Assembly: GCA_039545335.1 (NCBI GenBank)
Contig: BCIN01000003.1
Span: 868,001 to 932,000 of the forward strand
From: Kondoa subrosea
Taxonomy: Eukaryota
Direction: 5' to 3'
DNA: 64,000 bases
Position numbers and translations under genes: made by a program. Each line of letters begins with the position of its first letter. Within the stretch, counting starts at the first letter, position 1. Shown piece after piece: positions 1 to 64,000 of this stretch. Below the pieces are notes generated by a model. The model ran no database searches, was not told the DNA's origin, and was given only the letters and a program-made list of their open reading frames with translations.

Positions 1-1103
1 AGAAGATGTGAAGAGAGGTTATGTAGATTCGTTCGAGCTGAATCGGCTAAACCTTGCTTGAGATGATTCAGGGAGCATTGGATGGCTGTTACACTCAGAT
101 GAGAAAGGGATGTTGAGTAGATAAAAGGACGGCTGTAGTTTATGAGGTAGTTGCGAATAGATGGATGAGCCAGAACAACAGCTGTGTTCGTGTCTGCATA
201 AGCGCGCGAAGAAAAAGAAGCATAGAAGCTGACCTCCTCCACATGACATCGCCTTGCCAAAGGTATGTAAGCGAATGAAGATCTTATCCTCAAGCCCATA
301 TTGCGCTACAAGTCCTCGTCCGCATTTGCCATAAAGACCTGGTTAAGCAATATGGTTAGGAATCTCAAGATATTATAGAAAATATGTGACTAACCAGTGG
401 AATGCGCTTCATCCACAATCAAATGAACATTTTTGTAATTGGAAACAGCGTCAACCAATTCCACCAGCGGCGCCAAGTCGCCGTCCATGCTATACAGACT
501 TTCAACAGAGACGAATACATCTGCTTTGCCTTGTCGCAGCCGTTCTGACTCTTCTGTCTTGTTTGCGAATAAGGTTTCAAGTTGAGAAGATAGATCGGAT
601 ATTGAATTGTGCTGGAATGGTATTCTTCTTTTGCACTTTGATTGTCTCATCTACTAGCGGATAATAGTCGGCTCATATTCGGTGTACTTAAAGGGAAGAG
701 GAGCTACACCGTCATGCACACTCGCGTGAATAAACTCATCGTACAGCAATACATCATGTTCAGATAGTAAGAAGGAGAAGATCGAGACGTTTGCATCGAA
801 GCCAGAGTTGAAGAGTAAACCCGATTGACCGCCAAAGAATTCGCAGAGTTCAGCTTCTACTCGAGCATGAGCTGAAGAATTACCGTCCAATAGGCGAGAA
901 GAAGCCGGACCATAGATTGGCGAGGATTCATCAGAGGTCGATAGAGCAGCTATGAGTTGCTGCTTGAGTTGCAGTGACTTGGAGAGCGAGAGATAGTCAT
1001 TCGACGAGAAGTCAACCAAATTTGTGTCAGGCAAAGTCAGCTGTCGAAGCAGTGATCGAGTTTTCCGACTGGCGAGGCTCTGCTCTATTCTGTCCAGCAG
1101 CAT
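1..1103 (-). CDS. bioF: 8-amino-7-oxononanoate synthase (BioF-like, PLP class II aminotransferase); 3' end runs off the window
   Basis: Motifs VDFSSNDYLSL, SSRLLDGNS, LLFNSGFDAN, YDEFIHASVHDG, VESLYSMDGD, VDEAHSTG and HTFGKAM across spliced exons. Likely ATG at 1103 (MLLDRIEQ). Confidence 0.88.
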
Positions 1104-1216
1104 CCAAGGCTCAGTGACCGTTGCTGAACAAACACCGAAGATATTTTGAAATCCGGTGTTCACTAAGACTGCCATTCATCGCTGTCTAGGCTGGGCTCCT
1201 TCGACCAACAGCAAGC

Positions 1217-2488
1217 ATGGCGCACACCAATGGAATCGCCCATCAAGAGACCGCAACCGTGAGTTCTCTCGCAGCCCATCCGATAAAGATCTGAGTAATC
1301 AATGAACGATTGCGTTTTGTTGCCAGTCTTTGGTCTTACAAGCAATCTCAATTCTCACTCTAGGCATCGTCCCTAAAGATTCTCTCACGTCACGCAAATC
1401 AAACTCTGAGCTTATCTGCTCCATTCAAAACTTACTCTCTACTTCCCTTGATCCCTCTTCTTCTTCCTCATCACCTCCTCTATCTCCCGAAGAATCCGAT
1501 GCATCAGAGGAGTCAACAGCACCAGAGCCTGACTACGCTTTCGATTCAGCTTCCAAAACTCTGCATATCCCTAATCCTGAATCAATTGATCGATCAGATT
1601 ATGCATCAGAAGAAAGATCTTCAATTGATCTCACAGTCAAATTCTGGTATCTCTCTGCCAAAGAAGATAAAAATGCAACTCAAGCTTCAAAATCTTTGGA
1701 TCCAAATTGCGTGAAACAAGCTTTAGGGATATTGAAAACTACAACGGGTTTGAATAGTGTGGATACTTTGATCTTGCAATTACCTAAATTACATTACGAT
1801 GATGTGGAGGCTGGAGAAGAAGAGGAAGAAGAATTGATAAATAATGTTCGAAGATTATATACCGTCAGTTTGATTGATCGTCATCAGCTTGAAGTTGATT
1901 GAAGGACACTCGAATCTGACAGACTATCAGCACATCACCTGAAATCAATTCAATGGGCTTATCGGAATTCTCTTTACCTCGATTGCAAAGACTGTACAAA
2001 CACAAAGACGAGTTGCAACCACCACCAAGAGTCAATCAAGTCAATTTAAGGGATTGTTGTTCTGTTCAGCAAGACTTGGTTGACTTTGCAAAGAAGGAAC
2101 AACTAGAGTTGCTCACTCATTCAGATTGCTCTGGTTCGTCCTTCTATGGAATTGCTCTTCATTAGCGATTTGATTGATGAAGTTGAAAACAGATGTATTG
2201 ACGGACGCTACTTTCATCTCTATGCTTCAAGAAATGAAGGATAAGTTGCCTGCTGAGCTCGTCTCGGCTTTGAATGCAGAGAAACCGCTTCATGCTAGAT
2301 GGGTCATCAAGGTGCGATTGCCTCTCTACCGCTGATTATTCAGTTTATGAAGCAATGATATGTCCAGTACACTGTATTGCTCAAAGAGAGGAGCTTAGTT
2401 GCAGATAAGGGGTGAGCGCTATTCACTTCTCGTCAGCATTCAGCTAACCTATTTTCGCTTTAGGTATATTGTATTTGCAAGCGCATGA
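1217..2488 (+). CDS. GCLM: Glutamate-cysteine ligase regulatory (modifier) subunit, aldo-keto-reductase-like
   Basis: Spliced product contains IDLTVKFWY, GLSEFS, PRVNQVNLRDCC, LLTHSD and the C-terminus RWVIKYTVLLKERSLVADKGYIV, typical of fungal GCLM. Confidence 0.8.
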
Positions 2489-2648
2489 GAAATAGTGATG
2501 CAATGCACTCAATATAGGCACAGTGTCTCTTTGTACTTCAGGCGGGCACAGAGTGCCTCATCAAGAAACCAAACTAATCATGCATACATTGTTCCCTTAA
2601 TCTAAACTGAACTCTTTATGTACATTTCCCTTATCGCGCCTTTACCCC

Positions 2649-5600
2649 TCACTTCTTAGCTACACAAACAGAGATAGCTACTCCCTCAGCATGTGAGATG
2701 CTCAACTCGAACCCGGTGATGCCATGTTCTTTCGCAACAGTTTCCGCTTGACCGTGAAGTTGAACGCCAGGGATACCATTGTTTGAAGTAACTTCAATAT
2801 CTTTCATTGCTGCTCCACCACCACGAGAAGAGGTCTTGAGAGCTTTGAAAACAGCCTAAACAGTTACTTCATCAATAAACAACTCATGCGCGGGAGCTGG
2901 TCGAAAAAGTACCTCTTTAGCTGACCAGCGACCTGCCAAACTTGCTGCAAAGTCGGAAGCAGACTTGCAGTACGACAATTCACTTTCAGTGAAATTACGT
3001 TCCAAGAAGTTTTCGTTTTCTGATGGAACGGAAGAAATGAGTTCCACATCAGTGCCGACAGCAAAGACGTTTGTAGCCTTGGAGGCAATGGCCGCTGCGG
3101 CGGAGGCGACATTTTCTGAGATTGGAACAGCTGAAGGTAAGGATTTAGCTGTGAAAGAGTAAGAGCCAGCAGCATCTTGGCTTGCACGAGCCAGAGGGTT
3201 GAGAAGAACTTCTTGCTCGAGGTCGATAGTGTACTAAGGTATATCAAATTCAGCTCTGATCCTAAAATTGTTAGCAATGAACTCACAGGTGGAGCTTCTT
3301 TGAGCTGAATGAGGTTGCGCGAAACAAACATGTCGTTGAATTTGCTGTATGCGCCAAGAGCACGATCTGCTCGCTGAGCTGAGTAGGCACCGTAGGAAGT
3401 AGAATCGAGGCAAGCGATGAGGTAATCAGGATGCAGAATGAGACATTCTCCTCCGACTGTCCGGCGACTGTCAGCTTAGCCGGAAAACAACGGTAGCAAG
3501 ACGAACCTTGACCGAAACCGAAACTCTTGAGTAATCCAGCCTTGAGACCATCGGTCTGAATCGATCGAGATGGGTAGACAAGGAGTTCGAAAGCTTGAAG
3601 TTCTGGTCCAAGATTATCGTTGTTCCGGTTGCCGGGAATAAGACCAGACAAGATAGATTGAGTCATGCCGTTGAGCATCCACGCAGCTGCACCACCCTTT
3701 GGATGACCAGTGAGCCATTTCTGAGCAATGACAGGGCAAGCATTGCCTTTGCTTCGACCGAGATGCTATTTGATAAATATATTAGACAAGATCTCCATTC
3801 GATGAGAAAGACTGACCTGGAATTGTCTGTTGAATGCGCCACTCTCGTTCTTGTCATTGGCAACGGTAGATGTACCGTGGAACTGAGTCGCAATGTCAGA
3901 CAGAAATCATGTCCAAAAATGGAATATGCGTACTGAAGCCACGCCAATGTCATCAATAGTCAAACCCCAAACAGCCAAAGCGCGTCGCAAGGGAGCGATA
4001 GTAGGGTCGTGACCAGCTAACATGCCGTAGGTCGCCATAGCTTCCTTTTCTTGACGCTGCGCCTCGCTGTGAAGAGTTGAAAGCTTAGCCACCACGCTCG
4101 CATCAGCCATGTCTTGACCAGCGTCTTCGACTTCGGCCTTAAACAGCTCGGTTTCGTGATCAAGCCACTTTAGAAAGGTTAGCATTTGCCTACATCATAC
4201 ATCGCTGGCACAACTGACCTCGCTGATCTGTTTGCGACGGAACTCGAGTTGTCTCTTACGGTAAGAGATGTCAAGTGTAATGTTTGCGTTGCGCGAAGGG
4301 ATTTGACGAGCAGTGCTGACAACACCTTTACCAGGAGCAGGAACAGATCGACCAGCTTTGTCAGTTGCGGTAGCAGTGTATGCGACGATACCATCTGTCC
4401 CAAATTATTGTCAGATGACACCAAATAGATAGAGAGACTGCACTTACAGATAGGGCATCCCATCTTGATAGCAGTCGAAGCAGACATGAGAATGGAAGCA
4501 CCGCATCCTTGAGACTCCATGAAACCGGCACGAGTACTAGTTGTAGGTCGAGACATTTCGTTTGGCTCTCGTCCGCTGGCGAGTTCGGTTTCAGTGTTGC
4601 TTGTAGCCTTCATGTTTGCGCTAGGGAGCAGCTTCAGTCATCGTCTTGCACAGAAGCAGCAGGAAACTTACAATTCATAGCTTCCCTCTCTGCAAGCGAA
4701 TAAAGATGGTCAGTGAGTGACGGAGTTCAAATAATAGAGTGCTCACTCAGAGAAATCGTCGAAGCCACCCGCAATCATGACCTTGGCCTTTCCAGATCGG
4801 ATCGAATCGCATGCGATTTCCACTGACTGCAAAGCAGTAGCACAAGCACCAACGGGAATCTTGACTGGTCCGCTGGCTGATAGGAGAAGCAAGTTGACCC
4901 ATCCAGCAACAGTGCTGGTAAAGCTTTAGAAATATCTCAAGCGGAGTGCAAGGAGAAACTCACTTGATGAAAGTCTCTTGCAGAATGTCTTTTTGGATGT
5001 CGGCTTCCGCTCGTCTGTCTCTGAACATTTTCGACAAACTGCATATGAAAGTCAGTCATGCTACATGACGAATAGAAAAAACACCTACCTCTCCATTCCA
5101 CCCATACCTGAACCAAGGGCAGTACCGACTTCGGAAGGATGAATGAACTTGTATAATTCGTATGGATCGGTTACACCAGACATCATCAAAGCTTCAGCAA
5201 CGCAAACTAGAGCCCAAAGAGCAGTTCGGTCGACTTGATCGATGATATCTTGAGGAATACCATAAACCTTTGCGTCCCAACCGGTTGGCAATTGACCAGC
5301 AACAAGGCGATCGAATTTGACAGCTTTAGGTACGTGAATCTGAAGTACTGGTCAGCAAATGGCGTATTCTGGCGGCGGACAAAATACCTTGGCACCTTTC
5401 TTGAACTTGACAAACACTTTCTCGCCGTCGTCCCAAATATCAACCTTTGATGAGGATGAGCTACAGTATGCATTGTAGGCAGAGCACTGACTTTGTCTCC
5501 GTGTTCAAGCTTGAACTTGCTTGCCTCGGAAGCTGAAGATTCAATAGCCTCCAGGTCATGATTTAGTTCAATTTCTTGGGTGAATCCTTTGCGTTTTGGA

Positions 5601-8600
5601 TCGTAACCACGGAAGAGATCGGGTTCTATTTTACTGTAAGCCTAAGATAGACATGTACGATGTCGACTTACCGATCATGCGAATACCAGTGTGCTCAAGG
5701 ATGTGCTTCTCGTGCTTAGCTCTAACATCGGTTTCGTCAATCGGTTCTTGAGTCTTGGCATCAACCCATCCGACGTAGACTTTGCCATCTTTCAAACGAC
5801 CATCAAAGTGCTGAATCAAGCCCATAACGAAAGCCAATTCTAGAAGACCTTCGTTGGTGAGCGTTCCTTTGGCTTCCATTTCCCACCGTGTACGGGCAGA
5901 ACCCTGATTGAGAAAGTCAAGTCTGCTCGGAAGACAAGCAGAAGGTACATACGAATGGACCAACTTCAGCGAAACCAGTAATGACGACAACATCATCCAG
6001 ATCGACAACGCCGCGAAGCTTGCTCATCTCAGATGCTGAAAGATGTTCAAAGGACTTCATTTCAGGGAAGTTGAGGGTCAGATTGGCTCGCGGAGTGATG
6101 GGAATTGTCTTGTGAAGCGTTTCTGCATCGGTGCCATTCGTGACCGCGAAATCTCGACCATTATCTACACTGACAGCCTTGCGCGTAGCAGCTTCAGTGT
6201 TGATATCATTGCGGATCTAGACATAGGCTTAGCGATAACTATGGGGCGAGGTGAAGGGCTTACCCGTGCTGTCATGAGGTGAAGATCGTGGAGAGCGCCC
6301 ATACCACCGTTGACTTCAAGCGATCTCAGTACTGCACAACCGCAAGGAGACTTGGCTTACAATCAGCCCAAACAGGCTCAATTTGCGTCACATCGAACAT
6401 CAAAGGATGCATGAGACCCAAGATATTGAATGCCTAGGAGTATCTTGAGCAAAGGCCTCGAGGCGATTTATCTTGAACATACCATTTCTTTAGCGGAGAA
6501 GGTACGGCAACCTTGAGCCTCTACACCTTCTGATACCAAACTTGCAGCAGACATAAGACCAGTACCGCGGGTCCACTGTAATAAGACGTGTGAGCAATAG
6601 CACACAGAGCGCAAACGAAAGCTTACACCAATGATGGCTCCAGCCAGACACAAGTAGCTACCCCAAGACTCAGAAGCCCACCTATTGAATAGCGTTTCCA
6701 GCGAGATCTTGGATTCGGAATAGAGACCGTCATTGCCGAAGAGACCATGATTAGGCGAAAGAGGCAAAATGACTTGGGTAGGTCTGGTGATGAATCGTCT
6801 GCTTGCTTTCTTTGTCTTGACAGCGCCCAACAGACGAAGCAGATTGGTCAACATGATCCGATGAGCAAGTTCTGATCGATCATCGATGCCATCTATCTCG
6901 CGACCGTTCTCTGGAAGAGCAGCGAAAGGCAAGATGAAATCGAGATCCATGTTTAATCCATTGTTTGGATCAGCAGAGTAGATATATTCGACCAAAGCTT
7001 CAATATCTTGACGAGAACCACCATTGAACGGAACTACTGTCAATGAAGATCCACGACTACCGACTTCTTGATAGATGCCTTGATAATATTCGACGACAGA
7101 ACGAGAGTAGCGAGAAGTTGTAATGACCACCTTTGCACCACCAGCAAGCAAACCGCGAAGGATCTCTCCTGCGATTGATCCTCGGCCCACTCCTGTAAGC
7201 AGAGCGTTCTTGCCAGCGAAAGATGTTCCGGCGGTAGCAATATCTTTGAGTACGTCAAGATATAAGGAAGAGAGACGAGAAGAGTATTGCCATTCGGTTC
7301 CGACTTTTCTGCGGAGATGCAAGAGAGGAACTTTGTCATCTGCAACTTGAGTAGGTTCAATTTGCTTGGGACGCAAGAATTGAGAGCTTGGTCTTCTTGC
7401 TTTAGGACCGCTAGAAGACGTTGGCATACCGCCTGAAGAGCCCTTACCGAGAGAACGCGCCACTTCACCATAGAGAGCCTTAATTGCTTGCATGTGTTGT
7501 TTGGAAATCGATGGTTGTGCTTTCACCAGACGGTAAAGATCAGAGATAGAGTCATGAACTTTATCGAGATTCAAGCTTTGGGTGACCTTGGTACCAGCAG
7601 CCATTTCAGCAACATACTTCTCTAGGCGAGTGATCTTGGATCGTGCGACTTCAGCATAGACAATGTCACCAGTTGGACTGATAGTGACTTTCGGCGCAGT
7701 AGGAACAGTGACGTCTTTATAGACAGGAGGAGTACCAAGAACTTCCTCACAGTTTTGTAAAAGCATGTAACCGAATTCTTTGACAAGCTTGTAGTTCTCG
7801 CCTTGATCAGCAGAGACATGATCGAGGTGATATCGCATGTAATCAAGAAGAGCAGGGTCTGCTCTGTTCATGATAACCAGACAGCGGGCAGTGATGTCTC
7901 GATCGACTGTTGTCAAGCGACCAAAGATGATGTCGTAGAACATGCAGAGAGCATCTTGGCGAACCCAATTGAAAGCGCTGTTGAAGTGACGAGCTTTCAA
8001 AGGTTCGAAAGCAGGCTGAATTCCAGAAATGTAATCTTCACCGTGTTCGCGAAGAATGGAGTCGAGTTTTGCTTGCAACTCTTCAGTTTCGGCTTTTTGA
8101 GCATCCTTCTGACGGAAGCCATCCCGAGCATCTCGACCAAGGAAGCGATTGAGAGTCTCGACTTGCTGGCTAGCGAGATCGAGCTGTTTGCCTTGAAGAG
8201 CATCTAGAGCTTCGCTATCGATGACCATTCCGCCTCCGGCTGCTCCTCCACCAGCTGCTGCACCACCCGAAGATAAAGAGATGCCAGATTGCTGAGCGTA
8301 GGCTTGAGCGACGGAATCGAGCCAAGTTTTAGCTTCGGCTTCAGTACCAAGACGTTTTGCAGGTTCCATCGTGAGACCGACAAGCAGAGCACCGTCAATT
8401 CGACCAGAACCAAGGCCCCATTGTTTGCTCAGATGTCCCTTAGCAGCAGATAGACCGAAACCACCAGGAAGTTTAGCACCGACCATGCGAGAAATGAGAC
8501 CGCTAGTGTATTTGCCCAATGAACCCGAGTAGCCAACATTGAGAGCAGATCCTAATTCGTCCAAAGGCATTTCTTCACCCTTTTCGGGAGCAGAAGCGAA

Positions 8601-11600
8601 TTCAGCTTGAAGATCACCCAAGATCTCGTTCTGCAGAGTAGACTTTCCGCCAACCAAGTCTTTGATTGTCTTGCCCAGAGGAACTTCTCCAACAGGCTTC
8701 TTGAGCTTCTGTGCAATAATTACACGTAGGGTATCAACGGCTTTGAGAGGAACATCGTCAACTGAAGCAGCTGGACCGGCAGACGGAGCAGCTTGTGGTG
8801 GAGGAACAGCGGCTACCGGAGCAGCGACAGGAGCAGGAGCACTTGTGGCTGATGCGGGAGCAGGAGCGGGCTCAGCTTCGCCTTCAGCTTCGTCCTCGAA
8901 TTGATAGTAAACCTCTTTCTGGTTCTTTGAGATGCAGTAGATTTCTCTTCGAATGCCATTAGAGTTGTCTGAACCTTCATAACGAATCTTGAGAGTACGG
9001 TTAGCCATACCGGCAAGAGTAGGCGAAGGTCCAAATTCAATCAGACGTTCGAAATTGAATTCGGTGAATAAGCGGTTCTGAGTGTCGATCCATAAGACAG
9101 GAGAGGCGAATTGATAGGCAAGCAGTTCGACCAGGATGACATAACCAAGCTTTTGATGGTTTTCTTCAGAACCCCATTTCTCAGCTTCCCATGCTCCAAG
9201 TACTTTCTCGAGACGAGGTGAAGCAGTCTGATCATAAATAATTTGAGCGTATTCTTTGCTGATTTCGAAAGGTTTAGCGATCAAGTTAGGAATGTAGCGG
9301 CCGACCAAGAGCTCAGGACGAAGATCAGCAGGATTGATCTTCTTGGATAGATCTGTATGACAGTATTCAGTATAGATTGTTGCATCGATTTCAAACACTT
9401 ACAATTTCTGAAAGGTAGGACACCGGCCCAGAGATATCGAGAATGGAAAGGTACATCAATACCAGGTAAAGGGATAGTCTGAAAACGAGGTGAGCACAGA
9501 CAAGTAGATTCAATTAGAATGACTTACAGCAAAGCCACGTTCAAGCTTGATCCAGCCTTCTTTCTCATGAAGAGCTTTGCTGCCTTGCCAAACCTCATCA
9601 ATGATTTCGCCCAACTTCTCTTTGACTTCTTCTATCGTCATCATTTCCGTCAACTTGACTAAATCAATCTTTTGCATCTTCATGAAGTTGAGAACGTTGG
9701 TCAGGCAGTGTAATGCAACCAGTTCACCAGCCGCTACATATTGCTGGCCTTCAACGTCTGTGCGAGGTGTTTGGATGGTTAAGTCAGCAATCGGACATTT
9801 CGCCTATCTCTACAACGCACTGAAATTGACGATCTCTAACAAAGTATCTGTTCGTCTAGAAACAGCATCCACTACTTCCCTCAAAGCTTGCTCCGAGAAA
9901 GATTTCCCAATCCTTGAAGGGTTGATAGCGCACATTCCGTAAGAAGATCTGTTTTGCGAATCACGTTCCACAGCTCTTTGCATAGTAATACCACGATAGA
10001 AGACGACATCGACCAAAGCGGAAATAGGCAAGACATCAGCGATGGAAGCTAAAGCTGAGTATTCTCCCAAAGAATGTCCAGCGAAAGGGCATCCTTCTTG
10101 AACAAGTCCTCGAGCGCGGAGATCATCGAAAGCAGCTTTCTCAGTAACGACTAAAGCGATTTGAGCGAATTGAGTAGCAAAGAGTAAACCGGTCGGGGAA
10201 CTGAATGTATAGCGAGTGGAGCGAAGATCAATATCAGGGAAAAGAGGGAGTTCGCGGATGGTGCCGTCCTTGTCAGCTGTGAATGAGGTGTGTCACGGTA
10301 AGTGAAATGATACTCTTCCCTCTCACACATCACTCACCAGTGTGGTAGAAAAGATCCATGTATCTCTTTCTAATTGTTTGACCTTTGAGACCACCAAAAT
10401 GAACAGTAATTTCTTGAGGGTTATTCTTGACGATATCAATGATTGAGAAACCATAAACAGCACCCAAATGTTCATCAGCTTTATCCCAAACGTTCTTGGC
10501 AACGAGAGAAGTATTGTAAAGTTCCATACCCATGCCTTGTTCTTGAGAACCTTGACCAGTGAAAACATAAGCCGTTTGAGCTTGAGCTACTTCAGCTCTA
10601 CCCATCAATACTTTTTCACCACTCGCTACATTGACAGTAGTGACTTCGATCAATTTGTTGCCTTGATTTTGTCCAATGTGACGCAAGTTGACTTGTAAAG
10701 TAGCACCTGGAATCATCATGCCAGTGAAATTGGCTTCGAATTTGATAACTCTTTCAGGCTTGTTTTCCGCAGCTACCTGTTCTACATAGCGACGAGTTGC
10801 TGCTGAGCCCCACATGCCGTGAGTAATGGTAGCAGGTAAACCAGCATAATCGGCAAAGTATGGATTGACGTGAATTGGGTTGACATCGCCAGAAATGTTG
10901 CTATAATCCAAATTGCTTTCTGGAACTTGAATGATAGAAGGAGCAGAGGACGAAGTAAGGGTGTAAGGAGTTTCAAAGAGAACAGGTTGATCTAAAGGAG
11001 TTCCGTGACGTTTGAGGTATTCAAGTACAGGATTGCCTTTAGTAGGTCCGCTTGAAGAGTATGCGACTTCAGCAATTGGAGCAGGACCTTTGCGACCTTT
11101 GACTTCTTGAGAAGCTAGAGTGATGGAACCATTGCATTCGACAGAAGAATAGACATCTTTGGACTTGAAGCGGTATTCAGAAGTAGTACGGAATACTAGA
11201 GTAGTTCCAGCAGTCAAGAACACTTTCTCATCTTGTAAATCAAACCAATCTTTCGATTTCAGGACAGCAATGTCTTGGTTGGTCTTCAAAGTCAAAGAAT
11301 AAGTAGGGTCGACCTTTTTATCGAAAGTTGAAGAGAAATCTTCAAACTTGCCGCGGTAGAGGAAAGAAGAGTTGACTTCCATCACGGGAGTCTTTTCGTT
11401 GCTGGCTGAAGTCAAGAGGAAAATTGTTCCGTTGACCGCAACAGTTTTGCCAGAATCAGAGTTGGTGACGGAGACAATGCGAGAAGTAGAGGTGACTCGA
11501 TCGCCAACTTTGAGTACAGGAGCTCCAGGCAAGTAGTTGAAGCCGTTTGACAAATGCAAGAGCTTGAGGAGATCACCGTCGATAGAGCGAGGGAAGATGC

Positions 11601-12368
11601 CCTAAATATATCGCATGAATGCGCATCAGTGAGTGACTATAGTGAGACCTCGATTGCCTGACCTTCATCATAGACTGTACGTATCAAGGGTCAGTCAAAG
11701 CGCTGCATTGCCAACAAGTACAAGACCTACTTTCCAGCCCAACTTAATGGCAAAGTCCATAGGCACTTGCCAACCAGTAGCTTTACCCTTGTAGCTTTCT
11801 TGTTCATTGCCAACGACTGTCAACACCCGAATCGAGCCATTAGCACAAGGCGAATACTCTAGATCCTGACAATGCTGACCTTTGCAGAATTGCTCAATAT
11901 CCTCAGCGGAGATTGTGATTTCTTCTCCTTGGAACTCAGAGTCTGCTTGCAAGGAAGACATGCCTTGACCAGCTGAAGCTTCATCTGCATCTAAACCCCA
12001 AAGTTTCCAATAGTGTTGCTCTGTCATTGAATCCAGCTAAGCTTCTCACGCAGCATATAAGCAAGGTGTCTACTGACTGATACGTTCTGTTCTATCATCC
12101 ACAATCTCGCGAACTACAAGAACCCAACAAAAAAAAAAATGTGCATGAGCCTTGTGTTCTCAGCTCAATGAATGAGATGGAACGGACTTGGAGCAAATCC
12201 AGCGCTAGGTACATAGTCATACTGCAAGTGCAATGGCACAGGTTCCTTCAAATGTTCGCAATGCTCAAACAAAGTCAGATGAATCTTGCTTGAAGCAGCG
12301 TCGAAATTGAGCTCCAAAGCTTTTGGTAAAGAGTCCCAGTCAGTTTCATCGTATAAAGAGTTGTCCAT
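2649..12368 (-). CDS. FAS2: Fungal type I fatty acid synthase large subunit (DH-MPT-ACP-KR-KS-PPT), Rhodotorula-type Fas2
   Basis: [27 protein letters not shown] and [39 protein letters not shown] and KSFGFGQ; PPT GTDVE..WSAKE..SISH. Many short introns. Start MDNSLY at 12368, stop after VCVAKK. Confidence 0.95.
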
Positions 12369-12449
12369 CTTGATTTCGAAGATGCTACAAGGTGGAAAGA
12401 GAACAACCTTTGCATTTTCTGGGGTGCACTTCACTTCTCTCGACCGGCC

Positions 12450-13385
12450 ATGTCTTATAATGCATATTCCTACAATACCAGACGTGATCAGTATACCATC
12501 ATGAATAAGAAGATAGCAGGAGCAGCTGTCCGTCAACTGGCTGCTGAAACTGAGGCTCTATGTCAAGACCTGATAGGCCGCTACGATCTTACATTATCAG
12601 AGAAGGAGGTAAGTCTTAGTCCACAGTATCACACACAAATCACAAAAGCTAATGAAATACTCTCAGTTCCTGCTATACCAACGTGAGCAATGCAAAAATG
12701 TCATACAACATCATCACTGATCAGATGCTGTCTCTAGGCTTTCTTGGCTACCTAGTGGCCAAACCTGTCAAGAAGGTTAGTAACAGCCTTGATGATGCTC
12801 CCTCATACCAATTGAATACTTCTTTCTCTACAGGGCAAGTTATTTGCCGAAACAGTCAATTCGCCAATATTTGATCTGAGGAAGAAAGAGAATGGGACCT
12901 ATACCTTGATTACGGGTCGAGGAATTCACCAACTTGCAACAGAAATGAGGAATTCTCCTTACTTGCGGAATCAGCAGTCAGTTGAGGGAATGCACTTCAA
13001 GCTATTGCTAATCATTTACTATTCAGACGGCAAGATGTCGCTGGCCAGATTACAACCGTTGTTGATGTAAATCTTTTAACTTTCCTATATCTTCGCTTTC
13101 TTGACTCGAATTGCGCATGCAGATTGATGGCAATGAAGCAAGTCCTCCTCTTCTCAAACTCGGTCGAGCAAAGGATGGTCAGACTCTCAATCCAGCTGAT
13201 GGGGTCAGTCAACTAGCTGCCGAAGAGTTTGTGGAAAGAATAGCAATTCCAAGGTGAGTTTAATATTTTTTTTAAAAGACAGGATCGACTTCTCAAGTCA
13301 CTGTTCCAGCGCACAGTCCTTGTCATCAAACTTCGATATAACAATACCTCCGCCGTCATATCAATCTTTATATGGAACTGGTTGA
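12450..13385 (+). CDS. Hypothetical multi-exon protein, divergent from FAS2, with a C-terminal PPSY motif
   Basis: ATG at 12450 and several canonical GT..AG introns. Joined exons end ...IPPPSYQSLYGTG*. No family recognised. Confidence 0.45.
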
Positions 13386-13683
13386 AAGAAAGTTACCGAC
13401 GATCGATCTTCTCAGGTCGAGGGAAAGTGGAATGGGCACTTTTATTGCCAAGTCCTGTATCATTTGTATGTACTATATCATGTGTCCCGCAATTGTTGTA
13501 CTATAACAACCTGTAGCATTTCAATATCCAAAAGCCCTCATTGGCTCAATTGGCCTTGTGCCTTGCACCGGTCAATTCAAAGGAACCATGAACGTTTTCT
13601 CCTTCAATAGTAAAGAAGATGTCTATATCATTAGACGAATCAAGATCAAGCGCACAACGATGAAACAGCTGCGTAAGCTAATT

Positions 13684-14043
13684 ATGGCCGAATCTGACCG
13701 GATTTGGCTGGCATGTCATCGATCTGGTTTCTCACCTCGAGTTGCAGAGTGGGAGGTAAGACATAGAAGATCTCTCGTCTGTCAAATGTCCATACGCTGA
13801 CTTTCAGAATGTTCAGATTATCATCTTTGGCGGTATGCCAATTCCTCTAATTCATCACAATACCTGGAATCTCATTTGCCTGAACAGAGATTCTCTGGCA
13901 CATGTATTATCTGTGCTCTGAACCGAGATCAGTTTTGGATGTCAGTCTCTAGCTGCTATTTCAGAATCCTTGAGTCGAATAATTGCTCACAGGTCGATTC
14001 GCTACCTTCGGAGCATGAAAGTGATTTGCTTGTGCTTCAATAG
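13684..14043 (+). CDS. Small hypothetical spliced ORF
   Basis: MAESDRIWLACHRSG..., three ~50-nt GT..AG introns, in-frame join to TAG at 14041-14043. Confidence 0.3.
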
Positions 14044-14499
14044 CGCAAAAGAAAGAAGGTTGGACAGTGGGAATAGGAGCAGGCATCAAGCAGATAGCAG
14101 CAAAAGAAGCGAAACGAGAGAGCCAGTGGCTGAAGCTACCGACTGAGTGAGTCTTACTTGTATCGGTCTGCTCTAGATTAGGCGCTGATGCACTACCGGA
14201 AATTTCAGCCCTCCACCGCCTTATGTTTCCCTTTCTGACAGTAATTAGACTACATCACTGTACTTGCGGAATTATCACCAGATCAAGATCAATACGTTGC
14301 AGCAAGATTGGGCTCGTTGCAGCGATAGGAAAGCTTGAATTGACGACTATACATATGGGTACCAACGACCGTTCGAAGTGCAGCAATAGAATGAAGGATT
14401 GTGATTGAGCGTGTCAGTGAGAGAAAGAACGAAGAATTACAGAGGTGCCTATGGAGAAAGAGAAGATAGTTAAGGAAGGAGAAAGAGAACGTTCTTAGC

Positions 14500-15120
14500 A
14501 CTCTTCAAGAACAAAGTTCTGCCATTAGTATTTTCGAGACCGTGTACAAGAGCATATGCTATGTCTCTAACTGTGGGAGTAGGCCATGCAGCAGATTTAA
14601 TAAGACCGTCAACACGTAGTTCTAGGTGTCGATCCATGAGACAGAGAGGTGAAGGGATATGCAAGCAGTGTGATCAAGGACATAGCCCAGCTTTGATGCT
14701 ATTCTTCGGAAACCCATTTCGCCGCTTCCCAAGCCCCATGTATTTTCTGAGAACAAGGTGAAACTTAATTGATAGAAGGAGCTCAGCAGAAAGTAAGGGT
14801 GTAAGGGGTTTCAAAGAGAACAGGTTCATTCGGAGGAATTCCGTAATCAAATTTTCATGATTTAAGCACTGAATTGTCATTGAAGATCCGCTTGTAGAGT
14901 GAGCCGTGGGGAAGCAATTCCATCAATTGGAGCAGGACGATTGCAACATTGACTTCTTGCAGGAGCTAGTGATCGGACCATTGCATTCGATCAAGAAATA
15001 GACATCTTTGGATTTGATTCTTCAGCGGTATTCAGCAAGAGAGCGAAACACCAGAGTGTTTCCAGTAGTTTAGACACTTTCTCCATCATAAGATCAATCT
15101 TGAGACCTCAAATCAGCGAT
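14500..15120 (-). pseudogene. Degenerate duplicate fragments of FAS2 (MPT-region and DH-region pieces)
   Basis: 14619-14762 aligns by eye to 9076-9222 and 14770-15120 aligns to 10932-11270. Same orientation and order, with many substitutions and indels. Confidence 0.85.
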
Positions 15121-15285
15121 CGGCAACAAGCAGAAGACCAGCTAAAGACCAGATTGCATCTAGTCAGGATATACCATAAGCTCCGGGCTTGCGAGCAGGT
15201 ATTTGAGCTGGCAAAGCGGGGTATCTCGCTGTGTCGGGTCAAACATTGCGAGTAGATTTTTCGCACCTAAAGAGCGAGAGGCGAG

Positions 15286-15758
15286 CTGGCGAATCATTAT
15301 GCGACCCTAGGGTTGCCCTACTCAGCCTCACAGCTAGAAATCAGATCCCAATTCCTGCATTTGATTCGACAAGTTCATCCAGACAAAAATACAAATCTGT
15401 CAAAGGACGAAGGCACAGCAGTTGAGCTCAATGAAGCTTATGAAACGCTGAGCGACCCGATCAAGCGTGCAATTTACGATGAGAGTCTCAAACAAGGTAG
15501 ATTTCTGTCGCCGAGTATTACAAAGCATGGATTTAAGATTCCCCTTGTGCAGCTCAAGAAAGTACAGACGCCTTGAATCGGACTGTCGACCTCTCGGCAT
15601 TCCAATATCTTTCCGACAATAATACTTATACGCTTGCATGTCGTTGTGGCTCGACTTATGTTGCGACCGAATTAGAGTTGGAAAGTGGAAACGGCGAATT
15701 GCTGATTCAATGTGATGGTTGTACGCAGAGAGTAAGAGTAGAGTATCAAGAGGATTGA
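15286..15758 (+). CDS. DPH4: Diphthamide biosynthesis protein 4 (J-domain + CSL zinc finger)
   Basis: NHYATLGL...HPDK...LNEAYETLSDPIKRAIYD, one intron (15497-15552), then CRCG...CDGC. No in-frame ATG; start placed at CTG 15286. Confidence 0.85.
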
Positions 15759-15917
15759 AGAAATGGTATTGTGAAAGAAGCAGAGGCATAATGAAAATGA
15801 TTGGGCAGGCGAAAAATGGTTGGGTAATGTATGGTACTTTTTTTGAGGTATTTGAATAAAAGAGCATAGACGGTATTCTTTTCAGATATGTAAATCTTGA
15901 TGTTGAATGAGGATTTT

Positions 15918-18900
15918 CTAGTTGTCGCGTCTTGCATCACTTCTTGCTTTGGTCGAATTGTTCGAACGAGCTTGAAAATGTGAAATTGCAGTGAATCTAG
16001 CTACTCTGACTTGATGTTCACGGAGAAAGCGGTAGAGTGGAAGCATGAAAGCCGCATTGTTGCCTTTGCAATACTCCAAAAATTGTTTGTAAGCTTCTTC
16101 ATCAGCCTCATCGTGAAACAAGTCAGGAGGCGGAAGTGCATTGGCTAGATTGGCCGATGCTTCATCATGTGCGACCATGCTTGCTAAGATGCGTACACCA
16201 ATATGAGATTGCTGCGTTGACAACATTTGTTCCAACGTGTTGGAGTCATTCGGACTGATGATCAGATCTCGGATGCCTGTCGAGAAATCAGGTTGATTCC
16301 GCTCGCAATCTCTCTGAACTGACCGTTGCGTTTAATCTCATCGATGTCCATTGGCTGGATGGACACTTCGTTAACTGCAAGAGCTGGAGAAGGTAAAACA
16401 GATTGAGGCCGAGCTGGAAGTGAAGCTGCAGCTTGAGGTGCAACAGAAGGCGTTCGAGAGGGAACTTGCATACTATACACAGCTTGAGTACTTGTTCGGT
16501 GCGAGATCGAAGCAGCTTACGGTCTACTAGAAGAGGGAGCAACACTGCTTCTAGCTCTTTGTACGGCCTCGTCGGCCAATTTCTTTCGTTCCTTCATTTC
16601 TGCTGGTGTCAATCGCTTGTTCCAATCTATTGGTCGCCTCGGCATTTCATAGACTACCAAACTTTTAGCTCTTGCAATAAGGCCAGCAGCAGAAGACCGA
16701 CCTCGTTTTGCTTGCTTGTCTTGCTCGATAAATGAATGGCAAGCACTGCATCCGTTCTTGTTCCTGGTACAAGAAATTTTTCCATGTGGATTACTGTCAT
16801 CTTTCTTGACTTTTGCACACCTGTGTTTAGAAATTTAGAGTATAACAGATGAGTATTAGTACAAGCAACCGACATTACTGTATGGTAGTTCCATTCCCGG
16901 TCAGGTGGTACAACTGAAGCATGACTTTTAGTATCTGAATAGACATAAACGTCGACACACGCACAGCACGGCCCATCTGGTATTTGATGGGTATAGCGAA
17001 AGTCTGTACCTAATGGCGGAGCCGGCAGACGCTCGGCAGTTTCAGGATTCTCCAATGGCGGATCACATCTGATAGGAAACGGAGCCTTGTTGTTCTTGGA
17101 TTCGTCGATAACAATTTCCTTGTACGGAAATGCTGCGCTGTAGATACGCTTAGTATTGACTGGAGGAGGTGGAGGAGCAGCGGAAGAAGAATTGGCAGCT
17201 AACACTGCGCGAGCGCGAGATTGTTCGATCTTCGAGATGTCTGCTTCCTGCATTCCAGCCATTCGCACACACTTGATCATGGCTTTAAAGAATGATTCCT
17301 TGTTCTGCAAGTTGCGCACCCTGGAAAGGAAGATAGTGGCGGTTCGATCCTCTTCAGCATGGATAACTTTGCAAATGCTGCGGCAAATCTCGTTGAGCAA
17401 GGCTGGGCAGTCGGCCAAAGCAACGAATCGAATGATGACGTTTACGACAGCTGCTGCGCTGTAATTGTCCCAAACAGCAGGATAATTTGGTTGCGGATTT
17501 CCCCAGATTGATCTTTCTCTATTATCGGATCTGTCGTAAAGAGGAGGGGAACTATTGTTGAGGATCTTCATTACTTCGCTACTCTTCAAGCTTGAAGCGA
17601 TCTCTTCAGGTAGCTTCGCGTCCCAGAATTTAGGCACGGGTGGGCCGTTCGATTCTGTACTAGAACCGCCAATGGGTGTTGCGTCTCTGCTTGAGCGCTC
17701 CTGTCGACCAGAAGACCGTCTACTGGATCGACGATCTGCTGATTTGTCTTGCAACGCACTGTCTTGACGGTTGCGGCCATCTTCGGAACGTTCTCTACTT
17801 CTTCTGCTTCGCTCTCTGCTTCTTGATCGGTCTTCATTCCTGCGTCTTGCAGGACTTCTACTACGCGAGGAACGATCTCTTGTACCACGCCGAGGGCTTA
17901 CCGAGGATCTTCGAGATCGAGCATTCTCAGATCTGGGAGATGAATGACGACCTCTTTCGTGAGTTTCGTAGCTTGGAGATTGACCTTGCCTTCTCAATCC
18001 GCTCTCGTACCGTGAAGACCTATAATCATTGGGTCTTGGAGATCTTGACCGATCTTTTGTTTCACGTCTAACAGGCGATCGGCTTCTTCCTCTGTTTTCG
18101 CGTCTGGATCGCTCAGGAGGAGAGCGCGAAGAATGAGATCTTGATCTTGATCTTGCTTGAGCCGGAAGCACAGGACTTCGGCGAGCCGACTCGACAGGCG
18201 CTCTATCATCAATATCTTCAGCTAAAGTGCATAGCTCACTTATTCTGTAGCTAACGATCGAGGACCAGTAGGAGCATTGGGAACAGATGTAGTAGCGCTA
18301 GCATTGCTTGTCCTGCGAGGACCAGTGCGGACACCTGCAGGAAAACCATTCTGTTGCAAAGGCGGAGAAACCGGTTCTTGCTTCTCAATCTTAACCACAG
18401 TTGCTTTTGGCTGAACACCGAACGGTCTGGAGGGCGTCGGGCGGGCGGAAGAAGAAATCGTTCCTCGAACTGGTTGCTGTTGAGGTGGAAGAAGAGAAGA
18501 AGCAGTCGTTGCTTTTGGTAGATCATCCAGACATTCTAGGTCATCGGTCAAGTAAGGAGACATTGCTAAATCCATATCAACGGGGAACGATTCTTCTACC
18601 GGTTCTCCCTTGACCTGAGGAACAGTTGTTTGGGGCGTGTCTGCTCGAGATGATCCAGTAGAAGAGCCAGATCCTGACATGCGAACGATTTCAGATTGAT
18701 TTGCTGCAGGCATGGAGGTATTTGGAGATGAAAGATTGGCCGCAGCAGCATTTGAGACTTGCCCCACCGGCGAAGGGACCAGCTGCTGAGCAACTAATTG
18801 AGATGAAGGTGAAAGTAAAGGCGCCAGAGAGGTACTTGGAAAGCTGTTGGTAGAAGGATTGCGCGAGAAGGAGATAGATTTGACAGCAGGTCGATTGAAG

Positions 18901-19573
18901 GTACTGAGACAACGCACGATCTCAATAATCTCAAGACTCTTGTAGAAGTGATTGCTATTTACCTGTCTAGTTGCTCGATCGTCTTCTCCAGTAAGATGCG
19001 AATGTCGAAACCTTGGGCTGCTTAGCCAAGGCAGAAGCGTATGCAAGACACAGCTTACTGGGATGATATGCCTTGCCGGACTCGATTGCGTCTATGAAAG
19101 GGAAATGTGAGCCGAGTACAATGCCTCACGGCGAAGCGCTTGCCAATGCTTAGGAATTGTTCGAAGACATTGTAATCGCCCTGCCTGAAGACTCGATCTG
19201 CGTTATCCCGAGCACTACGAGCTTCATCATCAGGAGAGTCAGGCGAAGCACCCCTGTTCAGACGAATGAGAGGAAGCTATTTCGCACAGTACCAACACAA
19301 CCTACTTTGCTAGCAAGATACAAGCGATCTTGAAACGTTCAGGTTGATGATCACTTCTGACCAGACTAAAGAGAGCCTCAGTAATTGACGGGCATCGAAG
19401 AGGAAACAGCTAGCTTACGTTTCTACCAAGGCCAGTCGTCCAGGTTCATGAGTATCAGCTTCATCCAGATCAATTGGCGCTTCTGCCAGTGTGCGAAGGA
19501 CTCCATAGACATCTGCATCGATACAAGCTTGCACGAGCTTCGTTCTCTGCTCGTCCTCATCAAAATCAGACAT
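15918..19573 (-). CDS. Large hypothetical protein with S/P-rich and RS-repeat low-complexity regions
   Basis: Long ORFs 18240-19046, 16654-18171, 16262-16480 and 15918-16235 joinable by GT..AG introns. RSRSRS repeats. Probable ATG at 19573 (MSDFDED). Confidence 0.6.
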
Positions 19574-19780
19574 GTAGATAATATACTTCGAGTCGCGAAG
19601 AGTGAAGCAAAAGAAAGGGCTGATAACGAGTCTGATCAATTAGAAGGCGTGATCTGAGAGCCACCCAGTCAGATGAGTATTTCTGCTTGAATGGTGTTGA
19701 AGTAACAGTATGGGGAAAAGCGCGAAATTCATAAATTGCATGACACCGTAGCAGAGTCAAAATTCCGTGTAATATTACAG

Positions 19781-21877
19781 TTAATCTACATGCATTGAGT
19801 CCTGCTCTTCCACTTTCACTTGCTCCCCTACATCTGCACTCGCGGAATCATGACCATTTATCAGCGCGTCCGCTTCATCTTGTTGATGGAGAACTGATTC
19901 ATCTCTTTCGTTGACCAGACCTTCTGCAGCTTCTTTCAGAAGCGAGTCGTATATAATGTGCACCTTGTTCGGATCAAAACGAAAGAGAGCTCGAACGTCT
20001 TTGTGCTGAAGTTGTCCATCTCGTTGAGAGTATTCACGTAAAATGGTTTGTTTGATGAAGAGGTAAGGCTTTGGGAGAATCTGAAGCATTGAGCAAAGTT
20101 GCTTCTCTGCTTCGGTCAGAAGATTAAAGGAAGAAGAATTGGCCAGAGTAAGTTGATAGTCTGGTAAACATGACATTAGATCTTTGTTGACAATTGATCG
20201 AGGGACAGCTCACGAGTAAGCCGCTTGAATGGCTTCAGAACAGGCGTGCCTTCTCTTCCACCTTGACTCATTCGAGGGCCACGAGCGAAATCTCGTTGGC
20301 GATTTGCGACCTAGACATGGTGTAAGCGATAGGAAGCATATTCTTGCTTTGAAGCTCACCCTTGTGGTCTTATCTTTCTCATACTTGTCAATCTCAGCAA
20401 AAGAAGTTAGGCCAGCTCGTCGATAATCTTGTAGTTCCGCTATTCTCTTGCGAAGAGTCAATTCGTCTGTATCACATACTAGTCAATCACCTATTTTAGT
20501 GATATAACTGATAGTACTTACATAACAAGCCATCTAAAAAATGTTCATAATCGTTGGCAGTCTGTATTCTTGCAAACACCTTGACGCGATTAGCCAATTC
20601 TTTCTCGTCTCGACCTCTCTTCTTCTCATTCGTAGTAATCTAATCCAAGTTATTAGACCGGCGGCACCTTTTATGGGGTTACAACTCACCTTCTTATAAT
20701 CCGTCAAAGCTCTATCGAATATCAAAGCTTTACTCTCCACTCTTCTATCATAGCGTTCGTTATAGATCTCCAAGATGGTCAATTTCAAATCTAGATCCTC
20801 ATCATCTTCTTCCAATGGTGGCGGTTCTTTGGCTTCCGTTTCCCCTTCCCTTTCAGCAGAAACCAAAGGTTCTTTATCCGTTTTGATAGAAGGTAAGATA
20901 TCTTCAGGTGGACGAGCAGGTTGAGAATCTCCGCCAAAACGATGGACCAACCCGAATTCCATATCTTTCACCAAAGTTTCTGCATCATTTTCATATTCGC
21001 TGTTATAACAGGATCAGTATCTACAGTGCAACAGTATTCGAGACAACTGACTGCTCAAACTCTAGTCTGCCAGGCATAAAACCTCCTACTTCATGACAAC
21101 TTGGAACAGATGCAAGTGGTTTAGGCATAGGTGCGACTAAAAGTGAGGCATTAGCAAAAGCCGATTCACCACGGGCAGTGCTTACCAAGAGGTCTGACTT
21201 GAGCATCTTCCAACCGAGCTCGTTTCCGGGATTGGAAGCGATCTTGATCGGCATCCAAATCAGGATCAATGAACTATAACCCTAGATGAAACTAATCACG
21301 CGAAGAAGAGAATTGACCTTACAGGTTCAGGATAGCTTTGTGGATTCACATAAGTCTCAATATAGTGCTCTTCGACTTCTTCTTTCGTTCGAAAACTGCC
21401 AATATGTTCTGCTATATCTGCCCAATTGCCCAAACCATAGAGTTGACAAGCATCAATGAGCAGCAATTCCCTTTAAGTACCGCATAAGTAGTGATACAGC
21501 TAAGCTTAGGGAAGAGCTCACTCGTCTGCTCCCCATTCATTATCAAAGATAGGATAGGCATGCTGTTCGACGACCCGATAATCATGCCACCGCTTATGAC
21601 GACCGACTTCTTTGCCTTGAGTGAAACAGCTACCGCATAGATCAAAGTCTTCGCAGGTCGGTACAAGTCCATCTTCGCTTGATACTGCAGCTGAAGCAAC
21701 ACCGGGTACAAGCTGTTCTTTCAAACGAGGAGAGCGAGCAGATTTCTGAGCACAACGAATGCGGACTGTGTGCGAGAGATCTGCACTGCAAGCATCGCAA
21801 GAGAAGCGGACGCCTGTTTCTTGAGGAACTCTAACTTCTGCTTCATTGCGGACAAGTTTGCGTTTAGTGACCGTCAT
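19781..21877 (-). CDS. ADA2: SAGA transcriptional adapter 2 (ZZ zinc finger, SANT, SWIRM)
   Basis: [53 protein letters not shown], and C-terminal [16 protein letters not shown]. Confidence 0.95.
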
Positions 21878-22509
21878 AGTTTTGAGAGAAGCGTTCTAGA
21901 TGGGTCGGAGCCGATCAAGCAGCATTTCGTGAGCTCAGCATCGTTACAGGTCAAGTTGCTTTCCGCACTCTCTTGTTCTCAAACGGTCCAGACTCAGTAA
22001 GCCATAGCGCGAGCTCTGAGCCAAGATACCTGTGTACCACGAGATCTAACAGCGGCGTTCCCCCGTTGAATCATTAAAACAGTATTGAATGGGATCCTAT
22101 GAACTTGCCAGGAGCGATACAACGACTGATGCTGTGCGGAGATTGGATCTGTTCTGCAATTACTGCTCTGCAGCTGCGGGAGCAAGATATTGCGAACGAT
22201 TCTTTACAAAGCCTTGCGATCAATCTGCACTGAATGCGATGTTCTTTTCAATGCTGCTCTTCTGATGCTTTGAGGCCTCAATTACTTCTCTGCCCATACG
22301 ACTTGCTACTTGTGCAGATTAGTCTCGTCAAAATCATCCAAACCCATTGTGCTCTCATATGCGTCGAAAATACATGTAGATGGTATCAAACAGTCCGTTT
22401 CTGAANCCCTCTTCTTTNTTTCCCTTCATTTCTTGTCCCCGCCATGCTATTCTACGTTTGCTCGAGCTTCATACATAAAGGGCTGTAAAGTTGTAACTTT
22501 GTTTGAGCG

Positions 22510-24302
22510 CTAGAGAGGTGCACAATCGTCTGGCAACCAGAAACCAGTCCATTTGCATTCCGGCAGAAGTCGTAAATACTCATAAAGCCAGTCGATAAAG
22601 ATCAGACCAAAGCGTCGGGTGAACCAATCGAGATAGAATTTAACGAAGGGTATTCGATATATATATTGATGTAGAATATACCAGTTCCAGGTATAGGCTG
22701 TTCTGACTGTTGGATTAAGCAGAATACGAGGAGGTCTTGTCTCTTTATGTAGAAGGTGTAAATCCTGGATTACAGTCAGATAGGGAGAAATCTAGCCTGA
22801 CAGAACCCACATCTAAGTTAAACTGTCAGTTATGTTCGATAATGGAAATGACAAGAGCTTACAGCTCAAAAGAAAGCATTCAGATTCGTGACAAGCCCGG
22901 TCAGGCGAAGCATGAAACTGTAAAGGTTTAGTGATCTTGCCAGAGTTCGAAGTACTGTTAGCGGAAGGAAGAAAAGGTTCTATCGCAAAGGCACTGATAC
23001 CATTCCAGCAAGAAGCTCTGGAATTAACAAGACATAAGTATGGGCGCAAGAGTTATGGAAACAAGGCATACACTGAAACTGGCAGCTCATTCCAGATACG
23101 ATCTTGACTGTATTGGTCTTTGAAGTACGGCCAGTACGGTCTTGTTGTAATGGCGCAGCGGTCTCGCAGCACCTGTATTCGCTTTAGGCAACACTCACAA
23201 ACTTGAAAGCCGAACTAACCCAAGTATCATCTGTAAGCAAATGTATTAGCCAAAGCAGTTATCAATATAAAGCGTACTCACACAATCCCGGACCGAAGTC
23301 AATACCACAAACTTGATCAAAATCAGCCGGTTTGGTCGTATCGCCGTCTTCCCTCGTCGCAAGTAATCGTACTACAGCTTTCCAATCAAAGAACATATCG
23401 TTCAGAAAGATTAATTTGGTGAAAGGCGATTCAGATCTGGAACGAATTGACAAGTCATCGCTTTGAAGTGGTTCTAAAGCTCGATTGCGAACTGCTGAAA
23501 GATACTCGATACGTTCTGCTGCGATCTGATTACTGTCAGCGTTCAAAAACCTTTGCCTGCTTAGAGTGGAGAAGTGCTTACTTTGTTTGGCCAAAGTCGT
23601 GGTGGAAACGTAGTATTCTCCGTGATCACTCTGCTTTCAATGCCTTTGCTGTTTAAGTCCTTTCGATACTTTGCAAGAATCTCCTGTGTAGAATCGTGCG
23701 AGTTGCTTTCGGCAATTGATAAATAGACGTTATCTTGACCTAGGTGATCAATCAATTGATTCATCTCCTTGATCCATGCTGGCAAAATGTTCTCGTTGTT
23801 ATAGAAATTAGCAGCGATAAAGTAGCGCTCTATCTGACCAGGTATCGATGGATGTAAGGTTGGCAACAGTTCTGTTTCACACGTTCAGAACATTTTTCGC
23901 AGGTTGCGAAGAGCGTTTCGGACCTTTTGGCGGTACTACGCCGATGCAAAGCATGATGAGAATGAGGAAACCGCAGATACAGTAGAGACGGCCACTCCAT
24001 TTTGACGAAGCTGGCCAAGATCGGTCTTTTCGACTATGCCAGCATATTTGAATCGTTCTCCCTGAGTACCAGAAAACACAAGAGAAGGTGGAAGCCAGGA
24101 AAAGTGGAATGGATGTAGGAAAAGGTAAGTATATGTGTAAGCCAACCAGGCAAACGATGGCTAAGCTAAGCGTAACGAGTTCTAGCTTGATTGTAGAAGG
24201 GACATCTTTTCCCTCGGTGTCGTTGCCTTTCTCTTCACCTATGAGCGCTTTGTACTTGGTATTGTGACTGTTGAGCCATGGTCGCATTGACCAGCTTGTC
24301 AT
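22510..24302 (-). CDS. GT69 cryptococcal mannosyltransferase 1 / CAP59-like glycosyltransferase
   Basis: N-terminal TM segments, YFIAANFYNNE, SIAESNSHD, VRNRALEPL, FLND, YDTWVLRD, SCWNG, SEC, and ILLNPTV. Start codon uncertain. Confidence 0.85.
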
Positions 24303-25011
24303 GATTGAGATTGCTGAAGAGGGCTGCGACAGGGCATCCTCACGGCTCGTTGTGTACGATTCACCTTCATCATTAGTGTTCGAAAAGGATACGGGCCACC
24401 GGCCTCGCCAAGCTTCGTCGATATATATTTGTTCCAGGCTGTGTGTCAAAAGAAACCGGCAAACAGGAGACCTAACGGCAGAAGTATAGCAGAAGATGGA
24501 CAATGCGAGCAGAGGGATAGACACAGGACAGCAGCAACCACCGAAACAAAAGACATGGCATGCAGGAATCTCGCACAGCAGCTGAACGCTGAGCTCGAGC
24601 TGCTCGAAACTTGAAAGCGGACTTTGGAGAAATACAAGCGCCAGAGCACGAGATGGTCTTTTAATGTGCTCACGCAATTCTTGCGCTGCAAAAGTACAGC
24701 AGGCAGACGTTAGACAGGGAAAGGCTCTCGTTGGTCGAAATGAGGCGAGGTTTCTAGAGTCGTCGCACTCTGAATTGCCGGTCACCGATCGCTTGAGTAG
24801 CGCAATGATTCTCAGAAAACATGAGGAGAGATGCCATAGCCTTGTAGTAGTAGTCCTATATACAATGAGACCGGCTCAATAGATCGTCATCACGAATTCC
24901 CACCGAAACTGCTTCTTGCTTTGAATGCACCATCTCTTGCGACTTCCTTTGCGCAACAGACTAGCTTTAACATCTCAACGCACCTTTACTCAACTCAGAC
25001 TATCAAGCAAC

Positions 25012-26379
25012 ATGAGCGGATCTGATCCGTGAGTTTCTCCCTTTCAAGCAAGCCAAAGCCGATCAAGTCGCTGATTTGTTATGTCATGACAGCTACACCG
25101 CAAAGGTAGGCCTTACTGCACTCTTGAGCGACTACTCTGGGTCTTACTTGATATGTTCCTATGGGTATTCAGGCCAGCCAAGAGGCTACACCCGAGCAAA
25201 AGATCAAGGAAGTTCAAGGCATCATGAGCGCTTGCAAGACCGGCATGCTCGTCACCAGAGGGTCTGATGGTCGTATGCACTCTCGTGCTATGGCTCCTGC
25301 CAGCAAGGAAGGCTTGGTCTTCGATTTCGTAAGCATCGCTTCTTGAGCGTGACCGGAAACTTGGCTAACGTGTATAATATGTAGATTGCCAAGTGAGTTG
25401 TCAGATAAAATGGTAGAATTACCGTGATGATCACGTACTCCGCAGCAACAACTCCGGAAGTAAGTTTGGTTCTTCTGTAACAAGCAAACTCTGCTAACCT
25501 ATTCTTGCAGAATTCGATGAATTGACAAACGACAGTGAGCTCCCAATACTAAGTAGAATCTACACGCGCTGACTCAGGATCGTAGAGAATGTAAATGTCA
25601 CTTATTACAACACTAGCACAACAGACGTGAGCACTCGAATATGCACATCCTCTGGTCAATTTTTCTCAATCCAGTCTACAGTGGGTCTCTGTTTCTGGCA
25701 CTGCTACCGTCAGCAATGACAAGAACAAGGTATGTTTCCGGAATAGTAACACAACGACTAGCTGATGCCTCATCCCCGCAGGTCAAGGAATACTTCTCAC
25801 CTGCTACTTCAGCTTGGTTCGGCGACATGAAGGTACGTCCGGATGTGCTATATACTTGATTGCAATTCAAATGATTTGTCAACAGGATGGTGTTCACACC
25901 GGTTTGTCGCGATACTCGATCCTCCAGTATTACATGCTGAATTTACTCGTCTATCAGGCAAGTGGGAGTGAGTCGTATCAACTCTCATCGATTATACAGC
26001 TCTGACAATCTGATGTCTAGTGATCCTCGTGTCTCTTTGATCGAAGTTGTCCCTGACGAGAGTATGGCCTCACTAGAAGTTCTTACAGCGCAGAGGCTTA
26101 TTTCTCTGGTTCCGTACAGTCCGATACTGGCTACAAACCAGCACCATGCTCGGCACAGCTTTCGAAGTAGCCAAGGGAGCCGTCACGTATGTTTATTCAG
26201 CTCGCTGTCTTCTACTTCTGTTACTGACGCATTGATACTCGAATATAGCGGAGAGACTGCTGCTCCAGGTTCGTTTAGCTGTTCTACTTCAAGGCCTGCG
26301 CTGATCTCTCACAGGTGTCCTTCGTACACTCAACGCATCCGATCTGGCCATTGCCAGAAAAGGTGCCAACAAAGAGTAA
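25012..26379 (+). CDS. Bli-3 / general stress protein, FMN-binding split-barrel (pyridoxamine 5'-phosphate oxidase-like)
   Basis: Joined exons read MSGSDPYTAKA...KTGMLVTR..MHSRAMA...WVSVSGTA...AWFGDMKDGVHTG..DPRVSLIEV..IRYW. Very many tiny exons. Confidence 0.85.
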
Positions 26380-26511
26380 AGATCAGGCAGAAAGCTTTGG
26401 GACCAAACTTGTAGTTTGGGCGAAAATCAATGCAAACAGAAAACGATAAATATGTGTGACCCTTATGTGTATTCGTGACCTCTTTTGTCTACGTGCTCTC
26501 CCTGAACTCTC

Positions 26512-27646
26512 TTAGTCCGCTTTCCTGACCCAGGTCTTTGGTTTGTTCGCGCCTGAGGGAATTCTTGGCGATGACGGCGCGCTACCTGAAAGAGAAACAG
26601 GTTTTCAGCTGAAGTAGACGATAGTAAGCCTCATGATTTGCTCACCTGTATGCGTTCTAACGGTAATAGGACTCTCCAAGCTTATTTCCTCCTTCTTCAT
26701 CTTTTCTTTAACAGTCAAACCACTTTCTTTAGCTTTCCAATAATAAACCAATTGACCAGCTTGAACTCCATTAAGGATTGCAGCCAACATGAAACTCCAC
26801 CAAATTGTTTCATCACCCGTTTCAGTTTGAGTGGTGTAAACTCTAGCTAAACAACCAGCTAAAGAATTGAAAACTAGGAAAGCTGATAATTGACCAGTGG
26901 ATTGGTTGGTGTAGTTTTCAATGATTTGAGGGAATTTGGAGGATAAAGAAAGAGGAATGGAAAATTTGAGCAAGAGTCGTAAAACTGACATTGGTGTTAA
27001 GGTTTCTGATAAAAGAGTATAGAACGTTCCTAATCCAAGCACAAGGAAAAGTGCTGCCGCTCCATATGGTGGTTGACGTGATCTTGTAGTGAGTGATTCT
27101 TTGGGAGATAGAGAAGCTGGTAGGGCTGCCGGGTTGTATAGGACAATCAAGCAGATGATGATTACGTTTTGAATTGCCAAGGCAATGTTTTCACCATAGG
27201 TAGATAGAGGGAAGTTGGAGCGTAAGTTGTAAGCCACGCCAATGATGAGACTGCTTGTGTCGAGTAGGTAGGAAGAAAGAGATAGCCCTCTAGCTGACTG
27301 TGCTTTGAGGATCTTGATAATCTGAGGGATCTTGACAATACCACCGCCTACGACAATACCGAAACCAAGCCCTTTGGATATCGAGTACTTGATGCATTCT
27401 GTATCCGAGAGGTTGACGTCGTAAATCTAATCGCCCAAGTACAGCTCAGCTAGCTGATGTCTGCGGTGACAACGAGAGGTCTTACAAGACTCTGATAGCA
27501 ATCCTGGGGTGATACATAAGTTCTGCATCTTTACAGTCATGAGCGCGTGGAAGACAAACATTGCCAATGATAGAAATTGCAGGGCCAGAAATAATCCCAG
27601 GCAGATTGCGTGTTATAGGCTGCAGGATAGGCTGCAGAAAGGTCAT
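26512..27646 (-). CDS. MPDU1: Mannose-P-dolichol utilization defect 1 (PQ-loop) protein
   Basis: ISKGLGFGIVVGGGIVKIPQI, AYNLRSNFPLSTYGE, SKFPQI..NQSTGQLSAF..LAGCLARVYTT. Confidence 0.92.
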
Positions 27647-27829
27647 TTTGTCGCTAGTGGGGACCTAGAGTGCAAAGCAGTAACGAATCGTTGCGAAATA
27701 AGGTCCAATTATATAGTCGAGAGCAAAGGCGATGTTTACGCGTTGAATCGCTTATATATATTACATGCAGTACACTTCGCACATCCCTCTGCAGTACATT
27801 CACCTTGCTGTAGACTAATCAGCGCGTTA

Positions 27830-30480
27830 TCAAGGAATTGACTTTGGAGACTCACGTAAGAAAGACCAAATCGTGCCTAATACGCACATCACTGTTGCTA
27901 CTATCAGCTCTGTTCTTTGCAGGCTACAATAACACTTACCAGTGGAAATCGCCAATAGAATCCCGTCCACTATAATTCTGAGCCAGCTCATCTCTTTCCG
28001 ATTCAAAGCCAAATTCGCACATATCGGTCCATGTACGCAAATAACGAAAGCAGAGAACGATCCCAGCAATGCCATCACGCTCTCGAACTGCGGCCAAACA
28101 ATAGCAACCAATACGACAGCAGCAGTGAGGAGAATTTTGATCAATACTTTGACGGAAGCTTTGACGGGTTTAGGTGCTTCTATTAATGAGATCCGAGAGA
28201 AAGAGGAAGAAGAAGCTCGTTGTTGAATGGTGATTTTGCTATCTTTTGGCGGAGTAAGCAGATCATCGATTTTCGTTGTTTGTATATCTGCAGGAGGGGA
28301 AAAGTGGAAATCCGAATGAGTTGGCTCGTCTTGCTTAATATCGGCTTCATGTTCTGATTCTCGCCGTTGAGCATGAGCGTCGATACCCAGCATGTATTCA
28401 AGCGTCGCCGTAAGTGGTCTGCCGGCAATTACTTTAGCTGGTATTATTCCAAGGTGCAAGACAAGCTGACCTAATACCAAGTGCAAATTTGCACAGCGGA
28501 TTTATAGCTATCGTCCAAACTGCTAGTCGAGTGACAGTCTTAGGGTAGCCAGGTGTAGACAGAAGATTTTGTGTGATCTGTGATAGACCACCAACCCGAA
28601 ATCAGCTAAGGCTGAGTCTGCTTGAAGTCTCTCACTTCTTGCGCAGAATTTTGCCCGAACCTGATCGATGTCGTTTCAGCATGTGGAGCTAGTTTAGTTT
28701 AGACTGAACTAACATGAGGTAGCCAGCGACGGCCATCAAAACATATAATACAGTTGAAAAGAGGTATGCTAGGTTGATCATAGCGGGGAATTGCTTGGGC
28801 GCTGCGAGAATATTAGCATGAGATCAGAGCCTCAAGTCATGCGACTAACATTTCATGTCTTTAGCAAGAGAAGGCATCACAGCATGTCCAGCAAACTTAA
28901 TTGTCACATCAGCAAAACTGTATAGCACTTACGGACAAGCTTACACCACTCATGATCAAGCCGAACGTCAAAGGAAGAGTACTCCAATCGGGACCAATAT
29001 TAGTGTGCACAGGATGTCGAAGACTGCCTGGTGCATCGTGCTTCAGACTTCCATCTACATATACGACGACCAGTAGGGTAATGCAGGATACGATGCCACA
29101 TATAAAGTCAGCTTAGCGAAGGATGAAAAGGCAAAAGCCATACCCAATGAGTGATGTAATTGAGAGAAATCGTAGTGGTAGAAATACAGTCGGACATATT
29201 CTATTGTAATAGATCAGACTAGCCTCTAATCAGGGTTTATTGTCTTACATGAAGAAACCAATGAGTTTGAATTGATTGGTAGAAAGCTTGGGTAGTAAAA
29301 ATGACATGCTGTCGCCGAAAAGAACGACCAAAGCGACACTGTAATATTGATGAGTAAGATGTTTGTGCTTTTTGATGCTCCGTACGAAAGTGAAGAAAGC
29401 TCCAAAGCGAAAAGTAGACTAATGCCCATCCGCGCCCTGTCGCCAAAAGCTATTGACACTCAGCCTTTGATGTAAATTAGGTTAGACACTGGCTAACCTA
29501 AGGCTCCTATATCTGTATAGGAGGAAAGCCCTTTATGGGAATGTATCAGGTTGGCCAATATCTTGGCGGTATAATTTGTTATGAGAGCACAGAAGAGCGT
29601 GATCATTATCCCGAGGACCCATCCAGCGTGAGCGAAGGCCAGTGCTGTGAGCATTTCGGGTGAGCTTGAAGTTAAATTTGTAGATGAGATAAGCCTCACG
29701 TTCTGCTAATATCGCTACGCCAACCAGCACATTGATGGAATTGAACAGACTCTGAGCAAAAGTGCTCATCCCACTTGGATCTTCTCCGTCATCCGAATTC
29801 CCCTCTTCCACTATTAGTGCAGATCCTTGTATCGAAGATAAAGATTGTTTCATATGCGCTTTCAAAGCACTGTTTCTTCTAGCAAAAGGCACATCTTCGG
29901 GAGGGGAAGAACCATAGGATGGATATTCGTCTGTAGAGGCTAAGAGACCTGAAGTTTCTGATAATGATGACGATGGGATGGTGCTCGCTTTAGCAGAACG
30001 CCTGCTTGATCTCCTTCTTTTCCTTTTATCCTTTTGTAACGCAACAGCATTGGGTGGTAGAGCTTCGACTGAAGTCGACCAAGTCTCCGAAGGCCTTATC
30101 TGATGATGCGTCTCATCGTCGCTGTACTCATCAGAGTCGTCATCGTTCCCCTCTTGTATTGACTCATCGTCGTTGCTCATTGCAGTAGACATAGAAGCAC
30201 TTTCTGCTGCATCACTAGTCTTCTTTGGTCGAGGCAGATAGCGAGCAACAAAACTTGGGGAAGAGGGCATTTGCGAGCCAATGAAAGCTGTAGAACGGCT
30301 GTATGACTGTATAACAGCATTCTATGAGCTATGTTTGAGCGTTCCAGATGGCTTCCAGCTCACCCAGACCAGATCTAGCGAAGTCGATAACAGCGAATTG
30401 GGTTGATTGCGATCTCTCTGGCTATGAGAAGGACGATGACTGCTTTGCTGCCCGCGTATAGGTATACTCCTGTTGGCCAT
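27830..30480 (-). CDS. Vacuolar amino-acid transporter (Aa_trans / AVT1-like)
   Basis: Long S-rich N-terminus, STFAQSLFNSINVLVGVAILAE, LAFAHAGW, NYTAKIL, FAGHAVMPSL, PQFESVMALLGS. Confidence 0.88.
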
Positions 30481-30688
30481 CTCGTCAAAGGACGTCGCTG
30501 TTCAGCTGCTCGGCAGATGATAATGAAAAAACCAATTTTGCAAATTTATGGGGTCAGATAAGGTTAGCAAAATTGGGTCTCTGATCGCGTTAGCGTACTC
30601 AGGTCGGGACGAGCATTGAGATGGGCGCGTGGACTTTTGCTTAACAAGCTGCGACGAAGATACACGAAAGATCTTCGCAATGAAGCAT

Positions 30689-31632
30689 TCAATATACCTT
30701 TACAACTCTTTGCTTGCCGAAACAATCCAGCTCAATCTTCCCTTGCCCAACATGCTTGAAGATCTCCTCGACTCTCTTAGCTTGATCCCATCCTACTTCC
30801 AGCACGATTCTCGGTAATCCTGTCTCTCCATTGCTCAGCAACGCTTGACACACTTCTGCAATTCTATAATAATACAGCAGGCCATCTTCATTCTCTTGCG
30901 ATCCCACTAAAGCCGAACGAGCTTCCCAATCCTTGACTGATTTGTCCAGTAGAGCATATTCTTTGGGTGGAATATAAGGCGGATTAGAGACAATGAGGTC
31001 GAATGGCTTTGATTCGAGTGATAAGAGTTTCGAAGTGAGAAGAGAGTCGAAGAGATCTATCTGATAGAAGGCGACTGGATTCTGCAGTGAGCTCGAGTTC
31101 CGCTCATGATTCTGCTTGGAGAGGGAGATCGCGGCCGACGAGTAATCGATGGACATGATGGTTGATGAATCACGAGGTAAAGATGCGGCCAAATGTAGAG
31201 CGATACAACCGCTTCCTGAACCAATTTCAAGTATGGAAAAAGGTCTTGAGCGATCTTTGAGTTTCGGCAGGAGCTCCTTCGTCAAGTCAGAGACCCAGGA
31301 TTCCGTTTCTGGTCTAGGAATAAGGATAGGCGGACGTATAAGAAGAGACAGATCATTGAAGGGCTGATCGCCTAGAGAAGGGTATAAGATAGATTTCGGT
31401 GCGAGAGACGTAGGAAAGCACCAATACAGTAAGAGAGAGGTTTAGCATGTACTACATGAGCATGCAGCATGCTTCTCAAGTGAGATTGGGAAGTAGAGGC
31501 TTCTTTCAGCCAACGCAAAACATTTGAAGCTTCAGCTCCATGCATTCGCGGCAGTTTTCGCTGGAGCGCTTCATGCAGTCTTGTAGTGGTATGACTTGGC
31601 TTCTGTAGAGTCCGCAAGAGCAGCCGAGGCAT
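30689..31632 (-). CDS. MTQ1: HemK/PrmC-family release-factor glutamine methyltransferase (mitochondrial type)
   Basis: KPLSYCIG, ILIPRPETE, LEIGSGSGCIAL, DLIVSNPPYI, LEVGWDQA, and D.FGKQR. Confidence 0.88.
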
Positions 31633-31971
31633 GCATAGTTTTCGTTTCAAGTTGACCCAAGGTTGACCAAAGTTGGCCATGTCTTCGTGCAATTCAACAC
31701 GACATGAGAAGCCACTGAGAAGCCTAGAAAATAGCGAACATTGGATGCAAGCTGCATCTTGGGACTTCATTGGTCAGCCTCAGGCCTTTCGGTCCGCGAC
31801 AGCTATTGTTCGCGCTAGCTCTGCATTTAGTCCCTCCTGTGTTTCACTCTATTCCTTCTCATGTACTTCGCAGCTCTCTTTGTTCTTTCTCTTCTTCTGC
31901 TCCTGTATTTGCGCACATCTTGTTCCTCCTCGATCTCGCGCCCAGGAAAAGCTGCCTATCCGTGCTCAGGC

Positions 31972-33132
31972 ATGTCTTTGGACGAAGTATTACGTCTGCT
32001 TATGTCCCCCAACATTGTCGATGACCTAGAAGCATTTACTGAGCTCTGCGTGGTAAGCATACAACGCTCCTTGGCCAAGTCGGCCCTTACACGCGAGCTT
32101 AGCATTGCCAAACGAAGCCACGGCACCGAGATGGTCGGAAAGTACATCTCTTCTGCAGTAGGACTTGCGCAGCGGCTCGAAAGTCACAAGTTCAACCAAG
32201 CAAGCTACAGCAGATACTCAATCCGACAAATTATGCAATCAAGTACGCAAGGCCTCTCGCCTAGTAGCAGACTCTCTAATTCGTTTGGCAGTCAAAATAA
32301 CATCTGTTTGCAATGTGACAGCAAACCTGTTCGAGCGGAAAGCGGACGTCCCTCAGATTTCTGCAGTTCCCAATGCCGAGAATTGATTTATGATCGAGGT
32401 CAGTAGGGTGAAGGTAGTTAAGCTTATACTGATTGTGTGACAGGACCTGTTCTATTCAAGCTCAACAACCAGTCATCTGCCTTCAAATCTGTCGATGCGC
32501 AGTTTCGCAGCGGGTGGAAGCATAGCTCAACTTGTCCTCAGATCGTTTCAGTCTACAAAGCCTTTGCACCCGCTCGTCTCGCCAAGTCATTCGCCTGGTA
32601 TTCGCACAAGATCGAGAATTTGCGGCATTGTAAAGCGAAGGGTCAGACCGTAGGCAACTTGCAGCGTCGTTGGCATGGAAGTCGACGAACTTGTACTATA
32701 GGCGATCTAGATCACGCCAGAGAAGCTCAATTCTGCTCTGATCCCGACTGTAGAGTCTGCAGGATCTTTCAGACTTCTTTCGCCCTTTCAAGGGCTGGTG
32801 AAAATACAAATTTCGTTCGATTTGGCATGGGAATCTACACTTCTGCTACGTCAAGCAAAGCCAACGACTACTCTACCTCTCCCAATTCTCCCTACAAAGC
32901 GATGGTTTTGTCGAAAGTTATTATCGGCAAAGCAGCGGTTCTCTACGCAGATCAGCGAGACCTCCAATCAGCACCAAAGGGCTATGACAGCGCTCAAGGT
33001 GAACCCGGAGGCTCCCTCAACTATGATGAGGTGGTAGTAAGTGATGTCAATAGATTTACTTCAGATTCTGATCTCGTCCAGGTATATGATGACAATGCTA
33101 TCAGACCTTTATACCTATGCATTTACGAATGA
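31972..33132 (+). CDS. PARP-like ADP-ribosyltransferase with two N-terminal C4 zinc-finger repeats (ART1)
   Basis: Four introns. CVHC..FCSRTC and CLQC..FCSSQC, then an ART fold with RRWHGS (32671), FGMGIYTSATSSKA (32821), GYDS and NYDEVVVY (~33022), i.e. an H-Y-E triad. Confidence 0.85.
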
Positions 33133-33229
33133 ACGTGTTTATTCTTCAGTGAGCTCAGTCTGTCAGTCACGATATCAGAGCTGATGAGTCTTCGAACAGA
33201 CGGGATTAGGGTGTATTGCACAGCAGATG

Positions 33230-34111
33230 TTACACATGCAAAAGGCTTGTTATCTCCAAAACTTCCTCTACAGTATCGTCTCCAGCTCTCAATCGATCTC
33301 TTGCTTGCATCAAGATCTTCCCTAATTCGTTTCGACCCAATCTATCCTGAAAGTCTCATTCAGTCGAAAGTGTGAGAGACAGTACAAACGCTTACAGAAC
33401 CGCATCCCCAGAATGCGTCTGTTGGTGAGTCTTCTATCAGTTCTGCATTTCCCGTTGACAACAAGAGGCGTTTGATCTCAGGATGTTGAGCGAGTTTAAC
33501 GTTGACCTTTAACAGTGTCAACATCGACTTAAAGCATCCGACAAGACCATACCACTGCGCGCATGATACCCACGTTGACCTCAAACCAGTCCAGTCTTCT
33601 AAATCGATCCAAATCTCTAGCTAAGCGCAGTGCATCCGAAGCTGTTGTTGTTTGCTGGATCTTCTGCAGTATTTTAGGATGGTCTTTGAATTTGCAGGCC
33701 TGATAAGCTGCCTCAGAAGTAGTGTAGACCGTATCATTGAAGCGAACTGAAGAAACCTATCAGCGAAGCAGAGTCGATCAAACCCAGCCATAACTTGCTT
33801 TGATGATCTGAAAAATTGGTGAACTCGTAGAGAGGATCCTCTCGATTGTAGAAGAGAATTGGCTCTTCGACAAGTGCCTGCTTCTCCGGTGCTTTCAATG
33901 GCCTTATTTCGCTGCGATTCTTTTTGACCGCTTGCTCCTCGAATCTCACCAACTCGCTTTTCCGCTTCTTTCCTGTTACAGCATGTTCCTGATAGCCTGT
34001 GCTCTGGCCATTAATCGCGTAGTGGCTCGAGTGCATCCGTTTTTCACCTTGAGGGAAAGCGTCCCCTACGGTGAAAGTTTCTTTCATCCACTTCTTGAGA
34101 CCGAATGGCAT
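33230..34111 (-). CDS. NADAR family protein (YbiA/DUF1768), putative ADP-ribosyl / N-glycosidic hydrolase
   Basis: Three introns (first is GC-AG, 33747-33798). ILFY..EFTNFS..YTTSEAAYQACKF..DW..IMR..KLAQHPEIKRLLLSTGNAELIEDSPTDAFWGCG..GRNELGKILM. Confidence 0.92.
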
Positions 34112-34280
34112 ATCAAGATGATGTGCTGTGCTTTTACGAATGCTCCAGACGTACTCGTTCCTGCTCAAGCCAGAAATTGCAATTTGCCCGCAGCGTTTGT
34201 TCTATTCTTTCTGCATAAATTCGTACTAGTCAATACTAGCCTATGTTAGCTTTTCTGCTCTTTGCTTTGTTTTGTACAGT

Positions 34281-35904
34281 ATGTGTCAACCCGACAAAGT
34301 TCGCAAAGCTACTACTCGCTGCGCGCATTGCAAGACTCTGCCTGTCCGACCGGAGTCTGTTGACTCTCGCATCTATTCCTCTTTTTGCGGTAAAGCCTGT
34401 GAAACCATGGCCGCTCAAGCTGCACAAGAAGACAAGAAATGTACTGTAAGTAGCTTATTGCAGATATGGCTTGTCTGATGCTAGACATAGCAATGTCAAA
34501 AACGCCTCGCTACAAAGAGAACAATTACGAGCATCCATTCTGCGCAAAGAGATGCGCTGGTCTGGCTCTCGCATCCGGAACAGCAGCGAGATCTGTCACA
34601 GCTACTGCTACTTCCAATGCGGTTGTCCCAAGCTCGACATGCACACTCTGCAAGAAAAGACCGACTTGGGCGAATAGAGCTGGAGTAAGATCGGCTTACT
34701 GCAGCAACAGATGTCGCCAGTACGTTTTGCTGGTAAGATGTGAGACACCTCGTTGAGCAATTACCAGACAAGCCGTGAAACAAGCCGGTATCGAAAGCTG
34801 CCTTCAGTGCAGAAGCAATCCAAAATATGAGGATATCAAGGGCAAGCTGTTAGACTTTTGCGGTATTAAGTGCCGGAATGCGGTTTCTGCCAAAGGTGAG
34901 TCTTCAACGATCCTTTGCTTTCGCGCAAATCTGATATATCGTTCGTAAGCTCCGCTCGTCTTAGAAGTTGATAAAGACTCGGTCAAGCACAAATCTGTCA
35001 AGGACCAGTTGTATGCCCTTCTGTTATACCTCTATTTTCCATTTCTAATATCCTCGAGACAGTACATCCCAATGGAAACACCCTACAGCCTGTCCAGAAA
35101 TGCTGCGTGTCCTCAAAGTCTATAGCAAACGAAGTATTGCTGTCGCGTACGATACATACCGAGACAGCATTGAAGCTGCTCGGGACTTTGAATCGCAAAA
35201 TCGGTCTAAAGGCAATGAGTGTCGTCGGTGGCACGGGTAAGCCCATCGTTTTTTGTGCAAGCCTCGAAGTGAAACATTGAACTACTAGGCGGGATTGTCA
35301 GCTGGGCGATGATCCGAAGGCGCCATTGATTTTCTGTCAAAGTCAGACATGCTCGTTGTGTTCTATTCTGAAAAGTATACGATGATCATCGACGCAGAGA
35401 TAACGATGCTAATTCATGTTTGCGTCACAGCTTCTTTCAATCTGGTACATTTCGGCAGAAAAACAAACTTTGGAAGGTAAGTCAATCAAACACACATTTC
35501 AGCATCAAATGTCTGAATCTTGCAAACAGATTCGGCACCGGTATTTATACCTCAGCTACTTCTTCGAAAGCTGCCGACTACATCAGCGGACACGGAAGTA
35601 GAACTACCCGAGCGTTCATCCTTGCTAAAGTCGTTTTGGGCCAAGCGAAAGTGCTTACTTCGGATAATATTGGTTTGAAGGCGCCTCCTAGCGGGTACGA
35701 CTCAGTCATCGGCAAGCCTGGAAGTATGCTGAAGTGAGTGCATGTCGTTCGTATTTTGAATTATCCAATCTCATCCTGGGACTTGTTAGTTACGATGAAG
35801 CGTAAGTGTGCACGTTCGTCATCAACCAAACTCATTGATGAGCCAGTATTGTCTACTCTAACGATGCAATTCTACCGCTTTACGTGGTCATTACCCAAAG
35901 GTGA
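34281..35904 (+). CDS. Second PARP-like ADP-ribosyltransferase with four C4 zinc-finger repeats (ART2); possibly frameshifted
   Basis: Nine introns. CAHC..FCGKAC, CTQC..FCAKRC, CTLC..YCSNRC, CLQC..FCGIKC, then GNECRRWHG, FGTGIYTSATSSKA, GYDSV and NYDEAIVY. Apparent 1-nt deletion near 34500. Confidence 0.8.
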
Positions 35905-36899
35905 AAGTTCTGATGGTGATTTAGCGTACGAGATGTGCGCCGTGCTATGGTTCATCTACTTGGCTCTATGCAATCGAATGTCTGTGCCGTTTTATTGCCC
36001 ATCGAAACTATGCTCTGTGCAAAGTAGCGACGAAAACTTAGGCAGACGAAAGCAGAGGGGCGCCAATCCTACTGCAAGAGAAGAGCACTCGAAGGCAGAT
36101 TCAAAAGGACAGGTAGGACCGGAACACAAGCATGAACAATGCATTATATACAAGTTAACGACTGAAGTGCGCACTGCTGCTGCTAAACACAAATGATCTA
36201 CAAACGCATCTAGTAGACCCGATTTTACTACACTAGATATCGATCCAAGGCCAGAGAGTAAAAGGAGAGAGACTAGAAAATCGAAGTCAGCTTGAGGAGA
36301 TCCAAAGACAAAGCATTGAGACTCACAAATACGCGTGCCAGTTCTGGCTGAAAAAGCTGTTGATGAAGACCACAGCTAGTCTTTGTGATCGATGAGCCAG
36401 ATATGGCAGACTGAAGCAATGACAATCAGCTTGGACAATGAAAGTAAAAGGCAAGAACATACTCGTCACTCCCTTAGCATCTCTTTCTGAAGTTCTCATC
36501 GCTCAAAAGACGATAGAACTCCTGACAGTACCAAACGCCGAGGGCATAGCGTTGGACGCAACCTCAATATTTGGCTTTTCGTCACCTCCAGCCTAAAGAG
36601 CACTTCTCGAAGAAAAGTAGCTCTTGGTCTTAACGGCTCATGGAAGGTTTCACGAAGGATACGGATTGCGAGGGCATATTTTCTGTGAATGAAATGGTCA
36701 GCGAAAGATATATAAAGAGATCAAAGAGACTCACGCAATCCGCGCCTGTACATCTCTCGATTCTAGCACTGGCACAAGTGCGACCATCTCTCTCCTGTAC
36801 TTCGTACACACCCTTGACAACATCTCTTGATTTACAGCATAGACCAGAAGTGAAGAATTGACTCGACAACCCAAAACAGCATAAAGGTACAGATCAAGC

Positions 36900-38834
36900 T
36901 CAAGCATCTTCTTGGCGATCTTCTTTGCATCGCTCATCGATCTCGACTTCTTCAGGACCTTCAAAGGTGAACTCATTCTGTTGAACAATTTGTTCCATTT
37001 CTGTAACAGAAGGAGTCCAGCCATAGCAAGGATGCAGAGCTTCGAAAGCTTGAGTATGAGCAGGTGAATTGAAGTTCTGTTCGCGTAAGCGAGCCAAAAA
37101 GTTGCGATGAGCTGAAGTCCATTCAGTCAATCCACTGCCACTGCCTTTGTTTGCGTAGTAGGCTCTTGCACTGAAGAAAGCTTCTTGCAATGTTTTGTAT
37201 CCAGCATAGAGATTGGTGTTGGGATCAACTGTGTAGCATTTTAAGATTGCTCTCTGAAGTCCTGGGCCAGCTTGAATAGTTTTGATTCGCAGGTTGAGAT
37301 CAGCAATAATGACATTCTGAGCAGCTTCAGTAAGGTAGCTGAGGCTATCCATGTGCTCCTTGATTGCCTTGGGAAACTTGTCCGGGTGAGTAGCCTGCTT
37401 GACTCTGAGAAATTGCTTGTTGATGCTCTTGACTGCTGCTTCCAGTTCAGTTGCATTGGTCAAAGAGGGTTTAAGAAGAGCTTCAGCTTTGTCGCCGAAA
37501 AAGTGATTGACCACATCAACAGGCATAATCTAGAATCGAGCTCATCAATAAGAAGTCTCAAAACAAAGGGAAGTAATTTGACTCACAGCAGGTTTGTAGA
37601 TGGAAGTGAACATGCCGATAGCTTTCAAGTAGGCTTCGTTATCCTTTTCCAAACTCTTGATATCCTCCTTCAAATCGACCATTTCCTTATCCTTAGCGCT
37701 TGCAGCTACCTTTTGCGCCTTGTTTGCTTCTTCAGCTTTAACTAATTGCTGTTGAAGTTGCGCAATGAATTTCTTTGCCTCAACACTGGCTTTGGCTTGA
37801 GCGGATTGAGAAGAAGCGAGTGAGGCTTTGAGTTGAGTAATTTCAGCGTCTTTGCTTGAAAGAAGAGCTTCTTGTTCATTAATCTTCGTTCCGTTGGAGG
37901 CTAGAATGGATTGCTGAGAAGAGATGGTAGCTTGGTGTTTTTCGATTTCTGTGGAGTTAGTAGCTGATTCAATAGTGAGATTCGCAATTTGTGATTGAGC
38001 AGTTTCCGACTGAGCGACCAATTCGTTAACGCGAAGCTGCTTTACTTCGATCTCAGCTTGAGCAGTAAAGAGCTTTTGTGAAATATTGTGCTTGACTTTG
38101 CGGTATAGAGTGAAATCTCTGACAGTTTGTTGAAGTTCTGCTTTGTCGACCTTTTGAGCAGCAACGAAAGCAGCCAATTCCAATTGCTGTTCGAGATGAA
38201 TCACTTGAGACTTCAGTTCTTTGATCTCTTCCAAAGGAGGAAGACTGATTGGATTAAAGAAGACGTCCTTATCACCTTCTGGTTCATCCAAATCCATAGG
38301 GTCCGAAGATGATGCATCGTCTTCGCTTGAATCAGACTTTGATGGAGAAGAAGGAGAGGCAGGTGAAGAGCTTTCATCGATGGAAGGAGTGGGTGAAGCT
38401 TCCGCGATGATTTCTTGCTTGACCAATTCCTCTTCTATGGTGACTTCCTCTTCCTCTTCAATGGCTTCTGATTCGAACATGGCTTCAGATTTCTCATAGG
38501 CGACAAGGAAATTCTACATGAGTTCGCATCAGTACTGCATTCCTCAATTAATAAGGAATGTGGAACTTACAACGAAGTCGTAAACCGGTTGAACGTATTC
38601 GTTCTGGAAATCCATAGCATTCCATTCCTCGAGCCCAGCCAACACCGCATTGTACACAATCAAGCCACCAAATATGCTCATGACCAACAAGTAGACCAAA
38701 CCAGCGTTGTCCATTTTGGCTGGTTCAACGACTGTAGGAGCAACGTAGGCGAAATCGCGGATGCAGTTGTAGCGGAACGGATGGACTTGTAGATTACAGA
38801 TCTGAGCCAAAGGTGATGGCATGAGTGATTCCAT
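36900..38834 (-). CDS. Hypothetical protein: N-terminal TM helix, acidic linker, long coiled coil, J-domain-like HPDK segment
   Basis: ORFs 38544-38834, 37545-38480 and 36900-37526 joinable by short introns. LVYLLVMSIFGGLIVY TM segment; FLRVKQATHPDKFP. Confidence 0.6.
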
Positions 38835-39367
38835 TCTGCTCTCTTTGTGCTTGACTTGACGATAATTTGCTGAAGTGAGTCGATGATGGTACGGGAAAAA
38901 GAGAGAAGGGAAGGACGAGAAAGAGAGTAGCCCGCTTGATATCGCGACTGGCTGTAAATGAATTACTCAAAGTGGAAAGTGCAAAGACTAAGTCGGAGGC
39001 GACAGTTGGTGCCTGACTGAACAGCGCATTGTAGTGTGAGAAGAACGTCTCAAGAAATCAAAAGACAGCACAGGCAGGCTGTAGAGGCCAGCTATGGACG
39101 CGAAAGTAGGCGATTCGTAAAATTGAGAGAAATGTCATTCAGCTTGCAATGTCTGGACACGAGCATGGTATACGCGACAGAACAGTAGCCCTGGGTCATA
39201 TTCCAAGCGTGGGACATCATACGGAGTCTTTAGATTATGCTTGGCCGACTCGAGATGACCTGTGTTTCGATCCGATGTACTGTCAGCAGAGTAGCATTGC
39301 AGCTAGCATTGCAAAGGACTGCACAAAGACTTCGTTCAATTCGCAATACATATAAGTTTTAAACTGC

Positions 39368-42248
39368 TCAAGTACGCAATGCTCGACCCATGCTAGACGA
39401 CTGGAAATTGCTTCCTCTACCTCGACCTCTTCCGCCCGTGCCGCGCGTTCTCCTTTCTCCTCCACGGCGCTGACCGTCTTGCTGTTGTTCTCGGCGATCG
39501 CCTCTCTGTTCTCTGCTTTGATCCGCATCGCCCATTTTAGCATTAGCGGTTCTTTCGTTTTCGTTGAGCATTTGACCAATCTTGTCTGCAAGAGCGATAG
39601 CCATTTGCTGCAGCGGGCTTCGAGTCTCGCGATGTAGGACGAGCATTTCTGACTTTGAATCGAGAGAAGCGGAAAGTTGTTCATTCCAAATCATGGACGA
39701 GACGAGTGCTGCTACATTTGATTGAGGTAGATCGAAGGTGTCTGCAAGATAAGAAAGAGAGATTGTAGTGTAGAAAGCAGTGTGAGAGTAAAGGTATGTT
39801 TTGAGTGCCTCTTCTTGTATTTTCCTGTGGACGCACAGTCTACAATCAGTCGATATTTGACAAGACGAAGATATCACTCACTGTCCTAGCATCTTCTTGA
39901 CTTCCTTTTCACCTGGCATCAATGACCAAATCTTGATGCTCTCGATCAATTCGATACTCTTCCTCCATTCTCCCGCTTGCAAAGCTTTCGCGGCCTGAAC
40001 AACATGTTCTCTCTTGTTCTCAGGTGGTCCGGCAAAGATCTGCTTATCGAAGGAATCCAATTGTCTTCTGAACATCCTTGACTTGACATCTCTCTTTCGT
40101 TCAGGATCATATGTTTCGAGAGCGATCTGCGGTACTTCGATCAACATCGAGCTGACTAGGTAAGCGCATTCAAGGAGTTCCAAGTTTATATGTTGGTGGA
40201 AAGGTAATTGTCTAGCTTTCTCCAGCTTCTCTTGTTCTGGCGTCAAAGCATAATCCGGTCCACGTCGTTGAACACCTTGAGCTAAACGTTCTCGGACTAG
40301 AGTAGGGTTGGAGTAAAGATCGCGTAATAGACTTTCGGTTTCTTCAATCAGACCAGCTCGGAAAGCAGATAGACCAAGTTGAGCGATAACTCGGTTGTAG
40401 AGAATTTGAGTTTCAACATCCATGCCAACAACTGAGTGATGTACATGCGACATAAGAAGCATATCTCTTGCTCGGAAGAATTGGTTGTCGAGAGCGTAGT
40501 GGAAGATATGGCAGAGCATGGCGCGAGCGCGAAGACGTGGATCGCATTCCGGTTTGTATAGATGAGTGCAGAGAGCGCGAACAAGATTGCCATTTGTTGG
40601 TTCCTTTGGTGCAGGCGAAGACCACACATTGGAAGCAAGGTTCGGTAAAGCTTCTTCCAGCGCAGCAATAACTGCATCGGGCTGTACGAGACCAGTGCTA
40701 AAAATCAGGAGCCATCCTGATACAGTACACGACCACGTACCTTATTGTAGACATGTTCCAACCGCCTCAAGGTAACTCTGTTGACGCTATCGCCCAGATT
40801 TATTCTTTCCAGGTAAGCGCCAGCTCTTGCCAAGCTTTGATAGACTTTCTTCTCATCCTTGAGTCTTTCCACATACTCGACAGCATGCGGATCGATATCT
40901 TTCAAACTTCTCGTAAACTCATCATCCAAGCGTTCGACCAAACTGAGGATGCTTCCTCGAACTTGTAAAGTAGATTGACCATCTTGCGGTACTCTTTCTT
41001 CAGTTTCATCGTAATCTTCCGTTTGTTCTCTGACAATGTAAGCAGGTTCGGCATCGAGAAGATCAAGAAGTTCGTCCAAGCGAGTTCGAGCTGCAGCCCA
41101 TTGATCAAGAGGTAAGAAATTGTGAGTGCTGGTGTTGTGGTCAAAAAGACTGCTGATGAGAGCTAAGAGAACTCTGATTCTAGCATACGGTGTGCTAGCG
41201 ATCGCGAGCACTTTTTCGAGAATCTTGACTTGCTCAGCACGATCGGTTGCTTTCTTTCCTCGAGCCTCAAGAACAGATTGAAGAGTTTTGAGCACATTAT
41301 CGGCGTTGAGAGTGATGGCTTTCCCTCCTTTACCGACTGTGGTGAATTCGTCGACCTCATCAGGTTGTTCAGAGATGAGAACGGAAACTGGTTTCTTCTT
41401 CTTTTCTTTTGGTGCTTTCGCTGCAGGTGCCGATGCGCCTTCTTCGTCTCTCTCGTAAGCTTCCGGGTCCTGTCAACAGAAACTGGCTTAAGCTCTTTAC
41501 AGCGAGCGGAATCAGAGATCCGCTGACCTCTTTGTATTTCGTGATCAATGGCTCATGCTCCTTTTGCGCCTTCTTGATTTTTTGCTTCATACCATTAAGT
41601 GCTCTGTTATGATTTGCATTGAGCTTTTTGGCCTTTTTGCTGGTTTCGGCGATTGAAGTTTCGAGGTTGGAGATAGTCTTGATGTAGATAGAGGGAATGA
41701 CGACGATAGCGAGCACATTACCAGGACTGGATGCTACTAAACGAGTAATCTTGTCGAATTCTGTCAGTGACAAACTTGATATCAGCTATCTGTACAGCTT
41801 AATCCGAGCAGCGCCGGTGACCTGTGTTGGCTGTGACCCAATCGTCAATTTTTGCAGCGTTCTCAACCCTCTTGACACCAGCTTCCAGTTCTTCCGCTCT
41901 TTTGCTTTTCGCACTCTTGACTACTCTTTTCCCATCATCTTCATCGTCGCTATCCGTCTCGGATGCAGCTCCTTTAGCGAATCTAGATACTTTAGGTCCA
42001 GCCGCAGTTTTTCCTCCTTCGCCAGCATCCGAATCATCTTCATCCTCATCTTCATCAGAATCCGAATCTGAATCTTCGCCTGAAGATTTAGCGAATCTAG
42101 ATTTCTTTGGTGCTCCTGAAGCAGCAGCAGGTGCTTTTGCAATCTTGTTTTCTAATCCTGAATCATCACCGGAATCGGAAAGCAACTCTTCTTCAGAAGA
42201 GGAATCGCTGTCTGACGTTTCTGAACCAGCCTTGCGAAAGAAAGACAT
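39368..42248 (-). CDS. NIP1: Translation initiation factor eIF3 subunit c
   Basis: MSFF..SDSDS acidic N-terminus, VVKSAK, LDDEFTRSL..DPH, RARAMLCHIFH, LPFHQHINLELLE, GPPEN, and a PCI domain. Confidence 0.97.
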
Positions 42249-42671
42249 GGTGCGTGATTATATAAGCGTAGTACTGTTAAATGTAAAGCAAAAGAGAATG
42301 AGCATTGATTACTCTGCACAGCACAATGTGTTTTCGCATGATGGACATAATGCAGCTCGAAAGCAGACTTTCGAGGCAGCTGCCTTCACTTGAGAGGCGC
42401 AGTAACATAGCTGCCACATATTGCGCGAACTGGTGACAGCCCCTCGTGAGGTTGCATCCAGCTATTGAACTTTTGCAACACAAAAGATTGGCAAGCGAGA
42501 ATTCGACCACATATTGGGGTATCACAGCAGCCTCAGATCAGATCAGCATAAGCAACTCACGTATCACCCGCTTCTGAAAGGTATAGCACAAGCAGTCGAG
42601 GTTTGCAGTCAAAGGGTGTGTGTTCTAATTTTCGGAAGTCTCGTTTAAAGCGAACCGACGACTTGAACAAG

Positions 42672-43649
42672 ATGCAAGCTCGATTCGCATCTGTAGCTAG
42701 ACAAGCTGTTCGCACTTACGCTACTCCGGCTGCCAAAACAATCCAGGTTTGTGCTTTCGCCCATGTGTGAAGTAGTTCCATATTGATCTGTTGTTGTAGC
42801 CGCCTATTCAATCTCATTCTTGTGCGTGCCTGCCTAGCGGCCTTCCATACAGTTAACGAACGATTGGAACATTGCAGTGGCAGGCAAATGTGAGTTGCAT
42901 ATAGCGCGGGACTACCGAACAGAGCAATTGACCTCCAATTTCAAACTCACAGACGCTGGAGCTGCTTACTCTGCTGCACTTTCAAAATCAGAAGCCTCAC
43001 TAAAAGCAGTCGAGACCGATTTATCAGCAATCTCTGGCGTAATCTCTTCAAACAAACAGATTGCCGAATTCGTAGCCAACCCTACTTTATCCGCTTCTGA
43101 CAAAGAAGCTGGTTTAGCTGCTCTTTTGAAAGCCGCTGGAAAATATAATGAAGTGACTAAGAATCTTTTCGACGTCTTGCAAGAGAATGGAAGATTGCAT
43201 GATGCTGCTAAAGTTATTGAAGAGTTTCAAGCAATCATGAGCGCTCACAGGGGTGAAGTTAACATTACCGTCACCTGTCAGTATTCCTTTACTGAAGATT
43301 GAAGACTGTCTGACAAGGAGGAATAGCCGCTACACCTTTGGATTCAAGCTTGCAGTCTCGTCTAGAGAAATCTCTCAAAGACTCAGCAGCAGCTAAAGCA
43401 GGCAAATCAGTCAAGATCAACAATGTCGTCAACCCTAACGTTCTTGGTGGTCTGATTGTCGATTTCGGGGACAAGAGCATTGACTTGAGCGGTCAGTTCG
43501 AAAACAACTCTTCTGTCCTTGGAGGCTCATCGATGATTCCCTGCAGTTCAATCGAGGGTACAGAAGATGAATGCTTTGTTGTCGGGTGAGTCTTGTTGTC
43601 CGAGGCTAGATTTTTGATGCTAAGTCTGTTTTACGCAGAATCGGTTTAG
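42672..43649 (+). CDS. ATP5: Mitochondrial ATP synthase OSCP (delta) subunit
   Basis: PPIQSHS..GKYAGAAYSAA, LFDVLQENGRL, AHRGEV, VNPNVLGGLIVDFGDKSIDLS. Confidence 0.95.
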
Positions 43650-43738
43650 GGTGATGTTCAATGCATATAAAAGCGCTTTCATTCGTCTATACTATCACAT
43701 CAGCGAGTTGCTATCCTTCTCTGCCTTCTTAGCGATTT

Positions 43739-44504
43739 TCAGGTTCCAGCTATGTCTTGTCTGCTTTTTGCGTCAGAGGGGATTGATGCTCATGTCTAAC
43801 TCTACGAATTCTGTATACATGCTCTTGGCTAGTACTTGCGATGAACAGGAAGCGGTGCAGCAGCTGCCTTTCTCGCCTGTATTCTCGCCTCTTAGCTCTG
43901 ACCGAGCTGCTCGTAGCACAAACAGACGAAATTACACATCGATTCTCGCCATTCAGCCAAGTACAGCGCCTTCACCTGATCCTTCGCGTCCGTCTGTTCC
44001 TTGAAACTCGCTTCGTAGCGCAACTTTGTCAATGTCATTTGAAACCCAAACAGCAGGTGAAGACACAGCTCACAAAGTTTGCCAACATGCGTATGAAGAG
44101 AAATTCAGCGGCGGCCCGTCGGTATTCTTCAGTCCTTGGTCGCACTGTAGAAAAGATCCGACGCTTCTTGGCTGGAGTGACGGGCTCTTGTGAAATGTCA
44201 AGACTTTCATTCGGATTGTCTGCTTCCCAGGTTGTGAGGTTCTCAAGGAAAACTCTCTCTTGATCGTGACCGTGAACCTTGGCTGTTGCTTCCTTAATCT
44301 TACGAAGGTGCTCCTCCTTCTTGTACTTGTCAGTGAGCCGATCAGCCTTTAGTAACAAAGGTCAGAAAGATTAGAACATAGAGACCAACAAGAAAAATGG
44401 TGTCTAACCTTCTTGAGCATATCGTACTGCTGTATGAGACGGTCTAAATGAAGGAAGTTGCGCACGAACGTCTTTATAACAGTCAGAGGATCGCTGCTCG
44501 TCAT
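43739..44504 (-). CDS. Hypothetical protein
   Basis: MTSSDPLTVIKTF... joined to ORF 44035-44358 by GT..AG introns. No family recognised; 3' end uncertain. Confidence 0.4.
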
Positions 44505-44831
44505 GCTGATGATTGACGATAAGGAGGACAGTAGTAGACAAGACAACCAGAAACAGAAGTGGTCTGATCAAGGCTGAAAATAAATAGAAGTTGAGCAAAG
44601 AGAGCAAAGAGAGAAGAGGCCAAGCAGAGCGAGCAAAAGTCATCAAAGGGAATTTAGAAGTCTGGCTCCAGAGTAAATATTGAATCGGTCTACTACTGCT
44701 CAACGAGATTAGATCACTAATCTACTGCCGAAAGAGAGGTGAATAGCACTTACCCTCAGACCTCATTACCCTGTTGTACAGCTTGGCTTAATATTCATTC
44801 GCCCAAAGCCCATTTAGCTACCCATGAACAA

Positions 44832-47185
44832 TTACTTGATCAACCAAAGTGATATAGCCGTGAGCGCTCTGTACTCGAATGTCAACTAATGACCCAAGAA
44901 TGTAATATCTTGGGCTAACGATGATTGCAAAAACAAGCATGCATCTATTGATGGACATGAGTCGTATGCAATGCTGACAGAAAGGAAAACTAACATTGTG
45001 CGACCAAGAACAAGGCCAGCGTATCGAGATTCTGACCTTCTTTCAAGAAAATTGACGTCGCGACCATCTATGATTCGATGTTTGAGCAAATTGTACCCAA
45101 AAACGAGGATGATCATACCTGATTGACTGCTGAAGCCGATCCGGACGAGATCAGTGCCACAAAAGAGAGCACTGTTACAATCTTTAGCAATCATTACAGA
45201 GGACAGAAAAGAGATGAACCCACTCTTTTCTTGACGGGGAAACAGGTCAGTGGTATCCCTCAGTCCAACAATGACCAGAATGCCGATAATCGGCAAAAGC
45301 ACGAGTTTGGCGAAAGTGCAAGCCTGAACAGATTATCAGCTGTTAGAAATGACGAAAAACAGCCAAAGGTACACATATCGCCGCTATCGGCATTCTCTTG
45401 ACTCGTTCCTTGCTGAACTTCAAACGCGCGAACGAAACTCCTAGCAGAATCAAACTCGTCCTGTTCGAAGCAATGAGAGCATTTGCGGGCGTAAGATGCT
45501 TAACATACGGAATAGATATGGCTCCAACAAAGCTTGTAAACTAACATCGAAAGGTAAGCTCAATCTGACTACACTAGAAAGGGAATAATCACATCATATA
45601 TGAAATTCAACGGGGGTTCACCATCTGGTGCATTCGAAATCTTATTCCCGCTCCATCCATCAGTAGGGTAGATGAGTGCTTTGAGAGGAGAAATAATGCT
45701 GAATGGTATTGATATAAGCACACTCAAAGTGATGGGTGAAAGCATTGCTCGAGTGGATGTCAAGAGTGCTGAACCGACTCTTCGAGCTGTAGAAGATGAA
45801 GATGTAGGTTGTGAGAGAACAGGGTTAGGTCTAGTTGTGCTGAGAGGTAAATCAGCCGAAAGTGGCACCTCGAAGCCAGTAGGTTCGCTGGCATCGTGCT
45901 TAGGCTCAGGAGCATCAGGAAGTTCCAGTGTGTCGTTTGGCGATATATCTTCAATATTTGATCAACGACAATCATCACTCGAAGAGATAGTTGACTGACC
46001 TGAAACAGAAGCTCTTTTGCCTGTCATTTTGAGGGTGAGATACCTGAGTTGGCTTTTCCGCCTCGCAAGACGGCCAGCGAAAGTCAAAGGAATGTCTTGA
46101 GTGTTCTCTTGTAGATCCCATCCAAGTACCTATCTCTATGGATTAGGAGATTCTAGAAGGGCTCAGCCTGTCAAACCAACATTGTACAGCCCGGTTCCGT
46201 AAAGAGTAGTCCTATTCAGCAAATGATCAGCCAAAAAGCAAAAGATAGCAGAAGAATCCGACTTGCTGCATGATGAATATGAAGATCGAGATGTCTAGGC
46301 AAAAATGTGAGGCAAATCGTAGCGAGTACTCGTATCACCTACAGGCAACACCCAGATCAACATCTGTTGTTCCACTGAAAGGTTCTTGCTTCGCAACTGA
46401 TTGAACAATAGCGGTGGGCTGAGAGCAAATTAGTTAAAGTCTCGCGTTGATGGTTATAGCTCACTAGATTCCCCTGTCATAACGCAAAGCACTGTGAGCA
46501 GAACACTATGCTCATAGCGGAGCAGCTCACCCAATTGAAAAGAGTGCACTGCAAATCAGCACAGCGTAAGTGGGCAGAAGAAAGAACTTATCCCATAAGA
46601 ACGAGCTGTGACAGTCAAGAAGCGTGGACATGAGCGAACGGAGTTGCTACTGAAGAGAATCTTGACATACGATCCCCTACAGCACCATATGAGTTCCCGT
46701 AGTATAGTTATGACACAAGACTTACCCATTGAAAGTCTTTCGGTACATAGAAGATCTCCCTGAAGATTGCCAATCAGCTCGAACATGAGCAAGATAAGGT
46801 CTCGCCTAACCGAATAATGAATCCCAAAAGAAATCCAGCTATCTGAAGCAGTATAGCCATCATTGCTGAAAGACCATAAGAAAAGCCTGATAAGAGCAAC
46901 GCTTGAGCGGACTTACCTAATGGTCCAAAATTGCTAATATTGTCCGAATTGAAACTTGAAATCATAGAAGAAAACAGTAGACATGGTAGACCGATAGTCA
47001 TACAAACTACTGCAGTAGCTTTAGATGCTGCTGGAGGGAATTTCCCTTGTTTCGTAATGATGTACCCGCATGAGATAGTCAGAAGAACTTTGAGTGTAGG
47101 CTTGAAACCTTGATAGATATATTGTCCTACTATCCTGTGAGCTGTTGCACATAATGCAGCACTTCCTTGCCTTACCTGCAGACAT
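44832..47185 (-). CDS. Auxin-efflux-carrier (AEC / Mem_trans) family membrane transporter
   Basis: IGLPCLLFSSMI, NWGNLPTAIVQ, PLKAL..APDG.PPL.FI.D, LLPIIG, SAVNQ; ends ALTAISLWLIK*. Many micro-exons. Confidence 0.85.
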
Positions 47186-47483
47186 TATTGGCCAACCCCT
47201 CAGATGCCAAGATTCGAGTCAGACTGATTTTTGAGATCCCGTTTGATCAAGTGAAGACCCAGCTACAGGCTACGAGATGACTTTCTTTTCGATCTGCGAG
47301 GGTATTGCTGGCAAACAAGAGCTGCACCGCCTTTCCGAGTCGGAAATTCACTTTTTCGGCAGCCTGCTCTTCTCCAGTTTCTACGATCATTGACTCGAAG
47401 TGCCGAAAGCGAGGCGTGCGCGCTATACTATACACTTGATCGGAATCCAGAAGCTGGGACCAATTGGTGAAGGAAAACACGCA

Positions 47484-48367
47484 ATGATGCTGTCCAATTC
47501 CATGTCTAAGAATTATGCGGATCACGGAGTACAAGGCTACTATGAGCAAGTGAACGCGACCTGTGAGTCTGTTATTGATTGTCGATGACCCCTAAGTTCA
47601 CGATCCATCCACGCAGATAGAAACCCTCATGATGCTCAAGTGAAGAAGGCTCGTCTTTATCATCTAAAGACGCCTGGAAGCACCTGCTGAAGATGCAGCA
47701 TCAGGTTATTGCCACTTTCATGGATGGTTTCTATCTCTCTCGTTTAGCAGAGCTGCCAACAGAAGCCCAACTCTACATACATGATTTAGCTTGTGGTTCT
47801 GGAGAAGTGACTGTAGCTTTGCAAGATTGGGTCCAATCTCGTTGGTCCACCTTACCTCTACCCAGTAATCGACCTCTTATCAAAACTTCACCTGTATCTG
47901 CTTTACCTCAACCGAAACTGAACATCAGTGCTTCTGATCCTTATACTGGTGCAGCTTATCTCGTTCGAACGGGCAATGAATGTCTACCTTTATCATTCGA
48001 AGATATAGCAGAAGGCAGCTTACCTGATTCAGAACCTGAAATAATGGACCTTGTCATATGTTCTTTCGCTTTACATCTACTTGATCAAAGCAAGATGTTT
48101 GCTTTACTGGGCGAATTGAGTAGGCGAGCTAAATATCTTGTGATTGTCGCACCGCACAAAAATCCTCATGTCCGTCCTGCTTTCTTCGAACATGACTCGG
48201 AAAATCCTCATCGCAATCAAAATTAGATCAAAGATGGCTATGGTTGGGAAAGAATAGATGCAACGATGGATGAAAGGATCAGATCGATGCGGTATGATAA
48301 AGGAGATGGATTAGAAATAGTCATCGATTCTGTTAGGTTGAGAGTATGGAAAAGTACTTCACTATGA
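47484..48367 (+). CDS. Class I SAM-dependent methyltransferase-like conserved fungal protein
   Basis: YADHGVQGYY..YRNPH, DLACGSGEVT, SDPYT..AY..RTG, VICSFALHL, VAPHKNP. Start codon uncertain. Confidence 0.75.
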
Positions 48368-48471
48368 CGGGCAAGTGTATTACAATGCAAAAATGAAGTG
48401 TACAATGCCTTCTTGAACTGAAATGGACTGAAATGAACTGAACTGAAGTAAACTAGTGAATGCATGGAGAG

Positions 48472-49810
48472 CTACTTCTTCTTTTCAGGTTGTGGTTGAG
48501 GACTAGGAGTTCGGCTGAAAAAGCTGGTCAAAGGTTTCATGCCTTGTTTGGAAACTTTCTTCAATGCTTCAACACCTTTGCTGTTTTTGGAAGCAGCTGA
48601 TTTCTTCTTGCCTCCACCAGGAACAGGTTTGCCTTTTGTTGATGAACCTTCCGGCGGAGGAGTAGGGAGACCAGAGATGTGATCGCTTGATAGAGATGAA
48701 GCAGTATTGATGCGATCGAGGTACGTTTGCAATATGGGGAAGCTGTAGAAAAGATCAGTTCATGCGGCGCGAACTGGGCACGAGACTAACCTGAAAGACT
48801 TCTTGAGTTCCTCTTCGATAACAGGCGGTAGATAATTGATGATGACTTCCATCGCTGCTTTTTGTCTTGCCTCTGTGACAATTCGATCAGCATCACACAG
48901 CCCACTTGACGATGAAGATTACCTTTCATCACATCAGCGCCAATGCCTTGAGCATCACCTAATCCTTCTCGAGCGAGCAATCGATTCAATGTAGGAAATT
49001 TGTCCGAACTGAAACACTCCTCCCTTGATAGACGTTCAATCTTGCTCTTCAACACATGCAGAAGTTTTGGCATTGATAATTTATAGGTATACAGATCCGA
49101 TGCGATCTCTGTCTCTATCTGATCAGCAATAGTCCAAATTTATCTCACGTCCAAAGCTCACCAGTCACATCACAAATCTTTTCCGCTACAGTTCTCAAAC
49201 AAGGCAATTCACCTAATCGAAACATATCCTGACCACTCCCTCTTTCCTCTGCCGTTTCTTCCTCATCTTCTTCAGTAGCTTTCTTTTTGCCTTTGCTTAA
49301 ATTGGCATCTGCAAATTGATAAGACGTAGAAGCGTCTTCGAAAATATCGCAAAAAGGTAATGAACGAGTTGGGTTCTTCATTTGGGTTACAAGAAGGATA
49401 GCAGCCAAGAGGAAGACAGGATCGAAAGGAGTCATTATGAACAGTCTTCCGTCTGATCATATCGATAGCCTTTCAGTGATGCAAAAGCAATGAAGGTAGA
49501 GTAACTTACCAGAAACGACTTGTTGATTAACGAACCAGCTTCGTTTCTGATCATCAGGTGGAGCGATAGCTTGTACTTCTAGCAGCCCATCTTGCTGTAC
49601 AAAGCTAGAGGTGCGTGAAGGAGCTGGTGTAGGTGGAAGAGTTACATCCGGTAAAGGTGGTTCGACAGGATTATAAGGTAAGAAAAGAGAAGCATAGCCA
49701 GTACCTATTCCGATTTTATTAGTACTGAAGACATAGCGAGCAGAAGACCGCACGAGGGTGAGGTAGACGAAGGAAAGATTGCTCAGTTGTGGAAGTCGCT
49801 ACTTCTGCAT
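48472..49810 (-). CDS. RNH202: Ribonuclease H2 subunit B
   Basis: LLEVQ...RSWFV..V.SDG.L..MTPFDPVFLL and a C-terminal PIP-box-like GVEALKKVSKQGMKPLTSFF. Confidence 0.85.
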
Positions 49811-51084
49811 TTCGCGTCAAATGATCGTTGGGGGACGTGTAAAATAGTTTGCACGACATACCTGAAGGAATGATAGCTAATCTGGTAGACATCTCTGAAT
49901 TTCAGAGATTGGCTCGACTTCCGATTATTAGATGTTTCTTATGCTTCAAGCTTTCCTTGATCCAGATAGCGGCCAGAATTCAGTGTGGACGAGTGTGACG
50001 AGAACAGACGGCCACAATAAGCCCAGGATAGGTCAGAAGGAGAGAAAAATTCTGATTCACTGTTGGCGAAGAACGTCGAAGAGGCCAAACAAAACACCAG
50101 ACGTATGGACTGCAAAGCTTGTGATACCTCTGCTATGATACTCTATGCTCCAATAAGCTTTAGTTGCTTCCGTATAAGTCCTATGGAGCGACTGAATGAA
50201 AACGAATAATATGAAACGCGAAGGCTTTGTGCAAGCGGTGGAAGCGACTGCTCGAGCCTAGAGAACAACAAGGATCTGGTCCGCTTGAGATAGGATCCTG
50301 AATATGGAGCTCTCTGATGCCAGGCCATGGCACTTTCGAAATCAACTACCGGCCGCAAGCACAGTATTCGAGTGTCGCAATCTCATTACCGATGCAATGA
50401 CACAGTCCAAAGAACCGTGTCAAGATACTTTTTTGCGATTGCTATGCCTCAGGCTCGTTCATTCTTTGTCTTCGTTGGGGACTTCGATCCGAAAGGATCC
50501 TGTTCGCAACTCTTCTCCAAGATTGCTCTTTGACAGAGCAAGTACGATGATTAAGCGTGGATGGTGTACCGAGGGCCTTGCGGTGACCTGATAGCCTGAT
50601 GAGTCTTCAGCTTGTATGTTATCATGGGGCGAGCGGATCAAAAGGCAGACCTCGGATTAGTTCTCGGATCAATTGGATAGCAGCGTGAATGCGATCAGAA
50701 GGAGATTGTAACGACTTCCAATGCTGGCATTAAGCTGCCGGCATCAGGGCAATTACTGAGAATAATGCGATTTGCGAAATGACAAATTTTGATAACGGCC
50801 ATATTCATCAACGTCGATCTTCCGTTAGAGCATACAGATATCTCGCAGCTTGTATATACCCTGTGCATTGGTCAACCATCGCATTTGACGTCTGCTGCTT
50901 CCGCCTAGCAGGAATTTCGGTCAAAAGATAAAAAGGCAGTGTCAACGCTATCACATCGCCGCAACGGTCTCTTCTTGCTCTTGGATCCAATCATCCAACG
51001 ATCAAGAATTGGCTGGCCCTTTTCTATTCCTTTCTGTCCTTTCTATTGTCGCTCGGTCGACCTCTTCGGTAAATCAGCGTCATA

Positions 51085-53867
51085 ATGCGTTTCTTCGATT
51101 TTCTACCGCTTGGGTTGCTTGGCCTGTTAGCTACTGCTTCGACAGCAAGAGCTGATAAATACATTTATGCATCAAGCGTTGAGTTTTGCGGAAAGAATCA
51201 GCTTGTACGTTTGGCCAAAGTATTGGCTCGCTCAGTGATTCATTTTATTTCCGATAGATCCTACTGGAGAAAGTCCAGTTCAAGTTCTTCCCTGGGAGTA
51301 AGCTTCTCCCTTCCTGCCAGCTTGTCAAAAGCTGATCCGTCTCGATCAGATTCCAGCGTCGATTGTAAGTTCAGAAGACGGCTTCTGAAGCCAGAGTCTA
51401 ATATCGCTCTTATCAGTCTCCATCATGGCCAATAGTATAGCAAATAATGTCGATGCTATTGTCAATTTTGAGCTGGTCGCATATGGGCTGAGGGTCTGTC
51501 TAATTTCGCCCTTCTTCATGCTATACGCTTATTGTCAATCAGCCTGTAAACATCTCCATCAATCTATGTGATGCTGCTAGCGGTATTCTATGTCCGCTAC
51601 CTGTTTAGTAAGTTACCGCACAGGCGATTTTGGTCGTCGTTTAATGTACTGCTGCGATAGTAACTACAATGGAACAGCAACATATATCATCCCTGAAGAA
51701 TACACGAAGCAGATACCTTCAATAGCGTACTATCTGCCGGATCTAGAAGCCAAAGCAAGACTATCCATCACAGACCAAACAACCGGTGAAGAAGCAGCTT
51801 GTATCATTGCTTATCTTTCAAACGGTCGAACAACGCAACACTCCTACGTCAGTTGGGCTGTCGGCGCTGTCATTCTGATCGCGTTCATTCTATGCCTCGT
51901 CAACTCCATTTTCCCTATATCAGCTGTCTTTTCCGGTCCAGATTATCGTCTTCTTACCGCAGTAACATGGTTGCAACATATTGTAGTAACGGGAATGATC
52001 TCAGTTCACTATCCAGCACTTTTCCAAGCTTTCACTCGCAATTTCGCTTGGACTTTCGGTCTCATTTATATTTCACCTCTGGAAGACGATACTCTTCGCA
52101 AAGCTCTATCGACTGGCGGACTGAACGAAACTCGACCTGATGCTGTATCGATAACCAATTCCATCAATTCACTGGGATCAGCAATCAGTAGCGTTTATGG
52201 GAATGTTGCTGCTGCTGCTGCTGTAGGACAAAATGCTGCAGCTGGTCCATACGATTTGGCGAACGTCCAATCTGGTACTACACCTGATTCAGCATTCTCT
52301 GGTATTGAGCAATTTGTTGAAAAGATGAAATTGTCACCTGCAACGGCTTTCATTACGTACAGGCAGTTTCTCATTCGCCAAAGAATGAAGCTGATCGGAA
52401 AAATTATAGATCTTTGGTCGTTTTCCTCATGTTGGCTGCAATTATGATCGCCCTTACTGGTTTGGTCGGGCTTGTAGTGTATCTCGTAGCTAGAATGCAG
52501 ATGAAGAAGCGTGGAGAACCGTTTGTAAAGCTTACAAGGAAGCATTGGGTCGATTTTGCTGCTCTCAACGGTCTGAGATGGGTCAGTTTAGCCATTGCAA
52601 ATTCTGATTGGGGTCGAAAGCTGATTTGACATCTTAGTTCATGGTCGCTTTCTTACCCTTGGTTCTGCTCGCTGTCTTCACTTTCCGATTTGAAGATACA
52701 GTTGGATATGCTTTCGTCGCAGTAGCAGCAGTCACCTTTGTCCTGCTCTTGATTGGCCTGGCTGCGATTTTGGCATTAATGATTCTTGGTCGCAGAAGAA
52801 GAGACAATGTATCGCAAATGTATAGCGGTAAATTACAAAGAAGGATGGCACCGCTTTTCGATCAATACAAGCACAAATATTGGTTTGCATCGGCACCAAT
52901 CTTCTTTTTGCTCTTTGTGCAAGCCATATTCGTTGGAGCTGGACAGGTGAGCATTCTTTCTCTCTCATACGGATGCGGAACTAACGCTTTTCATAGCGTC
53001 ATCCTCTTGTGCAACTCATTCCACTCATCATCATTGAAGTCTTTATTCTACTTTTCCTTATCATAACAAGACCTTTCCAAAGCAAGGGTAGCAACGCATT
53101 AACAATCATTCTATCAATTGGTCGCTTGGTAGTTTACGGTCTGCTCCTCAGCTTCCTGCCCAGGTTGAATGTAAACAGGATAGCGGTGTTTGTGTCTTTC
53201 TCTTCGCGTATTCAGCTTTTGCTGATTCTGCAACAGGACCGTTATTGGCATTGTTATTCTGGTCATTCAGAGTGTCTTGTTCTTGGTCATTGTTGTTGTC
53301 ATGATCAAACAGCTAAGTAAGTGCGCGGTCTGTCTCTCCTTATTTTCCACTAATAGAGTCTCTGCCTTCAGTCAAGGGTCTCATCTGGGCTGTCAAGTCT
53401 AAACACACTCGCGGCAAGCGATCGTCAATGTTCGCAACACCTCAAGACCAAGAGCAAGAAAAATCTGAATACTTGGCTGAGAAAGCTTTACCTATTCGCG
53501 ATCCCCTCAATGCTCCACCTGAAAGCGACGATCTAACACCGCCTCGTAGACCTGACTCTATGGCATCTTCCACCACTTTGGTCGAATCAAGGCCTCAATC
53601 TAACCGATTCTCAAAATCCAGATTCAGCGGCATGTTCGGCGCGAAAGAAGAGGATAGGAGACAGTCTGCGCTTGCAGAGCCAGCTGTCATGAATGAACGA
53701 CCGATGTCCCAAGTTTCTGGTGAGCTGACATTATCCTTACTAATGATAGCGATCTAATATGCCGTATGATTAGCCGCTGAGAATGTATACGCAGCATCAG
53801 AACAGCAAGCACGGCTGAGCAACGCATATCTGGCAGCATCTCGCCCACCATCAACATATCAACATAA
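51085..53867 (+). CDS. FLC/TRP-like membrane protein (TRP_N ML-like domain + TRP domain)
   Basis: Signal peptide, ..CPLP..NY, IPSIAYYLPDLEA, AACI..LSNGRT, WLQH..TGMISVHYP..AFTRNFAW, multiple TM helices, LFDQYK. Confidence 0.88.
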
Positions 53868-54032
53868 CTTGTAAGAAGTCCATTCAGCAAAGGTAGAAGT
53901 CAAAAGCGGATTTGATAGCTTACATCCTCATGGACACTCATTTTAGCATCCTTTTCTGCGTTTTACAATTACCGTGTAACATAGAAATGATATCCTAGAC
54001 TTCCTGTATTCGCTTCTTCTCACGAATGATCT

Positions 54033-55150
54033 TCAACTTTTCTGCTTGACTACTGGGCGGAGATTGATAACATCTTCTGCTGTACTTCCTTGCCAGTCTT
54101 TCTGCTGTAGGTAGCTGCCCAAAGCAAGCTTCTCCGGTTCCCACCAGCCTTGCAACATCAATGACTGTTCCAACCAAACAGAGGGGATTGTCATGTAAGC
54201 TTTCCTTATCGCTTGCCAAGCTTGATCTCGTATTGATTGAACCACTTCTCTCAGTAATATCAGCTGGAGATCGTGTTCTGCTTTCGGTTTGTCCAGAAGC
54301 CTTCGTATTCCAACCCAATTGTTTTGCGAGATATGACGATAGCATTGGACAGCGAATTCAAGATGTTTGTTATCCGTAGATAAAACAGGAAAAGTTTCAC
54401 TGTAGAGATCTCTACTTGATACAGAACAGGTTAAAAAGGCGTAGTTGGTCCAGAAAGAAGATGCTGGGTTTGGATAGCAGAGGGAGAAGAGAAGATAAAG
54501 AGAAGCAAAGTAACAATGATTATCCAGCTGTGCAGAAGAGTCGGAGAGAGAAAGCTTGGCTAGTTTGCTATCCAGATTTGACCGTTCTTGAGCATGTAAG
54601 CGAATGAGAAGAGGGAAAGTCGTCGTGAGCGTCGCTTGATGTCTTGCTTCGATCGCCAGCTGTAGGGATTCTTCGTATACTTCTACTGCGAAAGAGTCAT
54701 TCCGGTGCGATGCCAGTAGACCTTCTCTGAGTTTTCTCAAATCGAGCAATATGTTTGACACATCTTCACGTTGAGCAGAAGAAGTCCATGATCCCAAGTG
54801 ATCGGGATACTTGCTACGATACGCTGAAATCTAGCATACAGCTTCAGCCGGATGATATTGTCTGCATGAAATTGGGCTGACCTTGTTGTCAATATGCGAC
54901 CGATACTCAGCTTGAGTTGTTGGATCTCGCAAGCTACATTCCGGTCGTTCATCCATATTCAGTATAATATATTGCACACTCACCTCTTCTCGCCAGTTAC
55001 TTCACCGCGAGAGGGAGATCTCAACAACTCCAAACTGTTTTGCTTTACTGCGCCCTTCTTGAATCGTTCTGCTCTGGTATGAAGCTTATTTTGTGACTCT
55101 ATCAAAGGATGAATGTTGGCTGGACTGGCCCAGCGAGATTGACTTGACAT
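54033..55150 (-). CDS. SAC3/GANP/CSN8-like PCI-domain protein
   Basis: ILLDLRKLREGLLAS..FAVEVYE, NNWV, IRDQAWQAIRKAY..IPSVWLEQSL. Confidence 0.7.
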
Positions 55151-55401
55151 CGTTGATTTAGGTCATCGCCGTATTTGTGCTTGGACAACAATGCAGATGC
55201 ATTTTGGGTCTTCAATCTCAGGATCTCTGTACAGGATATGTGCTAGGCCATATCTGTCAATTACTGAGCGTTTTCTTATTATGAATTCTTCCCTTTCAAT
55301 ACCTCTATTCCTCCACCCGATTTGATCTTCTTCTCGGATCAATATCCGCCCTCTCGATAGACGATTCTTTAATCAAGCCATTTCATTCAAGAGCTGCCCC
55401 A

Positions 55402-56311
55402 ATGAATCAATTATCTCAAGAGGCTATAGATATAGAGGACCGAGTTCGTGAATCCTCGTTCAGAGTCTAGCTTCGCAAACTGTTTATACCAGGATCTTTG
55501 GGCAAGAGCTTCTACAGGATACCACCGTCAGTGGGATGCATACGCAAAGAAAGAACGTGTAAGCGCTTTATCTGTCTTTGACGATTCTCAAAGGCTCAAT
55601 GACACGATCCTTTGTAGGTCTCGCCTATGAAAGCTCGCGGAATCATCGTTCGCAACGCCATCAAAGTACTTGCGACCTTACCTATCGATCGGTATAAAGC
55701 AAATGTAGCGGCTTTGGACCTGTTAGGCGATCTCAAGTTCGGTGAATCGACTATCGCGACTGGTTGGCTTTGGCAGAATATTGATGACTTGAACCGCTTA
55801 GCCACTGCTATTTCCGCGCTATTGCAAAGGCAACCAGACATCCTCGACCCTCGTCTTCGTAGATTACTAGATGCAGCAATTAGAGATGTAAGTTGGTCTT
55901 TCGGATTGCTGGCACCAAGGCTAACACCGCGATAGGTAACCATGAAACATCGTCAATTTGGTCCAGTTGTTGTTAGCATCCCGTCCTTATTTTGAAATGC
56001 TACAGCTGAAGTGCTTGGAGCAGGTATCCCAAACCTCTGCCTCAAATATCTCAGGAAGGTCTCGGCCTGTAGGACCATATATTACCACAGCAGATTCGCA
56101 ATATCCGCGTCCCATGTCTCGGAATTCAACACCTCCAATACCATCAAGCAAGACAAATCGAATTCCGAGGGTATCTACCCTCTTCAGAGGTCCTCCTCAG
56201 CATCCAATCGATCAGCATGCTACGCATTCAAGAGTTGCTACAAGACCGAGGTCGAAACGTCAACGTACATTGCAATTCGTGCAGAATATGTTTACGAGAA
56301 GTCCTAAGTGA
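55402..56311 (+). CDS. Hypothetical protein
   Basis: Adjacent ORFs 55627-55935 and 55958-56311 with intervening GT..AG sites. No family recognised. Confidence 0.3.
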
Positions 56312-56481
56312 GATACATGGCTTGTTTAGCAGTCCATATAGTAGTCGCTAGCTGTACGCTGTCTTAGTATCAATGTGCATATATCGCGTTGCGGCTTCCC
56401 GCTGATGACTCCGACTCCGACTTTTGCAGCTCAATCAATACGTTCTCAAACTTGCTCAACCGCCTTGTTCTGCAGAGTACA

Positions 56482-58283
56482 ATGAACACGGAAGCAAAGA
56501 AGGTTCTACACGACAATGAGCGGCGCTTGCGTGAAGTCGCAAGAGATTTGTAATTATAGCTTTCAATTCCACGCGAGTAGATCATTAGCTGATGTCCTCT
56601 ATAGCCGCTCAGATACTTTCACAATCCAAACTCCTGCCATGTTCGATGCAATGGCGCAAGCATCGCGAGGTGACGATACTTACAATGTCAGTCTTAAGTA
56701 ATGGTTGCCAGTTTCGCAAGTACTCAAATGTATGTGTAGGAAGATGAAACAACACAAGAGTTTCAGAAACGGATCGCTGAGATGACAGGAAAAGAAGCTG
56801 GTGAGTCAAAACCAGCTCAAACTTCAGAGTCGAGGGTGCTCATATGCAATAAACAGGTCTCTTCTGCGTTAGTGGTACAATGGTAAGTTGACCAGCTACG
56901 ATATGAGTTTTTACTCACGGCGAAGATCAGACGAATCAAGTAGCTTTGCGGACGCACTTGATCCAAGTATGTCTCGCCATTGGTTTGCTTGGGTTATACT
57001 GAAAGGGCAATGATTTAGCCCCCGCATGCTATCATCCTGGACTCTCGGGCCCATGTGCATGTCAATGAAGCAGGCGGTCTGGCCTATCACTCGCAGGTGT
57101 GGTTGCGCCCGAGGTCATTAGCATGTACTTGGTCTAAAGACTTATATTACAGGCTCAAACCATCAGTCTCGTACCAAAGAATGGTCGCTTCTTGACCTGG
57201 GATGATGATATACTTCCTGCCATCGTGCTCGACGATTCTAATATTCATACGTGCCCGACAAAAGTGATTGAACTTGAAAATACTCTAGGCGGTAGGTAGT
57301 GCAAGGGAAGGCTGTCTTATCGTACTGATGTATTGCAACAGGAACCATTTTCCCGCAAGACGAGGTCGAGAAAATTTCGCGAGAAGCACACAAGTTAGGC
57401 AGTAGGCTCGTCTGTGTGGAACAGGAATAGAATTGCTGATTGGCTAGCAGTACTGATGCACATGGACGGAGCTCGGATATGGGAAACAGCAGCTGCTACG
57501 GGTCTCTCGCTGAAAGAGCTGTGTGTTCCCTTTGATAGCGTTTCGCTGTGTTTGAGCAAAGGAATCGGTAAGTCATAAGGGAGACCTTGTTTCCTGTGCT
57601 AATACGCTCTGATATCTAGGTGCTCCCATCGGAAGGTAGATTGAGATCTACCGTTACCGTATTCACGTTTAACATTGCATCCAGTGTACTTGTTGGCTCG
57701 CAAAAGTTCATCTACAAAGCTCTTCGCTTCCGAAAGGTCTTTGGAGGGTCGCTACGACAGGTAAGCCATCTGACATTGGAAATTGCTCCTTAACTCATCG
57801 TTCACCTAGGGTGGAATCATTGTAGCGGCTGCTGAATACGCTCTTGATGCGCATTTTCCCCTCTTGAAGAAAGCACATGAACTCGCGACAAAACTTGCAA
57901 CGGGACTGGCTGATGCTGGCGTGCGCATTCTTATGCCAGTGCAAACTAATATGGTCTTTTGCGAGTGAGTTGCTGTGTTTTCAGCCCAAGTCAATCTCAC
58001 TCACAAGAATGGCAGCTGCTCACCACTTGGTTTCTCGATACAAGATTTGCAAACAAGGTTGGCTGAAGGAGAAAACAAGGTTGTCATCAATACTTCTGGT
58101 CGACTAGTGGTTCACCATCAAACTTCGCCTCAAGCAGTTGAAGATCTTCTGGAAGTGGTCTCCGCGATGCAAAAGGAGTACAGCGACAAAGCGAAACCGC
58201 TCAGCGAAGCAGATTCAACAGAATCGAAAGGTTTCGCTCGCGGACTGGACTTCCCTCATTCAGTGCCGGAAGTAGGCAGGTAG
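56482..58283 (+). CDS. GLY1: Low-specificity L-threonine aldolase
   Basis: DFRSDTFT..GDD, GKEAGLFCVSGTMTNQ, HVHVNEAGG, LENTLGG, HMDGARIW, SVSLCLSKGIGAPIGS, RKVFGG. Confidence 0.93.
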
Positions 58284-58429
58284 CAATAGAGGAGCATACA
58301 TGTTGAAATAGAAGCCTTCACATACTGTGTCTCGTACCGGTACATCCGAGACATTCAGACTTCCCTTGAGATTTTTATGCACCTCTTTCTTTCCCATCCA
58401 TACCTTCGCCTCGAAAAGGCTGGCCAGGA

Positions 58430-60200
58430 ATGAATCCTGCTCCTATTGCGAGCTGTAGTAGAAGTGTGAAAGGCAAAAGCCCAGCTCCTCGCGAAGTCAA
58501 AGTGAGCATGACCAAATTTTCAATCTGAGCTCTGAGGGCTTACTTCAACCTCAGAAGCGCTATGCTTGCACTCACGAAGGATGTGACAAGGCCTACACCA
58601 AGCCTGCTAGACTCAAGGAGCACGAGCGCGTTCATACTGGCGAAGTAATTGCATTCAAAATTTGCTTTGACCAGTCGAACTCATTCATCTATGCTTATAG
58701 CGACCTTTTGTCTGCTCTCATTGCAATCAGAGCTATCGAAGAGACACTCACTTGAACGCTCATTTGCGAACTCATCTTTCCGAAGAAGATAAACCCTTGG
58801 GTTGCACGCATTCTGGCTGCACCAAACGCTTCTGGACCAACCAGCATTTGCGCTCTCATGTTGCATCCTGTCATGAAGGTGGTCAAACTTTTGCCGTAAG
58901 CTTTCAATTCCTGTCTATCACTCTCTGTTACTTCTCTCTTCTGTCACAATTATTATCTGTCGTTATCATGGCCAACAACCGCATGGCTTAGTCAGTTCTT
59001 GCGTGCTTCTACTCTGTCAAAGGAGTGTTCGGTCAAACGAACGTAAGAGGAAGACACCATTTCGCAAAGAGCGTTACAAGCATGCAAGATCAAGTTCTCT
59101 TTATTGAGTCCAGCAGTGGCCCTTCGGGGCAGAGTTGAAGTTTGGACGCTGCCTTTTCGAGCAGATAGAGCCTTTGTCGCAAGATAATTGCTCGCGCCAA
59201 AGTTCTTAGTTACATTGTTGTCATTCTTTTCTCCTTCGCATGTCGTTCTCGGAGATCTGAAACTGATTGTAGATCGATCTCTACAGTGCGATCAATGCGA
59301 AGACAGTTTTACCAAACATCATCAACTGAGATCTCATGTCGCTGAAGCTCATTGCCCTCCTGGGACCAGGCCATTTCGTTGCGAACACGAAGGTTGCGAC
59401 AAGAGCTTTTTGACTGGGAGCAAGCTTCGCGCTCACGCTAAGACGCATGATCGTGAGTTTGCTTTTGCCGTGAAGACCTTGGCTAAGACTTTGTTTTAGA
59501 GTCGCGCTATACCTGCGGACATCTTGCTTGTGCAACTCTTCCACAAGGGCCTCCTACGTTCCCAAACTGGACCGCTTTGCAAAAACACACCAAGACGGAT
59601 CATCCACCTGTTTGCCATCATCCGGATTGTTCTGAGAAGAGTTTCGCTTCTCAGTCTGCTTTGCGAACTCATTTGTCCGCTGAGCATAATCAAGTAATCG
59701 AGGCCCCCAAAGCCAAACGCAAGCGAAAAGCCAAGCAACAAGATCCTTCTGATCTCACCGATACTGGAAATGATACTGCGAGGGAATTGGAGGAAGAGTT
59801 GACTGCTGGATCTTCCAAGGTTCTTTCGTGCCCTCATCCTGGCTGCAAGTTCACTGCTCGCAAGCAACACGTTCTCGAAAGGCATCAGAGCAATGCTCAT
59901 CGCACGTCGACCCCCACTTCCACAGCCATCGATCTTCTGACCGGTTACAATTACCTTACTGCACCTGTTGTTCAGTATGATGAAGATGATCAAACACCAG
60001 TCAAGCGTCGCAAGCTACTCGATCGTATCTATCCATGTCCAATTGATCAACTGGATGCTTTTGATGTTGCGGTCGCATGTCAATTCGCTTTCAAGCGGCA
60101 ATTCGATGTAGCAAGGCATTTGAAGGCATCTCACGGCGTAGAAGTGGATGATGAGTACCTGACTGATGTTCTCAAGACTGCTAGAGCTGTTGCTGTGTAA
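58430..60200 (+). CDS. PZF1: Transcription factor IIIA-like protein with nine C2H2 zinc fingers
   Basis: Nine fingers counted, including C..GC.KAYTKPARLKEHERVH, RFWTNQHL, FTKHHQLRSH and F..WTALQKH, which match fungal TFIIIA patterns. Confidence 0.8.
58990..59217 (+). ncRNA. Candidate structured intronic RNA element in the 391-nt TFIIIA intron (58896-59286)
   Basis: 12-bp helix 58997-59008/59078-59089; C-UUCG-G capped hairpin 59119-59130 inside a GTCCA/TGGAC stem; CTTTG/CAAAG stem; ANANNA (AGATCA 59087) and ACA (59212). Confidence 0.5.
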
Positions 60201-60375
60201 TTTTGACGCGTATTCTGCCAACCTTTTGTAATTGTAATCTGTCACCGCATCTTTGCATTGTACTTTGCTTTTTATACGCGCTCTCCTATCTGTAACTCGT
60301 CATTGGCTGTCTCGCGGAAAAAGCAAAGCTATCTTTGCATTGACATATACTATGTTCTAGTCTAGTCTAGTCGAT

Positions 60376-61756
60376 CTATGCAGCTTCCGCGACAGCTCTG
60401 ACTGCTTCCACCCTACGCACACACAGATCATCAGCGGCATCCCTAGGGTCTATGCGAAAGGCTCGACTAACCTGCTTAAGCTAACACCAGTCTGAGCCAA
60501 CAAACTTGTCGCAGCACCATCAGCAGCGCTCAAGTGCTTGATCGCTTCCAAATGAGAATCGCCAGTTGATTGTTTCCCACCTCTTCTATCTTTATGTCTC
60601 AAATTACCCATTGCGTTCAAAGAAGCATCGAAAGAATTGAGTAGAGCTTGTAAAGGTAAAGATAATGAACCTTGAGCTCCTGGTGCAACGGAAGGTACAG
60701 CCAAAGGTGTGAAAGTGGATGCTGGAAGAGCTGAAGTTCTAGGTTGATTGATTGAGGGTGCACTCTCGGTTGAGGGTGCAGCTAAAGTGGAGAGGAAAGC
60801 TGTGAGAAGTGAAGAACGGGAAATGGTGACTGGATATTCTTTTAGGACTTTGGTTGGGATGCATTGATTTTCGGCCAAGCTGTAAGGCAAATGTATCAAA
60901 GCAGATTCTCAAAGTGAATAGCGCTGACCAAAGCTCACCTTGCAGAATCGAATTTACCATTCTTGTGCACTGCTAAATAAGAGTCCGTAAGACGGAAAGC
61001 ACGAAGTGAAATGGTGCCGGAAGAAGCGCTTGAAGTGTCTACAACATTTGTCAGTCGCATTTTATTGTGAGGAAAGGAAATCTGACTGACCATAAACTAA
61101 GGCAACACCTTTTCCTGGTCCTTTCTTTTCTGCTGTACCTAATCTTGCCTTGGTCTTTCCAGTAGCAGCACTTCCTTCTGCTGATCCCAATTGATACCTC
61201 GCTAAAGCTTCAATCAAACTTCCGTTGTGACCGGTCGTTTGTCCGTCATGAGTTGTAGCATAGAATCCCACTACATTCGCATCCACATTCAATTCAGCCA
61301 AACGAGGTAAGAATTGGGCAGTGTAAGCTGAAGCATTGGCAGCAGCAGTGTCGAAAGTAGTTTCTTTCGTTCTCGCATAATCACGGTCTCGGTCGTCTAC
61401 GTATTCAGTGACTGGGAAGATGTGATTGGGAGGAAAAGGATAACAGTCTGAGACGTCCAAGACACCAGAAGAGTCCAAGCCTAACAATTGACCTGCTGGC
61501 TGAGAATTTGAAGGTTGCTGTCTTGCATGTCTGACAATCTTGAGCACGGCCTACATACAGGGACATCTGAGCGTCAGAACAGCTGTCCTACAGAGGCAGC
61601 AGCAGCACGACGAACCAAAGCATCCACTCGAACAGAATCCAATTCCTGATTTTCAAATTCGCCTTGACTTGAAGAAACGGTAGCTTTGCGCGATTCAGTG
61701 ACTGTTTCCTTTGTCGTTGCATGTCTAGCTTGCAATTGACTCGCTAGAGAAGCCAT
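60376..61756 (-). CDS. Translation initiation factor eIF3 subunit h (MPN domain), divergent
   Basis: SVRVDALAVLKIVRH..GQLLGLD..VLDVSDCYPFP..L.ELNVDANVVGFY..VALVYD..F.L...EYPVTI.RS.L. Confidence 0.75.
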
Positions 61757-61859
61757 ACTTGTAGGCTCTGCAAGTTGGTTGATATCACAAAAGAGAGAGA
61801 GAGGTCTCGAAAAACAGGCCCAGGGAAATTTGGGCATCACAGGGCAAAGAGATTGGGAA

Positions 61860-63138
61860 ATGGGCTTTCTGCTTCGAGCTCAACGTTTTCTACTACTTCC
61901 TCTTGTCGGATATCCATTTCTGCTCTTTCTTCTATCTTGCGAACCAATTCAAAGAAATGCGATCTATGTCCATCGCGTAAATTGGCCTCTGTTCGCTTCC
62001 TACCATTCTCCTGAAGTCTATGGATTCGAGAGAGACTCGTGGGAAAGTCTGAAGCTGCCTACGGCGGATGGAACTCACATTGGAGTGACTTTCATGCGTG
62101 CAACTGCTGCTCGTACTTTCTTCCGCTTAACAAACATTGCCAATGTAGCTGATCCGGTTAATAGCCTCTGCACGACCAGTTTTGCGTGAGTCTGCCTCTT
62201 TGACTATAATGCCCTGTCATATTAACCATTTTTTGAAAGTCTACTTCCACGGCAATGCGGGCAATCGCCTGACTCCCAGACGTAGAGAGTTCGCCAAGCA
62301 AGCTTTGAATCTAGGTTACGATTTCGTCACAATGGATTACAGAGGCTTTGGGGATTCCGATCGCGCTCTATACCCCAGCGAAAATGGTTTGAATATTGAT
62401 GCTAGAACAGTCTATCATTGGTTAATACGTGGTGAGTGTCTTTGGCATTCATACCTTATCAATGAAGCTCAGTGATGAAGCAGAAAAGAAGACAGATGCG
62501 AAGAATATAATACTTGCGGGACATTCGCTTGGGACTGGTGTAGCTGCTCACCTAGCATATTCATTAACACAAGAAGGCAACTCTCTTTCATCACATCGTG
62601 CATACACGCTCGAAGCTGAACAATCCGCACAGGATCTCCGCCTCGAGCTCTGGTTTTGATAGCACCTTATACTTCAATCGCAAAACTTCTCGAGACATAC
62701 CGTCTTTTCAAATTCATTCCAATCTTAGCAGTAAGGCTTTTCTCTTACTCTATCCTCCTTTCCCTTCTCAAGTGTTGGATATAGCCCATACGGAAAATCA
62801 ACTACTTGCACAATTTGCTCCTTACCTACCTCAAAACCAAATTCGAAACGCTCTCCATCATCAATCAGATTCATTGTCCTATTCTGTTGGTTCACAGTCA
62901 AGATGATTGGGATATCATCGCTTCACACTCTCGTGACTTATTTAATCATCTAGCGGGAGAAGAGAATATTGAATATGAAATAGTGCAAAGTTATGGAAGA
63001 GTGCGAGAGGTGCGGAAAGAAAGCGGGTTGGTAGTTCATCTGGAAGCAGAAAAGGGAGGACATAATCAGGTGATGATCAGCGAATCGGTTGCACTATACA
63101 TCAAGAAAGTAGTAGAGAATGGACAATCAAGTGCATAA
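61860..63138 (+). CDS. Alpha/beta hydrolase, ABHD12-like
   Basis: N-terminal TM, LPTADG, YFHGNAGNR, DYRGFGDS..PSENG..DA, GHSLGTGV, PILLVHS.DD, GGHN. Confidence 0.9.
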
Positions 63139-63195
63139 ATATATAGTATAAAGCGAGGGAGCTAATCTATTGTAACATATCTTTAGCTTGACTCA

Positions 63196-64000
63196 TCAAA
63201 GCAGTGTTTCGCCTAATTTTTATCAATCAGCTCAAATCGAAGGCAGCAAGAAGAAGTTACATACCCAGAGCTGAGCGCACTAAGCTTCTACCCACCTCCA
63301 CTGTAGCTCGTACTGCTACAGTATCTTCCAGACTTGGGTTGACTTCCTGCATGATTCAATCAGCTTGTCGCTCTTGTAGTCAGCAATAAGTACTTACCAT
63401 CAGATCTAGTGCAACGAGCAGTCCAGTTTCCGCAATAGCTGTGGGAACACTTTAAATCACGAAAATCGGGCAATCATAATTACCGACCTTCGCAGATATA
63501 CTGTTGCAGCAGATCAATCAGCAAATACTTGTAAAAGAATGACAGACTCACATGACCCTCTCTGAAAGTTAGACCGCCCCGCACAGGAGTACCTGTCAAT
63601 TATCGTCAATCGAATACTTTAGGTCAGCAGAGCAAGACATACCCGTCGATGGTGCAACAGTAGGATCCATTGCGTCCACATCGAAAGAAAGATGTATCGG
63701 TCGATCTCGCTTAGGGTTGACATGATCGAGAGCCATTTCGACAACCTTGCCAATTCCATACTTGTCAACTTCATGCATCGAGAAAGCCTTGATTTCTATG
63801 AAAAGAATGAGCCAGGTTCAATCCATCTCAAATTGTGATGCGTACTGTTCTCTCGCAGAATCTTCTTCTCGCCAGAATCGACGTCTCTCAATCCGATGTA
63901 TACTAAACGATCTTTCTTCAAGATTGGTTTGATCCACGAGTATTCAGGTATCTCAGTTCCCTCTAGCCCAAGAAGAAAAGAGACAGGACAGCCATGCAAA
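63196..64000 (-). CDS. CAR1: Arginase (3' part; 5' end beyond the window)
   Basis: HGCPVSFLLG, LVYIGLRDVD.GEK, FSMHEVDKYGIG, IHLSFDVDAMDP..APSTGTPVRGGL; ends ALGETLL*. Confidence 0.97.

Follow-up and report, generated by a model that had tools for sequence, protein, structure and literature searches.

Three adjacent genes in the window (the whole 64-kb stretch of Kondoa subrosea DNA that was analysed) encode two ADP-ribosyltransferases of the PARP type, ART1 and ART2, and between them a NADAR protein, and the same adjacency of ART and NADAR genes is found in numerous mushroom-forming fungi. We propose that the block represents a two-part ADP-ribosylation module conserved in Basidiomycota, in which the ARTs would be the writers and the NADAR the eraser of ADP-ribose on a base-type, N-linked acceptor, and we give this reading a probability of about 0.55. 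The biological role of such a module would lie in stress or in conflict.

Organisation of the ART-NADAR locus

The block (31972..35904) contains ART1 on the plus strand, NADAR on the minus strand and ART2 on the plus strand, all three modelled from the sequence as spliced fungal genes. These coordinates agree with the sequence-only reading, which had described two PARP-like ART genes sandwiching a NADAR gene, and the profile searches suggested there gave PARP (PF00644) in both ARTs and NADAR (PF08719) in the middle gene, all three above cut-off. ART1 (31972-33132) encodes 356 aa in exons 31972-32398, 32444-33036 and 33082-33132, separated by introns of 45 nt each, and tblastn HSPs of homologues cover 32305-33129 in it. 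NADAR (33230-34111) encodes 244 aa in exons 34111-33799, 33746-33553, 33506-33396 and 33346-33230, with introns of 52 nt (intron 1, GC-AG), 46 nt and 49 nt, and the edges of its tblastn HSPs coincide with the modelled exon edges. ART2 (34281-35904) is modelled in ten exons (34281-34445, 34491-34719, 34768-34895, 34950-35010, 35063-35236, 35289-35374, 35431-35476, 35530-35733, 35790-35801 and 35847-35904), which would encode four fingers and the catalytic domain. The codon-usage score favours the proposed frames weakly, with a small training set.

The stop codons of ART1 (33130-33132) and NADAR (33230-33232) converge with 97 bp in between (33133..33229), and NADAR and ART2 diverge from a 169-bp intergenic region (34112..34280) with their ATGs at 34111 and 34281, values close to those of about 98 and 170 bp claimed before. 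On these models, the 3' ends of ART1 and NADAR must abut or overlap, and the 169-bp region is a candidate shared promoter, from which NADAR and ART2 may be regulated together.

The surroundings are of the housekeeping kind, as had been claimed: Pfam identifies ordinary flanking genes, for a HemK-like methyltransferase, eIF3c, OSCP, a PQ-loop protein and an amino-acid transporter. Neither mobile-element borders nor repeats were found around the block, where the repeat search gave short two-copy matches only; GC is even across it, its composition is not odd, and tblastn with ART and NADAR homologues gave no further match elsewhere within the 64-kb window.

The 5' part of ART2 carries a frame break. 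Joining exons 1 and 2 over the single canonical intron between them (34446-34490) shifts the frame by one base and disrupts finger 2. In-frame splices between these exons were enumerated, and among the 58 combinations none with consensus donor and acceptor leaves finger 2 whole. An open frame of 331 aa starts at the ATG at 34493, and exon 1 is similar to the N-terminus of the ART family. The sequencing of the locus was checked with contigs of two DNA runs of a single sample, in which the letters of the block were identical (0 differences, 0 gaps), so an assembly slip at ART2 is unlikely.

The ADP-ribosyltransferases

The PARP domain was detected in ART1 with an E-value of 4.1e-12 and 46.5 bits and in ART2 with 1.1e-9 and 38.5 bits (cut-off 26.7), and six full-length ART homologues scored 46-53 bits each. 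Nothing else passed the Pfam cut-off in these six homologues (no WGR, HD, BRCT or UBCc), and no WGR, PARP_reg or BRCT was found by Pfam in the window ART pieces, which bears out the claim that these ARTs lack the accessory domains of PARP1. In ART2, Pfam also detected YacG (1.3e-6, 28.4 bits; cut-off 25.5). Both proteins, 42.5% identical over 247 aa, contain the motifs RRWHG, G-x-G-I-Y and NYDE, and the H-Y-E triad read from them aligns, in the family profile alignment, to the FHG, GIYF and YAEY motifs of tankyrase-1.

The members of the ART family are ~340-390 aa long, carry one to four FCS/YacG-like C4 fingers N-terminal to the catalytic domain, and end directly after this domain. As modelled, ART1 starts with a unique N-terminal part of ~110 aa, continues with a single CxxC..FCSxxC finger (aa 112-135) and ends in the catalytic domain, which contains H-Y-E and, at aa 226-248, the C4 insert; in ART2, four CxxC..CxxxC fingers precede a catalytic domain that has the same triad and a C4 insert. 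The sequence-only reading had given the ARTs small Zn-finger repeats; the fingers are real, and four of them are present in ART2, but ART1 has one and not repeats. Judging from sequence, the C4 insert is a conserved, predicted zinc-binding element, and the fingers probably aim the enzyme.

When solved structures were searched with the ART family profile, tankyrase-1 (5.7e-14) and PARP4 (7.4e-13) were matched, and a single-sequence PDB search with ART1 gave PARP4 as its sole match (E 0.0083). An AF2 model of the region 32446-33129 of ART1 (pLDDT 77.1) matched tankyrase-1 in Foldseek with 3.6e-12 (TM 0.67/0.73), and also PARP10; the model of the orthologue from Sparassis crispa (pLDDT 86.4) matched tankyrase-1 with 8e-16 and a TMt of 0.78, and the Foldseek TM-scores of ART models to PARPs reach 0.78-0.80. 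As modelled, ART1 and ART2 fold like tankyrase and PARP10, without the helical regulatory domain. For the N-terminal 142 aa of ART1, the best score in the ESM Atlas was 0.77, a lead only. In the ART tree both window ARTs lie on very long branches, and their placement is not settled.

The NADAR protein

Pfam detected NADAR on two separate exons, with E-values of 2.9e-10 and 9.7e-11 (41.1 and 42.6 bits; cut-off 35.1). The protein has an 83-aa basic N-terminal extension with KKRK, followed by a YbiA-type domain in which the active-site residues E (TSE), K (ACKF), E (LIED) and D-A-F-W-G are kept. These are the equivalents of E43, K50, E125, D130 and W133 of the P. nicotianae NADAR, according to a profile alignment to 8bau and the residue list in PMC11543638 (excerpt). 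Alignment with the ART-adjacent NADARs of Polyporales is gap-free, with 45-54% identity, and Glu occupies the subfamily-diagnostic position in the window NADAR and in 6/6 aligned ART-adjacent Polyporales NADARs; at this position Glu is typical of the YbiA subfamily, and Asp is found in the BC4488 (DarT1-linked) subfamily (PMC11543638, excerpt). The best solved match of the NADAR family profile was E. coli YbiA (3.1e-40), the P. nicotianae NADAR being matched with 2.5e-18.

In the tree, the window NADAR falls within a clade of ART-adjacent fungal NADARs (SH-aLRT 91) that is separate from the ribA/ribD-type sequences. The members of this clade have basic N-terminal extensions, and some are tandemly duplicated within one protein. 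A word-index search with NADAR exon 2 ('longer' mode) gave no match, and an exhaustive representative search was used instead. Pfam found no riboflavin-pathway families in the window flanks or among 147 ORFs of five long related loci, and no PARG, macrodomain or ARH genes were seen beside the ARTs in these same flanks and loci.

Conservation of the linkage in other fungi

The linkage of ART and NADAR genes is conserved and is not a local accident. In seven named Polyporales species (S. crispa, S. latifolia, Rhodofomes roseus in two assemblies, Irpex lacteus, I. rosettiformis, Laetiporus sulphureus and Cytidiella melzeri) ART and NADAR are on one contig, with accessions or locus tags 1-2 apart, which give order and not coordinates. 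Several of these species have two ARTs per cluster, and in R. roseus two ARTs and two NADAR genes lie inside nine consecutive accessions. P. sordida has four NADAR-family accessions (GJE95754, 95755, 95789 and 95793) on one 234-kb contig, and two more NADAR-family proteins are perhaps on the same contig, judging from its matching length.

Among metagenome contigs, a NADAR was found within 1.3 kb of the ART in 24 of 78 loci, or 21 of 58 when redundancy was removed, and Pfam confirmed it in the three loci L034, L062 and L077. The proportion was 14/17 for metagenome ARTs with a full N-terminus and at least 700 nt upstream, and only 4/36 for short-form or truncated ART loci; where the flank was at least 4 kb, 14 of 26 ART loci were without NADAR. 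In 12 of the 13 metagenome loci examined for this, the NADAR precedes the ART in the same orientation, with a stop-to-start spacer of 28-178 nt, and L041 and L067 have three ART copies and a NADAR each.

The sequence-only reading had called for a search for recurrent adjacency and had named the lack of conserved linkage as evidence against itself; since the linkage recurs in the seven Polyporales species and the 21 non-redundant metagenome loci, this objection falls. The window proteins share no more than about 45% identity with any of the ART-NADAR metagenome loci compared, and the window therefore represents a lineage of its own in which the pairing is also found. All named cases belong to Polyporales, and flanking synteny is common to several metagenome loci, so the linked cases are not independent of each other.

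Discussion

NADARs are N-glycosidases, and to our knowledge ADP-ribose on guanine or cytosine is their sole known macromolecular substrate. For this reason an N-linked acceptor, likely a nucleobase, is proposed for the ARTs, whose adduct is probably N-glycosidic and possibly on a nucleobase. In the proposed mechanism, ART1 and ART2 would attach ADP-ribose to an N-linked acceptor, for which a nucleobase of DNA or RNA is most likely, and the YbiA-type NADAR would remove it. The adjacency would be maintained so that production of the writer always brings production of the eraser; in the window this coupling would take place through the 169-bp divergent promoter with ART2 and the abutting 3' ends with ART1, and in other fungi through an operon-like order in which NADAR precedes the ART in the same orientation, 28-178 nt away. 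Reversal of guanine and cytidine ADP-ribosylation by NADARs, YbiA-type included, has been obtained in vitro (PMC11543638, PMC12945103; excerpts).

Several points go against the writer-eraser reading: the NADAR is closest to the riboflavin-type YbiA and is without the Asp of DarT1-linked NADARs, and the long-flank ART loci without NADAR, the non-independent cases and the 5' frame break of ART2 also count here. Moreover, among solved structures the folds closest to the ARTs (tankyrase, PARP4 and PARP10) belong to enzymes that act on proteins or nucleic-acid phosphate ends, and we know of no NADAR that cleaves protein or phosphate-end ADP-ribose linkages.

In a bolder form of the proposal, a eukaryotic PARP aimed by its fingers would write on guanine or cytosine of DNA or RNA, with the NADAR as antidote and a dicistronic, antidote-first arrangement in many mushroom-forming fungi, and the pair, as a fungal counterpart of DarTG1, would serve genome defence, the response to viruses or the recognition of non-self; we consider this form speculative and on the doubtful side. 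Rather unlikely in our estimation is a strict conflict module, in which self-toxic nucleic-acid ARTs would be restrained by the NADAR for antiviral or anti-TE defence, allorecognition or as a poison-antidote element, as a eukaryotic analogue of DarTG1. The eraser gene adjoining the writer gene, frequently directly upstream, the local arrays and paralogue expansion (L041, L067, R. roseus and P. sordida), the very long branches of the window ARTs and the frame break in one ART copy are consistent with it, and for DarT1-NADAR a toxin-antitoxin function is proven (PMC11543638, excerpt). However, the block shows no repeats, mobile-element borders or odd composition, the cluster lies among ordinary genes and looks vertically inherited, and the ART is a PARP rather than a DarT, with a NADAR that is not of the DarT1-linked subtype.

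The match to E. coli YbiA and the YbiA-subfamily Glu (PMC11543638 for the subfamily, excerpt) would also suit a metabolic housekeeping role, with the NADAR as a YbiA-type N-glycosidase of riboflavin intermediates or of NAD/ADP-ribose by-products and not an eraser of the ART product, and YbiA-type enzymes do cleave riboflavin-pathway intermediates (PMC11543638, excerpt). We regard this as unlikely, since the removal of ADP-ribose from bases is documented for YbiA-type NADARs too (PMC12945103, excerpt), the window flanks and the five long related loci have no riboflavin gene by Pfam, the ART-adjacent NADARs group in a clade distinct from the ribA/ribD-type, and riboflavin chemistry poorly explains a tight, recurrent pairing with one ART family.

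Finally, the ARTs could be protein-modifying mono- or poly-ARTs whose fingers bind protein, with the NADAR linked to them by removal of an N-linked (Arg/Lys) adduct or by mere co-regulation. The nearest solved relatives are all protein-modifying PARPs, and the YacG-type finger found by Pfam in ART2 is, in E. coli, that of a gyrase-binding protein. H-Y-E is the triad of poly-ARTs as well (PMC13720257, excerpt), but this explanation has little probability, as the NADARs examined to date are reported to act specifically on base-linked ADP-ribose (PMC10789625, excerpt) and no PARG, macrodomain or ARH gene was seen next to the ARTs at the window or at the five related loci.

Returning to the writer-eraser reading, the evidence points to ART-NADAR as a fungal writer-eraser pair for ADP-ribose that has not been described before. 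No description of a fungal ART-NADAR pairing was found in the literature searched, in line with the sequence-only reading, which knew of no such cluster characterised in fungi; the 2012 paper of de Souza and Aravind, in which NADAR was reportedly first defined, may mention one. NADAR hydrolases are widespread in eukaryotes, and we know of no eukaryotic writer of the mark that they erase; the pairing, kept from the small-genome fungus of the window to Polyporales and many soil fungi, provides a specific candidate for this writer. Two recent surveys of fungal PARPs cover, in the available excerpts, PARP1-type and PARP-Ubc only and mention no NADAR linkage (PMC13720257; preprint 10.64898/2026.07.25.740670). 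The ARTs would add a third fungal PARP family beside these two, and the pairs are a possible case of functionally coupled, operon-like genes in Agaricomycetes.

Comparison with known systems

In the bacterial DarT1-NADAR system (DarTG1), the gene of an ARTD-class ADP-ribosyltransferase likewise adjoins that of a NADAR hydrolase, which is a proven eraser of guanine-ADP-ribose (PMC11543638, excerpt), and many fungal loci resemble it further in their operon-like, head-to-tail order with a very short spacer. The comparison made in the sequence-only reading holds for gene adjacency and as an analogy, and does not extend to membership. Whereas DarTG1 has DarT, the fungal writer has a eukaryotic PARP domain that contains H-Y-E and a C4 insert and follows N-terminal C4 fingers, and no DarT was among the matches listed in the Pfam and fold searches of the ARTs. 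The fungal NADAR has the YbiA-type Glu instead of the BC4488-type Asp and is without the conserved DNA-binding extension; the fungal genes are spliced and nuclear, and are arranged in the window convergently and divergently and not in tandem.

With tankyrase, PARP4 and PARP10 the ARTs share the fold, the NAD-binding motifs and H-Y-E, and like tankyrase they have no helical regulatory domain. They differ in being without ankyrin repeats, SAM, vWA and macro domains, and their FCS/YacG-like N-terminal fingers are absent from these three proteins; C4 fingers are all that the N-terminal part of the ARTs holds, which is not the tankyrase architecture. The C4 insert of the ARTs is placed between the H-G and G-x-G-I-Y motifs, whereas the zinc site of tankyrase lies after G-x-G-I-Y. 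One survey found no tankyrase in fungi (PMC9688111, excerpt). The fungal PARP1-type (clade 1) and PARP-Ubc (clade 6) proteins share the PARP catalytic domain with the ARTs, which do not belong to clade 1, because they are without WGR, HD and BRCT, nor to clade 6, because they keep the catalytic Glu and have no UBCc; clade 6 PARPs lack this Glu and the fungal ones have a C-terminal UBCc (PMC13720257, excerpt).

E. coli YbiA/COG3236 has the same conserved E, K, E and D-x-x-W-G as the fungal NADAR. Fusion to or clustering with ribA/ribD, by which riboflavin-linked COG3236 is recognised, was found neither at the window nor at the five related loci; in contrast to YbiA/COG3236, the fungal NADARs lie beside PARP-type genes and not riboflavin genes, carry basic N-terminal extensions and form a clade of their own.

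Gene Models and Genomic Setting

The gene models of ART1, NADAR and ART2 were built from the sequence, with short introns of 45-56 nt. ART1 (31972-32398, 32444-33036 and 33082-33132, + strand) has three exons and encodes 356 aa, NADAR (34111-33799, 33746-33553, 33506-33396 and 33346-33230, - strand) has four exons and encodes 244 aa, and ART2 (34281-35904, + strand) has ten exons. The first NADAR intron (33747-33798, - strand) is of the GC-AG type (GCAAGT..CAG), and no GT donor yields an open frame matching the orthologues. The models are supported by the coincidence of their exon edges with those of the tblastn matches of homologues, and by the alignment without gaps of the spliced NADAR with its orthologues. 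The presence of two PARP-like ARTs around a NADAR gene, proposed in the sequence-only reading, was confirmed with Pfam, in such a way that the PARP catalytic domain (PF00644) was found in ART1 (4.1e-12) and ART2 (1.1e-9) and the NADAR domain (PF08719) twice in the middle gene, each time on a different exon (2.9e-10 and 9.7e-11); the four matches exceed the curated cut-offs. The spacing is as tight as had been proposed (about 98 bp between stops and 170 bp between starts), with 97 bp from the ART1 stop to the NADAR stop and 169 bp from the NADAR start to the ART2 start.

The block does lie amid housekeeping sequence, with ordinary genes on its flanks (a HemK-like methyltransferase, eIF3c, OSCP, a PQ-loop protein and an amino-acid transporter). 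The GC content is even over the block, no bracketing repeats were found around it in a repeat search, and, as a control, ART and NADAR homologue queries gave no other match in the rest of the 64-kb window. The next gene downstream of ART2 (36900-38513, - strand) encodes an acidic protein of coiled-coil appearance, for which Pfam gave no match, and has no evident tie to the cluster. The window contains two N letters (22406 and 22418), distant from the cluster, and the contigs of the two sequencing runs that hold the locus total around 19 Mb.

Catalytic Domain and Zinc Fingers of the ARTs

Both ARTs, which share 42.5% identity, contain the motifs RRWHG, G-x-G-I-Y and NYDE, and RRWHG is separated from G-x-G-I-Y by a conserved insert, C-x(n)-C-x(n)-C-x2-C. 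A profile made from 40 members of the ART family (homologues of ART1 and ART2) was used to search solved structures, and matched tankyrase-1 (5.7e-14), PARP4 (7.4e-13) and PARP3 (1.1e-10), with weaker matches to PARP2 and PARP1. In the profile alignment the H, Y and E of the family fall on those of tankyrase, in agreement with the H-Y-E triad that had been read from the sequence. For the orthologue in Sparassis crispa, the AlphaFold model (pLDDT 86.4) matched tankyrase-1 at 8e-16, with a TM score of 0.78 on the target, and the model of the ART1 catalytic region (pLDDT 77.1), which was read through an in-frame intron that appears as a low-confidence loop, matched tankyrase and PARP10. The proposed lack of PARP1 accessory domains also held, as Pfam detected no WGR, regulatory, BRCT or UBCc domains in six full-length ART homologues. 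In the ART tree, ART1 and ART2 form long branches of unresolved placement.

The N-terminal part of these proteins carries CxxC..CxxxC fingers, typically four per family member and of two alternating kinds; in ART2 the Pfam YacG model scored above its cut-off (28.4 bits) and FCS-type models were weak. The small zinc-finger repeats claimed for both ARTs are found in ART2, with four fingers, and not in ART1, with a single finger preceded by a unique region of around 110 aa. Exon 1 of ART2 encodes the family N-terminus and finger 1, and over the only canonical intron (within 34281-34719) it is one base out of frame with exon 2; none of 58 in-frame splice combinations leaves finger 2 intact. The letters of this region agree between the contigs of two runs made on a single sample (depths of 143 and 52), and therefore the frame break is probably genuine in the sequenced strain. 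Fingers 1 and 2 may be in the process of being lost from ART2, or its translation may begin at the ATG at 34493, from which the frame is open for 331 aa and encodes two fingers along with the complete catalytic domain.

Linkage of ART and NADAR Genes

The recurrence of the ART-NADAR adjacency in other fungi, suggested as a test in the sequence-only reading, was found both in named species and in metagenome contigs. The ART search gave 83 matches with identities of up to 46%, the named ones being all Agaricomycetes among the matches listed. Fungal NADARs were collected in two steps, first by searching exhaustively with exon 2 of NADAR and then with a profile, from which the best 120 of 3,599 matches were taken. 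Pairs were assigned from contigs equal in size and near-consecutive identifiers, adjacency being assumed from identifier order, and by this measure 7 of the 12 named species with a NADAR of the same clade as that of the window have a pair: Sparassis crispa (ART SCP_1104100 and SCP_1104140, NADAR SCP_1104110), Sparassis latifolia (ART KAL6299580 and KAL6299584, NADAR KAL6299583), Rhodofomes roseus (ART KAH9830115 and KAH9830123, NADAR KAH9830116 and KAH9830119; in a second assembly, ART EVJ58_g5435 and NADAR EVJ58_g5434), Irpex lacteus (ART KAI0799817, NADAR KAI0799815), Irpex rosettiformis (ART KAI0087590, NADAR KAI0087588), Laetiporus sulphureus (ART KZT01033, NADAR KZT01034) and Cytidiella melzeri (ART KAI0688515 and KAI0688516, NADAR KAI0688517). 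For Phanerochaete sordida, two Mycena species, Phlebia brevispora and Crucibulum laeve there was no ART among the matches listed, from a search over a limited range of protein lengths. Many ART-bearing species have no NADAR among the best 120 of the 3,599 profile matches.

Scanning metagenomes with the ART profile yielded 78 loci, 58 of them non-redundant at 95% identity, and tblastn with eight NADAR queries located a NADAR beside the ART in 24 and 21 of them, respectively, always at 1.3 kb or less. Among the non-redundant loci, a NADAR accompanied 12 of the 26 with at least 4 kb of flanking DNA, 17 of the 22 whose ART has the full family N-terminus (14 of 17 when at least 700 nt were present upstream), and 4 of the 36 whose ART lacks it. 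NADAR is directly upstream of the ART on the same strand in sixteen loci, with 28-178 nt between NADAR stop and ART start in 12 of the 13 examined, and divergent from it in five; in nine loci the tandem pair is preceded by a second, divergent NADAR. Two loci, L041 (2733-11050) and L067 (5147-11300), hold arrays of up to 8 kb with three ART copies and one NADAR.

A Pfam scan of the long loci, covering 147 of 163 ORFs (all but those of L063), confirmed NADAR in L034, L062 and L077, alongside fungal genes that include KRE6 and BRE4. These three share upstream synteny (ArAE_2_N, BRE4), and on the downstream side L034 and L062 have AAA_33 and KRE6 genes in common as well; therefore, the metagenome loci are not all independent. 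The window proteins have at most around 45% identity to any of these loci, so the window represents a separate lineage. Directly 3' of the ART, L034 (11032-11958) and L062 (11548-12180) carry a P-loop kinase-like gene (Pfam AAA_33/SKI), which may reflect only the synteny between the two; nothing comparable comes after ART2 in the window.

Two cDNA-like contigs without introns, L001 (1-2279) and L002, each contain a whole ART reading frame, and in L001 an unrelated 285-aa frame stops around 115 nt upstream of the ART on the same strand. These contigs suggest natural transcription of the family, in some cases as part of transcripts that span several genes. In Agaricomycetes, polycistronic transcripts have been documented for up to 8% of transcribed genes (PMC4503453), and the tandem NADAR-ART pairs may be co-transcribed.

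Type and Relatives of NADAR

The NADAR family profile matched E. coli YbiA (3.1e-40) and the P. nicotianae NADAR (2.5e-18) among solved proteins. By the profile alignment and the residue list in PMC11543638, the window NADAR keeps the equivalents of E43, K50, E125, D130 and W133. At the E125 position, the YbiA subfamily is characterised by Glu and DarT1-linked NADARs have Asp; the window NADAR has Glu, as in the YbiA subfamily. In a tree of 41 sequences, it falls within a 12-row clade of ART-adjacent fungal NADARs (SH-aLRT 91), apart from ribA/ribD-type sequences.

Two tandem NADAR domains are apparent in the sequences of three fungal proteins (P0085 and P0086 of Phanerochaete sordida and P0091 of Crucibulum laeve), and protein length points to the same arrangement in P0156, P0158, P0160 and P0278 (P. 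sordida) and P0155 (Rhodofomes roseus). A single 234-kb contig was confirmed to carry four P. sordida NADAR accessions, and two further NADAR proteins are on a contig of equal size (234 kb).

A Possible Writer-Eraser Pair

The conservation of the pairing over distant lineages and in differing orientations argues for ART and NADAR forming a functional couple. NADARs are N-glycosidases, and those tested, among them eukaryotic and YbiA-type proteins, detach ADP-ribose from guanine and cytidine but do not remove it from thymine (PMC11543638, PMC12945103 and PMC10789625). In the simplest reading, the zinc-finger PARPs would be the writers of an N-linked adduct, with a nucleobase as a possible acceptor, and NADAR would be the eraser that removes it. 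Weighing against this are the nearest ART folds, which modify proteins or phosphate ends, the metabolic YbiA type to which NADAR belongs, and the many ART family members, mostly short forms, without a neighbouring NADAR.

Two recent surveys of fungal ADP-ribosylation (PMC13720257 and preprint 10.64898/2026.07.25.740670) treat, in their available sections, only PARP1-type and PARP-Ubc enzymes, and the word NADAR is absent from those of the preprint, which covers 534 fungi. In agreement with the sequence-only reading, the literature searched, which did not include the 2012 paper defining NADAR, yielded no account of a PARP-NADAR cluster in fungi. The fungal PARP-NADAR pair would belong with the already known coupled pairs of an ART and a hydrolase.

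What the first reader, a model, noticed from the sequence alone, without database searches (positions are those of the whole stretch)
58896..59286. Exceptionally long, highly structured intron between zinc fingers 3 and 4 of TFIIIA
Seen in sequence: a 391-nt intron in a window where introns are about 50 nt. It contains a 12-bp helix (TCTTGCGTGCTT 58997-59008 with AAGCATGCAAGA 59078-59089), an inner GTTCG/CGAAC hairpin, a GCCC-TTCG-GGGC tetraloop hairpin within a GTCCA/TGGAC stem, and a third CTTTG/CAAAG stem. There is also an internal GTAAGA donor (59043) downstream of AGs near 58990-58995; read-through of the intron stops at 58991, leaving a 3-finger protein. Established: plant TFIIIA is regulated by a structured 5S-rRNA-mimic cassette exon (P5SM) that senses ribosomal protein L5; fingers 1-3 mainly bind DNA and 4-7 bind 5S RNA. 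Inference: this is a convergent fungal splicing-regulatory RNA controlling TFIIIA. Alternatively it is an intronic H/ACA RNA (AGATCA H-like box at 59087, ACA at 59212). I see no convincing primary-sequence match to 5S rRNA.
Basis: partly seen in the sequence, partly recalled or inferred. Interest (0 to 1): 0.72.

Follow-up and report, generated by a model that had tools for sequence, protein, structure and literature searches.

The report
snR191-type snoRNA inside fungal TFIIIA intron
The long intron of this yeast's TFIIIA gene carries a well-known small guide RNA (yeast snR191, human U19) that marks two conserved uridines of the large ribosomal RNA for modification, so it is an ordinary kind of gene in an unusual host rather than a 5S-RNA-like splicing switch.

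Summary
The 391-nt intron (58896-59286) after finger 3 of a Pucciniomycotina TFIIIA gene is real. It does not fold better than shuffles, and the 12-bp helix is at chance level. No 5S mimicry was found.

It holds a box H/ACA snoRNA of the snR191/U19 type (about 58981-59226). Two hairpin pockets spell overlapping targets, 2 nt apart, in helix 69 of large-subunit rRNA, and an H box lies 14 nt from pocket 1. This arrangement arose in 3 of 121,374 shuffles. RNA contigs of close relatives in 4 of 4 runs laid cover this part of the intron and not its flanks. Their changes spare the core (1 of 84 sites, against 38 of 145 elsewhere) and destroy the internal donor.

This genome's NOG2, the usual fungal host, has only short introns, so the snoRNA appears to have moved. 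One defining feature fails: the terminal box position reads UCA, not ACA. Modification itself is untested.

The scan earlier saw a 311-nt intron at this site in another genome and called it ordinary; it also found snR191-type RNAs in other hosts.

The parts
58430..60200 (+). Host gene, TFIIIA-type C2H2 zinc-finger protein; exons 58430-58501, 58555-58644, 58701-58895, 59287-59452, 59500-60200
   Evidence: Sequence and frames; zf-C2H2 matches; homologues named transcription factor IIIA by their sources (P0011, P0154); exon 1-2-3 joints in RNA contigs of relatives (table 7)
58896..59286 (+). 391-nt host intron; likely branch site CTGAT 59263-59267
   Evidence: Branch site inferred from consensus; no contig bridges exons 3 and 4
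58981..59226 (+). Predicted snR191/U19-type H/ACA snoRNA, about 245 nt; ends inferred from geometry
   Evidence: RNA contigs cover 58987-59220; fold; pocket test
58981..59085 (+). 5' hairpin: lower stem 58981-89/59078-85, upper stems 58995-59002/59064-72 and 59003-10/59049-57, two apical hairpins
   Evidence: All pairs standard; ties for the minimum free energy of 58978-59095; probability 0.53; apical pair change G-C to A-U at 59027/59042
58990..58994 (+). Pocket 1, 5' guide strand (5 bp to rRNA 3' of the first target U)
   Evidence: no change listed
59073..59077 (+). Pocket 1, 3' guide strand (5 bp to rRNA 5' of the first target U)
   Evidence: no change listed
59087..59092 (+). H box AGATCA (ANANNA), 14 nt from pocket 1
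   Evidence: no change listed
59111..59220 (+). 3' hairpin: lower stem 59111-18/59213-20, inserted hairpin 59119-30, upper stem 59137-45/59197-205, variable apical domain
   Evidence: Forms in the unconstrained fold; probabilities 0.90 and 0.999; pair change C-G to U-A at 59149/59164
59131..59135 (+). Pocket 2, 5' guide strand (5 bp)
59207..59213 (+).
59221..59223 (+). Position of the terminal box, 14 nt from pocket 2; reads TCA, not ACA
   Evidence: not covered by any RNA contig
58997..59089 (+).
   Evidence: -75.7 against -74.6 kcal/mol for the H/ACA fold; chance level

Best explanation
The intron is long because it hosts a box H/ACA snoRNA, the orthologue of yeast snR191 and human U19. TFIIIA pre-mRNA is spliced normally, and the excised intron is trimmed to an RNA of about 245 nt that H/ACA proteins protect (inferred). 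Its 5' hairpin pocket pairs 5+5 bases around one uridine of the helix-69 loop of large-subunit rRNA, and its 3' pocket pairs 7+5 bases around the uridine two places on (complementarity shown). Cbf5 then makes the pseudouridines equivalent to yeast 2258 and 2260 (inferred). The snoRNA has left its usual fungal host, the NOG2 intron, for another ribosome-biogenesis gene (short NOG2 introns shown; direction of the move inferred from published distribution).
For: 1. The two pockets, read separately, give targets that overlap without conflict and merge into one 14-mer. It stands in a 28S oligo printed in PMC13000458 Table 1 and in locus L180, which Rfam calls eukaryotic LSU rRNA.
2. Both pockets in order plus an H box: 3 of 121,374 shuffles, and 1 place in the 64-kb window on both strands.
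3. H box and terminal-box position each lie 14 nt from their pocket; 14-15 nt is the published spacing (PMC5499648).
4. The 3' hairpin is the free minimum-energy fold, and the 5' hairpin is within 1.1 kcal/mol.
5. RNA contigs in 4 of 4 runs laid cover 58987-59220 at contig depths of 13-933 in the three larger runs, with no cover on the intron flanks; exon pieces are at 3-6.6.
6. Listed changes hit 1 of 84 core sites and 38 of 145 other sites (Fisher p 9e-8; 1 of 50 and 38 of 129 away from contig ends, p 1e-5); two pairs change on both sides.
7. NOG2 of this genome has 7 introns, none over about 60 nt, and gapped patterns found no second candidate with pocket 1.
Against: The terminal box reads UCA; Canzler 2018 reports ACA varying only in its middle base. 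Rfam finds nothing in the intron at E up to 10, and the snR191 model finds nothing in the genome. This organism's own large rRNA is missing from the assembly, so the target comes from other eukaryotes. Single pockets are common by chance: 908 of 1,118 shuffles had one with an H box against 3,039 uridines. The target was recognised after looking, and the core was defined after I had seen the variant table. Contigs cannot fix ends, strand or level. The runs were chosen because they hold this stretch, may be one campaign, and no DNA run was laid. No contig links the RNA to TFIIIA exons in those relatives. One variant breaks a lower-stem pair (59112), and two sites break apical pairs.
Confidence: 0.92

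Rival explanations
1. It is an snR191 descendant in which only the 5' pocket works; the RNA ends 3 nt after the ACA at 59212, or the 3' hairpin is crippled by the UCA box.
For: The only ACA near the end is at 59212; listed contigs end at 59203-59215 and one at 59220; the 14-nt position reads TCA. Canzler 2018 predicts a different target for hairpin 2 in some fungi.
Against: Pocket 2 has 12 perfect pairs, flanks a stem of probability 0.999 and shows no listed change. One fragment reads to 59220, beyond ACA+3. An ACA at 59212 would be 5 nt from the pocket. This rival is a sub-case inside the main confidence.
Confidence: 0.12
2. A convergent P5SM-like element: a structured cassette exon or retained intron that senses L5 or TFIIIA and controls TFIIIA output.
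For: Position in TFIIIA; AGs at 58990 and 58994 with GTAAGA at 59043; the 47-nt version would shift the frame; 16 of 23 bases match own 5S rRNA at 58983-59005.
Against: The 5S alignment score is reached by 277 of 326 window segments and 743 of 1,000 shuffles. The donor is changed at both G and T in one variant. The AGs are pocket and stem bases. No contig shows a joint at these sites (thin exon cover). Orthologous introns are short in 28 of 28 loci.
Confidence: 0.03
3. An ordinary long intron or a different stable RNA; the helix-69 match is chance.
For: No Rfam match; folding z near 0; earlier notes judged a similar intron ordinary; the fungal SRP model finds nothing in this genome, so some abundant RNAs are unplaced.
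Against: 3 of 121,374 shuffles; selective conservation of pockets and stems; RNA cover confined to the predicted gene; the fold is two hairpins, not a rod.
Confidence: 0.05

Closest known systems
Saccharomyces cerevisiae snR191 (Rfam RF01263), H/ACA guide for 25S pseudouridines 2258 and 2260
   Same: Intronic, two-pocket guide for the two helix-69 uridines (bioRxiv 2024.02.02.578723; PMC8476143); similar size (model length 273).
   Different: Host is TFIIIA, not NOG2; too divergent for the Rfam model; terminal box position reads UCA; branched insertions in both hairpins.
Human U19 / SNORA74 and microsporidian U19/snR191
   Same: Orthologue assigned by target (PMC5499648). That U19 is intronic and has an extra hairpin is recalled, not checked.
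   Different: Different host gene; no Rfam match at E up to 10.
Plant 5S rRNA mimic (P5SM) in TFIIIA pre-mRNA
   Same: A structured RNA inside a TFIIIA gene.
   Different: P5SM is a conserved suicide exon with a premature stop, homologous to 5S rRNA and skipped on L5 binding (PMC3378873). Here there is no 5S likeness, no conserved donor, and the RNA accumulates apart from the exons.

Membership tests
Box H/ACA snoRNA | Two hairpins joined by a hinge | tested here: met
   the 5' hairpin shares the ensemble with a competing fold
Box H/ACA snoRNA | H box ANANNA about 14-15 nt from the first pocket | tested here: met
   AGATCA at 59087, 14 nt
Box H/ACA snoRNA | ACA (ANA) box about 14-15 nt from the second pocket, 3 nt from the end | tested here: inconclusive
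   The genomic position reads TCA, which is not canonical. The true 3' end is unmapped and no relative covers the site. If ACA is applied strictly, this feature is not met.
Box H/ACA snoRNA | Bipartite pockets leaving U-N unpaired | tested here: met
   5+5 and 7+5 Watson-Crick pairs
Box H/ACA snoRNA | Stable discrete RNA | tested here: inconclusive
   Contig cover limited to 58987-59220 in 4 of 4 runs; contigs cannot show ends, strand or level
Box H/ACA snoRNA | Binds Cbf5, Nhp2, Nop10 and Gar1 and directs pseudouridylation | not testable with these tools
   Needs bench work
snR191 / U19 | Pockets 1 and 2 target the two helix-69 loop uridines, 2 nt apart, in this order | tested here: met
   That these two uridines are yeast 2258 and 2260 is recalled; the paper's figure is an image.
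snR191 / U19 | Match to Rfam RF01263 or the U19 family | tested here: not met
   orthology rests on targets and architecture
snR191 / U19 | Location in the NOG2 intron (usual, 170 of 249 fungi; not defining) | tested here: not met
   NOG2 introns all short; counts from PMC8476143 Table S6
P5SM | Homology to 5S rRNA | tested here: not met
   no 5S match
P5SM | Conserved cassette exon with a premature stop | tested here: not met
   Donor lost in a variant; 51-nt cassette has no stop; absent from 28 of 28 orthologous introns by length
P5SM | L5 binding changes splicing | not testable with these tools
   Needs bench work

The most novel reading that the evidence does not exclude
After moving into TFIIIA, the snoRNA became a regulator of its host. 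The 5' domain is bistable (H/ACA fold 0.53, 12-bp helix 0.47) and the terminal box is weakened to UCA, so H/ACA protein supply would decide the fold. The fold would in turn free or block the branch site (58989-97 can pair 9 bases with 59261-69), tying full-length TFIIIA, and so 5S rRNA synthesis, to snoRNP assembly. A lineage-wide tolerance of non-ACA boxes would also explain the reported loss of most H/ACA snoRNAs in some Pucciniomycotina.
Probability: 0.06. Interest if true: 0.72.

Novelty: new member of a known kind. Interest (0 to 1): 0.3.

Why it matters
It replaces a striking guess (a fungal 5S mimic) with a known RNA, and gives a quick test for other long fungal introns called ordinary: look for the two helix-69 pockets. 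It places snR191 outside NOG2, one of the most conserved snoRNA-host pairs in fungi, in a gene that serves 5S rRNA synthesis. It also shows an H/ACA RNA that Rfam misses, in a subphylum reported to have lost about 86% of them (Canzler 2018), which suggests a detection gap. The UCA box, if real, is a small surprise for snoRNP specialists.

Tried and rejected
Rfam: nothing in the intron.
5S mimicry: best 16 of 23 bases, chance level.
C/D snoRNA, U5, U1, SRP, RNase P/MRP and telomerase RNA: set aside by eye on recalled motifs. U1 lies elsewhere (4 matches). The fungal SRP model finds nothing in the genome, which is uninformative.
Paralogues: the intron is single-copy by BLAST. Two gapped patterns gave 0 and 2 matches; the second, on contig C2, lacks the 5' strand of pocket 1. 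The patterns cover only limited spacings.
Homologues of the RNA: none in 32 metagenome TFIIIA-type loci. The short BLAST hits in L005 and L023 fall in what looks like coding sequence. The pocket-like pair in L013, L015 and L016 arose in the scan without the H-box requirement, and I saw no H box by eye in L013. So no alignment or covariance model was built, and covariation rests on strain-level variants only. Four of the 32 loci were dropped from the intron count: L010 and L036 lack a full exon; L034 and L035 are other zinc-finger genes.
Viral collection: four scans gave nothing useful; the 117 matches of the 14-mer there are not rRNA.
Own rRNA: 18S, 5.8S and the helix-69 motif are absent from the assembly.
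Guide strand with branch site: reached by 137 of 2,000 shuffles, so weak.
Absence of RNA cover on the intron flanks is weak evidence on its own.
Badis 2003 was not held, and the supplements of Canzler 2018 could not be read; they may already list this family for Pucciniomycotina with a location.

Full report
Observation. The gene at 58430-60200 encodes a C2H2 zinc-finger protein whose homologues are named TFIIIA by their sources. Its introns are 53, 56, 391 and 47 nt. The intron is not unusually structured: z -0.09 for the whole, at best -1.87 in 36 windows, and a perfect 12-bp helix appears in 44 of 150 shuffles. The organism is a basidiomycete with an 18.9-Mb assembly. The best named matches to its NOG2 are Pucciniomycotina, led by Cystobasidium minutum at 69% identity.

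The 5S-mimic idea. The genome's own 5S rRNA aligns to the intron with a score reached by 277 of 326 window segments and 743 of 1,000 shuffles. Rfam finds nothing in the intron at E up to 10; I did not check whether Rfam holds a P5SM model. Of 32 related loci from metagenomes, 28 hold both flanking exons, and their gap is 52-134 nt. The internal donor at 59043 loses both G and T in one variant. The cassette from the first AG is 51 nt, in frame and without a stop; the one from the second AG is 47 nt and shifts the frame. Plant P5SM is a conserved suicide exon with 5S homology (PMC3378873, passages). None of that is met here.

RNA evidence. Twenty-one phyllosphere metatranscriptomes share 4-6% of the sampled words; I laid 4. 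In all four, contigs fall on 58987-59220. Listed contig depths are 13-933 in three runs and 3.4 in the smallest, while the intron flanks have no cover and exon pieces are at 3-6.6. Exon pieces show exons 1, 2 and 3 joined and differ from the window by about 10%, so these are close relatives, not this strain. The tool warns that contigs cannot show ends, strand or level. The runs were found through this stretch and may be one campaign, no DNA run was laid, and no contig bridges exons 3 and 4. I take the pattern as moderate support for a stable intronic RNA.

What the RNA is. Refolding gives two hairpins with internal pockets. Pocket 1 (58990-94 and 59073-77) sits between a lower stem (58981-89/59078-85) and an upper stem (58995-59002/59064-72), with AGATCA 14 nt downstream. 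Pocket 2 (59131-35 and 59207-13) sits between 59111-18/59213-20 and 59137-45/59197-205. The targets read from the two pockets overlap without conflict and merge to GTAACTATGACTCT. I recognised this as helix 69 from memory and then checked it. It stands in a 28S oligonucleotide of PMC13000458 (Table 1 passage) and in locus L180, which Rfam calls eukaryotic LSU rRNA. The 32 loci hold it by construction of the search and show only its wide conservation. The two unpaired uridines are 2 nt apart. Yeast snR191 guides pseudouridines 2258 and 2260 of helix 69 (bioRxiv 2024.02.02.578723, passages; PMC8476143, passages). That these are the same two uridines is recalled.

Chance. Single pockets mean little: 908 of 1,118 shuffles had a pocket with an H box against the 3,039 uridines of L180, and 104 had two pockets with targets within 10 nt. 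Pockets on both helix-69 uridines arose in 1 of 1,118. In a larger run, both in the right order arose in 97 of 121,374 shuffles, and with an H box in 3; the real window has one such place on either strand. Shuffles were of 2-nt blocks. Allowing for a few dozen known guide pairs that I might have recognised, the result stays strong.

Variation. Of the changes listed (3 rows were not shown), 1 of 84 core sites is hit against 38 of 145 others (p 9e-8); away from contig ends, 1 of 50 against 38 of 129 (p 1e-5). I defined the core after seeing the table, though from target pairing. Two apical pairs change on both sides (59027/59042, 59149/59164), and four more changes keep a pair. Against this, 59112 breaks a lower-stem pair in one variant, and 59168 and 59175 break apical pairs in two. 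The 12-bp helix is unchanged, but most of its bases are held by the H/ACA fold anyway; it takes 0.47 of the ensemble against 0.53.

The weak point. Fourteen bases from pocket 2 the genome reads TCA (59221-23). Canzler 2018 finds ACA highly conserved, with rare changes only in the middle (PMC5824354, passages; supplements not readable). The ACA at 59212 is 5 nt from the pocket and inside the guide strand and stem, and one fragment reads past it to 59220. In an archaeal system ACA is dispensable for typical reactions (PMC7075261, passages), which may not carry over to fungi. The end must be mapped.

Host change. snR191 was found in 249 of 263 fungi and at the NOG2 intron position in 170 of 249 (PMC8476143, Table S6, part 1 of 19 of the supplement), so other locations are not rare. 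This genome's NOG2 has seven introns, none over about 60 nt, placed by eye. The Rfam snR191 model finds nothing in the genome. Two gapped patterns found only this locus and one site lacking half of pocket 1. The TFIIIA copy is therefore probably the only one. Canzler 2018 reports 86% apparent loss of H/ACA snoRNAs in two Pucciniomycotina; a divergent copy like this suggests missed detection. Searches for TFIIIA as a snoRNA host or for a fungal 5S mimic (listings only) showed no such report, and PMC8476143 does not mention TFIIIA in its main text. The library is partial, and Badis 2003 was not held (nothing seen). PMC4937481 and PMC5499648 were seen as passages.

Earlier notes. Two notes describe a 311-nt finger-3/4 intron in another basidiomycete as ordinary. 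I could not see that sequence; it is long enough to hold the same snoRNA, which is a prediction to test. Two notes report snR191-type RNAs in NOG2 and in a phosphatase gene; I saw them after recording my own reading.

Verdict. It works like an H/ACA guide and is very probably the snR191/U19 orthologue (0.92), filed by targets and architecture, with the terminal box unresolved. Shown: intron, complementarity, geometry, selective conservation, RNA cover in relatives, short NOG2 introns. Inferred: processing, protein binding, modification, relocation. New member of a known kind in a host I did not find in print; interest 0.3.

Noticed in passing
window 59268-59286: The 3' splice site region folds into a 6-bp hairpin (-5.3 kcal/mol) right after the branch site; the 100-nt window from 59220 has the intron's best z, -1.87.
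   Followed up: partly
window 58989-58997 with 59261-59269: The pocket-1 guide strand can form 9 pairs (two G-U) with the intron's own branch site; 137 of 2,000 shuffles do as well.
   Followed up: partly
window 59017-59020, 59032-59037: Both apical hairpins of the 5' domain carry GTCAAA in or beside their loops; each is altered in a variant.
   Followed up: partly
G000, whole assembly: A 5S rRNA gene on C7 has no other rRNA in the 20 kb around it; 18S and 5.8S were not found. Four U1 matches score below the Rfam cut-off, and no fungal SRP match was found.
   Followed up: no
L158 (NOG2), intron near 1421-1377 on the minus strand: One NOG2 intron seems to begin with GC or an unusual donor; boundaries were placed by eye.
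   Followed up: no
L159-L190: Several bacterial genome records in the collection hold eukaryote-type large-subunit rDNA, probably contamination; L180 was confirmed by Rfam.
   Followed up: partly
window 59502-60197: Relative P0151 has about 50 more residues between fingers 7 and 8, partly from an unspliced intron, including a further finger-like stretch that this gene lacks.
   Followed up: no
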